A DNA stretch of 64,000 nt, from the NCBI GenBank assembly GCA_021613535.1, contig CP075492.1:8618001-8682000 (forward strand). The letters are read 5' to 3'. The stretch is from Adineta vaga. Taxonomy: Eukaryota; Animalia; Rotifera. Below, one piece after another: positions 1 to 64,000 of the stretch. The notes beneath the pieces are model-generated. The model ran no database searches and had not been told where the DNA came from. It saw only the letters and a list, made by a program, of their open reading frames with translations. The position numbers and the translations under genes are program-made. The first letter of the stretch is position 1. Each line of letters begins with the position of its first letter.

Positions 1-93
1 TCATATCGCCTTAATAAAGCCTTGCAAAAGAATAATTTCGTTTATTTGATTATATTGGACGGGATGAGCGTATAGACACTAGTTACTCATTAC

Positions 94-3000
94 CGTTATC
101 GACATTCGCTTCGTCCAAGCATACGACACCTGTATAACCAGGTATACAATTACAGTAAGGTGCACCATCATGCTGACTAATAATACATCTTCCATAATTG
201 CAATTGACATTTTCACAGGAGTCTGTAGAAATGATCAAGGTGATTCAAAGTCAAACAAAAAAGAAATAGATTTTTTTCTCAAAAGAACATGCATTTTTTG
301 CTTTCTTTTCAAATAACATCATTCTTCTCATTTCCTTTGAAAAAATATGACAAAACATCCCAAAGAAATACAAGCCACGCGTGCCTAACTATACCCACAC
401 ATACCATCGGATTCATAACAATTCGGTCCTCGAAAACCTGGTGCGCATTGACACGCAGGTTGATTATCCTGTTGAACCGAACATACACCTCCATTGTAAC
501 AAACAAAATTTGCACATGGATCGATTTGTCGATCGCATGCTGCTCCTTCATAACCTCGATGACATTCACATCTGTATGATGTGCCTTCGTTGATACAAGT
601 ACCATAATTGCATGACACTCTAGCACAAGCGTCTTTGCAGATTAAGAGAAAGAAGAACAAGAAAAAAATTAAATTAAATATACGATATCTAAATCTAATT
701 ATCGAGTTCTCGGGGCAATACTAGAAAATACTAATGTACTACAACTAAACAGATATAAGATAATAACAGCAATTCGAACTAGTAACAAATTTTTCTCTTT
801 ATTTTTCGTCTTTTTTATTTTATTGCTTACCTGTTGGTGTAAGACAATCATGACCTGTATAACCTTGATAACATCGGCAAACAGCTGAACCACGTTCAAT
901 TTCACATCGGCCCTGATTACAATTAACCCGTGCACATGGATCTAGACAAAGTAAATAAGTGTCAAATTTAATCGGATTTTTTCTAGCCAAAATTTTCGAT
1001 ACAAGCTGATTAGAGAAAGAACTATTCTTCGTTCGTTACATGAGATACTCTCCAAGGTAAGTCATCATATTTTTAAAAATTGACATTTCTATTTTATTTT
1101 CATATGCATTTATATTTATGTATCAATGATCACGCATCTTTCCCATTATGCAAATTGAAGGGTGGTGACCAATGTAATTTGAAACAGAGAGAATGCAAGC
1201 ACACACGCACACATTTGACCACATAAGCATGTGTGCGTGAGGACTCTTTCTACCTTTCGATATACATCTGTTCATGTTCAATCAAAAAAAATTTGCATAA
1301 TGTATGTGACCTCTTTCTACGAATATCTATATTCACAAGATGATGCATAATGGTTAGAGACAATAGTAATTTATCACTTGGAATAAGATACTAAATGTAT
1401 TTGAGAAGAAGAGAAAAAGAACGAAGGAGTGACGAGCGCTGCGTAGAGATAAACAATTTTCCTTTCAGATAATAATAACAATGGAATGAAAGCATCATCA
1501 TCATCATCATCATCATCAGCGTTCTCATGCTCATCCATGATAGAATTATGCAAGACTTGCACAATATATATATATATATTCTGTTTTGGTGTTGATCATA
1601 CTCATTTTCTTGATCCACTCATGAAAGCATATGCGTTTGTCTTCTCTACTATACAATAGGCAATTATAACATCTTAACAGTTCAGACACCAAGCATATGT
1701 CTGCCTTTGTTTGCATTCCATCATAATGATCGATGCTGTTACCGGTCTATTCTATCATTCTTCATTCATTCACTCATCCGGTTGTTGTTTTTTTCGAAAT
1801 TCTTTCTTCTATGGGATTGTCGACCTATATGTCTAACAGAAGAGGATAGAATCGGATTGACCGGCAGTTTTACACTGAATGTGATTGATGTCTATCCCAG
1901 AGCGTTTAGATGTTGACGCGTACATTGATAAATAAGTCTCAATTTTCTTGTCTTCTTTTTTTTGTTCTCTTGTCCTTTCTTTTTTTCTATACTTCACTCT
2001 ACTTGTCTAATGGAAGTCGGTTGTGGGTGATTATTGCGTCATCTCTAACCAAGTAAAAGCAAATGAACGCCAAAGGAAAAAGAAACTACAGAACGTGCGT
2101 GCTCTTTTGTTACACACCAATTTGAGTTTCACATCGCGAGCCACCATAGCCCTCAAAACATGAACAATATGGTTGATTGCTACGATCTTTTTGACAAGTT
2201 CCATGGTTGCATTGAAAATTCAAACAAGGATCTGTTGAAACTATCGAATGAAAAGAAAAAAAAGAAAAAATATTAATAATCGATAAACGAAACATGTAAT
2301 TCTCACTATATGATGATAGATTTATTTCTCAAGGTCTTAAAATATCGATTTCCTCATATAGTGACAAATGACAGAAAGATTACAGAAGTTTCTTTTTTCA
2401 TACCTGATTGTTCACAACGATATCCTGTATATTGAGCAGGACAATGACAGTATGCCAAAGTAGTTGGTGTGGCCGGTTGAATACAGTAACCACCATTCAT
2501 ACAATTGATCCTTTCGCATGGTGTCCCTAGAGTAAATACATGTATGTACATTATGAAGTCAAACTCATGTTCATAAAAAAGACGAGAACAAAGCTTTATA
2601 AAAGAATAAATGAAAGAAAAATTATGTATTAACTTACAACAACCAAGGTAACATGGCATCGCTCCCACCGCTTGTCCTTCATATTGAGGAGAAGGTGCTG
2701 GTGGAGGAGGAGGAGCTGCTTCGATCAAAATGATAATCGATAGTAACGAAATCAAGATTTTCATTTTATGTAATAATCAATGTAATAGATTAGAAAAAAT
2801 ATATACGAAGAGAATGTGTGATTCAATGTTGGTAAGAATGAATCATATCACACTAGACGGCGAACGTCGAATATTTTTTTTCTTTTTTTCTACTCTTGTT
2901 TTTTATGCTAGATTCTCTGCGGTTCGTCAAAAATTATCGATGAATAAGGTAGTTGCCGTTGCCTTTGACTTTTTTGTATCGCAGAAACCAAATAATGTCA

Positions 3001-6000
3001 AATGATGATGATGATAATGATGATGGTAGCAAATGGAAAGAAGACAAAGAGAAAAAAAGGGTCTCTTGCCAATAATATTTCGGAGATGCGACGAACGGAG
3101 TTGGCTTGATGATGGTGAATATCGTTCGAGCTTGTCTTTTTTTCTTCTCTTCTTCTTCTTCTTCTTGTTCTTGTTCTTCACAAAGTAATAGTAATAGGCA
3201 CACGAGAAGGAAAAAGAGACAGAAAGAATGGCGTAAGTTGCAAACAAACACCAAACCGCAAAGCGACGATGACGATGGCAGAGAAGGAGAAAAAAATATA
3301 TTTATACGAAGAAAAATCTACGATGAATGAATAACACAGGAAGAAAAGATGTGAGAGTGGACCAATATAGTAATATCTTGCATTAGTAAGAACAACAACA
3401 TCAACAAGATGAAAGAAGATGTTGTATTAACGTCATCTCGACTGCATTCTCTTGCTTTCTATCGGTGCTAGTAATGCTGAGCTTACAAGTGGCTGTCCTC
3501 ATTGTCGTCCCTTTCTTATTTTTTTCTTCTACTCTTCTACATACATAGATTGACTATGCGCTCGCACACACGTACGAACAGAAAAGAGAGCAAGAGAAGA
3601 GAAGAGAAGAAGAGAAAGAAAAAGCAAAGAAACAGAAAAAAAAATGCTTGTTATTAACATAAAAAAAAAGTACACGAACTAGACAAAGAACGATCGTGTA
3701 GTGTGTGTGCTCTCGTTCGAGTTCGGATGTTAGTAATAACGTTTGCTGTAGAAGAAAAAAAGAGAAGTACATCGACAAAAAAAAGATTTGACGCTCGCCC
3801 GTCAATAAGAAAAAAACAAGAGTTTGTCAAAATGTCGATCTAATCGCATCTGTGATTTGGTTTTCCTTCCGCATCAATACGATTCTTTTTATTTTCATAC
3901 AAAGAATTAATTAAAATGAAATCATCCTCTAAATATGGCAATGATCAGAAATCGTCTACACAAATAGAATATAGACGATGATCAATCCTATCGAACAAAA
4001 ATAAATAGAAGCTCATCCAAAGCGAGATGATGCAAGAGAATATGCATATATATATATAGATGTATATAGGCTTCTCTTCATCGCCGCCTGGTCTCACGTC
4101 TAGAGCACGTATCATCTTTTTTTTATGCTAATTGACTGTGGATATATATATTGCATATGTGTATGAATGAGTGTGTTCGAACGCAAGCATAACTTGGATA
4201 GAAAAAATATGTAACTCGTCAGTCATTTCGAGATAATATGATTAAACCTTAGGTAATGTACATAGACATGAATGATCGATAGTGACGGTCACACATATAT
4301 ATATATATATATATATATAAATATCTATCATGATTCATTGTCTTTCAAATTTATTATAGTCAGGAAAAAGAAACATAATCTTAGTATTACAACTTACGTT
4401 GAGGTATGGCTGCATGATTATTCCATCCAACACTTGGATCGTATTGGACTAATGAAGGATTACGAATGCAATTTTGTATTAAATTCTCACGACGATTATC
4501 CGAAATGAGCACGACCTAATTAGAAAGATTTTTTTGTTGTACAATATTTAAAAAGTAAGAAACGAATTTCTAATTCATTTTCTACTTACATCTTGAACGT
4601 AACCATAGAAATTTGCTCCACATATTTGAAGTTTTCTATCTCCGAATAAACTAAAGTATCCAGTTAGATTGGTATAATGTCGAGTTTCATAATCAAATGT
4701 CAAGTCGAGCTATTAAGATAAAATAAGAAGAAGAAAAATGCTAGCTATCAATATGATTGATTATATACTGTATTTGATGTTTTTTGACACTGTAACGTAT
4801 GCCATTGATCACCGCGAACACGACCAGGAAAATCATAGGTAAAAACAGCAGCACCATTTTGAATTACAAGACGTGGATAGTAATTCTTTAAATATCAAAT
4901 CAACATTGTCTCAAGTGTACGTCTATAAAACATTCTTATCTTTATTTACCTGAAGAACAATTGAAAGTTGAATAGGACCATCTCGTGATAGATATAACGT
5001 AGAATTAGCTGATGTAGTAAATATAGTAAAATCAATTTGTTCACGTTGACCAGCTCCAATTTGCGTTGAATAACGAACTAAACCTGTATTACTCATATCA
5101 ACTGATGTCGGTGCACAAACCATGGAACAATCAGATTGACCACAGAATTGTAGTGGTCGAATACTATTGCCGCATGGCATTTGTCGATCACACATTGTTC
5201 CTTGTTGATAGAAGCAATCATATCGATCAGCTTTCAGAACACCTTCCGGTAATAATGGTTGACGATTATATGATACATTAGCAAAACAACCAACAAATGG
5301 GTTATTCGCTGTATCAGTCATTAAACGATATGGACCACCAATTGTTACTACATCGAAAAACATTGGTGAACGTTCGGGAATTGGAATTTGTGTTGAACGT
5401 TTATCGATTTGTACATAAATATTATCATGTGACGTTGTTTCAGGAATTTGTCGTGTTACTAATATTCGATGTTGTTTACCATCATTAATCGTTTGATTAT
5501 CATTGTAAATAAGTTGTGATGATTTATTAGATGGTGAATAATATTTTAATTGTAATTTACCATCTTTTAAACCAAGAACTAAACCACGTTGATCATCATT
5601 TGAATACATTGAAGTAATTACACCATTGGCTGACAGAGTTTTAATTGGCATTTGACAAAAACGAAATTCATCATTCGGTTGTACTTGAAGTTCAATAATA
5701 TCACGACGATCACGCATAGAAAAACTCACATCAGGTGCAACATACGAGATAACATGTTTACCTACAACAGAAAATTATCTAATTGTATTTTATTCAAAAT
5801 AAGATTAATGGTTGATTTGATTAACTCGTGATTCCGAAATATTCTTCGCTTTTTAGAACATATTCAAATTTAGTTAATTTGATAATCCTATATACGATCG
5901 TTTGATTAGAAATGATTCGATTTCATTGGATTTACTTTCGTCTCGAATTTCCTTGCAAACAAAACAATCGTCAATTTAAATGAAATCTGAGAATAACAGT

Positions 6001-9000
6001 TGTTTCTTTTGTAATGTAAAAGAAAAACACATTGTCCTTCGATAAATATTACTTGAAACTCTTTAATGATCAAACAAATTTTATTTCATAGCAAATATCT
6101 ACTCTCGAGTTTATTTTAAACTTGGATGTTTTCATTAAATTCAATAAACGAATAGTTGATAGTAAGAGTTCTCAATGTGTAAAATCAACGAACTTGACAA
6201 GAGTGCTCTTGCTTGAAGGAACTATTTCTCTAAAATAAGTGCTTTGTACACACTTGATTTACTATTCAACATTGTCAACAATGATTGACGAAATAAACGT
6301 CGACAATAATTATTATCTTTATTTTCAATAAAATGAACAATGTCTCATCAAATAGCGCATTACACATTTCATGATTAACGATAGAATCAGAAGATCGAAT
6401 AGATCTGTCGATGAATTGAATTCATTCATGTGTGTATCATAGAGAGATTAAGAGAAGGATGTTCAATCTAGATTTACTTACGTCCACGTTTGGATAATTG
6501 ACAAACGTTGGTCAATCGTCCAGCATGATGAATATGATCTAATTTAATGATAGCTCGTTCATTTAACATGACATTTCTAATACAACCAACAAAATTATCT
6601 CCATCTAACATCGGATATTTTTCTTTAAGAAAACTATCCAATTGACCAATATAAATTGTGTGAATACGAAAATTTTGAGTAATCTTTTTCATAACAACAT
6701 TTCCATCAAGTTCAACAATGAAATCATTCTTATTGATTAATTTTACTACTAATTCATGTTCACGTCCATCATTAACTGGAACTGTATTATTTAAGAAGAT
6801 TTTCATACGTTTTTTATAATTATCATCAAATGTCAAAAGTAAACGTGCATTGTAAATACTTAATGTCATAAAATTTTCATAAGTTTTATCAGTTAATGAA
6901 CAAATAATACTATTTGCTTCTTGTGTATAGAATAGAATTGAAAATAAACGAAAATCTTCCGAATAATCAATTGGAATAATCAATGGTCGATCATATTCTT
7001 TAAATGATATGATTTGATCAATAAAAATATTACTTGTTGAAAGAATTTCCGTTGTTTTCAATACAATACTACTCGATGGACATTGTTGTCTAGTCAATGG
7101 TAAATGTTTAAATGATATGATTTGATCATTGTATGTGACATTTTCTAAACATCCAATAAATTGACTACGTGGACCAAAGACAAACTTATCAATGGTTAAT
7201 TTTAATGAAGATAATTCCATAGAGATTTTCTTTGCAGGATGATAACTATTCTTTTTCATTATCCATGCTTCAACATTCTTATCTACACGTTGTAAATAAA
7301 CAGCATAGATATTGCCATCATTAATAGGTTTTTGTTCATCATTCGATGAAATTCGTTGAGCTTGTTTATCACGAATAACTAATGCTAAGTAACCATCGAC
7401 ATCAATATTTAAACTAATTGAACCAAATTGTACAAGTGTACTAACATTTGCACGTGTACGAAAAGAAAATGATAATGTATTGAAAGGTGTATTAATTGGT
7501 GATGGAATTATAATTTCACTATTATCTGTTCGAAGAAAACCAATGGTTTGTCTTGTTTGAGATGATTTCATATCGACAACAACGAAAATTTTATCATTCG
7601 ATGAAGATATCGATGATATCAATGGTGTTGATGATTCTTTAAGATTTTCTTCATTCTCATCGGCAGTATCTTCTTCACGAAGATTCAATGATCGACCTGA
7701 ATTACTTACTAGAATCTAGATAAACAAGAAGAGAAGAAAAAAAGAAAATAAATGATCATAATCAATTCTTTTCAAATAACTCATATGGATTCAGTTGCAT
7801 TAAATATTTAAAAGTGAAGTATTTATCCTTAAACAGTTTCTTTGATTTTTGAGTGTAGTGCTATTTCTTTTTGAAATATACAAAGAAGGAAGAGCCGAAG
7901 GGCTGAAAACTTTTAAAATTCTTTAACTGAAATGATCAAATCAAAAGCTTTTCTAAAGTAACTTGCACATCTTCTTTATTTATACATATAAAGTCGTCTA
8001 CCATCTTTCTATTCTTTTTTTTTTCTTTTTCTTTTTGATCGATGACTGTCTGAACATTGTCTATTAATTATATCCATTATCTAAAAAGTATGTTCGCAAC
8101 ATACAATTTTGACAGGTCATCTGAATTGTTTCACATAGACACCTATGCATTTACATTTGATAATGGATATGAAAAGAAAACCTATTTATAAATAATCATT
8201 AAACATTCTCATCGATTCGAGTCGAGTCGAACTTCTTTTTCTTTTTTATCATCATCAAAGAGAAGAAAAAAAAATAAATTAGATACTACTACAGTCGAAA
8301 TATTGATATATACGTTATCAAAGAATAATTTTCTTTTATAAAATCATAATGAAAGTTGTTTACTGATGCAGAAGATGTACAATTTGTAATTATTACTCGA
8401 GATTGACAATCGATAATATCTCATTATTTATAAATACGTGAAGTTGAAGAAATTCAACCAGTACGCTTGAAAGATATTTCAAAAGGCTGTCTATTGTCGA
8501 GACTTAAAAAACATCACTCACAAATGTTTTATCAACAAAGTCAAAATGTACAAAAGATGATTATCGTAAAAACTTATGAGGCATATTATTCAATGCGAAT
8601 TCTATTTTCAACTTACATCACCAAGTTTTCCATTAAAATCTCCATTAGGCACTGGTGTTAATTCTGCTCCAATGAATATGTTCGCTTTTGTTTGCCAACC
8701 ATCCGGTAATTGCACATCAGATTGTTCGATATTATCAAGTTGAAATCGTACCTAAACATGCAAGATGAATAATTAGTAACCAATGACTTAAAAAGAATAA
8801 ATAGCATTACTTTTCGATCTAATCGTTCAATATTCATTTTGTGCCATTTACCATCATTAATATTAATTGGATTATTCTCTTTTGTTGTTAGAATAACGTC
8901 AGGAAGGTCATCTTGTGAAAAAATAATTTTCGGTTTTCCATCCTTAAAAGAAAAAGAAAAAAAGCACCATAAATCTTCATTTTCTCATTCAATTATAATG

Positions 9001-12000
9001 CGTTTAACAAACTTCAATATCGAATACATAATAAATATTATCATAAGCAAATCCAGCAAGAATAGTCGTCGTTGGAGATGATTGTTGTTTAGATAGGACA
9101 GAGAATGAAATAGCTTCAGATAAAGTATAATCTTCTTCATCGGTTAGATATTTCGTTCGAACATTGAATGGTAATGGATATTCAATAACCGTTTTAGGTA
9201 TTAAACGATTACTATTTAAGGATGCTTCGGTAAGAGTACCACCTAGACATAGAGAAATATGTATGCATAAAACATAAGTATGAATAGAAGATGTCGAAAG
9301 TAGAAGTCTTGTGTCTGACTAATTTTCACTATTAAAGAAGAAGAAGAAGAAGAAGAATAAAACGAACATTTATTATTCCAGTTGAACTCTTGCTTAAGAA
9401 TGTGTGAAGATGAAAATGCATCAATGTCTCAATTCTTGTATATTTATTGAGTTCAAGAGTCTTACCAGTGGTAAAAATCTCATTGAATGATGATGATGAT
9501 GATGGCGGTGGTGATGATGTATTATTTATATTATCATCATTCAACAAGTTTAAATGTTGCTGTTGACATGGATATATTTGTAAGGAAAATAAGATCACAA
9601 GGAATGGAAATTGCTTTGTAAACGACATCAATTTTGATTAGAAATATGTAATGATGAGATTCGTGATTAGTATATATTGATCATTCAAAGGACTTAACAT
9701 CGCGCACATGAGTGATGTGTGAGAGCGCATCTATGTTGAGAGAAAAGAAAAATATATAGATGTTTTATCTCTCGGTCTCTCTCGTTCTCTCATTACCGTT
9801 GTGTAGGCTAGTCGATGACCATCATCAAAATGCAAAAAAAGAAAGACATAGAGAGAAAAAGAAGAGCAGAAAAGAAAGATTTCTCGTTCTTTTTATATTG
9901 GCTAGTGTAAGTTATACACACAGTTCAACATCTTTTCTATGTTGTTCGGTGTATATGTTGTTGGTAGATGAGAATGGATGATGAGGATGGAAGAAGAAGA
10001 GAATGAACTGTGAGTGACGAGTAAAGAAATGAATGTGAGTAAAGAGAAGAGAGAAAAATATTCTTCATTTGAGTCAACGCGAAAAATAAAATTGTATCGT
10101 CGTTGTTAAAGCAGAAAGAAAGAAAGGACAATAGTAGTAAAAGCAGTGATGATGGTCAGAAGCATGAAATCGGTTCGTGTCCGTCTTCTTTATGTCTCGG
10201 CGACACACTCTGTACATGTGTGTGTGTATGTATGTATATGTATATATATATATATATATATATGTGTATGTATGAGTAAAAGAGCGTGAGCATCGAGAGT
10301 GAAATTAGTTGTCGCCGGCTGATGCATGATTTCTTCTTGATTGAGTTGTCCGACCGAGCAAGATACGAAAAGGTAGAGGGAGAGCATGAGTGTGTGTGAG
10401 GGAGGGAAGCAAGGAAGGAGAACGAGCATATGAAGGAAAAACGGTTCCATTCTAATACTAGTGGACAGTAAGAGTATACAGCACCTTTATTTGCATTGAC
10501 CCTAATCTCTCTTTCTCACTCATATTCGTTTTAACCTTTCTCGATGTCGCGCACACTTGTGCACAATTAAATTCTACATGTATCAGATCGATGAAAGTCT
10601 AGATACATATGTCGCGTGATTGAAAGAAATAATATTTTATCTTAAAATTGATTCAGAAAGAAAGCTTAAGTTTATATTTGAAAATGAACAAAAACCAATT
10701 TTCTTTTGTCAAATGAAGATGAACATGATGCATCAAATTACGAATTCATTCTCGATTTTCCTTCTGTCATGTTAAGAAGAGACACCAAATCATGTCCGTA
10801 GCATGTCTTATGTAAGAACACTTGGGAGAATCAAATACATAACAAAAAGAAAGAAATGACAAGTGCAAAAAGAAACTCTCCAAGGCAGAAGAGTCAATCA
10901 TAATGTCAAAATAAGGACAAGTGAATCGATCAATAATGAAGAAAAGGAACAAGTAGTAGTACTAGTAATTGCACTATGGACTACATCTGATCAAATAAAT
11001 AATTCCACTGTTGTAATTGATAACAAACGATTGCCTTTGTCTATCCCAATTCTATAATTTTTGCCTCATTAGACGCATTCGTCTCTTATTCTGTTCTTCT
11101 TTCATTCGTATAGTGCAAAGGAAATGCATTCCATTCTTACTCTAGTGAACAATAGAAGAATGTTGTAAGTGAGAAAGAAAAAAAAAGAGTAACAATTTCG
11201 GAAACATACTAACAATATTATCGTTTGTAAGTATGTTTGCGTGATTTTCTGCTTAAAGATTACAACATGTGTAAATGACGTAAGAATACAAAGATTCTAA
11301 AACTGTCTTATCCTATCTTTAATCATTGCATGTTCTATCATCTTTCGTCGTTCATAAATTAAGATTTATTGTTTGAAACATGCAATAGCTCTCTCTCTCT
11401 CTCTACATATATATATATATATACGACTGTCAAATACAGTTTACAATTAAAATCATATTTTTATTTCATTATTATTGAAGATCAATCATAATTTATATCG
11501 GTTGCAATGAGTATGAATCACTATATATTCATTTTTACGACTTAGAAAAATACTAATCAATGGAGAAAAAGAAGAAGAAGAAGAAGAAGACGACGTTATT
11601 ATACTAAATATTAGTTGAACTACACTAAATCTCTACACTTACATTGACACATTTCAAGATTTTCAGCAACTCGTTTTACGCGCTCATTTATATTTACAGA
11701 TTTACAACATTCTAACAGTACAAAAAGAATCCAAATTCTCTAGTGAATCCATCTCAAGTAAGGGAATACCTACCAGATGATGGTTGTTCATATGACCAAG
11801 ATATTGATCGAAATGGAACAAATATATTAAATGACAATGATGACGATAATGATGGTTTATTTGATTGATCATAAATCGGATTTGCTGTATAATCTATAAG
11901 CTGTCCGAATAGAAAGATAGAAAGTGTTGATGGTGACCGATAAACAAGATTAATGTATAATGATGTTTCATAAGGGAATTCACTCAATTGTGTACGTAAC

Positions 12001-14944
12001 AGTCCACGATTAAATGGCAACCAAAGATCAAAATATAAACTTGATAATGTCGAATTGAATACAACAAGATAAACATGTATTAATGCATCATGTTTGAAAT
12101 TTTGTTTAAAAATCGATGAAGATTTATTCATAGGATTGATGGAAAAAATAAATGTCAAAGAGAAATCTAGTAGACAAAGAAAAACGAAATATTTCATATA
12201 AATAATCTCATTTCGTCGATAATTACCTATTGAACATTTTGTTAAGTCCCACATACAATTTTCTCGTTGAATATCCATTGGTAAGAAAGTAACAAGACCA
12301 TTTTGATTTACATTTATTCCAATATCTAAACAATTAGAATTAAATCAAATCTAATTACTTTCAACGAAAAGTTCATTACAACCTTTTTTCATAACATTAA
12401 ATATATATGGAGAAGTTCCATATGAAAATGTTGATGCATCACTTTTTGAAATATATTCAACTGAAGTAAAATCAATTTCATATTGAATAAGATTTTTGTC
12501 TAAATATTAAAAACAGAAAAAATCTCTAACATTGTTTCATTTATTATTCATTTCAAGCGTAATCAATTTAATTCGTCAAACGAATGATCATTTCCTTAGT
12601 AATTGAATATGTACCCTCAAGCATTCTTTGTCGTCTTATTTCCATGAAGTAAAAGATCTATTAAGATTACAACATAGTTTTGCTCTTTCTAATTTCATCA
12701 CATCAAATATATTCACACTATAAAGTAGACAAGAAGTATCCTAGTCGACTTTATTCTAAGTGACCATTGTCGATTTCAATAAAAATGTAAAATATAGAGT
12801 TCCGCTCTTCGAGTGCATAAAGACATCCGGATGATTTTGTTTGATGAATTGATCGATCAAAGAATCTTATCTTTTCTTTTTCCGAAAATAATTCGATAGA
12901 AGTTAGAAGTATCGCAAACTGCTCATTTTTTAACAGACAGGAAACAGAAACAAAAACAAGTTTGTTCATGTCAATTGTAAAACAGATTGTCTTGGTTAAT
13001 ATCAGCTACATCGATGATTAATTGAACAAGTATAGACGTATGTGCATTCATTTTAAGTTTTCATTCAATCATTCTAAAGCTTCCTTGTCTATATCCATCA
13101 TATACTAACAAGACTATATGACCCATCAAACTATTTACTTGATCAGTTGATTTAAAAAGAAATGCACTAGTGTTTCTTTCATTGTCTACCTTTGTCTTTC
13201 GATTGAAGATATAAAGAGAGTGAAAACAGTTTAACTTTGTTGCTCCTCTATACTATACAGGTTGAGTGAAGGAAGACGACACACTCGAGAGTCAATCTGT
13301 TCAGTGTTCACACACACACGTATACAAACACATACATATATATACAAAGTGTTCATTATTTTTTTTGTCTCGATCGAACGCTTGTATAGAAAATGTGGAC
13401 ACTCTAATCATAGAGTGTACAAAAGAAAAGGACAAAAAATTGACAACGTAGGTGTGCATAGATGTATGCTTCATCACACATTGGCAGGCGATCATTCTTA
13501 TTATCTTTTCTTAGTCTTGATACATGGATACACGCGAGCAAGTTCAATTGTTCTTTTAAAGTGACATATAGACGAATAGCATATCAAAACAATTAACATC
13601 TACTCGGAAGATCAAAGACTGGTACTATTACAATACTCGTAATAATTATGATTAGCAAGAGGAAATTACTTTACGCATTACTATAACAGATGAAATATGG
13701 ATTTTTTTTTCTTATAGATAGTATACATATATAAACGACTAGAGTAGACAACAACAATAACAATAAAAAAGTTAGTAGTATGATCAACGCGTGTGTATAT
13801 ATATGTTTGCCGTTTAATCTGGTAGACATAACGTAAACATATACAACTGACTGACGGACTGGTTGACTGACTGAACAAGCAGCGTTTCATTAGGATATGC
13901 CTATAGCAGCCTTCCAAACGGTTGATTGCATGCTTTGTTCTGTCTGGTGTTGTCTATGTGTATATATGTATACATCAATTGAAACATGGAATAAGATATA
14001 TGACGCAAAGAGAATTGAAGATGTTGAAAAGATTATCGCCTGACTTCTCAACCTATCATGTATAATGTTCATCAATATGAACAAAAAGAAAAAGATAAGA
14101 TCCATGACAGTTTATGCCTTTAAGGTTACTGTTCACAGTACGAGATTAGATATATATTGTTAATATGTTTTCTTTTACAACATGATGACTTACTCATTAT
14201 AGTCATAATACTACATGTTTTATTGCTACAATCACATTGATATCGTGGTTCTTCATCGACATTTAAACATTCACATGATGAACTTGAACATAATGATATC
14301 TGTTGTTCACATACTTCAGATTGAAAATTGCTTGATAATGATGAAAAAAGTGGATTTTGAATACGTTCAGGACATCCACATAAACCATAACGAAGATTAC
14401 GTACAAAACCTTGAAAGGATGGAAATAAAAATTCACTTGTATGACGTTGTTTCTTATATAAATTCATTGGTAAACCGCCAATATAAACCATTGAACTTGT
14501 ATTTAGTGATGTAAATGGTAAATAATTCAAACTTTTCGATTTAATAATGCGATTTTCAACATTTCGCAATGCAACAGAATAGAGAACAAGTTCTGTAATT
14601 AACGAAGATCGTCGTTTAAAAACGATTTTATACCATTTATCATCATTAATTGAATGATCAAATTGTTGATAAGCTTTGTTATTTCCAAATTTTTGTTCAA
14701 CTAATAATTTTCCTTGATAAATCGAAACAATAATTGAATCCGAATAAAAATTATCATTTGTATAAAAAATTAAACCATTTCTTGTTTTCGTACGAAATTC
14801 AAATGAGAATGAGCCATTATTACACAAATATAAACGTGGATAAATAACAAATATTGAATTTTTATTGTTATTAATTTCATTTGAATGAAAATGAACTGAA
14901 TGTACATATGGAATAATGAACAATAGAATATACCATATACACAT
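94..14944 (-). CDS. Secreted/cell-surface protein with six laminin-G (LNS) domains followed by at least six tandem EGF repeats (neurexin/crumbs/eyes-shut-like building blocks); long isoform, 3' end lies off the window
   Basis: Exons joined in frame at GT-AG sites: 14944-14194, 12499-12383, 12325-12227, 12166-11774, 11711-11643, 9242-9013, 8942-8811, 8751-8617, 7715-6482, 5761-4950, 4885-4769, 4709-4590, 4515-4398, then EGF exons 2526-2404, 2231-2118, 941-831, 632-405, 222-94. Signal peptide MCIWYILLFIIPYVHS. LamG hallmarks: FSFEFRTKTRNGLIFY, INDDKWY, INDGKWH, VNDGREH, INDGKQH, YIGG..FQGFVRNL, FIGCLENV, FVGCIRNV, FVGCFANV. The junctions 11643->9242 and 4398->2526 are inferred from phase compatibility and the absence of a stop. 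Confidence 0.72.
2638..2764 (-). CDS. Signal-peptide first exon of a short EGF-only isoform (or of a separate EGF-repeat gene)
   Basis: ATG at 2764 encodes MKILISLLSIIILIEAAPPPPPAPSPQYEGQAVGAMPCYLGC. It ends at a phase-1 donor T|GTAAGT that is in frame with EGF exon 2526-2404. Confidence 0.8.
9466..9628 (-). CDS. Signal-peptide first exon of an intermediate isoform starting at LamG domain 2
   Basis: ATG at 9628 encodes MSFTKQFPFLVILFSLQIYPCQQQ...NEIFTT. It ends at a phase-1 donor G|GTAAGA that is in frame with exon 9242-9013. Confidence 0.7.
10211..10274. repeat. Compound (TG)n/(TATG)n/(TA)n microsatellite
   Basis: Directly visible. Similar (TA)n, (GAA)n, (CAT)n and (GA)n tracts occur at about 1495, 4295, 11390, 15010, 28470 and 59580. 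Confidence 0.9.
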
Positions 14945-16972
14945 TGTCGGTCTACAATACAATGTAAAAAAGAGTAAATGAGTCTAGAAGATGCATATGA
15001 CTTCAACAAAGAAGAAGAAGAAGAAGAAGAAGAAAGAAATGAATTCTTCGGTCGCGTTCTGCTAATTGTTCAATAGTTTTTCTTTTTCATTATATTGAAT
15101 ATTTGATTCTATAACGACGAATGACAAACTTTCTTTTATAATAAAGCCGACATCGACCTATATGAGGTATACTCGCCGGGATACTGATGTAAAGGAAGAA
15201 AACTGAATAATGTCCAGTATAGAGAAACCCTGGTGAGTCGAGTAGAATAAAGGAGAGAAAAAAGAAAACAATAAGGAACATTTACGTAAATCACCAGTCA
15301 TATCTATCTGTACCCTATTATGACTTGGAAGATCAAGGTAAAAAATCAATGGGGTCTTCTGAACTTCTCCATTCTACTTATTCCTGGACAAATGAGAAGA
15401 GAAAGAGAATCTTTTTTCTTCTCTTATATGTGCAATGATCGAATAAATACGTTCACTCACTCAGTTTCATGTATACATGTATGTGTTTGTCTCTTCTTCT
15501 ATTCTCTTTTCTTCTAGTTATTCTCCTTCTTTTTGCTGTTCAACAATATCCAATAATGCAAGACAAAGAGAAGCGAGAACACACGATATACTTATGTGCA
15601 TAAAAATAGGCCACCGTCGTCGTCTACGGCCATAGTTAATTATTTTGATGAGAACGAGAAAGGACTCAAACGTTGACTGACCATCTCCCTCTCTTCTTCT
15701 TCTTCTTCTTCTTTTTTTTCTCTATCGGCCACTTTTGAACGGTGTTAGAACAACTCAACAACTGTTCATCATTGTTTTATCCTTAGTTGTTGTCTATCAT
15801 TATCATCATTCTCTTCGATAAATAACGCTAAATTTAGAACATATATACACATATACATATCATTAGCCAACTTCTTTTTTTTGTCATCTATACCTATTTA
15901 AATTATGAAGATGATATGTGAAAAAGAGAAAAAAAACATATTTTACTACTAGATGATAGACAAAGATGATGATGATGATGATGATGCATGAAGATTTCAA
16001 AAATAGCTTTGTCTCATTGATCGAAATAAAATGAGTAATTTATCATATGATAAATACCAACTGGTAGATTTAACTGTATTTGATGAAATGTTTTAGAGAT
16101 GAGGGTTGTTTTTTTCTAATCAATGAATTATAATTCTTGCTTCGTTGTCAATAAACAATTATTGATCAAATGGCAGACTGACATGTAGTAATTTGATCTT
16201 GAGAAGATTTACTTGTATGAAAATTTCTTCGGAATTCTGTTAATAGGATATCACATCATTTTATTCAAATAGAAAAATTTAAGCAAAGTATATTAATTGA
16301 AAAAAATCACGATCTATTTGAAGACAATTATATTAGCATCAGGAGATCTCAATGAAACTTTAGAAAGTGAATAAATAATGTCATATGATGACACCTCAAT
16401 TTGTCTACGAAATGATACTTGAATATTCCACGTCACTAGTCATGAAGTATTTCGAATAGAAAGAAGTGATGAACTTTCGTGTTTCTTTGGTAACTGATTA
16501 TATATTGTTTCTATTTTTAACTTGAATTATGATCAAAATAGGCTTGAGATCGTAGCTGCAAGGTAAATGTTGTTACCACCGGAAATAGAAGTTGTAGGTG
16601 TAAATATTTCCTAGTTTATATCAATGAAAGCAAATGTTAGAAGAGACCTTTATGAAATATGACATTTATTGATCGAATAAATCAGAAAAAAACGGATATT
16701 GAAGGATTTTCTAAGCTTTGAGCTCGTTCACAATCAAGGTCATAGATCGAACAACGGAGATTGAATTGATTATATTTATATATACGTTTGCCTATGTTGA
16801 TTGTTTAACTTGTTTTTCTTTCCAGGTAAATAAAAAATATTGAACATCTCTATCTGATTCATTGACAATAAACAACAATATAAATTGTTCAATAATAAAA
16901 AATAGAAATGTTCTTTTTTTTTAAAAATCAAAATCCAATTGTACATGAAGACTTTAGTATAAGATATAAACA

Positions 16973-17299
16973 TCATAAAATTACACAGGATTTGGATTTT
17001 TGATTTGTCTGATGTGTTTGTGAAGATTTATAACCATTCATATCAGATCTTTGTTCTTGATGATATCGAGCACTTGTATGAGAACCCACACGTTGTCTTG
17101 TATCATTTTCATTATTATGAATTTGATTACCAGTTTTTGATAATCGACGTGGATTATCATCCATACGAAATGTTTCAGGAACATCAGCACCTAAAAATCG
17201 ATCACGATGTGGTGTATCATGTTCACAATGGAAGACATTCTTTCGTTGACATATTGCACAACGAAAATCTGTTCGCATTTGTTGATAATGCGTACTCAT
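16973..17299 (-). CDS. Small 108-aa protein with an N-terminal CxxC...CxH motif and a C-terminal CAAX box (KSKSCVIL)
   Basis: Single coding exon directly preceded by an acceptor (tctatag|ATG), with a candidate 5'UTR donor near 17535. Motif CAICQRKNVFHCEH; basic residues followed by CVIL-stop. Confidence 0.75.
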   Translation of the reverse strand: MSTHYQQMRTDFRCAICQRKNVFHCEHDTPHRDRFLGADVPETFRMDDNPRRLSKTGNQIHNNENDTRQRVGSHTSARYHQEQRSDMNGYKSSQTHQTNQKSKSCVIL

Positions 17300-17762
17300 C
17301 TATAGAGAAATTGATAAATCTTAAAAGAAAACATACAATAATTATTCATTTAAAAGATCAATCGAAATGAAAAGGTTCCATGATTTAAATTCTAATTTAT
17401 AGGTGTGAGAAAATTACAGGTAGGAAATTGAGAATATAAAATATATTCAAACATACTGCAGACAACTCGTTGATTTTCATATGTGAGTGTGTGTGTGTGT
17501 GTGGACATACACGTTTATGCTCGTATATTTCTTACCTTTATAATAAAGAATGGTAACGAAAAAAAAAACAGACTAGAAGTGATTTTTAATGATGAACAAA
17601 CGTTATAGCATTTCTTTGACACTCTCTGATTTCTTTTTTCTTCTTCTTCTATAATACGGCATAGATGTATTTAAAAGATGAAGATATATAACAGAGGTTT
17701 CTTTTTTTCTTCTCGCTTCTTTTTTTTACACTTACATACACACGATCGAAAGAAGAAAAATT

Positions 17763-17776
17763 GTTACCTAGACAAC
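17763..17776. promoter_or_regulatory. Candidate RFX X-box
   Basis: GTTACCTAGACAAC fits the X-box pattern GTNNYY-NN-RRNAAC and lies upstream of the CAAX gene. Confidence 0.5.
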
Positions 17777-19055
17777 CGATCAGCAGTATATATATACAGA
17801 GAAAGAATGAAAAATCAATCGAGTATTAAAGATATTATATGCAATTAAATGGAACATATTAAATATGAACGTCTTGTCTATGTTAAGATATAGAATGCGT
17901 CCTTTCTTTTTTCTTCATGTATATTTTTGAACATGTCTATTGCAGAAAAGTTTGAATTGTGCATTTTTTCTTTTATATATTTGCATATGTTTTATTAATC
18001 GGAGACCTAACGACCATCGAGTGTGGCTTCCGTTTTCTGTAATGTTGTTTAATTGTTCGAGTAAAGACATGTATTTGTTTTTATTGCACATGATTTGAGT
18101 AAATAAATACTAGTTTCGTCTGAATAACTTAGCTCATAAAATATACATTATTAGATTCATACCTTTGAAATTGACCTATTTTAGTCGTTTGTAACACAGA
18201 TTGATAACATCTTTAATTTAATAGACAAAAACGTCATTTATCACGATATATTATCATCAAATCTGTATGTGAATGGCTTCGTTCTATTGTTAAACTTTAT
18301 CAGAATGACCTTATGATTAAATTAAGTGTAACTGATTGTTCAATCAAGTATAACGTTATTCTTCCATCAATATCGATTTGTCATAGAGATTTTTAACAGT
18401 AATCTATTACTTTTCAATCTGATTATTTCGCTTATCAAATTTATCTTTGATCTTGGATTTGATAGGAACGTGCCTTACACGTGTGTGATGTTTAATCTGT
18501 TTGTTCATTTTAACAACATCCATATACGACGAATAATGCAACGTATTCTTCTTACGTTCATATCAATATTCAACAATATGATCATAGACTTCCGGTGAAT
18601 GTGTGTATTTATCACCTTTATCGAACTTAGCATAATCTTTCTTTCGTTGAATTCATTTTGAGTTCTGTTTTCTCTCTCTCTCTCTTCTGTTGTAATATAA
18701 ATCAAATGTCATTATCTGTAAGTGTCTCTTCGATGGAAGTACAATCATTAGAAACAAGAAAATGTATTATCCGTCAAATAGCTCAATGTCTTCACAGATC
18801 AGCGATGAAATTGATGAAAAACAATTGAAATTATCATTTTTGACATCTATCAAACGGCGTTGTGGTTCAATATTTGATTTAATTATCTATTTCATTACTG
18901 TCTTGTTCTAATTTCTTTTCCTTTTTTTTAATATAATACATATAAAGACAAAAAAAAAGAAAGAAATTATAATAAACAACAGCAATATAATTTAAATAAG
19001 TTTTAATATATTTCTTTATTTCTCTTTCTTTATATATATATATAGATATTAGACA

Positions 19056-20029
19056 TTACCTCACCGCTTGTGGCATTTTATCATTGAGTAGAAGTCTTAA
19101 TTCATGTTGTGCACGACGCCAATCTTTTTCCGGTTCAAAATCATCAAGTTCAATAATATCGGTTTGTAAACGATCACAATCCGTAATCATTACCGTAGGC
19201 AATGGTGTTGTTTTCAATGATACTAATGGAATACTCGATGATGTCGAGGCACTACTTGACGATAGATAGGTGGCATTAGTAATCTGACTAAATGTTGTTG
19301 TTGTTGATGATTGAGATGACTGTCGTTTTAAATTAACGAAACGATTTGTTCGTGTTTTTCCAACAGATGGTTCATTGACTGGTACAATTATCGATGGTGT
19401 TGGAGTATTTAAATCTGCTGTTGATGATGCAAGTGTCGATTGTGAATAAGCAAAATTTCGACATGCTGGATAATAAAGTAAAGATGCACGCCACCACTTG
19501 CCGATGAAGCTAAAGTTGATCGACTAAATGCTAAATTCGATATTCCAGCTGTAATCGGTAATGATAATTCAAATTCTTCTTCAGGTATTCGTTCACATGG
19601 CGCAGCAAAATGTCGATGTTCATGCGCAGTTCGTGATCGTTCGGAAAGGAATGATACTGAAGTAAAAACACTTGCTTGATCATCATCGTCATCATCTTCG
19701 TCATTATCAGAATTCGTATCACGTCTTAAAGTTGTCTGCATAGGTGCTAATAGAGATGATGGTGGTAACGATCGATTATAGCGACATAGTTTTAGGCTCG
19801 TTTTCTTTTTTAAACGACGAAATGTTTGAATCGATGCAAAAATAAGTCCCATTATTAACCAAAGAAAACATATGGAACCAAATAGAATTAGAAGACGTTT
19901 GAACATACTTGTATAATATGATGAGTCATAGATATGTTCAGTAGATGAGAATGATAATAGAGTAGCATTTGTCGACATTGTCATAATACTTGTTGTAGAT
20001 GAAATAATTAACATTTTATATATGAACAT
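19056..20029 (-). CDS. Single-pass (type III-like) membrane protein with a Ser/Thr-rich cytoplasmic tail; apparent 1-nt frameshift near 19490
   Basis: TM segment LLILFGSICFLWLIMGLIFASI followed by RRLKKK. Protein-like sequence continues in a shifted frame (RASLLYYPACRNFAYSQSTLASS...LLNDKMPQAVR*) to 19056. Confidence 0.65.
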
Positions 20030-22361
20030 GTTTAATTCTATGAGTAGAAAACATTGAGAAGCAAGAGTTTGCTTTTTCTACAACCAATATGATGAATGTT
20101 GGCCACAGGAGATCGATCCGTTTACTTAAAAGAACGACAGTAGATCGAACGATCGGAGGCGAGAACAACAGAGGAAAGAGAGTGAGAGGGAGAGAGAGAA
20201 AGAGAAATATTATAATTGCTTCTAGCTTTGTCTCTACCTCCTACCGAAACTCAACAACCGATGGAAAACTAGTAGTTCATGTTTTATTTATTTTCGATCT
20301 AATATGATTCTATGTTATTCAGTAAAGAATACTCTCACACTATATCGACATCGATCATCTCTATGAACACGAAAGACAAAAGAGAGCAAGAAATAGGCAC
20401 AGAGGAAACAAAATAGAATGTGAATGAAGAGTTCGAATCAAGTGAACTAGCGTTGTTAGAAAAAGTACTATTATGTGTTAGAAAGAGACGGATTTCAGAT
20501 AGAATTAAGATTCATTAGCTTTTATCTTTCTCTTATTTGATGCTGATAGAATAGATCAATATCTCTGCGATATTGATTGACAAATTACCATTTTTTTTTG
20601 TGTTTGTCCTGTCGCTAGATACACTGAGAAAAGGCTGTCTAGTGTTCTTAGTTTCTCTTGTGTTTTTTTTCGCCACATCGTCTTTTCTTTCTATTTTTTT
20701 TTGGTTTTTATCCTATTTCAGTTGTTGCTCTAGACGCGAATGAGGGTGAAGAAACGGAAGGGAAAACTTTGTGCGTAGACGTACACATTCAACAAGATGA
20801 CGTGCGTATAATCATCTGTCCAACATCATTGTCCTCAATACATTCATAGATACATACTGAACTTGTTTCTTGATTTAAGCCGATCAGAAGAAACTAATGT
20901 AGTTAATTGAAAAAGGGCATAGAGTTAAAAGGATTCCATATTGGCACCTGCTCATCTATCAATGTCATAGTCTTGAAATATAAGCCATTCAATGTCAATG
21001 AATTCATTTGTTTCGATATGTGCATTAGAGCAGATGGAATAACTTTCTTTTATCGTTTCTCTAATTATATTCCAGTTACTATTTGTTTATATACATGCGT
21101 ATATATACATTAGTTCTGAGAATAGTAACAGGTGAGGGACAAAAAAAGTCATGTTTAGAAATAAAATTAGCTGATGTCGAGTTTTGTGATTCGACAAATA
21201 ATGATGTGTTTTTTGTCTTCTTGTCCTATTATCTTTTCTCGCTTGTCGATCGAACTAATATAACAAAAGTCTCAAAGGACAATGATGTTACTATCTACTC
21301 TTAAAATAGTGCTTGTTGACGAACTGGCCTGGCCAAGATATGTGTTGATAATGAGAAGGCGGAAGCGTCAAGAGAGAAATGCAAAGAACATAAGCTCAAG
21401 GTTGTTAAGTTTGGAAGATTAATGTCATTCAACATCGACTTAACAGATGAAGAGTAGAAATGTTATGAGAAAAAGGGATATTAAAAAAAATCCACCGTAA
21501 AATTATACTGATGAAAATGTGTCAGATAACAATACGAATGAAAAATCGTATTTCATGTCATTTTTCTTTCTATAGAGATAGACAGAGTTCTATACGAATA
21601 AAATGATGAATGATAATTGGATTCCTACTTCCTTTTTGTTTCAGTAACAATCTATACGAGGTGATTGAGTATCAATTAATATGAAACTTCCGCCTGTTTG
21701 CCATTTTGTTTGTTCAGGTGATAAGTAGAAAAACAGATAAATAAATAGAAATGTTATAATAGATTCTCATTTCAAGCGTTTCTTTTCGTCTCATTATTTG
21801 TTGCCAAAAAAACATCGAGTTTTTACTCAATAGGATAATCAGTCTCTTAGTAAATCATACATTACAAACAAATATTGATTCTGACGAAAAAAATATAGTA
21901 AAGCAAACAATTTCCGTAGTATTTATCTTAATAGTTAGATGAAATATTCGCTTCGATTATTATTATTATTATTATTCATATGCTGATGACAAATGATTAG
22001 CTCTATTTATCTCACTTGAAATTACTACAAGAAGAAAAACACATTTCTTTTGAATAAGATACAGAGCAACTGTGAATTAAAAGATGAAAGATTATATTTA
22101 AATTTGTATTTTAGTTCGATTTGTCAGAAGCTGTGGACGTTATGGTATTTATATCTTGCAAAGAAATCAATTGGTATCGTATTCATGAAATCTTCATATA
22201 TCAATTTCATGATATTATCCAGCTGTTGTTTAGATATTGTCTTTCTCTTTTCACTTACGAATTCTATCAAGTGTCTCTTCTTTGTGTCGTTGATATGGTT
22301 CTTGTCGAACTTGATATAAATCAAATTGGCAAAATCATTAAATACACATTTATTTATTTTC

Positions 22362-25300
22362 TCATCTGGCCAGAAAACAGAGAGAGTACAAAAGAAAAAA
22401 CGAAAAAAAAGAAGAAGAAGAAGAGGGAAAGAAAACAAGCATAATCCATAAATAAATTGTAACTAAAAATATTTTTCTTACATGCATACGTACCAATCAT
22501 GTCGAGAAGAGAGAGAGAGATAGAAAGAAAACACACACATACATAAATACATACAAAGAATGTAATCTCGGCAAGCCAATTGGGACCAAGAAAGAGAGAA
22601 AGAAGTCAAGATCTAAATAGTTCAATTAAATTCATATGAAAAGAAATAAATATAGATCATACCTGAAATTAGTTTTAAATGAATTGAATGAATCATTTGT
22701 TTCTGTTGAAGTTCTTCGTTTTGATGATTGTTGGACAATCGTATAATTATTCATTAGAGAATTAGCAGAAAATAATTTATACCAATCTAATACTTGAGCT
22801 CCAGTACTTAAACGAAGTTCTTCAAGATTTATTTGACAAACGCCCATAAAAACTTTTCGATCTAATTTTCCATAATCACCCCAAACACCAATCTGAAAAT
22901 GTCGAATATGTCATAGAAATATGAATAAAAACGAGCAAACTTTACCTGTAAAACTTTATCTCGATAATTTTCTTTAAAGATTAATGTTTGTTGTATCAAT
23001 GGATCTAATGTTCGACGTGTAGTTCGTGTACGTTGTTTTTCAACACAAGTTTTACCATCAAGTAAATACACTTTGACATAAGGTGCTAAAAATAAATTTG
23101 AACATAAACATTGATACAATCAATAATTCTACCTGGTGGCATTTTATATAGAGGTTTTTGCTGTAAATTTCGTGCTCGAACTATTTCGACTTCTAAGAGA
23201 CCATGTTGATCACGAAGACCAACTTGAATTTCACCGTGACATGGAGAAGCAAGAACTTGTCGACCAACTAACTGTCCAGTACCAAGACCTTCAATAAAGT
23301 CAGCAAATTGATGTTCATGTGGTAATTTAAGTGCACCGGACCATAATCTAAGAATAATAGGAAAAAATGCCTTTCTATAAATTGTTTTCTGATGTGAAAA
23401 GAAAGGTAAATAAGTAGAAAATACACATCTAGGAAATGCTTTTAGTTTACTAAAATCGATCATTTGTTTAGATATACATTATTTGTAACTGAGCCACTTC
23501 ATATGCATTAAATGAAGAATGCCTGAAGCTTTTCGGCATGATCTATGAAACATCAATTGCTTTTAGTGCGATAGAAAGTAATTCTGACAGTTAACATACG
23601 ATGAGCATCATATATAAATTAATATTAATACTAATTAACTTATTGTTGAAAAGAATTGTAGTAGAAGAAACGTTGTTTGAAAGAAAAACTCTTATAAGAT
23701 TTCATAATTATATAATACGGATTGAGAGAATGTGTTAATCACGAATAAATGAACAAAAGACTTTGTATTTATAATACTATTATTCTACTTAAGAATAATA
23801 AGAATATGTTTAAGATTATATGGGATGTGATTTTGTTTAAGAATAGGAGAAGTTCAATCGATCACTTCAGAACTCGAAGAGAAATTAAATTAACCGAGTC
23901 TGGGTCGGAAAGATATTCGATCACTCGTATTCGAGTCCGAGAAAAATTTAATCAACCAAATTCAAGTTCAAAAACTTTTCTCCTTCTCTTTTTCTTTGGA
24001 CAAAAGAAAATCTGCTCGATTTACTTCATATCATGTGGCATTGAATGATGTTGATCACGTTGATGAGTTAATGCTAATGGTGATTGTGTTAGATCTGTTG
24101 GTGGCGCACTTGAAGGTGTTTCATTTTCTTTACTCGTTTGTTTTTGTAATGTCCTACTACGTAAATGAGGTTGAACACCGATTTCTTCACTACGTTGAAA
24201 ACCAAATCTTTTTCCTAGAAAAATATCGTAAATCATATGAGAGTTTTTTTTATTATCAAGATATTATCTACCATAGCCAAGATTAGATGTACTATTTGTC
24301 TTTTTTGATAATCCAAGTATGACAAGTGCTTTTGATGACATTGATGGTCGACGTTTTTTATTTGATTCACCAGGTTGTGAAGTCAATACAGAGTCCGATA
24401 ATGTTCCATCATTACGTGGATCAGTTTTGGTTGTTACAGCTGTATTTATTAGTTTATCACCAGGAGTTATTGATGAAGTTATTGTATCATTTTTTCCTGT
24501 TACCATTGCTGCTGTTGCTGCTGTCGTTGTTGGTGCTGTTGCTGATGGCGGTGGATGCCTTACTGTATCATGTGTACTCATAGCAATTTGTCGAAGTTCT
24601 TCTTCGTTTAATTGGACTTCATCATCACGATGGAAATGATGATGCTCATGTAGACGAGGATGTGCCCTGTAAAGATGAAGATTGTTGGAAGTAAAAAAAT
24701 AGACAGAAAAGCAACGAGTTAGATCGTACCCTATTTTCCGAATATTTCGAGGTCGTTCGGATTGTGTTGATATCATACTAACTGAACTAATCTTAGAAAC
24801 AGTGGATAATTCTGATCCATCGGAATCTACATCATCACCGGGAGTCTCTGAAGGTTCTAGATAATGGAACGATAATAATTAATTTTAGCAGAAAAAAGAA
24901 ATATTTCTACCTCTTCTCTTGATATTTTTTCTATATTTTTCTTCGAATGATTTCAGTTTTGATTTTTCTAGATCAGCTCGATTTTGTCCAGCTGATGTTG
25001 TACGTCTCGTTAATACCGGATTAAGATAGGGTGTATTTGGTACACTTTTATCTCGAATAATTGGTATACGTGGTCGTGAAGATGACTTTTCTTTCAAACC
25101 GGAACTTGATATTATTGTGCTGGATGGAGTTTTTTGTGCTAGATTCGTCATTGATTCATATGGTTTGGTTACTAACGGTATTTGATGTAGATGTGGAGAA
25201 TCAATATCAATTGATTTACTGGTTTGAAATGATGAACGTTGTGTGGTTGTTGAAGGAAGTTGCATGGCTTCGTTATTAAATATTTGTATACGATCTTCAT

Positions 25301-28300
25301 ACATTTGTCGTTTTTCATTGATATTCGTTTCATTTAATGACCGTTGTTGTTGCATATGAAGACGTAATTTTAATTGGGTAGCTTTTTGTATTAAATCTTG
25401 AGAAACTAAAATTCGTTAGACAAAAAACAAAATGAAAAATGAATTCATGTTTGTTTTTAATTTTCATAATGAAACCTTTTTCCCGATTTGCATGTAATTG
25501 AGCTGCAGGAATATTTGGCAATTGTCTTTTACGATTACTTGTTTGATTACTAGAAAATAAATCATTAATATATGGAAGAAAATGATTGATTAGTTTGAGC
25601 TTCTTTACGTGTCAATCATTGATGGTAATAATTCATTATTTGTATTGAGAGTTGGAAGAACGCGATTGAATGATGATCCTAATGATGTTGAGATCAAGTT
25701 AGATGTTTTCAATGAAAAAAAAACAATCACTATGATATGTCGACGATTTCTTACCATGTTGGTCAAATTCAGATGCATCACTATCACTTCGTGTGAAATG
25801 TTTTATCGGTAGACGACGTACAGGGGAATATTTTGATGATAATGTGTACCATTCTGGTATTCCATTAAGATTTAAATTTGTGTCATTCAATGCAATACAA
25901 ATCTAGAAAAAGAATATCGATTGATAGATAGTTTGTCCTTTCGTTAAAAAAAGGCATTTACCTCGCCAAGAACTTCTTGATTTCGATCAAGATCGACTAA
26001 TTTAGTCCATAGAGAAAGATTAGCTAGTGTATTTATGTCGAAAAAGATTAAACGTTGATTCCATGTACATATACCAGAAGAGCAAGGTTGTGATTTAGTA
26101 CATTTTTGTTCTTTGGATCTAGATATATGATTGAAAAGACTCAATATATGATATGAATTTGTTTGTTTGTTATTAAATGACAGTTGATATAAAACATAAA
26201 GGAAATTTTGACGATTCCATGTCAATATAAATACATCCATTTACTTAATCAGTAGTTCCGAGTATGAGACGAATGAAAAGTCTCATGGGTTGGTTCTCAC
26301 TTACTAAATTATGAGTTATGAGGACAAAGTCGAAGAATCTATCGACTCGTGTTTCCATTGATTTTTCAAATATGTGACATATTAAAAAAATGTGTGATAG
26401 TTTTTTTCTAATCGAGGTGACAAATTCAACACTAAAGTTTTCCTCTGTCTCTTTGATAATCAAATAAAAATTCTGTTGAAAAACGTTTCTCAATGATTTA
26501 CTCAATCAAATTCGATTGAATATAAATGATTCCAGAATATTATCAGCTACACATGAACCTTTCTAATATGTTTTGTTTTCTCGAATCTAATCGATTAACA
26601 TAGTCAAATCTCAAAAGGACATTATCGAGAAAATCGAGAGTAAAAAGAATTATTTACATGATGAATATTGCTCACAAAGGTCCATTGAGAATTCTTCATG
26701 CAATTCAATTGTATGAATAAAACTAACTCTTCGACTTTTGTTTCGAAGAAAATTTTCTTTTCCAATAGTCACTAGATTACATAAAGTCATCATGAGATAT
26801 ACTAATCAACTTCCATCAATGTTATAAAAGAAGAAGAAGAAGAAGAAAGAAAAAAGAAGAACGGCAATGTTAATCTAGTTTACTATGTTAAGTATTTTGT
26901 TTATGACATCATTGTATCTGAAACAATGATAATAATAATAATAATTCTTTTCTAAGTAAAAGAACTTAGTATGTCTTGATGTTGAAATAAATCGAAATTG
27001 ATAAGCTGATGATGTGTCTACTCTTCAGAAAGATTTTCGATTTCAAACATAATTATTACAAAATAACCTTGATGAAAGTCGAGTAACAAAGCAAAAGAAT
27101 TCATGTTTCTATGAAATTCAGGAAATACCTCACTTGACCTTAGGCGCATAGTTCTGATTTAAGAATGCATAAATTTCAACATTTTTTGCATTGTAATTTT
27201 TCTAATCGAAATCAGAATCCTTTATGAAAAAATATCAACTGTCATTCAAATAAGTCCTGTCAACTTTAATTGCAAGTTTGCAATTCTGTCAAGAAAAAAC
27301 CTACAATGAATCTCGTCCACATTGTACAGATAATTGGCAAGCAAATGATCCTTGTTGAATATGAAGATCTCTAGCACCGTGTACTGTAACATGAAATTCT
27401 CGTCGCTGAATATGATATTGAAAGGAAAGCTAAAAGCAAAAGATTTCAATTGATTGATTTGTTTTTTTCTTCTATTCGTCTGAAAAAAAAATGTGACGTA
27501 TACTTGTAATCGAATATTGCTTTCATTCTTCCTTGTTGTTGTTGTCTCGTGTTCTAAATAAAATATTCATAGTTGAAGAAAAAAATGTATGTATATATAT
27601 ATATATTTGTTTTATCAAAATAAAAAAGAACGACGATGAGGTGTCGTAACATCAGATGAAGAGTTAGTTCTAATCGAAAAACATTGTGAACAACAAGAGA
27701 AGAAAGGATGTTCAAATATTGAGTTTTTATTGGAAGTAGAAACTTGTCCTGTCAAACGTGTATTACTACCAAATGATGAAGCGGATGTATGTGTTTTCGT
27801 AATTGAACGTTTTTGTGAAAAACGTGAATAGATATTTCGAAAAGATTCAGTCAATCTTTGACTAGGCGTTGAAAGAGATGTTTTTCTCCCAGTTATATCT
27901 AATTCACTTGCTTGCTGAGATGTATTTAATGATTCATTTCCGCCTACACCAGAATAGTCATCAGTTATATCTAATTTCGATAGACTCAAATCAGATTCCG
28001 AAGAATTTTGTCGTTCGAATGATGATGTTGGTGGTGAGGAGACCAATGTAATTGGTTGTGATAGTGGTAGAGGTGGAAATGATTCAATTGGAGCTGTTGA
28101 ATGAGATAAATTTGAAAGACGTTTCGATAGACGTACAAGAACACTTGGTCGTTCGACACGTTGTATTTGTCGTTGCTGTTGTTGTTTGATTGGTAATCCA
28201 GCGGAAATCATCCCATTATCGTTCTCACAACCATTGTCATTTTTGAACATGACATTATGAAATACAACCATTCGTGTTGATGGTTGTTCTGTCAATGTCA

Positions 28301-31196
28301 TTGAGCTCAACGTTTGTCGTAATGAACTCCGGCAGAAAAGGGGCGGCGTGTAGTAGAAGTTTAGTATTGGTGACTATTTTCTTCCTTCTTTCTCTCCCTC
28401 TCTCTCTCTATTTCTCTTTTACGAACTCTGCTGGGAGTCGAGTACTGCCGTTAAAAAGAAAAGAAGAGAAGAAGAAGAAGAAGAAGAAAAAGATTTAGTA
28501 TTCCGACGGCAAAAGGAAGCGAAAGATGAGAAAAGAATGAAGTACAAGGCATTTATATAAAAAGGAGTATTTGTCCAAGCTGTTGTGTTTCGTCGTTCTT
28601 CGTTTTCTTCTCCTGCTTCGTTTTTCTCCGTACAGTTCATTATGATTTTTTTTTGCTTATTCTCTTTTGTATATAGTGGTGAAGGAAGGAAGCAAAGACG
28701 ATAGAGTAGCGGCAATACTGACACACAATTAAATAGACTAGATGAAATGCTTACTACTAATTATTAAAATAATTAACATGAAATATAATCTTTACCTTGG
28801 GAAGATATGCTTGAAATAGGAGGATTTAGTAATGATTGTTCGTTATTTGACAATGTTGAATATCTATGAAACCAGAAAAAAACATAATCATTATAATTTT
28901 CACAGAAAAACTCGAATTCCTAAGGGATTGAAAGATCTCATGAGAATATGATGAATTAGAAAGGCTGTCGTTTTTATGGCATAAATGGTACAAAAAGAAA
29001 AGAAGAAGAAGACGAAGACGAAAGAAAATGACTTGTTTTACCTGATCGGTCTTTTAACAATCATATGAATATCTGGTGATTGCATCGAGTGTTGAGAAAT
29101 AATACGATAAACATCATTATAATTTAAATTTGTTAGTTTTTGTCCGTTCCATTCAAGAACTTGGTCGCCTATAGAGAAGAAAAAAGAATGATGACAAACA
29201 GAAACTGCAATTTCTTTGTTTCTTTGCTAATCTACCAGTTTGTAATTGACCACTATTGTCTGCTATACTACCAGGTGTTACTTTCGTGATTTCAGCAACT
29301 GTCATTTCACTTCCATCTTCCATTTCTTTATGAATACCACCTTGAATTTTTAGACCTAATTAAAGATGATAGATAACATGTGTCAGAAGGATCAGTTCTT
29401 CTTGTTTATAAATAAAGAAACATACCTAATGCAGTAAATATATCTCCTTTCATCATATTTCCTTGTTCATATTCTTCTCGAAACGTCGGTGTCCATGTAT
29501 TGTTTTTAAGATGAACATGACCGATTTGTTCGGTACGATTTTCATTAAACTGCCAAGTTGTTGTTCGCTAAAAATAATTGAATAGTTTTCATTTTGATTG
29601 ATAAAAATCAATCGAAGACAACAATAATAATTCACGAAACAAGACGACAATAATCACAACAATAAATGCCACGAAGATCTGTATAATTATAATTATTATA
29701 ATAAATTGTAAAGACCTGTCGAAATGGATCGGTTGATAAAACGTTCAGTATTGTACTCGAACTAGCAGTATCAATTCCTGAATCTTTCAATGTTGTTTCA
29801 TGTCCAATATCTTTCTCTTCGAGTGAATGATATTGAAATTCTTTCAAACTAATTTGTGGATGATGTGTTGATCGTGATAATGGTAATGATGTCAAAACAT
29901 CTTCATCAATTTTGTGCACTAGACAAATAAGGATAGACACAAAAAAACATTCAAACGATGGGAATAACTACAAGTAGAAGAAGAAAAAGCAGACGATAAC
30001 ACGAGGAAGAAAGGAATAGATTGGGTGTGCATGCATTAAGAAAAAAACGATATTAATTTATTAATATGAAATGCACCGTAGTAAGGAAATTTTCTAATTT
30101 GGCTGCAAGAATTTCATCTTTTTGCCAAGCATCATTGAATAACATATTGCCTAGAATATATGTCGTCTTTGTTCTTTTTATTGAAAGAAATCTCTCAAGC
30201 ATGTGTTATCATTATCATCATCCTCTTCTTCTTCTTCTAGGTGTAGTGTAAAAAAAGAAGTTCTAATCAAAATCCTACCACGTGGTACAGATTCATTATC
30301 ATCAACAGCCGAAGCTGATTCCGGTGAAGAAACAGCACAATCTTCTTGATCGGAACTAGATTCTTCTTTGGACTCTTTCTTCTGCTGATGCTGCTGTTGT
30401 TGTTGTTGTTGTTGTTGTTGTTGAAGTCGACTATTTGTTGTTGGAAGTAATCGTTTACGTGGTTGCGAAACAGATGGATTGAGTTTTGTATTAGCACCAT
30501 TTTTATTCATGTTCATTTCTTCATCTTCTTTTTCATCTGTATCAAATGGTTGAGATAAAATATACTCTGAGACATATTGTTTCGAAATATTTTTCGTATT
30601 TTCATCATTGATATTATTCGTATTCAATGGAGTTGTAGTCAATTGTGAGACAGAATTCGTAGTTGGAATAAATTTTCGTGAAGAAAAATAACGTTCTTGT
30701 TTTTGACGACATATATTACACACCCAGAATATCTAAATAAAACATTGAAGAGAAAATCCTATGATTCAAAATAAATGATTAACAAACAAATATACCTTAT
30801 TATATTGATGTCCTTTTAGTCGTACACCACATCGAACACAAAAACGTTTTTTACATATAGAACATTGTCTTGCTGATTGTTCGTCGACGAATTTTGTTTT
30901 TTGACAGAGTTCACAACAAACACCTGATTCATTTGATAAACTTCCGTGAGGATATGTTTTAGCTTGTTGTGAATATCGACGACCAGCCATTGCCACAGGT
31001 GCTGAATAATCATCCATACGAGATCTAAAACAATTAATAATTAAAAAAATATATTTCCTATCATTAAAAGATTCAATTGATTTTACTGTATTGCCAAAGC
31101 ATCTTGTTTTTCTTCGGCTTTTTGTCGATTGATAACAGCTTCAATAATTTTTCGTTCATCTTCAGTTAAATGACTTAAATCAGGTGTTAAATCCAT
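22362..31196 (-). CDS. RIMS: Regulating synaptic membrane exocytosis protein (RIM/UNC-10): Rab-binding helix + Zn finger, PDZ, C2A, C2B
   Basis: PDLSHLTEDERKIIEAVINRQ (31196-31090); CELCQKTKF..CSICKKRFCVRCG..WVCNICRQKQE; PDZ TWQF..IGHVHL..LGLKIQGG..GDQVLEWNG (29567-29042); C2A LSFQYH..FHVTVHGARDL (27429-27303) and ..WNQRLIF..VLGEICIAL..PEWYTL (26118-25840); C2B FIEGLGTGQLVGRQVLASP..APYVKVYLLDGKTC..VWGDYGKLDRKVFMG..WYKLF (23348-22662). The terminal splice AG|A TGA at 22365-22362 is inferred. Confidence 0.93.
27615..28301 (-). CDS. Long Ser-rich ORF inside a RIM intron; probable alternative first exon of a short (C2A-C2B) RIM isoform
   Basis: An ORF of about 228 codons from ATG 28301. Two phase-1 GT sites (after 27635 and 27632) lie ~80 nt before the phase-1 RIM acceptor at 27553. 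Contains FFSCCSQCFS. Confidence 0.55.
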   Translation of the reverse strand: MTLTEQPSTRMVVFHNVMFKNDNGCENDNGMISAGLPIKQQQQRQIQRVERPSVLVRLSKRLSNLSHSTAPIESFPPLPLSQPITLVSSPPTSSFERQNSSESDLSLSKLDITDDYSGVGGNESLNTSQQASELDITGRKTSLSTPSQRLTESFRNIYSRFSQKRSITKTHTSASSFGSNTRLTGQVSTSNKNSIFEHPFFSCCSQCFSIRTNSSSDVTTPHRRSFLF

Positions 31197-31763
31197 TAAT
31201 ATTATTGTATACTTTTTTTCCTAATTAATAATAATAAGCATCCGTCTTTTACAGAAGCCTAAAATTAAATAAATCAATAAATTAAATGAGATAGATCTTT
31301 TCTAAATATTTTACCGCAGCCCTGTTCAAACAGTAGGGCAATTGTGGTCGACGCCAGTATGATATTTGATTTTTGTTCAATTAGTGTCTGTATCTGTATT
31401 TAGGACACCATGTGATCTAAAAAAATATGAAGAAAAAGACAATAAGTAAGTCGACACACTAGTTTAATCTCTCGAGATCTTCAATCAGTACGTATTTGAC
31501 ATTGAAAGTGCAAAGGCTTCACTAGCCATGCTCAGCGCGCTGCTTCCTGTTCTTGTCTTTGCCTTTGCGTTCGTCCGCTTGTCTGTTGCATGCTATGCTT
31601 ATTTTCATTGGTTAAAGAAATTTGATCTTCTACCATTAATCATTTTCTTTTTCCTCCCTTTTTATTCATGCTCTATTCTTTGATAATAAACATTATTTTT
31701 ACAAAATAATGATTCGAAAATTAATTTTCTAGTTATATATGAAAATTTCTATTGAACTCAACC

Positions 31764-31777
31764 GTTTCTATAACAAC
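31764..31777. promoter_or_regulatory. RFX X-box
   Basis: GTTTCTATAACAAC matches GTHNYY-AT-RRNAAC, ending ~57 nt upstream of ATG 31834. Confidence 0.6.
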
Positions 31778-31833
31778 CGACAATGTAATGATAAATGAAG
31801 CTGTATGATTGAGTTTCTATTGGCATAAATATT

Positions 31834-32927
31834 ATGGCACGAGTATTTCGTAGTCAAAGTGATCAAAGATCTGAATCACAATATGGTTCTGATCCCTATT
31901 GTCAACTAGCCAGACGAAAACAATTTGATACTGAATTAGAAAATATTCGTGCTCAATCACGTTCAATTTGGTTAAAACCTGATACATCATTGACGACGCA
32001 TGGCCATTATTTTGCTGATCCACAACAATTTCAACGAACTTCATCACGACCAACATCAGCTGGACGACGTCATAATCCACATCCAAAATTGTACTTTCCT
32101 TACTTTTTTCTAGTTGAATAATGAATTTTTCTTCATGGTCTTTTTAAACTTCTAGAGTGTTTATGAGAACAGGAATGAGAGAAATTCCAAATGCATATGG
32201 CGCACCACCAGCTCGTCTTCCATCACGTGAACGTAATATTTTTAAAACTGTTAACTGAATTCTATATTGAATTTTCTTTCAAGAAACATCAGCTCAATTA
32301 TCACAAGTTCCTGATTATTTGGAACAAATTCAAGATTTATCAACTGTTGAACGTCAAGGAGCCAATGCTTTTTTAAAAGCAGCTAACGAAGATTCGAAAG
32401 CAAATGTTGGACAAGCACTGAAAAATTATCGCCTTCATATGAAAAATGAATATGAGTGTCCACCAATTGGCGTAAGATAAAATTAGAATTATATATAATT
32501 GATTTTTTGAATACTTTTCAGGCAGCAACAGTTTGTCGAGATGATGGAAGCCGTTCCGAATTTTATCCATCCATGGATCGATATCGACAAGCAATTCGAA
32601 ATGAAAAAGGTATTATTTTTAGTTAAGAAAGTTTAAATTATCAAATTGATCTTTATTTTATTCGTCGTAGAATATGGCGCTGTCAATAAAGCTCTTGAAA
32701 ATCCTGAAACTGATATTCAAGTAATCAATGATCAGCCTCCTGAACAACCGGTTCTTCGACGTAATGTTCGTTTTCCAAATCGACCAGCAGCTCATTTTCA
32801 ACGTCGTAGTCATAGTCATACGAATTGTCCATGGCCACTAGCTCGTCAACCATATCGTGGTGATTATTCGATTCATATGGATTGGCATCCACGTTTACCT
32901 CATCATCGTCTCACTTGTCTTTGTTAA
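31834..32927 (+). CDS. Uncharacterised five-exon protein, probably cilia-associated
   Basis: Exons at ~31834-32090, 32157-32229, 32284-32472, 32522-32609 and 32671-32927 join in frame (RPTSAGRRHNPHPKL-VFMRTGMREIP...YPSMDRYRQAIRNEKEYGAVNKALENPE...TCLC*). There is an X-box upstream, and the gene is divergent from RIM. Confidence 0.75.
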
Positions 32928-32963
32928 TCAAGCTGCAAAACATCGAATGAAAACGAAACTTTC

Positions 32964-33860
32964 TCATGATATACAATCATAAGTACAGAGCTGAACATTA
33001 TATTTTTCGAATAAATTTATCAATTCTTTACTTGATAAAATATTAAATTCATGTTGTCTATCAATCGATTGAGAGAATTCATCAGGTTGTGTAGTTCCAC
33101 AACCACCAAGAAATTGATCACAAGGATAACCAGGATGACACATGAGTTCAACATAAATATTTGATTTTTGACTTTTTTCAAGTGTGCTTAAGCAAGTTTC
33201 AATATTCTTCAATGTAAATTCTTTACCCATTATTGTCATACCAAGAAAATATTTCGGATAGACAAGTGAATAACGATCGAAAATTTTCATTGCGGACTGT
33301 GTTTCATTGACAATTTCTGTATAGAATGATTGATCTATTTCAAATGAATTGATCATATGATCATTCGGTGCACGAATATAATCTATACCATATTGTTTAG
33401 CTATTCGAGCAATACTTTCAACAATCATTGGATGAACATGAATATGTTGATGTCCATCAATATGTCTTGGGAGTTTCCCATCAGTTAATTCTTTGTATTT
33501 ATTCAGTTGCATTTCAACTTCATATTCAATATGTTCTTGTTTGATCGTTCCTTGCTGTAATTTCTTACGTAAACCATGTTTACCATGCATTAAACCTTCT
33601 GAATTAATTAACGATTCAATTTGAAACGAATCATTTGTTATCGGTCGACCTTCAGTTAAATTAAGATGAATACCCATTGAAAGATTATATATTTGTGCAT
33701 ATAAACATGCTTGATGAGCATTAGAACCGTTAACAAGAAGACTTGTTGAAGAGATTAGTTTTTGCTTAAATAGATCAATGATAGCCTTATCACGATTCGA
33801 ACAATATCCAAAATCATCGACATTAATAATCAGATATTTGATTTTGTTTGAAGATGACAT
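32964..33860 (-). CDS. YDJC: YdjC-family carbohydrate deacetylase (intronless)
   Basis: LIINVDDFGYC, GIHLNLTEGRP, HIDGHQHIH, ELMCHPGYP...GGCG...PDEFS..DRQHE. These match the YdjC/ChbG metal-binding motifs and the animal-type C-terminal loop. Confidence 0.92.
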   Translation of the reverse strand: MSSSNKIKYLIINVDDFGYCSNRDKAIIDLFKQKLISSTSLLVNGSNAHQACLYAQIYNLSMGIHLNLTEGRPITNDSFQIESLINSEGLMHGKHGLRKKLQQGTIKQEHIEYEVEMQLNKYKELTDGKLPRHIDGHQHIHVHPMIVESIARIAKQYGIDYIRAPNDHMINSFEIDQSFYTEIVNETQSAMKIFDRYSLVYPKYFLGMTIMGKEFTLKNIETCLSTLEKSQKSNIYVELMCHPGYPCDQFLGGCGTTQPDEFSQSIDRQHEFNILSSKELINLFEKYNVQLCTYDCIS

Positions 33861-35435
33861 CAAGAAAATAGCGAACGAAAAGAGATGAACAAAAGAAAAG
33901 TGATAGATAATAATCAGGTCGCTAAGATAAAAGTATAGTTTTCTTCAAATGATCAAAATCATTCATATTTCGTTTTAATTTTGAAATTTTATGCTTTGAG
34001 CTTATTTAAAACTATCTTTGATAAAAAGTCATTATAGGATTACTCGAATTCAAATCAAAGAAAGATTTTGCATCATATAATAGTCTACAATTGTACATCT
34101 TTATTTTGTGTTTTGATTCGAATACACGTCACCCTCAAGATATGATCTATCAACTTGTCTATACATTCAGTATTAGAATAAAACCATATAATGTATATGC
34201 AATCAATCATTCGAGAAAAAGAAAGACTCAATTCATTAAATAAAGATATATTTTCTTAAAGCTATTTCTACTGCGCTGCGTACTATAAATATCGAAACAT
34301 ATAGTGTTATATATATATATATATTACATAGGCAGCACTTTAACTTTCTTATCCTTCAATCATCATCAATTACAAGTAATTGTCATTAGAGTGAGTTCAT
34401 TAGCTAGATCATAATCAGTTTCGTATCGACGGAATTGTTATTTAAAATAACAGCAAAAAGGTAGATATATAAATGACTAACTATGATTGATATATCCCTT
34501 TTGACTACAAATTAACAATTGGTATCCTGTGAAAGGATATTCTTTCAATAAATGGTTTTAATTCATCATTGAAAAAACTGAAGAATCTATATAGGTATAA
34601 AGTTTTCATATGCTAAAAAAACGCATTGTGTTTAATAACAAAATTGTTGAAATATATTCTGATGTATCTCTCTTATAATTATAGATAATTGTACAATATA
34701 TGAATAAAACTTATATTCAGTAATGATTGAGTATTTCCTTTTGTCTTATATTTGATATAAAACATATTCACTTATTTTCATTTTGTTTTGAACTATCAAA
34801 ACGATAATCGTCTAAGCATGTCTTCTCGAAGATACGATTAGAAATCATCTTGTCAATTATAAATGATTCATTTATATTTTATTCTATTTCACATACGTAT
34901 ATACAAAGAATGAGAGACAGATAGTTGAAAAGATATCTAATAGGTAAAATATATGTGACACGATAATATCAACTGTTCGGTCTGTTTGTTTTCAACATAC
35001 CTTCGAGCAATGAAAGTGGGCGTTAAATGAATGGATAGATGTGTGCGATGACTGATGACTATACCGTATTGATCAAGCTAGTCATTATTATCTTTTTTTC
35101 TCTTCTTCTTCTTTTTCTCTCTCGTCATTGGCAATCCATGCTTGAATGCGTTTAATATACGTTGATTTCTTATTCGACTAGAGAGTGAAAGAGACGTAGA
35201 GAGATATACAATGGTATAAATACAAGCACATATAGATTTATTTCAACAGTAGTAAACTTTATTCGAACGAAAGCATTATTAAAAGGGAATTTGTGATTTT
35301 GTTTTGATATTTCACATTCTCTTTCAATAGTGCCTTTGTCTATTTTCATACAACTACGAAGAAAAAGAAGAAAAAGGTTCAAGTAAGGGTACAGAAACTA
35401 TATCACACATAGAGGATACCATAGAAACAATCTAT

Positions 35436-36558
35436 TTAATTGTCTTCATGTATCAAAAATCCACCAAATGTTGTATATCTCCAACCATACAACGATGTCT
35501 TAAAATGATAATCTCCATCTTCACGTGATTGGGCACGAATATAGATTCGATCACCACGATGTAAATATAAAACAACGGTCGTCGATGCTGTATTCCAAAT
35601 GGGTACCTTTTGATTTTTAACAGCTGTTAAAAAACCTTCAACCCATAATGGTACAATATTTTCCGTATTTTTACATAGAGATACTGATGCCTAAACAAAA
35701 AATATATGCGGTTAATATGATTGTTTTTTGTAGAATATAAATGAAAACGCACGATATGATTTGCTGGTACACAAACGGTTAAACTAAACTCATATAAACC
35801 ATTGATAGGTGCATAATAAATACCAGTATTATTATTAAGATTATAATTTTTATTTAGTATAACATCGTCCCAAATGATAATACCAGAACTATCTTGTAAA
35901 GTGTATGTTTTATTTAGTGCAACAAAAAATGCCGATTTCAAATTAGAATAGCCATCACGACCTTGAAAAGAAGATGTTTGAAAACATAAGAAGATTTATT
36001 CTATTTTCTAAGTAGTATTTTACCTGGTGGACCTGGTAGACCGGGAGGACCACTTGGACCTTGCATGCCTTGTTTACCTGGTGGACCAGGTGGTCCTAAA
36101 AGCAATAAAGGAATTTTTTACTTTGAATATTTATTTATTTGAATAAAACTAACCATCAGGACCTTGAATATCGAGTGTAACACGATTTCGAGCATCTAAA
36201 ATATTACTTTAACATAACTGATTTATTACATTTTCATTATATATTTACTTGGACAATTAATATGTAATTTACATTGATTTGCTGATGTTTTTTTATGTGT
36301 ATTTCCATATGTAGCTGCTATTGAAGATGATTGAGATGCTTGATCAGGATAATTATTGCTATTTTGATTTCGTTTAGCTGTATAAGGTGATGGTGTCTGT
36401 TGTTGCTGTTGTTGAGATCGATATTCATAATAATTATATGTTGGTGGTGGTGGTTGAATTGCATAAGAACCACTATTAATTGGTGGACCTGGATCGGCGG
36501 CTATGATTATCGATACAACTATCAATCCGTATATAATTGAATGAATCATTATAAACAT
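35436..36558 (-). CDS. Secreted short-collagen + C1q globular domain protein (C1q/CTRP/cerebellin-like)
   Basis: Signal peptide; about 10 GXY triplets (GPDGPPGPPGKQGMQGPSGPPGLPGPPGRD) over exons near 36196-35940; C1q motifs SAFFVAL, IIWDDVILN, YNLNNNTGIYYAPINGLYEFS, TASTTVVLYLHRGDRIYI, TTFGGFLI. Confidence 0.9.
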
Positions 36559-39409
36559 TTAAACTACAAAGTAATGAACAAAAAGATGATATTAACACTT
36601 TTCTCAATTAGTTGGAGGTGAAAACTTTGTATGAAACAACGGGAGATAAATGAATATCTTTGATCAAAACAGAGAATAAGGAAAAAGAAGGAAAAGGAAA
36701 GAGAAAAGAAAAGCAATGAAAGAATTATTTAGAAACTCTTTGCTTCTGGATGTTCTACTATATTTTATAAACAAAATCTAGTGAATTGACAAAGAAATGG
36801 TTTCTTGTGTCGAGTTCTAATTTATAGTGACACATACTTGTTTTCTCTGTGGACAATAACAATGTCAAGTACAACGAATCTACCTTATTTCCTTGAATTT
36901 TTATATGTGCGACTCGGTCTTGAGAATGTTTAAAAGAAAAGAAGCGTAAGTAACGCACGAACTTGATTAATTATTAAATAAAATGAGAATCCATGATGAC
37001 TTTATTTATTATTCGTTGTGTTGTTGTGTCAAGGGAAACGACAGAATTGAAGTATAGACTAGAGTAGACTAGAGAGAGAGAGAGGGGGAGAGAGAGAGCA
37101 GCGAAGAAAAAATCTGAAAGAAAAAGAAAAGTCACCGAACATAGCCAAAGAGTGTTCAAGATTGATCTTTTCTTCTTATTCTTCCTAACTCTATTAGTTG
37201 AATAAAGAGGAAAAATGATTATGGAAAGAAATAGAAAAAGAGAAGAAAAAAATGTAAATAATACACCTTTGCTCGTATCGTGTAGCCTTCCGGTTTCTAA
37301 AAACTATTCTTTGTATAGAGCAGAAAAAGAGTACGTGCTTTTCTCGCTCATTCGCTAATGTGTCAGCAGAACGAGATTTGATAAAGAGAAATGAGTGTGG
37401 ATTTACGTGCTTTCTCTTTCTCTCTTTTTTTCACGTCAAATATAAACTCGATCAAAATCGAAGGTCAAATCATGGTTTTTACTATGTGGATAACGTACCG
37501 ATTGAATTTCTCACGGAGAGCATGATGTTTTCTTTCTCTCTCTCTCTCTCCATTTCTCTAGTTTATGATGATAAGAGATGTGGGCGCGCTAAATAAAGCG
37601 TAATCAGTCAAGCTTAAGTTCACTCAATACGATCGAGAATTATTTCGATTCTTCATTCTTTTGCTAACGGGCTTTCGTGTTTGTTAATTAAAATGAATCC
37701 AATGATGGATCCATCTTAATGAGGCGAGGATCTCTTTTAAACATTTAATGTGTATTCCAATCATGAATCTCTTGTAGTCACAAACGAGAGTAATTCTTTC
37801 TCTATGATTTCTAGAATTGATTTATACTGATAGAATCAGAATATTTGGCGTCTTAAATAATACAATGCACATTGTTTGTTCGTTGCTGTGATCATGATTA
37901 GTGATTTATTTCTTATTTTTCATCGCATATAAAAGTTAAAAAAAATAATTAAGATGAATAAGTGATTATTAACAAACGTCAATTCGATTTCATTACGCAT
38001 GAACAAATCACTTGCAGAATACTATATGCTTTGAGCCGAATAATAGAAAACTGTCACAGAAAAAAAAAGTTCTATTAAGGTTGCCAGATATCATAACTGA
38101 CATACAGCTCAAAATGCATTCATGCACGAGTTGTTCGAGAACTAATAACACTTTGATAATTGTCTAAGTAAATATTTCATTAGCAAAAGAGACAAAACTA
38201 ATGATAAGAGAAGTTGACTTTTTTTATTATCAACAGAATCATAAACGTTTTGCACCAAAACTAAATTCAACGTTACTTCGTAATGATTCAAATTTATTTT
38301 TTATTTTTATCCTTGTGAATAAAACAAATAATGATTGAAACACTAGAGCTCATATTGCTTGTATTATCAATGAACCTTGAATGAAGCTAACAGTAACCTT
38401 AAAACAACGAAATCAAATAGACGATATTCTCTTAGGAATAATCTGATCACCATCAGCAAGAATTTCCAAAACAAAACTAACATTGCACGATGTTGTCTTT
38501 GTTTTGAATGAGTTCTATGCAGATCGAATATGAAATAATCATCATTATATTTTCTATTCGATACGGTTGGTCAATAATTATTAAATTTTATTGTTGATTA
38601 TATATTTTGCCATGACGTACTATGCAAACTACTAAATGTTTGTCTTTCTCTCAGCTGACATTCTCAATGAATCAAAATTAGTTCAATTTTTGACAACAAT
38701 AAAGTTTGTATAATACTCAGTGATTAGTTATCAAAGAATCTGTTACGTTAAATGTTTCTATTTTGAAAAGAATTGTGAAAAGCATCGAGTTTAAGAGAAG
38801 ACATTTTGTTAATGGTAAATATAAATAGACGAAGTCAATAGATCTCTTTTTTTATTGACGTTCATTGAAATACGACATCCTGTTATTAATATCGTCGGAA
38901 AAACAATTTACAGTTTAAGGTCATTGACCCAATTCTATCATCAGGAAATTCATCAGATATGTAGTAGTATGTAAAAACTAACACTCAATATATTCAAACT
39001 GTCCTTCGACAATATGATATTCTTGAACATTTGTTAACACGTTGATAATCATGCTATTAATATTGATAGAACGCTTGACTCCAGAATGATGTTTTTATCC
39101 TGATCAAAGTCTAAGAAAAAAAAGTTTAGAAACTTAATGCTGCGAAATGAAAGAACATGTAAAAGTAAGAAGTATAGATAATGATTTGTAGTGGATAATA
39201 TATTTCTACAAAGTGCTTATCTGTTATGCTGCAGAGTAATGTATTATAATGAAAAAAGTAAAAACAAGTTCGCATTCAGATAGAAAATTAAGTATACAAC
39301 TAGTTTATTATAATTAACAAATAGGTTTCTAAGTAGAATCCGATTAATGTATTCAATGTAGACGTTTTGTGTATGAGCTATGAAATGAACTTGTTTTTTT
39401 TTGTCATGA

Positions 39410-41241
39410 TTAAGCAGATGAATTGAATGGTCTTGCATGTAAGGAACATTTACAATTGGCATCATGATCACGTTTGATTTTTCGTTCAAATTCTTTTACT
39501 TCTGGTGTGAATAAAAAATGAGAAGTAAGTTCATGTGGCTAAAAAAAGAGAGAAAATGATTCTATTGCATATCAATATATGAACTAATAGATTTTACGCG
39601 TCGATGTTGAATGACAGGGGAAGCGTATGTTCGATTTCGTAGTTGTTCACCACTATTTTCATACGTATTTGATCTTCAATTTTTTGTTGATTTATCGCAC
39701 GGACTTGTTTCGAATATGACTTTTTCTTGTTCTCTATTGCCAACTTTTAAATTTAAAAAGATGCATATGAAAATTTAGAAGAAAACAATGATCTGATACT
39801 TTTTCTTGATATGTTTGTTGAGCAACTGCACCAAATGTAGGTCCGAAACCACCATTTTGAACAAAATTTTTATATTCATTCATAACTCCTCTATGATTGA
39901 CTCGTTCATCGTTTACAAGACGACGTTGATTTTTAAATGTTTTTACATAACTACCTATTATGAAAAATAAATTGATTTTTCTTTTTTCTCAGATGTTATC
40001 TTTGTGACTAACCAGAATCAGGTACAGCAAGTCCATAAAGATAATCATGAATGTTCGTTTTATTTGGACGATGATTTCTAGAATCTATCGAATCAAATGT
40101 ATCATCATTTCTTGAATGATCACGTGATTTTGTTTTTTGATCAGATTGATTCAATTCCAATGAATGATTAATATGAGAATGAGAAAGATGGTTTTCTCGA
40201 ATGGGTGCATAATCAGTGAAGAATGCTTGATGATTATGATCAACATTTTGGGAACGTCTTGGTATTGATTGATGTAGTGGAGGAAAATTATGTCCATGAT
40301 TATTTTTTTGTTCATTAGAATAACCATGGTGACGCTGTTGTTTTGGTGAATCATATTCTTCATTGGTATTAATATTAGCTGTGAAATTGAAATTGTCATT
40401 GGAATTGCCAGTATTTCGATATTGATTGCTGGGCTGTTGAAATGATTGAGAATGAGGTGGAGGAGGATTTTGCTGCATAAAACGTTCTCTTGACTGTTGA
40501 TAAGATTGGGGAGGAGGAGGAGGGGGAGGAGGCAGTGAACGATCTCCTACTTGAGGATGCGATGGAGGGAAACGAGCTTGCATAATACGTTCGGCTGATT
40601 GTTGATAAGATTGAGATGGTGGTACAGGAGGAACAGACTGAAAAAACTGTTCTTCTGGTTGTCGGTAAGGTTGAGGAGGAGGAGCAGGAGGACCAGGCTG
40701 AAAAAACTGTTCTTCCGGTTGTCGATAATATTGAGAAGGAGCAGGGGGGCCAGGCTGAAAAAACTGTTCTTCTGGTTGCCGATAAGGTTGAGTAGGAGGA
40801 GGAGCACCAGACTGAAAAAACTGTTCTTCTGGTTGTCGATAAGGTTGAGTAGGAGGAGGAGCAGGTGGATGATGAGTTGGTGGTAGTGGTGGAAGATACG
40901 GACCCGATTCACTAAAATATTCTCCTTGTTCTTGCGGATTTATTGGAGGATACGGTGCACGATTTGGATTTGGTGGAATATATCGAGAATTATTTGTTTG
41001 ATTATTCCAAGTTGACTTTGAAAACAAATAACAATGAAATCGATATGTACATATGTTTGAGAATTTCGAATAAAAATAACACTAGATAGATGATCTTACT
41101 TACCACATCAGTATTTAAGTTTGATTCAGGTGGTAGTTGTGGAATATCATATGTGTCAGAGTGCATAGTAGTAGGATTTCCTATAGAAGGTAATTTCCAT
41201 GTGGGATCGGTAAATGAATAATCTGTTTTATCTGAATTCAT
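39410..41241 (-). CDS. Pro/Gln-rich repeat protein with a JHY-like C-terminal segment; apparent 1-nt frameshift near 39662
   Basis: Exons 41241-41104, 41015-40013, 39954-39800, ~39743-39598, ~39538-39410. The segment EYKNFVQNGGFGPT...KKKSYSKQVRAINQQK resembles, from memory, the GGLGP...YAKQV.EYN motif of ciliary JHY proteins. Confidence 0.6.
40600..40862 (-). repeat. Coding tandem repeat, ~51-57 nt unit x4 plus a degenerate copy (PPPTQPYRQPEEQFFQ[S/P]G)
   Basis: The sequence ctgaaaaaactgttcttc(t/c)ggttg recurs four times between ~40640 and 40835. Confidence 0.9.
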
Positions 41242-42246
41242 TTTTCGTGTGCTATCACACTACGACATAAATATGTAACTGTGCTGCTACCAAAAAATGG
41301 CACTCTGTGCAAGAGTGTTACACATCTACTTCAAAATAACTGAAGCATTTCAAGTTGATTGCTTCTTCACTTACAATCAATAAGATGTAACGATTAAAAA
41401 CGAATGAATTACTTAAAAAAATGAATATATTAATAGAAAAAAATGGCATTGTATTAATTTGTAAAGAAAACTACTTTCGACATACTTGAATTCAAATTGA
41501 TTTGTCAATTAAACTTATAGTGCTATATTCGGTGATAAAGAAAAGATCGTTAGTCAAAAGGAAAAAGTTTGAAGTAATATAGGTGAAAAATGACGATCAA
41601 TTTCTATGGAGAGAAATCAAACAGAACGATCAAGAAAAACGAGAGAATTAAAAAAATGTTGATGTAATGTGTGTCTTAGCGACGGCTCAGAAAAAAAAAC
41701 TTTTCATTCATATTATTTATAATAAAAATATGCATTTATTGTTTTTTCTACACCGTTATTTACATTGTAGGTGAAAACTGATAATGAAATGATATTTTTT
41801 CTTCAACGTTAATATGTACTTAATATGGAATCCGAAGAGAGATCATTTAGAGATTGATTAAAATTTTGTTGATCTAAGAACGAAAAGTACGAAGTATCTA
41901 GGAAATGACCACTTTTCAATATTTTTGAACATTCTTTTTGTTTGATAATGATGATCATATTACATATACAATACATGTTGTGTTCATTTTTTTCAAAGTC
42001 ACACTGTCTACAAATGTATCCATTTCTTAAAGTGTATACGTGATAAATATGAACACGCCCATTGTAAAAGCAATTGACGCGACAGACAACGTGATCGAAT
42101 AATCTTAAAATACTAATTGATACTAACGGAACAGATCATTATGTGAACATGTATGATAGAAGTTGAGAACAAAAGAAAAAGAAAGTCAAATGATCGACAC
42201 CAATCTTTTTCTGTATTCATTATTAAAAACTTTCAATCGAGATAAT

Positions 42247-44206
42247 ATGCTCATAATCTTTCTCTTGTTGACTTTTCAACATATTGTTTATAGCGAAGGT
42301 AATTTACTCAAAACTGAATATTTATCGCAAAAGATGACGAGATAACTTACTCTAGATGTTTGCAATTCGGTCTATTGTGGTTCTGGTATATGTATTGAAA
42401 CACAGAATCCAACCTTACCATATTATTGTCGATGTCAAAATGGATCAAATACGATTTTACCTTGTCCATCAGAAGGTTCGTTGAAACTACATGTAACCGA
42501 TATAGTTGACTTCTTTTTCGTATGAATTAGATCCATGTTCACAAAGTCCTTGTGGTCAAGGTATCTGTGAAGTCGTACCAAATTTACTTTATGGTTATGT
42601 CTGTCGATGTGATGATGATTCTGTTACATTAACAAGTTGCAATGGTAAATCAATTCGTATTGCTTGTTTTTTTCAATGTATTTGAATAGAATTATATTTT
42701 GTTTAGTTACTCATGATGTATGTGCTTCAAATCCATGCATAAATGGATTATGTATTGAAGGTTTAACTAGTTTTATTTGTAACTGTTTACCAACATGGAC
42801 AGGAAGATTGTGTGATAGTATGTTTAATGATTTTGAATAGAAAAAAAGGCATCGTTCATTTTTTTTCATTTTCGATAGCAAGAATACAGTTAACTTGTCC
42901 AGATAATCTATGTGACTTAGGCAAATGTTTTCCAATCAATGATCCATCATTTCCATATGTGTGTTTATGTCCAGATGGAGAATTTGCAACATCATGTCAA
43001 AGTAAGAAAAACTCATTTGATTAAATATAAGGTTTTTCAATTTTATCTTCCAGAAACTACTATGCAAACAATTACAACTACTACTTCAACTTCAACAGTA
43101 ACAACCAGTACATTTTCTCAAGATATATGCAAACCATTAACTCATGAAGGTTGTAAAAACGGTGGTCAATGTCTCATTGCATTAAATGGCAATCGATGTT
43201 TTTGTCCATCTGATTACACAGGACGTTTTTGTGAGAACAGTAAGTTTTCAAATAAAGAATATATATATATATATATCCTTTATCCAATTGATTATTTAGA
43301 GATTAATTCATGTCAATCGTATCCTTGTAAGTAGAATAGTTTGCAGATAGAATAATCGATCATAATATAATAATCAATTAGGTCTTTACGGCGGTATATG
43401 TTATAACCTTCAATCATCATTTATATGTGCTTGTCCAGATGGTAGTTTTCGTTCGCAATGTTTACCAACAACAGGTAATTATTTGTAATCCAATGGAATT
43501 CGACTATATTCGGACTATCATCTATAAATGAGTGTATTTTAAGAGTGAAAATAAAGTGATATTGCACTAATTAAGCATAGCATGTGATCTTTTTCTGTAG
43601 TTTCAACAAGTGCTGCTAATTTACCACCTTGTCCTTGTCGGAATGGAGGCGTATGCTCAGATATTGATTCACCAAAGTGTACATGTCCCAATGGTTTCAC
43701 TGGTCCTTTATGTGAAAATGTCTTATGTAAGAAGTTTCGTTTACATATTCGTTATGCATGATTATTCTATTTCGCAGATAATAGTTGTCAAGAAGTTAAA
43801 TGTCTCAATGGTGGTACATGTTATGAAAACTCAGCAATCTCCGCTGATGCATCTTATTGCTTATGTAAGCATGGATATACTGGACAATTTTGTGAAATTG
43901 GTGTGTAAATTTCGAATACAATTAACATTCCGAGTATATATTTTATTTCTGAATAGAATATTTCCGATGCCGATCTAATGGCCGTTTTACTGATCAATAC
44001 AATTGTAAAAATGGAAAATATTTTGAATGTGTTCATTATTATGAAGGTAATCATATCAAATTTTTATTCAGACAATTTCTACTAACAAATATGCTTTAGA
44101 TGGATCAAAAACATATGCTCAATTATTAAGTCGTGATTGTCCTCCATCACTTCGATATAATGTACTTACTGATCGATGTGACTATCCTAGAAATGTACAA
44201 TGTTGA
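42247..44206 (+). CDS. Secreted protein with eight EGF-like repeats, a Thr-rich linker and a C-terminal chitin-binding type-2 (peritrophin-A/CBM14-like) domain
   Basis: Signal peptide MLIIFLLLTFQHIVYS; about 12 small exons each carrying EGF Cys patterns; linker TTTTTSTSTVTTST; C-terminal CRSNGRFTDQYNCKNGKYFEC...RDCPPSLRYNVLTDRCDYPRNVQC*. Confidence 0.85.
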
Positions 44207-45206
44207 ACGATTCTTTTTGTTAATTTTTTTTTCTTTTAACTCTCGTATTATAATCATTAGTATTATTGTATGCATCTATATACTATTAATTTATCTTTAG
44301 AATAAACAGAATATCTCGATCATGATAATCATCTAAAGAATGTATACTAATAAATTACGAAACGTAATTTAGCAAAAAATGATAAAATATGCTCCACATA
44401 GCTTTAGAGATGTCTGCTGGTGCCTTGAGCAGTATATGTATATTGTATCGTGGTTGTTGCGTAACAAGTTTATCGATAAATGATTGAACAGAAAATTACT
44501 CTCTGAAATCAGATTTTGTTTTTCGTCACGTACAACTGGATAGATTAAATCAAAATATAATAAATATAATCTGGCACATTCAATTGACAAATTGGAAGAA
44601 AAGAGGAAGTCTCAGTACAAAATCTCGAAAATATATGATTATGCCACATTACATATACATTACTTAACTTGGCAACCGATTGATGCGATAGCAAACTCAT
44701 AATATCTTTAAGCAAGAAATAAATACTTTCTTCTCCTCTACTAATTTGACGATAAACATTCTCACTGTACTGTTTAGTTTTATCAACAATCAGTCAACGA
44801 GTACATATAAACTATAAAAATAGATTGCTAGCTTGCCGATAAAAACCGAGTCCATAGGTCTTTTGTTATTCTTACTTTTATACTTCTTTATTTTTCTTTC
44901 CTTGTCGATTTTCTTATTTTTGTTGACCCCATTGCATAGACCATATATTCAGTCAGTTAACATATTCGTTTTTCTTCTTCTTCTTTTCCTTTTCTCTTCG
45001 ATCGACCGTTGATGTGTTGTGTGCGCCCTTTTCTTTCTGCTATATATCGAGAATATAGACTTAACGCCATTTTTCTTTCTTTTCCAACTTGCACGTGCAT
45101 GTGCGCTTATTAGAAATAATTGCTGCGTCATTTGATTTTTATCTACTACTAAAACATCTTCGAATATCTTTTAGAAATTTAGACAAACATATCTTATTGA
45201 AAAGTC

Positions 45207-46123
45207 ATGGCTCATACAACTTACTCAGTATGTAAAAAAGAAATTCTTTCGTTGAATTGACGAGAAAAAAACAATGTTTTTTTTAATTATCAATTTAAGA
45301 CTGGTGCAACAACATCACGACCAGGTGATACAGCTCGTACAATTGAATTTGAATTACAAAAAAATGGTCCCTACATCTTAGCTGGTCTTGGTGTTAGTGG
45401 TGGTCTTCTCCTTTTAGCCAATCGTAATATTCCTGCAATTGGTATTCCTATTCTCTCATCGGCTGCTGATCGTGTTGCTTGTAAGATAAATTTCACTGAT
45501 AAGTTATGTTCTTTTCCAAGATTAATTATATATATTTCTTAGATGCTCTCCGATGGACTGGTCTTGAAGTAAGTTTTAGTGATTTATTTGAATTAAAAGA
45601 TAAACTGTGCATTTCATTTTACTAGGGACTTTCCATGGTTACAGCCGTTTGGTGTGTAATTGGTGTTCGTGCTAAATGTAAGTTTATATTGATTAGGAAA
45701 GAATCAATCTGATCTCTTTTTCAAAGATGGAATTGAACCAACATCATCTGAAGGAAATCATCATTTACAAATGACTCAAAGAATTTTAACAAATACAACT
45801 GAATCATTTCTAGCTTTCACTGCAGCTAAATTAGCTTTAGCTTCTGTACTTGAATCTAATAATCTTCGTATTATTCCAGCTTTATCTGGTCTCTTTATTC
45901 TCGGGTATATTCATTCACACAAATTTTGTTAAATGATCATAATCTATTTATTTATTTTTTGTTTATTAGTCGTTATACATTTGATGCTGCTATCAATCAT
46001 CCAGCACGTACATTCGGTTATACAATTAATGCAGTTGCTACATTTACTGCTTATGGTCTTTTTCTTTACAAACTTTTTTCAAGTGGTCTTCATGCTAATC
46101 TTCTTCCATTTTCACTTCGTTAA
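45207..46123 (+). CDS. TMEM79-like / MAPEG-superfamily membrane protein
   Basis: Six exons give ADRVAYALRW...QRILTNTTESFLAF...LASVLESNNLRIIPALSGLFILGRYTF...ARTFGY, which is the TMEM79/MAPEG-like motif spacing with several TM helices. Confidence 0.7.
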
Positions 46124-46391
46124 AAAGAAAGTTAAAATGGACATTTAGCTATTCTGTCGTAGATTAATATTATCCTTTGTTCTCCCTTTTGTATACCTAT
46201 TCATTCAAGCTGCTGACTTATGTGAATGTAAAAAAAATCTGTTCTAAACAAAAAATATATGAAAACTCTAATTTGCTTTTTAACTATTTGCAATACAAAA
46301 AAAACAACATCGGACGGAACGAACAACTGTTCTTATTTAGAAAACATAAACACAAAGATATCTGAGACAAAACAAGAAATCAGTTTGAATA

Positions 46392-49300
46392 TTATTCGAA
46401 TAATGGTGCAATGAGCGTAGCTAATCGGCGACATCGATCATGAGTAGAATTTTGATCAAGATTCTAGAGGAAAATAAAATAATTGAAATATTTAACAAAC
46501 AATCTACGTGAGTGTGCTGAATTCAGATAGAAAAATCTATACAAATGTTTGCATGTGTATTATATGAATTGTTTATAAGCCAAATGAGCAATAGGTTCAT
46601 TGCTTTTGATATATTTTTGTTATTAATTATATGAAAAGAATGTTCCAAGCAGATATATATCTTTCATACCTTTCTTGTTGTTGTTGTTGTTGGATGATTG
46701 TGATCAACATTCTGTTCTAAATAATAACATGGAACATGTGTGATTTTCAATCGTTCTTTCATAACTATGATAAGCAAATCATTTTTATTTGCATAAGTAA
46801 TAAAATGTTCTTTTCTCTTTTAAATATCGACTATATGTATATTCTACTTTTGTTTTGTTTGGTTGAAACTATCGTCAACATTGACGTTTATGTTACTTCC
46901 CAATGTAGTGTTAGACAAAATAAGTCAAACAGAAATAAACACACACACATACATGCAAGAAATACACGCATATGAAAAAGAAGAAAACTAATATATGCAA
47001 GAGAAAACAAAAGAAGAGAAAGGCAAAATCGAGTTAATCACAAAAAAGAACACAGAAAATATATTCATATGTATATTTATAAATAGTAAACCCTCTACAA
47101 GTAGGTATAGAATCAGTTTAGCATAGCAGCATGTCAGTTAATCAACACCTAATTTACCGTCGTGTGATATATGAAAGAGTAGATCATTCAATGCATGTGC
47201 ACAATAATTGTCAGGTATGGATTCAGTTAACTAAAAAAAACAATGAAATCTATGTTCATGAAAAGTTTTCATACAAATAAAAAATAGTAGCAAACCGGTT
47301 TCCATGGAATAGGACTATCCGTTGGTGGATAAAGAAAAGATGGACCGAAATTGGCTGAAACCTGAAATTAATAATTGAAAGAATTCGTCTGTTCATATTA
47401 ACAATTTACCGTAGCGCCATAATAAAGTGAAATAGCTGCATAATAATTTCCTTCGTAAATATTTGTAAATGCGACACCTTGATTCACACCGTTCTTATAG
47501 AAAATAATCTATTACACAAAAGATATAACAAATGAAAATATGATCAAGAAACAATGTTTTGTTTTGTTTTATTTTTACTTTTCCTCCATTGGCTGGTTTT
47601 AAATTTACTTCTCCAGTTCGTAAATCATCTCTTTCTTCAAAATAAATATAATTTTTAAACTTCACCAATGGCTAAAAACCAAACAAATTCGATTGCATAC
47701 TCTCTTTTTCTACTTACAAATAACTTACTAATTTCTTATATTTTCGTGGTAACATCACATCTGGATGTGTTGTTTCAGGTAGAATAATCAAAAAACCTAA
47801 TACATCATTTTCTGTATAACCACCATTAGAATAATGTAAACCAGAAGCTTCATGGAAGATTGTGCCTTTTTTTGAACGCCATGAATAACCAAATTTATCT
47901 GTTCCAATTGGTGTTTGTAAATTTGCTAAATATTGAGCCCAACCAATACGTGCTGCTGTATTTGGAGGCATCGAAGTAATAGTTACTTCATAGTACCATG
48001 CACCATGTGATACAGCTAAATTCATTCGATTTTTAGAAGAAAAAAAACTTCATTCGAATATATAAACTTACAATGTGTTGATCGAACAGAACAATAACCT
48101 TTATCACCAGTTACCGTTAAACGATCATCATTTAATTTTAGTTGTTGAGCTAAAGAAAAAATTAATGATGAGAAAGAAATGAAAAAGAATATCCATTGTT
48201 ACCTCGATCATTAAGAGATAATAAGCATTCATTTTCAATAAATGTTCGATATAAATGTCCTGGAATTGGTTTTCCTACAGATGAATTTAAATGAAGATAT
48301 GAAAACCATTGATTTTTCACTCTTACCAGCCCATACTTCAGTTTCATCAAATTTTTGTCGAAATGGAGAATGTGGATCTGGTTCAGCTAGATGATATCTA
48401 AAGATTTTTAGGACAATATATTATTGAAAAAATATGTTTCGTTCGTCAGTTTCAAACCTATATCCTTCTTTATTGAATGGATATTCAGGTGGAAAACTTT
48501 TTGGTATTAATCTTTCTAGTTTTGGTACTTCACCACGTCGTTTAGCATTCATTGAATTTTCATTGGCTAATTTTCGTTTACTTGTTCGTCGTGTAACTTC
48601 ACTATTTGCTAAGGATGTAACACTATTCGCTGATGATGATCCATGAAATGTGCCATTACCAGATTGATTCAGTTGAGCAGAGATTGCATTCGATGATAGA
48701 GAGAGAGGATTAGTAAGATTAGATGTACCTGGAGATTGAGCACGACTAGCGTTAGGATTGATAATTTCATGAGTTTTTTCGTTCATTGGACCAATTTTCT
48801 CGAGTGATCGTTCACGTAATGCAATCATTACTTCACCACTAATCTCAGATGAAACAAAAAGATCTTCACGAGCCTACAAACAAAAGTTTATTCTCCAATC
48901 CATTCATTATTAAATCAATAAACGTACCAATGCTTTATAAACAGATGCATGTAAAGTTGGTTTATTTTTCTTTTGTGAAAAAGTTAATAGATCCCATTTC
49001 TCATCAATAAATGGTATGATTTCCTAACATATAAATAATATATTCTAACAAATCTTTAGAAAAATAAAATGAACATCATACTCGATCACGAGAAAAAAAT
49101 GTTTGTGTCGAAGATTGTTGAGTTAAATTAGCTATGGCAGTCGTACATAATTGATTAAATGCTAGAAGGAGATGTGATTTTTTCATTTCAAATATTGTCA
49201 TTTAAGATAAGGACATACTCGCAGTTTTCTTAATAAATTGTTCATCGGATTTATTCTGTGAGCAATCTTTACATACGAATTGATAATTGGTCATAAAAGG

Positions 49301-49550
49301 AAGCATTGGTCTTTTAAACAAATCGAGAAAAAAGAAACAATTATGTATTGAAGCAGTTGAAATATATTCTTACCCAGTGGTTATCGATAAACATTCTTGA
49401 TGACAAAATCGAAAACAAAGACAACATTGAACTTCAACTTTAGATAAATCTCTATCAACACCACTAAAATAAAATCGATTAAAGAATATTTATGAATTAA
49501 TCTTTTGATTGATTTACAAACCAATAACAAGTCAATGGCTTATTTGGCAT
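46392..49550 (-). CDS. ASH2L: Set1/COMPASS subunit ASH2 (PHD-winged helix, SPRY, DPY30-binding helix)
   Basis: [113 protein letters not shown], and [10 protein letters not shown] (47231-47159). The last two small exons (46716-46670, 46464-46392) are inferred. Confidence 0.95.
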
Positions 49551-50110
49551 TGCAATATCGTTTGATATCTGCACACTGCACTGACAAGATTATGGAAATA
49601 GAATGGATGGAATCAAGTTTTAATTCATAATGAATGACAGTTTTGAATGACCAATTAGATTTAAATAAATGATTGTAGAGGGTAGTTGTCACTAGTGTCT
49701 AATGATATATGTTCAGTTCTTTTTCTTTCTTTCTCATAAAACAAAATCCGTCAGATATTTTATTGCAAAAAGAAATATAAGATATTTGATATCATTTTAC
49801 TTGAATTGTATAAACGCACTTTTAACACAGTAATATAATATATGTGTTCAAAAGATTAGAGTAAATTCTTGATTTCACAGGTATGTGAAAGTATTAGATC
49901 AATATCTATGATCTTAGTTCTATTTCTCAACAGTGATCATGGCATAAAAAACTGTTTTAAGAAGATTCCAATATTAATAGATGAATAAACCTTTCAATCA
50001 GATCTCAAGTTGGTTGGTAGTAAAAGATGTCAATCTGACGGAAAAGGTGTTGATAGTGATTCATCGATTGTTTAATGAAAGTTACAAATCTAATTATCTA
50101 GTATGATAAA

Positions 50111-53100
50111 ATGGCAACTAATGCTGTTTTAACCTCTATGAACGATGAAATTGGCACGAATGAAAAAGCATACGAAGAAGAATTATTTATTCCATCTTCG
50201 ATTGACGAAGAATCGATTATTAAAACAATTAATAACCAACAGGAGATTTCATTTCTTTCAAAACCATTGATTGCAGAAGATATATTTCCTTCGTAAGTAT
50301 CTTCTCATTCAATCATTTAGTTTACACGAATTCATGAGACGATGAATCGTAAATGAAAAGTAATCAAATCTATTTAGTGTACCTAGCATCTCTTCGAATC
50401 TCATTGAATATCCAGGATCTTATCGAACTAATTCAAAGAAGGAAGAGTCAATATTGATATATGCCGAAAATTTTCGTCATCAATATCATCATATTTATCG
50501 TCATCGAAAACCACTTCTTCTCTGTCCATTTAATGAATGTGGTGTGCAGGTAAATATCTAGTTTTCTCGTACCTGAAAATAAATAATACAAGATATAGAA
50601 ATTTGTTTGTACAACGATTCGAATGACAATGTTGCCTTATTCTGATCTAACAGACTGGCGTTTAGCAGCCGAATTTCTTGCCGATCATCTCAATTATGAT
50701 TTACTCAATCCATCCTATGAACTCGTATGCTATCAGATACAAAACCATAGTTTCTAATCTTTCATTTCAGTCGAGAATACTTTATTCACCATCAAAAATT
50801 CTTGTTGAACAACATGGAAATTGTTTCGATTATGCTAATCTACTTTGTTCGTTATTAATCGGTGCTGGATATGATGCATATATCGTTAGTGGATATGCTA
50901 CGCGTGAAATTTGTTATATGGATACTACTCGATTACAAAATCCATATAGCAGAAAACAGGAAAAGGTAGAGATTTTAATTAAGTTGAATGAATATATAAG
51001 ACGAAAATAGAAAAAGTCAGATCTTTATATGATTACTTTGTTTTCACACATTCAACACAAGAAATTAGAATCGTATATTCAAAATCTTGTATAATAGATT
51101 AATAATAGATTTTCATCCTGAATTTATTTGTAGGAATATGTAGAACAATTAAATTGTCAGTGTAAAAAATATGTTATCAAACCACCAAAGGATTTAACAT
51201 CAAAATATGATGCATATATGCAACACCGACATGTAGATGCCTTAGAAGTAGAAAAAAGCCGAATACAAGATGAAGAAAAAAACCGAAAAGCAGTATGTTT
51301 CGAAAAATAAACATATTTGAAATGTTTAACGAGAAAAGCAATAGGAAATCGAACGACCATTAGATGATCCATTGTATGGTATTCGAATTCATGCATGGAT
51401 ACTAGTTTTACCAGGAAAACGTGATATAACTGAACCATTTTATATTGAATCAACAACGGGTTATGCTAAAGCAACAGATGATAGTGAATATTTAGGTATT
51501 GAAAGTGTTTGGAATAATCAAAATTTTTGGATTAATATGCAAGATTGTTCTGATGGTTGTAAAGTTCGTTGTTATAGAAGATATTCGAATGTTGTACTGT
51601 ATTCATTATTTAGTCTCTTCAATTTGATTTAAATGATCAAGTCCGATGGGAATGTATGTTTCCCCATTCAATAAATTCCAATGAATTGATCACAAACAAT
51701 CATCATTCTGACGATGATGAGAATGAAGATAAATTAACTGATCAACGGTCTTTCATAACTTTATCTAATCAAATAGATTGGTTCGAAAAAATGAGTTCGG
51801 ATCATAATAAAAACATTTTCATTTCATTGATATATATTATTCAGAATTTTATTTCAATAATCCATTGAATTTACCTGTATCCAATATTAATGCTATTTCA
51901 TACTATAATCATTATTCTGATCAAGTCAAATCAGAAATTTACGAACGATATTATACATCAGCAGTACCAAACATTGTAAGATTTTCTTTAGTCACTCAAC
52001 TTCATTTCTTTCCTCTACACTAGATCACAAAGAACACATCTTCGAAAGATATTGATTTACCACCGTCATGGGTTCATCCACTTGACATCACACCTAAAAG
52101 TTTTAATTGTAAGAAATTCTTCGACATTAATTTCATTCTTTTAGATTTTCAAAAACGTTTTCCAAATGCTCATAAGACGTATTATTTTAAAAAAACATGT
52201 GTACAAAAATATGCACCTTATAGTATGAAAGATGGTATTGTTTTGAAAGTATCTGAATTCAATGATTATGACTGTGAGTTAATCATTCGATGATAAATAT
52301 TTGTTGATTAAAAATGAAATCAGTTAAAGAACTCATTTATATGACATGTCAATATGAATATCGTTATGATAAATTGGAAATACGAGAACATGATGTAAAG
52401 ATAAATACGATCTATGAAAAGTATCGACCCGGACGAAATGATCATTTGAAGGGTAAAATTTCCGAACTATTTTGCATCTTGTATCTTCATTTGTATGTAG
52501 AATATATTTATAATTTTGAATCATTTTACGATCGTACAATGATCTTTTATCATAAATCACGTTTGGATAGTTTAGCAAAACGGCATGAAACATGCCATGA
52601 ATTGACTGATTATTTCATTGATCATGAAAATTTTCTTTTCTCTCGAAAAACAATATTTGAAAGTCAATCCAAGACAAAGAGTCCATCTCATAAAGTGATT
52701 CGACGATCAATTATTGTAAATAATCATTTTCGTAAAACAAAAAAACTTCTATGATTTTTTTCATATTCTTAGTCCATTACTGAAAAATCCAATCGTAATC
52801 CAAAAGTGAATAGCAATGACGATATTCATGAACTTATTTATGCAATTAAAGATAATAAATTTATTCTCACTTATCACAGAGATGTCAATTGTATTACACC
52901 ATCGATCAGGTAAATAATTGAAAGAAATAAATGAGTTTTTTAAAGAATTCATTGATTTAGAACGTACATAAAACCAGTGAGTTCATTTTATTCTTGAAAT
53001 AATGAATTGTCTAGAAGTAGAAAATAGGAGAATTGGAATGATAAAACATTTGTATTTAAATGGAATGATGATTTACAAAAAAGTTATCAAGCTGACGAAG

Positions 53101-53943
53101 ATTGCAAAGAACTATCTCAACGTAATCTTTACTTAAATTTGATTAAATTGATTGAACAAGAAGAAGTGATTAAACAAGTACGAATAAGTGAAGACGAAGT
53201 AAGAATTCGTAGTTTTATTTACAAACGTGAACAATTATTTTTGTTAGATACGAGAACTTCAATCTTGTCGACAACAAGAAGAACTTGTAAGTGATCTGGA
53301 AATTAGTATTTATGATATCGATCGTGATGAAAAATCGAAAATTTATAAAGAATTATTGGTAAGTGTTGAAAATACTTGATAGATTTAATTACTTTTCGAG
53401 AGATAATTTTCATACAGTATTAATCGTATTATTGTTCTTGATAAATACGGAGAAGAATTTTTAGGAACAAAAATCTGCTCAAGATAAACACAATAAAAGC
53501 AGTGATGAACTCGATTATCTAGCACCATATCTTGCTGCAATAGGTTTGTATATAGATTACTTTCTTTCTATCACATTTATCAGATGATCTTCAGGCAATC
53601 CAGAACGAATTGATGCGCAAACAGCTGAACGAATCCGTTATAAAGTTGAACTTGATTTTAAGCATCAATCAATACAAAGAGCTAATCTAATTCAATCACA
53701 TTACGAACGAGAAATCAAAGAACTTATGACTAAACATGATTTAAATCCTCAATCTCAACAAGCAAAATTTCGTTTAGAAATTCTCGAACAACGTCTAAAA
53801 GAGTTTGTAATTTCTATCTTTCTATTCTATTTTTCTATTCATTTCATTATAGACAACAAAACATATCTCAAAAGAATTATTTTCAACTTCAAAACAAACT
53901 TCACGAAGATCCACGTTTAAAAGATCCCTATATTGTTCGATGA
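50111..53943 (+). CDS. DRC7: Dynein regulatory complex subunit 7 (CCDC135; transglutaminase-like fold)
   Basis: YAENFRHQY..RKPLLLCPFNECGVQKFVCTTIR, GNCFDYANLLCSLLIGAGYDAYIVSGYA, DPLYGIRIHAWILVLPGKR, YLGIESVWNNQNFWINMQDC, DYLAPYL, FRLEILEQRL; about 17 exons. Confidence 0.93.
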
Positions 53944-54400
53944 TTTATTTTAATTAATAAAAAAAAGAAAAGAAATACGACAAAAGAATAGTAAGCGTAA
54001 ACACACATACACACACACACACAAAACCTGAGTAAAGAGAAAATAACACTTCTTTCGTTTTTATATACATGAATGAAAAGAGGAAGAAAAAAGAGAACAC
54101 ATGGATACGTTCATTAACTCGCACGTGTTTAGTGATACTCGACAAAGGAAGAAAAACAGACAAACACAAAGAAAAATTACTACTCATGTACATTGTGTTT
54201 TATATTAGAAGAAAATTAGATAAGAGATATGTAAGATGGCAATCAAAAATGAACATTAAACAACAGACAATAGTGGAAAAAAGAATAGATATAAAAAAGA
54301 AGAAAACAAGAAAGATTTGATTTTCGTTCATCTTTTTTCCTTTTCTTATAAAACAGATCTGACATTAGCTAAATTTAAGCAATAGAAGAATAATATATAT

Positions 54401-57400
54401 TTATACCCAAGAGTCAGGTGATGTTGATGCTTGACCAAGTTGATCCCATGTAGCTGGTTGAATTTGTTGTGATCGATTTTTGTGAACAGTAGCATAAAGA
54501 TCAGAATGAGGATCACCAAGACCGGACATTGTCTAAATTATACAAAGAATTAACTGAAATGACATCGAATTTGAACAGTATATCTTATAACTAAATATCT
54601 AGATTTCAAAATCGATGTTTCTAAGTCTTTGTTGTCATTGTCTATTCATAAACCTTTTCAATTGATAAGATACAATCAAGTTTACTTACTCCATTTCCAT
54701 ATGGTCTTTGTAGATTATCCATACTTTGATTTAGTTTTTCCATACGATATTCATCACTTCCTAGAAAATTAAAATACATTTTCTTTTTCTTTTTCTCTCA
54801 AATACGAAATCAAGTACTTTGTGGTCGAGTAATTTGTTTTCCTTTGGAGGTAAAATGTGTTGGTTGTCCCATATCACCTCTCGGTCGATGTAATGTCGAT
54901 TGTGGACTTGATGTTAATGATTTTGAATTTAATAATCGATGATGAATAAAATCGGATTCTTTAAAACCATGTTGTTTATATAATTCATGTAAGGAACGAT
55001 GTTTGTACATAGTATTCAATACATGAGCTGTATATTTAATAACTTTCGAATTATAAACATGTCCTTTCGCATTCATAATACCATTCATTTTTGTGACACC
55101 ACCTTCTTGAAATAGAATTCGTGCATTAGTATCATTTGTACGAATGATTTCATTGAGTGCAGCAAGAACTGATGTTAATGTTTCATCTGAATGACGTCGA
55201 CGGCCTGTTCCTTGTTCAGATGGATCAGGTAAAACAGCAACGAGTTCTTTAATAGCCCATCCACCGAGTACATCACGATTTTTTGGATCAATTGCTAGAT
55301 TTCTTAAAGCAATTGCTGAAGCATTAACAACGGCATCACATTCATCAACACGTAACAAATCAACTAATTCCGATAAACCACGTGCCTTTCGAACTTCACT
55401 ACGTAAGTCTATCGATGGTTTCCAATAACAAGCAGCTATTGAAGAAGAAAAAAAAGACGAAGAATGAGATATGCACATCAGATTATGTTTCATGTCATCG
55501 TTTTCAATACATACTTAAATTTTGAATACATCCAGCTGTTGCTTCAAGTGTATCAGGATTGCTACTATGTCGTAAAAGATGTACGTAAGTACCTATAACA
55601 TCTGGCTGCCAAAGCATTTCAACAGGTCGACCTTCACGTGGCGCCATGATTGCATAAATATTATTATTGTTAGTTGTTCCTGTTTGTTCATAGATTTGTT
55701 TTGTTTTCTTTTGTTTAGAACCCATACAGCCAACTTTGGTTTTTTCATGTTCATTATATTGTGATTGTGATGGTGTCATGCTCCAAGTAGATGCTGCTGC
55801 CATAGCTGGATAATTCCGATCATAATCACGATCAACAACTTCTTGTAATTTATACGAGAGATTACGTAATATACACATACAATTTTCGATAGATTTATTA
55901 TCAATTTCATTTAAAGATTGAAGACTGGAATTAACAGCATGAAGAAGAGATGGAATAAAACCTTCACAGTCACGCATCTTACCACGACCATCATAATCAG
56001 CCGATGAACAATTGCTAGAAAATGATAAGTTTATTCAACATACTATTCCATATCAAATATCGAAAAACAAACTGTGTGAGATTTGATCACATATTATATG
56101 TTGATAGATTATACTTTCAACCTTGTCTACTGATGGTGATAAGGTCAATTGATACTTCTCAATGATGATCGACTGTGTAGAAAGATTTTAAGATGAGATG
56201 AACAAAATCTTCGTATTTCTTAAATAAAATCTACTAATTTCACATATGAAAGAGAGATAGAGCTATTTCGATAATTTGAATATAACAGACACTTCGATAA
56301 TATCATTAGACAACATGCTTTAGTCGATCACAAAATTCCTTCGATCATTTTCTCGTTTCCTGTAAATTCTTTATTGAATTAGACAGTTCATTTAAATATT
56401 CTTCGTTAGATCGTTACATGAAGACATCTATCTATACATATAGCGCATGAGTTAATTGATTTAGTCATCGTCAATGAAATCAGTTTCGGTACATGCTTAG
56501 TCAAGCACATTGTGTTATTGAGCAAAAATCTCTTTATAGCATTTGAATGCTTTATCGCGTCATATTTTGAATTCAATGAACTTAAAATAAGATCTATGAT
56601 TTCTTTTACATGAACATTCATCTATTGATCTAATCTTAACTTACCGAAGTATTCCTGTTGCATTTTTGAAAACAGGTGGAAATTTTCCTTGTGGATTTAA
56701 ACGTCGATTAATATCAGCATCCCAACCAGAGAAAGGAATAATGATATTTTTCACAAGTACATTTAATCCTTCGTCAAGGATTTGTCCTTTCAATTGAGGT
56801 GATGAAGATGCATTCCAAAGAACAGCTGTAACTGATTCTCGAACGTCTTCATAAGGTGTTCGACGTAAGAGATGGATTAATGCTGGTATACCATTACGAT
56901 TTTTTAATTCAATCTAAAGATAAAAGATGATATGAGTTATGTTACTACAGGAAGAAATTCTTCTTTTCTATCAAACAAACCTTATTCTCATCATTTCGTT
57001 TTCCATAACATAGATTTCTTAAAGCACCACAAGCATTCTTCTGTATTTCTGGTTTTTCATGTTGAAGTAAAGCAACTAAATAGGCAATTCCATTGAGAGA
57101 TCTTGTTTTTGATTTGATATTATCATCATTAAAACATAAATGTTGTAAATAAGCAGCAGCATTCTCTTTGATAACATCACTTGTGTGACTAAGATATTCA
57201 ATAACTTCTTGTAAATCAGGATCACGCCAACGTTGTTCTAAGTAATTAAATATAATTAATTGAAAATAATATAAGCAAAACAACAACATTAAGCAAGGCA
57301 ACATAAAGCAATAAGCAAGGAAAAATAAATTGGAATCATACCTCGAAATTCTGTATCAATTGAAGGTGATCGTCGACGACAATGATACTCATCTTCATGT

Positions 57401-58723
57401 ATACCATATGATGTATACATACGACTCAATGTACCATAATCTTCACCATAGCCCGGAGGTGCTGCAAAATAATATTAGGGGGAAAATAATGATAGATATA
57501 CACACACAAAAGCAGTGATAAGAAAGCATTTTCATAAAATAATATAGATATACATATATATATATACATACAAAAGAAGCAATTTGTACCGAAAACCAAA
57601 CATATAATAAGTATATCCATTTATCAGTCTCTTACCTTGTCCGATACTATCAGGCGATTGTCTTCCAGCTGTTGGCATAAGTGCTCGACCAATACTGTCT
57701 GGTCGACCTGGACCCAAACCTTCATATGGATTCTCAACATCAAGATATGGTTCGTCTACTAAGTTAGGATCATTGGGATCATAATCGATAATTTTTTCAT
57801 CAGTATTAGCTAGAATAATTATAGCCATAATAAAATATGCAAATTAAACGTAAACATTGCATAAACAACATACTTTTATTATTTTCTGGTTCGTTATATC
57901 GTGCATTACTATAACGATGATCAAGGACATCATGACTATAACCATTTCGTCCTCCTCCATTCACATGTTGTTGTTGTGGTGGTATTCTTCCGGATGGTCG
58001 TCCATTTGAATAAGTGCTTCGATTATCATGTCGAGTTCCATTTGTTATTGTTAATCCAGTTTCACTTACATCACCACCAGATGCATATGTACTACGCTCA
58101 AATCGATTAGGTTGTTGTTCATAACGTGTATGCTGATGTTGATGTGTCGTTGTTGATCGTTGTGATGAACGTACAGATGACGGTGAATGTTGTTCATTGG
58201 AACGAAACTGAGTTCTAAAATAATCATTTTTTATTTCGCGTTTATCGATTAAACTAAAACTGCATTGTTTTTTAAATATTTACTTCTGTTGAGAAAATGA
58301 TGAATTTGGTGAAAAACTAGTATTGGTTTCGTGTCTTGTTGTTATTCCATTCGTGGGTAATGAAGTACCTTCATAAACTACATGCTCATCGGACCATGTT
58401 GTTGGTGTTGGTTCACCATATTCAGCAATTAATGCTTGATATCTTGGATCATCTTGTCGAATGAGTTCACCAGTGATTGGATCGACTAAATGTCGATGTA
58501 CACGTGTGATTTTTTGTATTTTAGTTACTTTTGAAACTTGTTGAGATTCTTCTTTTTTTCGTACAACTTTTGTTCCATCAGGTGTTGTTTCTTCTTCAAC
58601 TGTTGTGGTCACTTTAACTGTATTTGATTGTGGTGCTTGACCATTATCACCGTCTGATGTATACGTATATGTATAGACAAGACGTTCACGTTGTGGATCG
58701 TCCGTCATTGTTTCGCCGGGCAT
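54401..58723 (-). CDS. CTNND2: p120/delta-catenin family armadillo protein
   Basis: RWRDPDLQEVIEYL, NAAAYLQHLCF, NACGALRNLCYG, MRDCEG, KSIENCMCILRNLSY, LWQPDVI, TLEATAGCIQNL, ALRNLAID; C-terminal PDSWV* PDZ ligand. The exact subfamily orthology is uncertain. Confidence 0.9.
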
Positions 58724-59578
58724 TTCGGATAGGAACAATATCTATGTCCGATGTTTAATAAAAAGAAAAGACTAAAACAAAAGATGAAAGGTTATTCGAT
58801 TAGATCAGATAGAGTAAATGTCAAACAATTGATAGATGTTTGCTTTTCAAAAGACGAAAGAGCAAACGAAAGAGAAAAAGAGAAGGATAAAGTAAGAGAG
58901 AGAAAAAGAGAGAAATCTCTTTACCAAGTAAGAAATGGCAGGTGACACTTGTTGAAATATCCTTATGTAAGAGTTTGACACCAATACTCCAGAAGTTACG
59001 GCTCGTTTGCATATATTCAATCGAGCGAATACAAGAAAGAAAAAAAAGAGAAAGAAAGAGACGAGAAAAAGAAGAAAAGAACAAGTTGTTGGCCTTCCTA
59101 TGAGAAATAGATTTTTGATTTAGTTGATGTCTAGCTTCTTTGTCTAAGACGATCAAACATTGATTATTAATCGATTCTGTCGTGTCCAACAAGTCGAAAT
59201 AAAGGTCAAATGAGGAACTAAACTTGCGTAATGAATATATATATATATATACAAATATATAAAGGTATCCAAATGATTTCTTGTCGATACAAACGTATAT
59301 GTATAAATATATACATCTGGGATTCGACCTCGATAAAAAAAACTCAATCATCACCAAATAAATAGGGTACGAATCCCTTTGAGTAGATTGTATGTACGAA
59401 TACAAAATCTAACCTCTTTCGTTCGATGTATTAATCTTTTATGACGAGATGTCTCAGTTTGCTCGAGGGATACAAGCAAAACAAAAACGCCTGGTCATAT
59501 GTATGCATATATGTGTAGACACCTTCTACGTAAGCAAACAGAACTTTGTAGGTTTATACTTCTTTACTATACGTATGT

Positions 59579-59609
<31 letters not shown>

Positions 59610-60957
59610 CGTTTACTAACGCCTACAGTGAATGTTTATCTGCCTATTAATCAGCACCACTCACCATTCACTCACTCACACACATTCGTTCGATCGATCG
59701 TGCATCCTATTTGTCTGTCGTGTAAGCAGTATGTAATAGTTTTTTCTGTACTATCGTATTCTCTAAGATATAATGCATATGGGAGCCAACGCGAATGCAC
59801 GATTTTTCTCGTATTCGGTAAATAGACTTGTTCTCTTTCTCTCTCGAATTGAGTCCATCTCACACACACTTGACTGCACGCAAAAGAGAAAAAGAGAGAA
59901 CCGGAAAGAGAATGTGACAAGTCTACTATTTTATGTGCATTTGGAAGCAGCTAAAAAAAGAAAACCTTGAATGAACAAACGCATCAGCAACGAAACAAAA
60001 GAGACTGCTTACCACCACGTTTCATTTACCTTTTGCATATTTCAATCGAATTTATTGATTAAAATACTTTCGTTTTACACATTTACCGCATCTTTTTTCA
60101 TGCGCACATAATACAATCAAAAAAATATGCTAACAACTCGACAGCAGCAATAACACTAGCTTCCAAACGCGTGCGTCCAACTGCATATTCATTATATTCA
60201 AAACTTTCTTTTCTCTCACTCTCGCTCTCGCTCTCTTATACAGTAGTGTATTGAGTCGACAGAGAATGACCGACCATGGACATTGACCAAGAAAAGAATG
60301 ACTAGAGATGGGATAGCGAAAGAGAAATACAATTTGCTGTCTAGTCGAGAGAAAAGAAAGAGAACACGGACGGCGACGACGGCGACATCGAGCAAGCTTC
60401 TAATTGAACAGTATAGATATTCATCAATGTTTTTTTTGTTTTGGCCGAAATCCAAAGGGAAAATAAACAGGCAAATCTGACAAGAATCCATAGAAAAACA
60501 AAATAAAGTCGCATTTTCGTGTTATTTTACATTTCTCATATGAAAAACGAAAGTCATAATCAACAAATAATTTCTCACCTGTTTGCTAGAAAACAAATTC
60601 AACAGTGCAATTCAACGTGCAACATAACAGGACAGCAGAGAAGAACTGTTAGCATCAATATTTTAGACGAGATGACTAAAAATCTCAATCAAAATGAGTT
60701 CTATTAGGAAAAAGAAGAAGCCGGAACATACATGATCGATGAAGGAACAAACGAATGTTTATTAAAGTCAAAAAGAACAGAAGAAGAAGACGAAGAAGGA
60801 GAAATATAAAAAAAAGCGACATCACTATTTTACATATATACAGCCTCTAATGAATCAAACAACCAATGACAGAATAAACATTTCATTCTTCTTCTTTTTT
60901 TATTTTATTTATTAAAAAATCAAAGAAGAAAAAAAAGAAATAGAACGATTTACAACA

Positions 60958-61812
60958 TTAATCAGAAATTTTCAATGAATTCATTAATTTATTCGCTGTT
61001 AATAATGGAGCTGTTGGTAGTTGAGGAAAGTCCGGAAGAAACATCCATGTACCTGTTGCTGCATCATATTCAGCAATAATCATGGAAAGAAAGTTAACTT
61101 CACCACGTTTATTATTTTCCATTTCACTAAGATAAGCTAATTTATCATCGACAGCATCAAGATTTAACATAGCAGCTAGTAATGTTACACATGGTCGATG
61201 TGTAACAATAAGAATTGTTGGCGGAGTTGGTGATGCACTAAGTTTCATATTTTGACTAATTAATTTTCTTGTTATTCTCTTTAATACAGCATACATTCGT
61301 CGATAGTAAGCTAAACGTGTTTCACGTACAATGACTGTATTGTTAACAGGTGCTAATACAGGTTGATAATTTAAATCAACGAAAAAGCCAGCAGAAGCAA
61401 AAAAGTCCGCAGGTTGTAAAGGTAAATTTCGTTTTGTTGGTTCATGAAGTGCAAGATCAACTCTTAACGGTGCTCGTTCACGTCTACCAAGACCTTCAAG
61501 TACAGAATCAGCTGTTTGTACACATCGCATTGCTGGTGATGTATAAACTCGATGAGGTATTAAACCAAGTGAACGAAAAAATTCACCTGTATGATAAGCA
61601 TGAGCTTTACCATGTCGTGATAAAGGTGTATCAAGAGAATATTCATGTGGATTGGCACGAATTGGTAAAACAGTTGGCATTTGCGTAACATTAGGTGAAT
61701 AAACTCCATTAATAAAAACTTCTTGTGGCCAATTATTATTTTTCAAAACAAAATCTAATCGTTCAGAATGCCGCATGATAATAATACGAGGTTTATGTAT
61801 ATGTTGATTCAT
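60958..61812 (-). CDS. Histidine phosphatase superfamily protein, Sts/UBASH3/EPPase-type phosphatase domain only (intronless)
   Basis: IIIMRHSERLD, DTPLSRHG, VYTSPAMRCVQTA, LHEP, ILIVTH. No UBA or SH3 domain is present. Confidence 0.88.
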   Translation of the reverse strand: MNQHIHKPRIIIMRHSERLDFVLKNNNWPQEVFINGVYSPNVTQMPTVLPIRANPHEYSLDTPLSRHGKAHAYHTGEFFRSLGLIPHRVYTSPAMRCVQTADSVLEGLGRRERAPLRVDLALHEPTKRNLPLQPADFFASAGFFVDLNYQPVLAPVNNTVIVRETRLAYYRRMYAVLKRITRKLISQNMKLSASPTPPTILIVTHRPCVTLLAAMLNLDAVDDKLAYLSEMENNKRGEVNFLSMIIAEYDAATGTWMFLPDFPQLPTAPLLTANKLMNSLKISD

Positions 61813-63780
61813 CGTCTTTTTCTTTTTCTTTTTTTTCTCAATAAAATTATGATTTTATAAAAAAAAGTGACACTTTTTTTTTGATTTTTATATCTTGAAT
61901 ATGTCGCGAAAAGAAAATCATTCAAGCGAATCTTTAACCATGCATAACTTATTTGAAGAGAAAAGAAAAGTATATTTTTCGATGTCATTACCTTGGTCTA
62001 TTTTTTTCTCTTTTACATCATTTCTTGGCCCTGACATGCGTGTGAGTTCGATTTAGTTAATTATTTGAAAAAACGTTTATTTTTATTGAGAAAAAGACAA
62101 AAGAAAAACATTCTTTTTGAATAGAACCGTTTTTTCTCTCTCTCTAGAAACAAGAATGATGAGTTTGATTCTTACACAGAATGATTAATATTTGAATCTA
62201 ATGCGACATTCCGAAGGACATGTGATTGCTTTTACATAATGTAATTATCGGAAAACAACAATGTTGCTGTAATATAATATCTATTTGTTAGATTTATTTG
62301 TTTTAATTGCTAAAAATATCTTTGAAATATTATAAACTATTTAATTAGAGTAATATCCTTGTCATCTAATGGAATATATAGTGATTCAAAATAATCCTAT
62401 GAAAAGAAAGTTTTCGAAGAACAAATATCTTGACGTTGAGATGTATATTGTAAAAAAGAAAAGGAGGGAAAGATTGATATCTATAGAAGTACTATTCGAA
62501 ATTATGACCTTTAATTGAAATATAAATATCTTGTCTTGATAGAGACATTAAAAAAAACCAATTGAATATTCTTTTCAAATAGTCTGAATATGATCATAAA
62601 TGTTGAGATTTAATAATCAATGAGTATTTACAGTCTACTTGATTTCTATAGAAATCAAATTTAGTGAATATAGAAGAGACTTCAGGGTAAATACAGATTG
62701 GATATTTGATTTGATGAAAACAAACGCAGTTATATCTCGTGTATATTTACATCATCATCATCATCAGTGTGTTTATTACGTATTCAAAATTATTTTCATT
62801 CTTTCCTTTGAATGGTTGATTTTGTCTTTCTATTCAATGATTTTGACTATCGATGACAAGTAAAGTGCACCGAAAGAAAAATCATCATCATCATCATCTA
62901 TCTATCTATCTATCGATTCAATAATTCGATGTTTATTTGTTTAGCGTAGTATGCGCGCAAGGTTTTCAATGTTTTTTTACATATCTGTTTAATATCATTC
63001 TGTCATATTTATCGATAATATGCATATTAGAATCATTATGTGTAGTATTCATAAACCGATATCCTACGATCATGTGAAAATGTACATTGAAAAATATAAA
63101 TTGAGTTGAGTGATAATCAATATTATGATGATGAAACCCATTGCATGTGTTTGCAAACTGATCGGAAATAAGAATAGGAGGTCGTAATACTTATTGAACA
63201 AATTTCACGCTATTTATTAGTATATGCATGAATAACTACGATATGTATACGCCTGCAATATTGCTATGGTTAATATATATTCGTAACATATAAAAACTTC
63301 ATTTTAATTTTGTTCACTTCAGTTATGACTGAAATATAATGGTATCTATGTATAATAGATAACAATTGATTTATGCTCTCATTCACATACGATGTTTCAA
63401 TTGGAACATTTTTAATTTCGGCAAATGATTGAGCACGATTGATCCTTTTCTATTTCGATCGTTATGTGATCAAAATCGACCACCATACAAAACATACCTG
63501 GATTTCCACAGATTATTTACTACAAAATTCAATGATTTTATAACAATTAGGAAGATTTTCGTCTTATTTCGATGTACCATTCAGAAAAATCTTTCAAATC
63601 TACATTACTACTTCGAAATTTCTGTCAACAGACAAAAACTATCTCAGTATAGGTTGTTTGCCTTCTCATGCTGTTCAAATGCAAGTACAATGAAATAAAA
63701 TTTTGATTAATTTCTAATGCTTTAGTAATTAATCTCTCTTTAAATTTTATTCCACCTAAAATCCTGAATAGTCAATCTTA

Positions 63781-63948
63781 CGTTGAATTTTAATGCATCA
63801 GCAACGACTTCTGCAACAACATCAGATAGATCATTTCCTTATATGTTAATTGTTGGCAAAGTTTAATTTATTTTCAATGTATTTACAATGCTTTTCAAAA
63901 CATTACTCATTATTTCGTCACCTTCGTCACTCAATTTATTATAACTAC
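63781..63948 (-). pseudogene. Degenerate ribonuclease-inhibitor-type LRR (NLRC3-like) exon
   Basis: Translation SYNKLSDEGDEIMSNVLKSIVNTLKIN*TLPTINI*GNDLSDVVAEVVADALKFN has two in-frame TAA codons and is flanked by AG and GTAAG. Confidence 0.65.
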
Positions 63949-64000
63949 TGTATTCTTTGATAATTCATTCAAATGAAAATTGATAGTATTGAAAGATGAA

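Follow-up and report, generated by a model that had tools for sequence, protein, structure and literature searches.

A bdelloid rotifer ortholog of PHRED-1 that probably carries three nested signal-peptide first exons

Between positions 94 and 14944, the minus strand of the window (the entire analyzed stretch of 64,000 nucleotides from Adineta vaga contig CP075492.1) holds the 5′ three quarters of a gene that, judged by its architecture and by a molluscan homolog, is the bdelloid rotifer ortholog of PHRED-1. This protein (Pharynx regeneration defective-1; Adler and Sanchez Alvarado, bioRxiv 10.1101/131789) was defined in a planarian as six LamG domains, nine EGF domains, a transmembrane (TM) segment and a WD40 region encoded by a RACE-verified 8-kb transcript, and was found to be confined to spiralians, rotifers not being among the taxa named. 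The family architecture is thus known; new are two conserved internal exons in bdelloid PHRED-1 that are predicted to encode signal peptides and to act as starts. We consider it probable that the locus is a single gene with three nested signal-peptide first exons (a1, b1 and g1), which would probably, in the manner of neurexin genes, give rise to a long, a medium and a short form. A start in a1 (14944) would yield the full form, b1 (9628), located within the a5–b2 intron, would yield a form that lacks LamG 1 as well as the alpha-specific domain, and g1 (2764), located within the b9–g2 intron, would give rise to a LamG-free form comprising the EGF array, the TM helix and the WD40 region. For the long form, we infer splicing of a5 to b2 and of b9 either to g2 or to an acceptor inside g1.

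An initial annotation, made from the DNA sequence alone, had pointed to ATG-containing signal-peptide exons at 14944, 9628 and 2764. All are present on the minus strand, and a scan of 20.5 kb of the gene strand singled out exactly these: 44 open starts combined an ATG with a hydrophobic segment, and only three of them, a1, b1 and g1, contained a phase-1 GT[AG]AG donor, compared to none of 11 on the opposite strand. The same scan returned one candidate in each of the homologous gaps of three other bdelloid loci, at the homologous place. The phase-1 donors proposed after 11643 (T/GTAAGT), 4398 (C/GTAAGT), 9466 (G/GTAAGA) and 2638 (T/GTAAGT) were likewise confirmed, as were the phase-1 acceptors (..TCTAG/) preceding 9242 and 2526.

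The gene continues to the left beyond the window to about G000:C3:8614825. This part adds four further EGF exons and then codes for a TM helix and, in a cytoplasmic region, a WD40 propeller up to the stop codon. The predicted product spans the membrane once with type I topology; outside the cell it carries six LamG domains followed by about ten EGF domains, and its cytoplasmic part contains a WD40 propeller. Pfam searches detected Laminin_G in a1, b2–b4, b5 (twice), b6 and, weakly, b6–b9 (E = 7e-4), and EGF or EGF_TEN in six units of g2–g6 within the window and in four further left, in agreement with the six LamG domains and downstream EGF array initially annotated. By inspection, the TM helix was recognized after the EGF units as a hydrophobic segment some 23 residues long ahead of ..ARKC.. 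(L008:8716-9060), which is kept in D. carnosus, P. laevis and P0042. WD40 and beta-propeller families matched L008:6906-7634 and also P0060 (Pfam), and the last exon was 81–97% identical to those of D. carnosus and A. steineri. A leftward search for a TM helix and a PDZ ligand, as had been suggested, succeeded for the helix, whereas a short PDZ-binding tail is replaced by the propeller and a predicted C-terminal end ..VSVQR. The earlier view that the architecture differed from known ones had to be abandoned, since the EGF, TM and WD40 segments to the left of the window place the protein in the PHRED-1 family. D. carnosus (2676 aa), A. steineri (2330 aa) and Rotaria (~2350–2440 aa) have the same order of LamG, EGF, TM and WD40, as do acanthocephalans and Lymnaea; in one instance, an open reading frame of 2061 aa with LamG, EGF and WD40 lies on a single Logan contig of 7.1 kb. 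Among the matches with a named source, LamG together with a PHRED-1-type WD40 region occurred in rotifers, acanthocephalans and Lymnaea only, the remaining matches being plain WD40 proteins. Family features found here thus comprise six LamG, about nine EGF, a single TM, an intracellular WD40 region with a conserved C-terminus and a combination restricted to spiralians.

Some 0.5–0.7 kb upstream of the alpha ATG lies a conserved non-coding block (15433–15662) with 78% identity (blastn) to loci L019 and L022, amid sequence that could not be aligned; it is a candidate alpha promoter or leader. Exon a1 (14194–14944) encodes the predicted signal peptide, LamG 1 (Laminin_G_2, E = 3e-16, Pfam) and a Cys-rich EGF-like piece, and ends in a phase-1 GTAAGT donor; its junction was scored, and it is 92% identical to residues 1–252 of A. 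steineri P0087. Junction scoring also placed a2 (12383–12499; scored against P0087 and P0060 and conserved in L019 and L022), a3 (12227–12325), a4 (11774–12166) and a5 (11643–11711). The a4 domain matched no Pfam family and is present as a single copy genome-wide. L019 and L022 share the exact donor at the 3′ end of a5 but diverge in the read-through tails beyond it, and the gene models of Rotaria and A. steineri splice the a5 equivalent to the b2 equivalent.

Conserved non-coding blocks also precede b1 (9657–10583), several with 67–85% identity to L019 and L022; C6, the ohnolog located on contig 6, matches weakly here. The blocks may represent an internal promoter or leader. Exon b1 (9466–9628) contains an ATG, a predicted signal peptide and an N-x-T sequon; A. 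ricciae P0071/P0001 and the C6-type models P0094–P0099 have it as their N-terminus. Its acceptor exon b2 (9013–9242), predicted to be common to a5 and b1, forms LamG 2 together with b3 (8811–8942) and b4 (8617–8751) (Pfam, E = 7e-10 with A. ricciae as proxy). LamG 3 and 4 are encoded by b5 (6482–7715; two Laminin_G_2 stretches, RNA contig 7168–7630), whereas b6 (4950–5761; Pfam, RNA contigs 5373–5753) covers LamG 5, a Cys-rich linker and the start of LamG 6. Exons b7 (4769–4885), b8 (4590–4709) and b9 (4398–4515) are linked by the RNA joints 4769>4709 and 4590>4515. The b9 donor recurs in C6, L019, L022 and D. carnosus as well as in another three bdelloid open reading frames, with read-through tails that vary in sequence and length. 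Orthologous gene models and homology suggest that a5 and b1 would both be joined to b2 at the present locus and that b1 may be used as a start.

The short form is the one that was observed directly. RNA evidence consisted of contigs from four runs, all belonging to one study; such contigs cannot reveal transcript starts. In these runs, the g1 form is transcribed from its own leader, spliced, and the most abundant product. The coding part of g1 (2638–2764) comprises the ATG, a predicted signal peptide, a Pro-rich piece and a ...PCYLGC motif; an in-frame stop lies four codons upstream of the ATG with no AG in between. The junction 2638>2526, anticipated by the initial annotation, was present in contigs of all four runs at a depth of 20–27, about tenfold that of the beta (LamG) exons (2–4). 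Depth over g1 and its leader taken together was 10–27, and the beta introns had zero coverage in the RNA contigs. The transcribed leader (2765–4256) is contained from 2765 to 3128 in one contig together with g1–g3, which runs unspliced upstream to 3128, while contigs of lower depth extend to 4252. Sequence conservation of the leader was found with C6 (3766–2401, 67%), L019 (3625–3239) and L022 (4256–3997 and 3538–3042), and upstream ATGs are depleted, with only one in the 619 nt before the g1 ATG (P about 0.0005). Ahead of a1 and of b1, the ATG-free zone ends after ~50 nt. Because of the depth of the 2638>2526 junction and the unspliced, ATG-poor and conserved leader, we regard the short-form promoter as real; promoter positions are inferred. 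Downstream, g2 (2404–2526; EGF 1, junction scoring) has RNA joints at both ends and g3 (2118–2240; EGF 2, Pfam) is reached through 2404>2240. The loose end of an RNA contig at 2118 equals 912–941 within g4 (831–941; EGF 3, junction scoring and Pfam), followed by g5 (405–632; EGF 4 and 5, E = 1e-8 in Pfam, junction scoring) and g6 (94–222; EGF 6), the last exon inside the window. Run X3 also contained contigs that are unspliced across the 2526 acceptor.

Comparison with relatives supports the internal starts. C6, L019, L022 and D. carnosus each contain counterparts of b1 and g1 that agree in position, phase and donor type; the coding frame of g1 is kept, and neither exon can be entered in frame from upstream. 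The C6 ohnolog has lost the alpha unit, leaving b1 as its only start, and C6 orthologs in four species likewise lack alpha and begin at b1. It is nevertheless conceivable, if unlikely, that the gene has only two working starts, either alpha and gamma with b1 as a conserved yet little-used relic, or beta and gamma with a1 rarely joined. The RNA supports the gamma start alone, upstream ATGs begin 56 nt ahead of b1, and the substitutions in b1 relative to A. ricciae are about half non-synonymous, with no clear bias to synonymous sites; furthermore, the ohnolog manages without alpha. On the other hand, four loci with an alpha unit (A. ricciae, L019, L022 and D. carnosus) also retain b1, complete with its ATG, hydrophobic core, sequon, phase and donor. 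Some 0.9 kb of sequence ahead of b1 is conserved, and so is the a5 donor.

That the alpha, beta and gamma units form a single gene is well supported, because all three are united in public full-length models from Didymodactylos, Rotaria and Adineta steineri, and because the a5 and b9 donors are conserved in every locus examined while the sequence beyond them is not. The initial proposal of one gene with nested signal-peptide first exons was thus strengthened by the orthologous models, the conserved donors and starts and the gamma RNA, but no RNA contig of the four runs joined b9 to any downstream exon, 4398>2526 included, and none fell into the interval 4253–4396. This absence would fit two or three tandem genes, in which secreted LamG proteins (alpha, beta or both) end soon after 11643 or 4398, gamma is an independent EGF-TM-WD40 receptor and the long models are predictor fusions. 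Read-through stops are indeed present beyond both donors, an AATAAA motif (4355–4350) is located 45 nt after 4398, and the tenfold more abundant gamma form has its own leader. As had been predicted for annotators in general, the A. ricciae annotation splits the locus into genes of 272, 124 and 1027 aa, with the beta gene ending at the read-through stop (RKL, stop). We nevertheless consider tandem genes rather improbable: planarian PHRED-1 is a single verified transcript with the same domain order (bioRxiv 10.1101/131789), the Logan contig unites LamG, EGF and WD40 in one frame, and the corresponding intron of the acanthocephalan P. laevis measures only ~70 nt. Moreover, the donors are conserved but the tails are not, and the beta contig (X1 record 4) halts at the 4397/4398 donor with 13 unplaced letters, without continuation into 4396–4331. 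A single a1 promoter, with the internal exons unused as starts and g1-leader reads stemming from a retained intron of the long pre-mRNA, is highly improbable: contigs are blind to 5′ ends and those of X3 cross the 2526 acceptor unspliced, but g1 and its leader exceed the beta exons in depth while other beta introns show none, the C6 copy lacks a1, upstream ATGs are depleted and the g1 frame is conserved.

Assuming one gene with three nested starts, the long form might not use the 2526 acceptor. Orthologous models, which are predictions, disagree on the acceptor for b9, some choosing g2 (2526) and others (P0080-86, 89, 90, 94 and 96) a site inside g1, so that transcripts from 4398 may enter the 2764 exon just past the signal peptide. 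The candidate site (2715–2720, GAAG/CAG/) offers two phase-1 AGs directly after the signal-peptide core, and a phase-1 AG occurs at the equivalent spot in five of five loci; the site scores weakly in a small PWM and is absent from the RNA contigs. Exon g1 would then have a dual use, providing a signal peptide when started from the internal promoter and, in the long form, only the Pro-rich ...PCYLGC piece common to all forms, the acceptor coinciding exactly with the point where the signal-peptide core ends. The broader scenario, in which bdelloids independently equipped PHRED-1 with neurexin-like alpha, beta and gamma nested promoters, with gamma as main product and g1 in dual use, is offered tentatively.

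PHRED-1 of Schmidtea mediterranea and its lophotrochozoan homologs share with the bdelloid protein a type I topology, six LamG, about 9–10 EGF, one TM, the WD40 region and a strongly conserved C-terminus (bioRxiv 10.1101/131789). Expression in muscle, with a requirement for the patterning of muscle fibres, is a further trait ascribed to the PHRED-1 family. In contrast to the planarian gene, for which that paper describes one 8-kb transcript and nowhere uses the words "isoform" or "promoter", the bdelloid genes have two conserved internal signal-peptide exons as predicted starts, and the LamG-less form dominates the RNA. Through nested promoters, neurexin genes express alpha and beta forms and, in the case of NRXN1, a gamma form (Dev Dyn 2022, PMC10084454); each internal promoter has a first exon that codes for an alternative signal peptide and is spliced to the common exons further downstream, giving six, fewer or no LamG domains (PMC10084454). 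Common to both systems is a LamG/EGF ectodomain. Nested starts, supported here by RNA for the gamma-like one and predicted from conservation and the ohnolog for the beta-like one, would be a further parallel, with the same TM and cytoplasmic part for all forms. However, neurexin follows a (LamG-EGF-LamG)x3 order, whereas here only Cys-rich linkers follow LamG 1 and LamG 5 and the EGF units form one membrane-proximal array after the sixth LamG. In addition, the short neurexin tail with its PDZ-binding end contrasts with an intracellular region of ~590 residues (D. carnosus model) containing the WD40 propeller, and the beta-like form would retain five LamG domains instead of one. Convergence is the simplest explanation for the similar gene logic.

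If the three-start model holds, a spiralian-only receptor with one form described so far would exist in versions that combine one EGF-TM-WD40 body with six LamG domains, with five or with none, a natural dissection of the role of LamG, and the neurexin style of isoform making would have arisen more than once. The ohnolog pair, one with and one without alpha, offers a clean example of how genome doubling was followed by subfunctionalisation at the promoter level. Annotation would benefit as well, since public bdelloid annotations split the locus or merge it without internal starts. Matrix or adhesion genes of other kinds offer a further parallel, for example laminin alpha-3 (LAMA3 A/B forms), where an internal promoter drives a short form that has its own signal peptide and begins in an intron of the long form; the protein families differ, and the bdelloid gene stands apart in its three predicted nested starts and its cytoplasmic propeller. 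The best solved-structure match of the bdelloid LamG region was Neurexin-1-alpha (E = 4.5e-9).

The gene is encoded on the minus strand of an AT-rich window (G+C ~31%) in a genome of 100.8 Mb and six contigs (G000), and its exons form an alpha block (a1–a5, 14944 to 11643), a beta block (b1–b9, 9628 to 4398) and a gamma block (g1–g6, 2764 to 94). Exon limits were set by comparison with proteins of A. ricciae and A. steineri, the closest public ones at ~85–95% identity, a level that places the sequence in the bdelloid genus Adineta. Searches used the exons themselves, with public orthologous models as full-length proxies, and scripts translated only short exon-end joins for scoring candidate junctions. 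The motifs on which the initial annotation was built were all present, namely three start codons, each leading into a hydrophobic stretch, two TCTAG acceptors and four phase-1 donors of GTAAG type. When 20.5 kb of the gene strand were scanned mechanically, 44 open starts with an ATG and a hydrophobic stretch came up; three contained a phase-1 GT[AG]AG donor, and these were exactly a1, b1 and g1, the three starts proposed. The same scan of the opposite strand gave such a donor in none of 11 starts. The observation of the motifs and of three start exons was confirmed. Pfam assigned six laminin-G (LamG) domains, one each to a1, the b2–b4 block and b6, two to b5 and a weak one to b6–b9; exons downstream of them carried EGF domains.

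Extension beyond the left edge of the window, as the initial annotation had suggested, uncovered a transmembrane (TM) helix: four further EGF units were followed by a single hydrophobic helix, behind which come the cytoplasmic region, the WD40 propeller and, near window position –3175, the stop. PHRED-1 of Schmidtea mediterranea spans the membrane, with six LamG and nine EGF domains on its extracellular side and WD40 repeats on the intracellular side; it is encoded by one 8-kb transcript verified by 5′RACE, is required for muscle fibre patterning and has homologs in lophotrochozoans only (bioRxiv 10.1101/131789). By its domain architecture, which is thus already known, the locus is PHRED-1. 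The claim that this architecture is unusual falls, and had arisen because the TM helix and the propeller sit outside the window. Neurexin-1-alpha was the best solved relative of the LamG region, yet matched only with E=4.5e-9, and the domain order and tail of the locus do not fit neurexin. With the TM–WD40 part of the Didymodactylos carnosus protein as query, the same combination was retrieved from many bdelloids, two acanthocephalans, Brachionus and the snail Lymnaea, while the remaining matches were ordinary WD40 proteins only. ESM Atlas look-alikes of the cytoplasmic part were discarded, being generic WD40 clusters only.

Comparison with the ohnolog on contig 6 (C6), two further bdelloid loci (L019, L022) and D. 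carnosus revealed that homologs of g1 keep the start codon, the hydrophobic core and the small-residue boundary. They also share a Q-[YF]-[DE] motif, terminate in C-Y-x-x-C and have a phase-1 GTAAGT donor, and their indels come in threes. Homologs of b1 likewise keep the start codon, the core and an N-x-T sequon, and end in a G/GTAAGA donor (slash, exon boundary) 130–220 nt before the shared acceptor. In each homologous gap, this exon was the sole candidate returned by the same scan. Both b1 and g1 are conserved as coding first exons. Moreover, neither can be entered in frame from upstream, since each ATG has a stop a few codons upstream and the stretch between the two contains no AG. All three start exons have conserved non-coding blocks upstream. 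Too few sites were available for any reading of dN/dS on b1 against A. ricciae, and a putative bdelloid spliced-leader string had no match near the start exons. New to the PHRED-1 family are the internal start exons, a conserved set apparently specific to bdelloids, and, in the RNA samples of one study, the dominance of a LamG-less form. In the acanthocephalan Pomphorhynchus laevis (L028), an annotated short isoform (P0066, 405 aa) has as its first exon an alternative EGF-like one that lies immediately ahead of the TM helix and encodes no signal peptide, and other annotated isoforms stop before that helix; isoform diversity in the family may extend beyond bdelloids.

Four RNA runs of that study were mapped on 2050–8049. 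Their contigs behaved as RNA, with introns skipped and no depth in introns. The join 2638>2526 (g1 to g2), anticipated in the initial annotation, was found in all four runs at a depth of 20–27. Contigs of 744–752 letters comprised g3, g2 and g1 and continued unspliced to 3128; further contigs covered 3184–3689 (depth ~10) and 3701–4252 (depth 3–5), and none in the four runs covered 4253–4396. Beta exons were patchy at a depth of 2–4, with joins 4769>4709 and 4590>4515. In one run (X1), the match of a 277-letter contig stopped at the 4398 donor behind b9, and its 13 extra letters fitted nothing nearby; this donor was thus used in at least that contig. Only one ATG precedes the g1 start codon in 619 nt, against about ten expected (P ~0.0005), and this leader is conserved with C6, L019 and L022, the L022 match beginning at 4256, adjoining the upper limit of the RNA contigs. 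On the basis of depths, joins and leader, the gamma form has its own transcription unit and is the main product in the sampled RNA. Loose contig ends at 3530, 4068 and 7652 resembled upstream exons but were rejected: their sequences match C2:4634.5k and C6:1918.6k, loci with which the window shares only 19–26 nt of low-complexity sequence, so these ends are assembly chimeras. Such chimeric Logan RNA contigs join the gamma leader or exon b5 with G000:C2:4634520-4634748 and G000:C6:1918665-1918694; in this genome, loose ends beside TA or CT runs call for a check before they are taken as splice joins.

Several observations favour a single gene. In public models of 2330–2676 residues from D. carnosus, A. 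steineri and four Rotaria species, an a1-type signal peptide is followed by all LamG domains, the EGFs, the helix and the propeller. A 7.1-kb Logan contig, most simply an mRNA, holds an ORF of 2061 residues with the same composition, and in P. laevis ~70 nt separate the last LamG exon from the first EGF exon. The donors after a5 (T/GTAAGT) and b9 (C/GTAAG) are kept in every readable bdelloid locus (the ohnolog, L019, L022, D. carnosus and three further ORFs), and the would-be read-through tails vary both in sequence and in size (3 to >20 codons). Such a pattern is that of a donor in use rather than of a stop codon maintained by selection. Three independent genes is how annotators have split the locus in A. 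ricciae (272, 124 and 1027 residues), as the initial annotation had foreseen, and when the C-terminal 98 residues of the A. ricciae beta protein served as query in a word search, read-through ORFs alone came back and no spliced fragment across the b9 donor. Single-exon word searches were set aside, as they mostly hit prokaryote-style single-exon ORFs on metagenome contigs. Overall, the proposed logic of one gene with nested signal-peptide start exons proved largely right, whereas the joins 4398>2526 and 11643>9242 stand as candidates. Read-through past the 4398 donor (4390–4398) gives R-K-L-stop, identically in A. ricciae, and an AATAAA lies at 4350–4355, ~45 nt past the donor. It is conceivable that an intronic poly(A) site gives rise to a secreted protein of LamG domains only; no read-through past this donor occurred in the RNA contigs. 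A beta terminal exon at the AG before 4247 was dismissed, as one contig extends past this AG to 4252 and C6 shows no conservation there.

As to the acceptor of the long form, the b9 equivalent is joined directly to the first EGF exon in models of D. carnosus and Rotaria (P0091–P0093) and in P0095 and P0098, and inside g1, just past the hydrophobic core, in P0080–P0086, P0089, P0090, P0094 and P0096. The latter acceptor retains a Pro-rich piece ending in PCYLGC, and a phase-1 AG occurs at this spot in 5/5 loci (here GAAG/CAG/ at 2720–2716). A small acceptor matrix (16 sites, 88 AGs) favours 2526 (rank 4) over 2715 (rank 23) and 2718 (rank 58), a ranking too weak for choosing the acceptor. Both 2526 and the acceptor within g1 may be used.

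The ohnolog at C6:7670575-7682260 is a collinear copy with b1, five LamG domains, g1, EGFs, helix and propeller. The alpha unit is absent from it, and alpha exons are single-copy in the genome. Because both chromosomes share the same upstream neighbour gene (window 19059–19906), alpha was lost from C6. A b1-type signal peptide stands at the N-terminus of the C6-type models (1868–1928 residues; A. steineri and three Rotaria species), indicating that b1 has been the sole start of this paralog since before both genera parted. The neighbour encodes a small membrane protein in a single exon (19059–19906, minus strand, and C6:7664043-7665008; ~48% identity). In the A. ricciae model P0070, its homolog is fused to the beta body with b1 skipped, probably a prediction error.

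Further short blocks, 70–92% conserved with other bdelloids and partly with C6, were noted within two long introns, in intron a1–a2 (13049–13087, 13264–13459, 13759–13854) and in intron g3–g4 (1119–1305, 1680–1759), with no alignment around them. The blocks in g3–g4 are not constitutive exons, as RNA contigs join 2118 directly to 941. The D. carnosus gene is without the short Cys-rich a5-type exon present in Adineta and Rotaria, and carries an extra exon of ~240 residues (L027:13351-14082; P0060 residues ~460–700) between the a4 and b2 equivalents.
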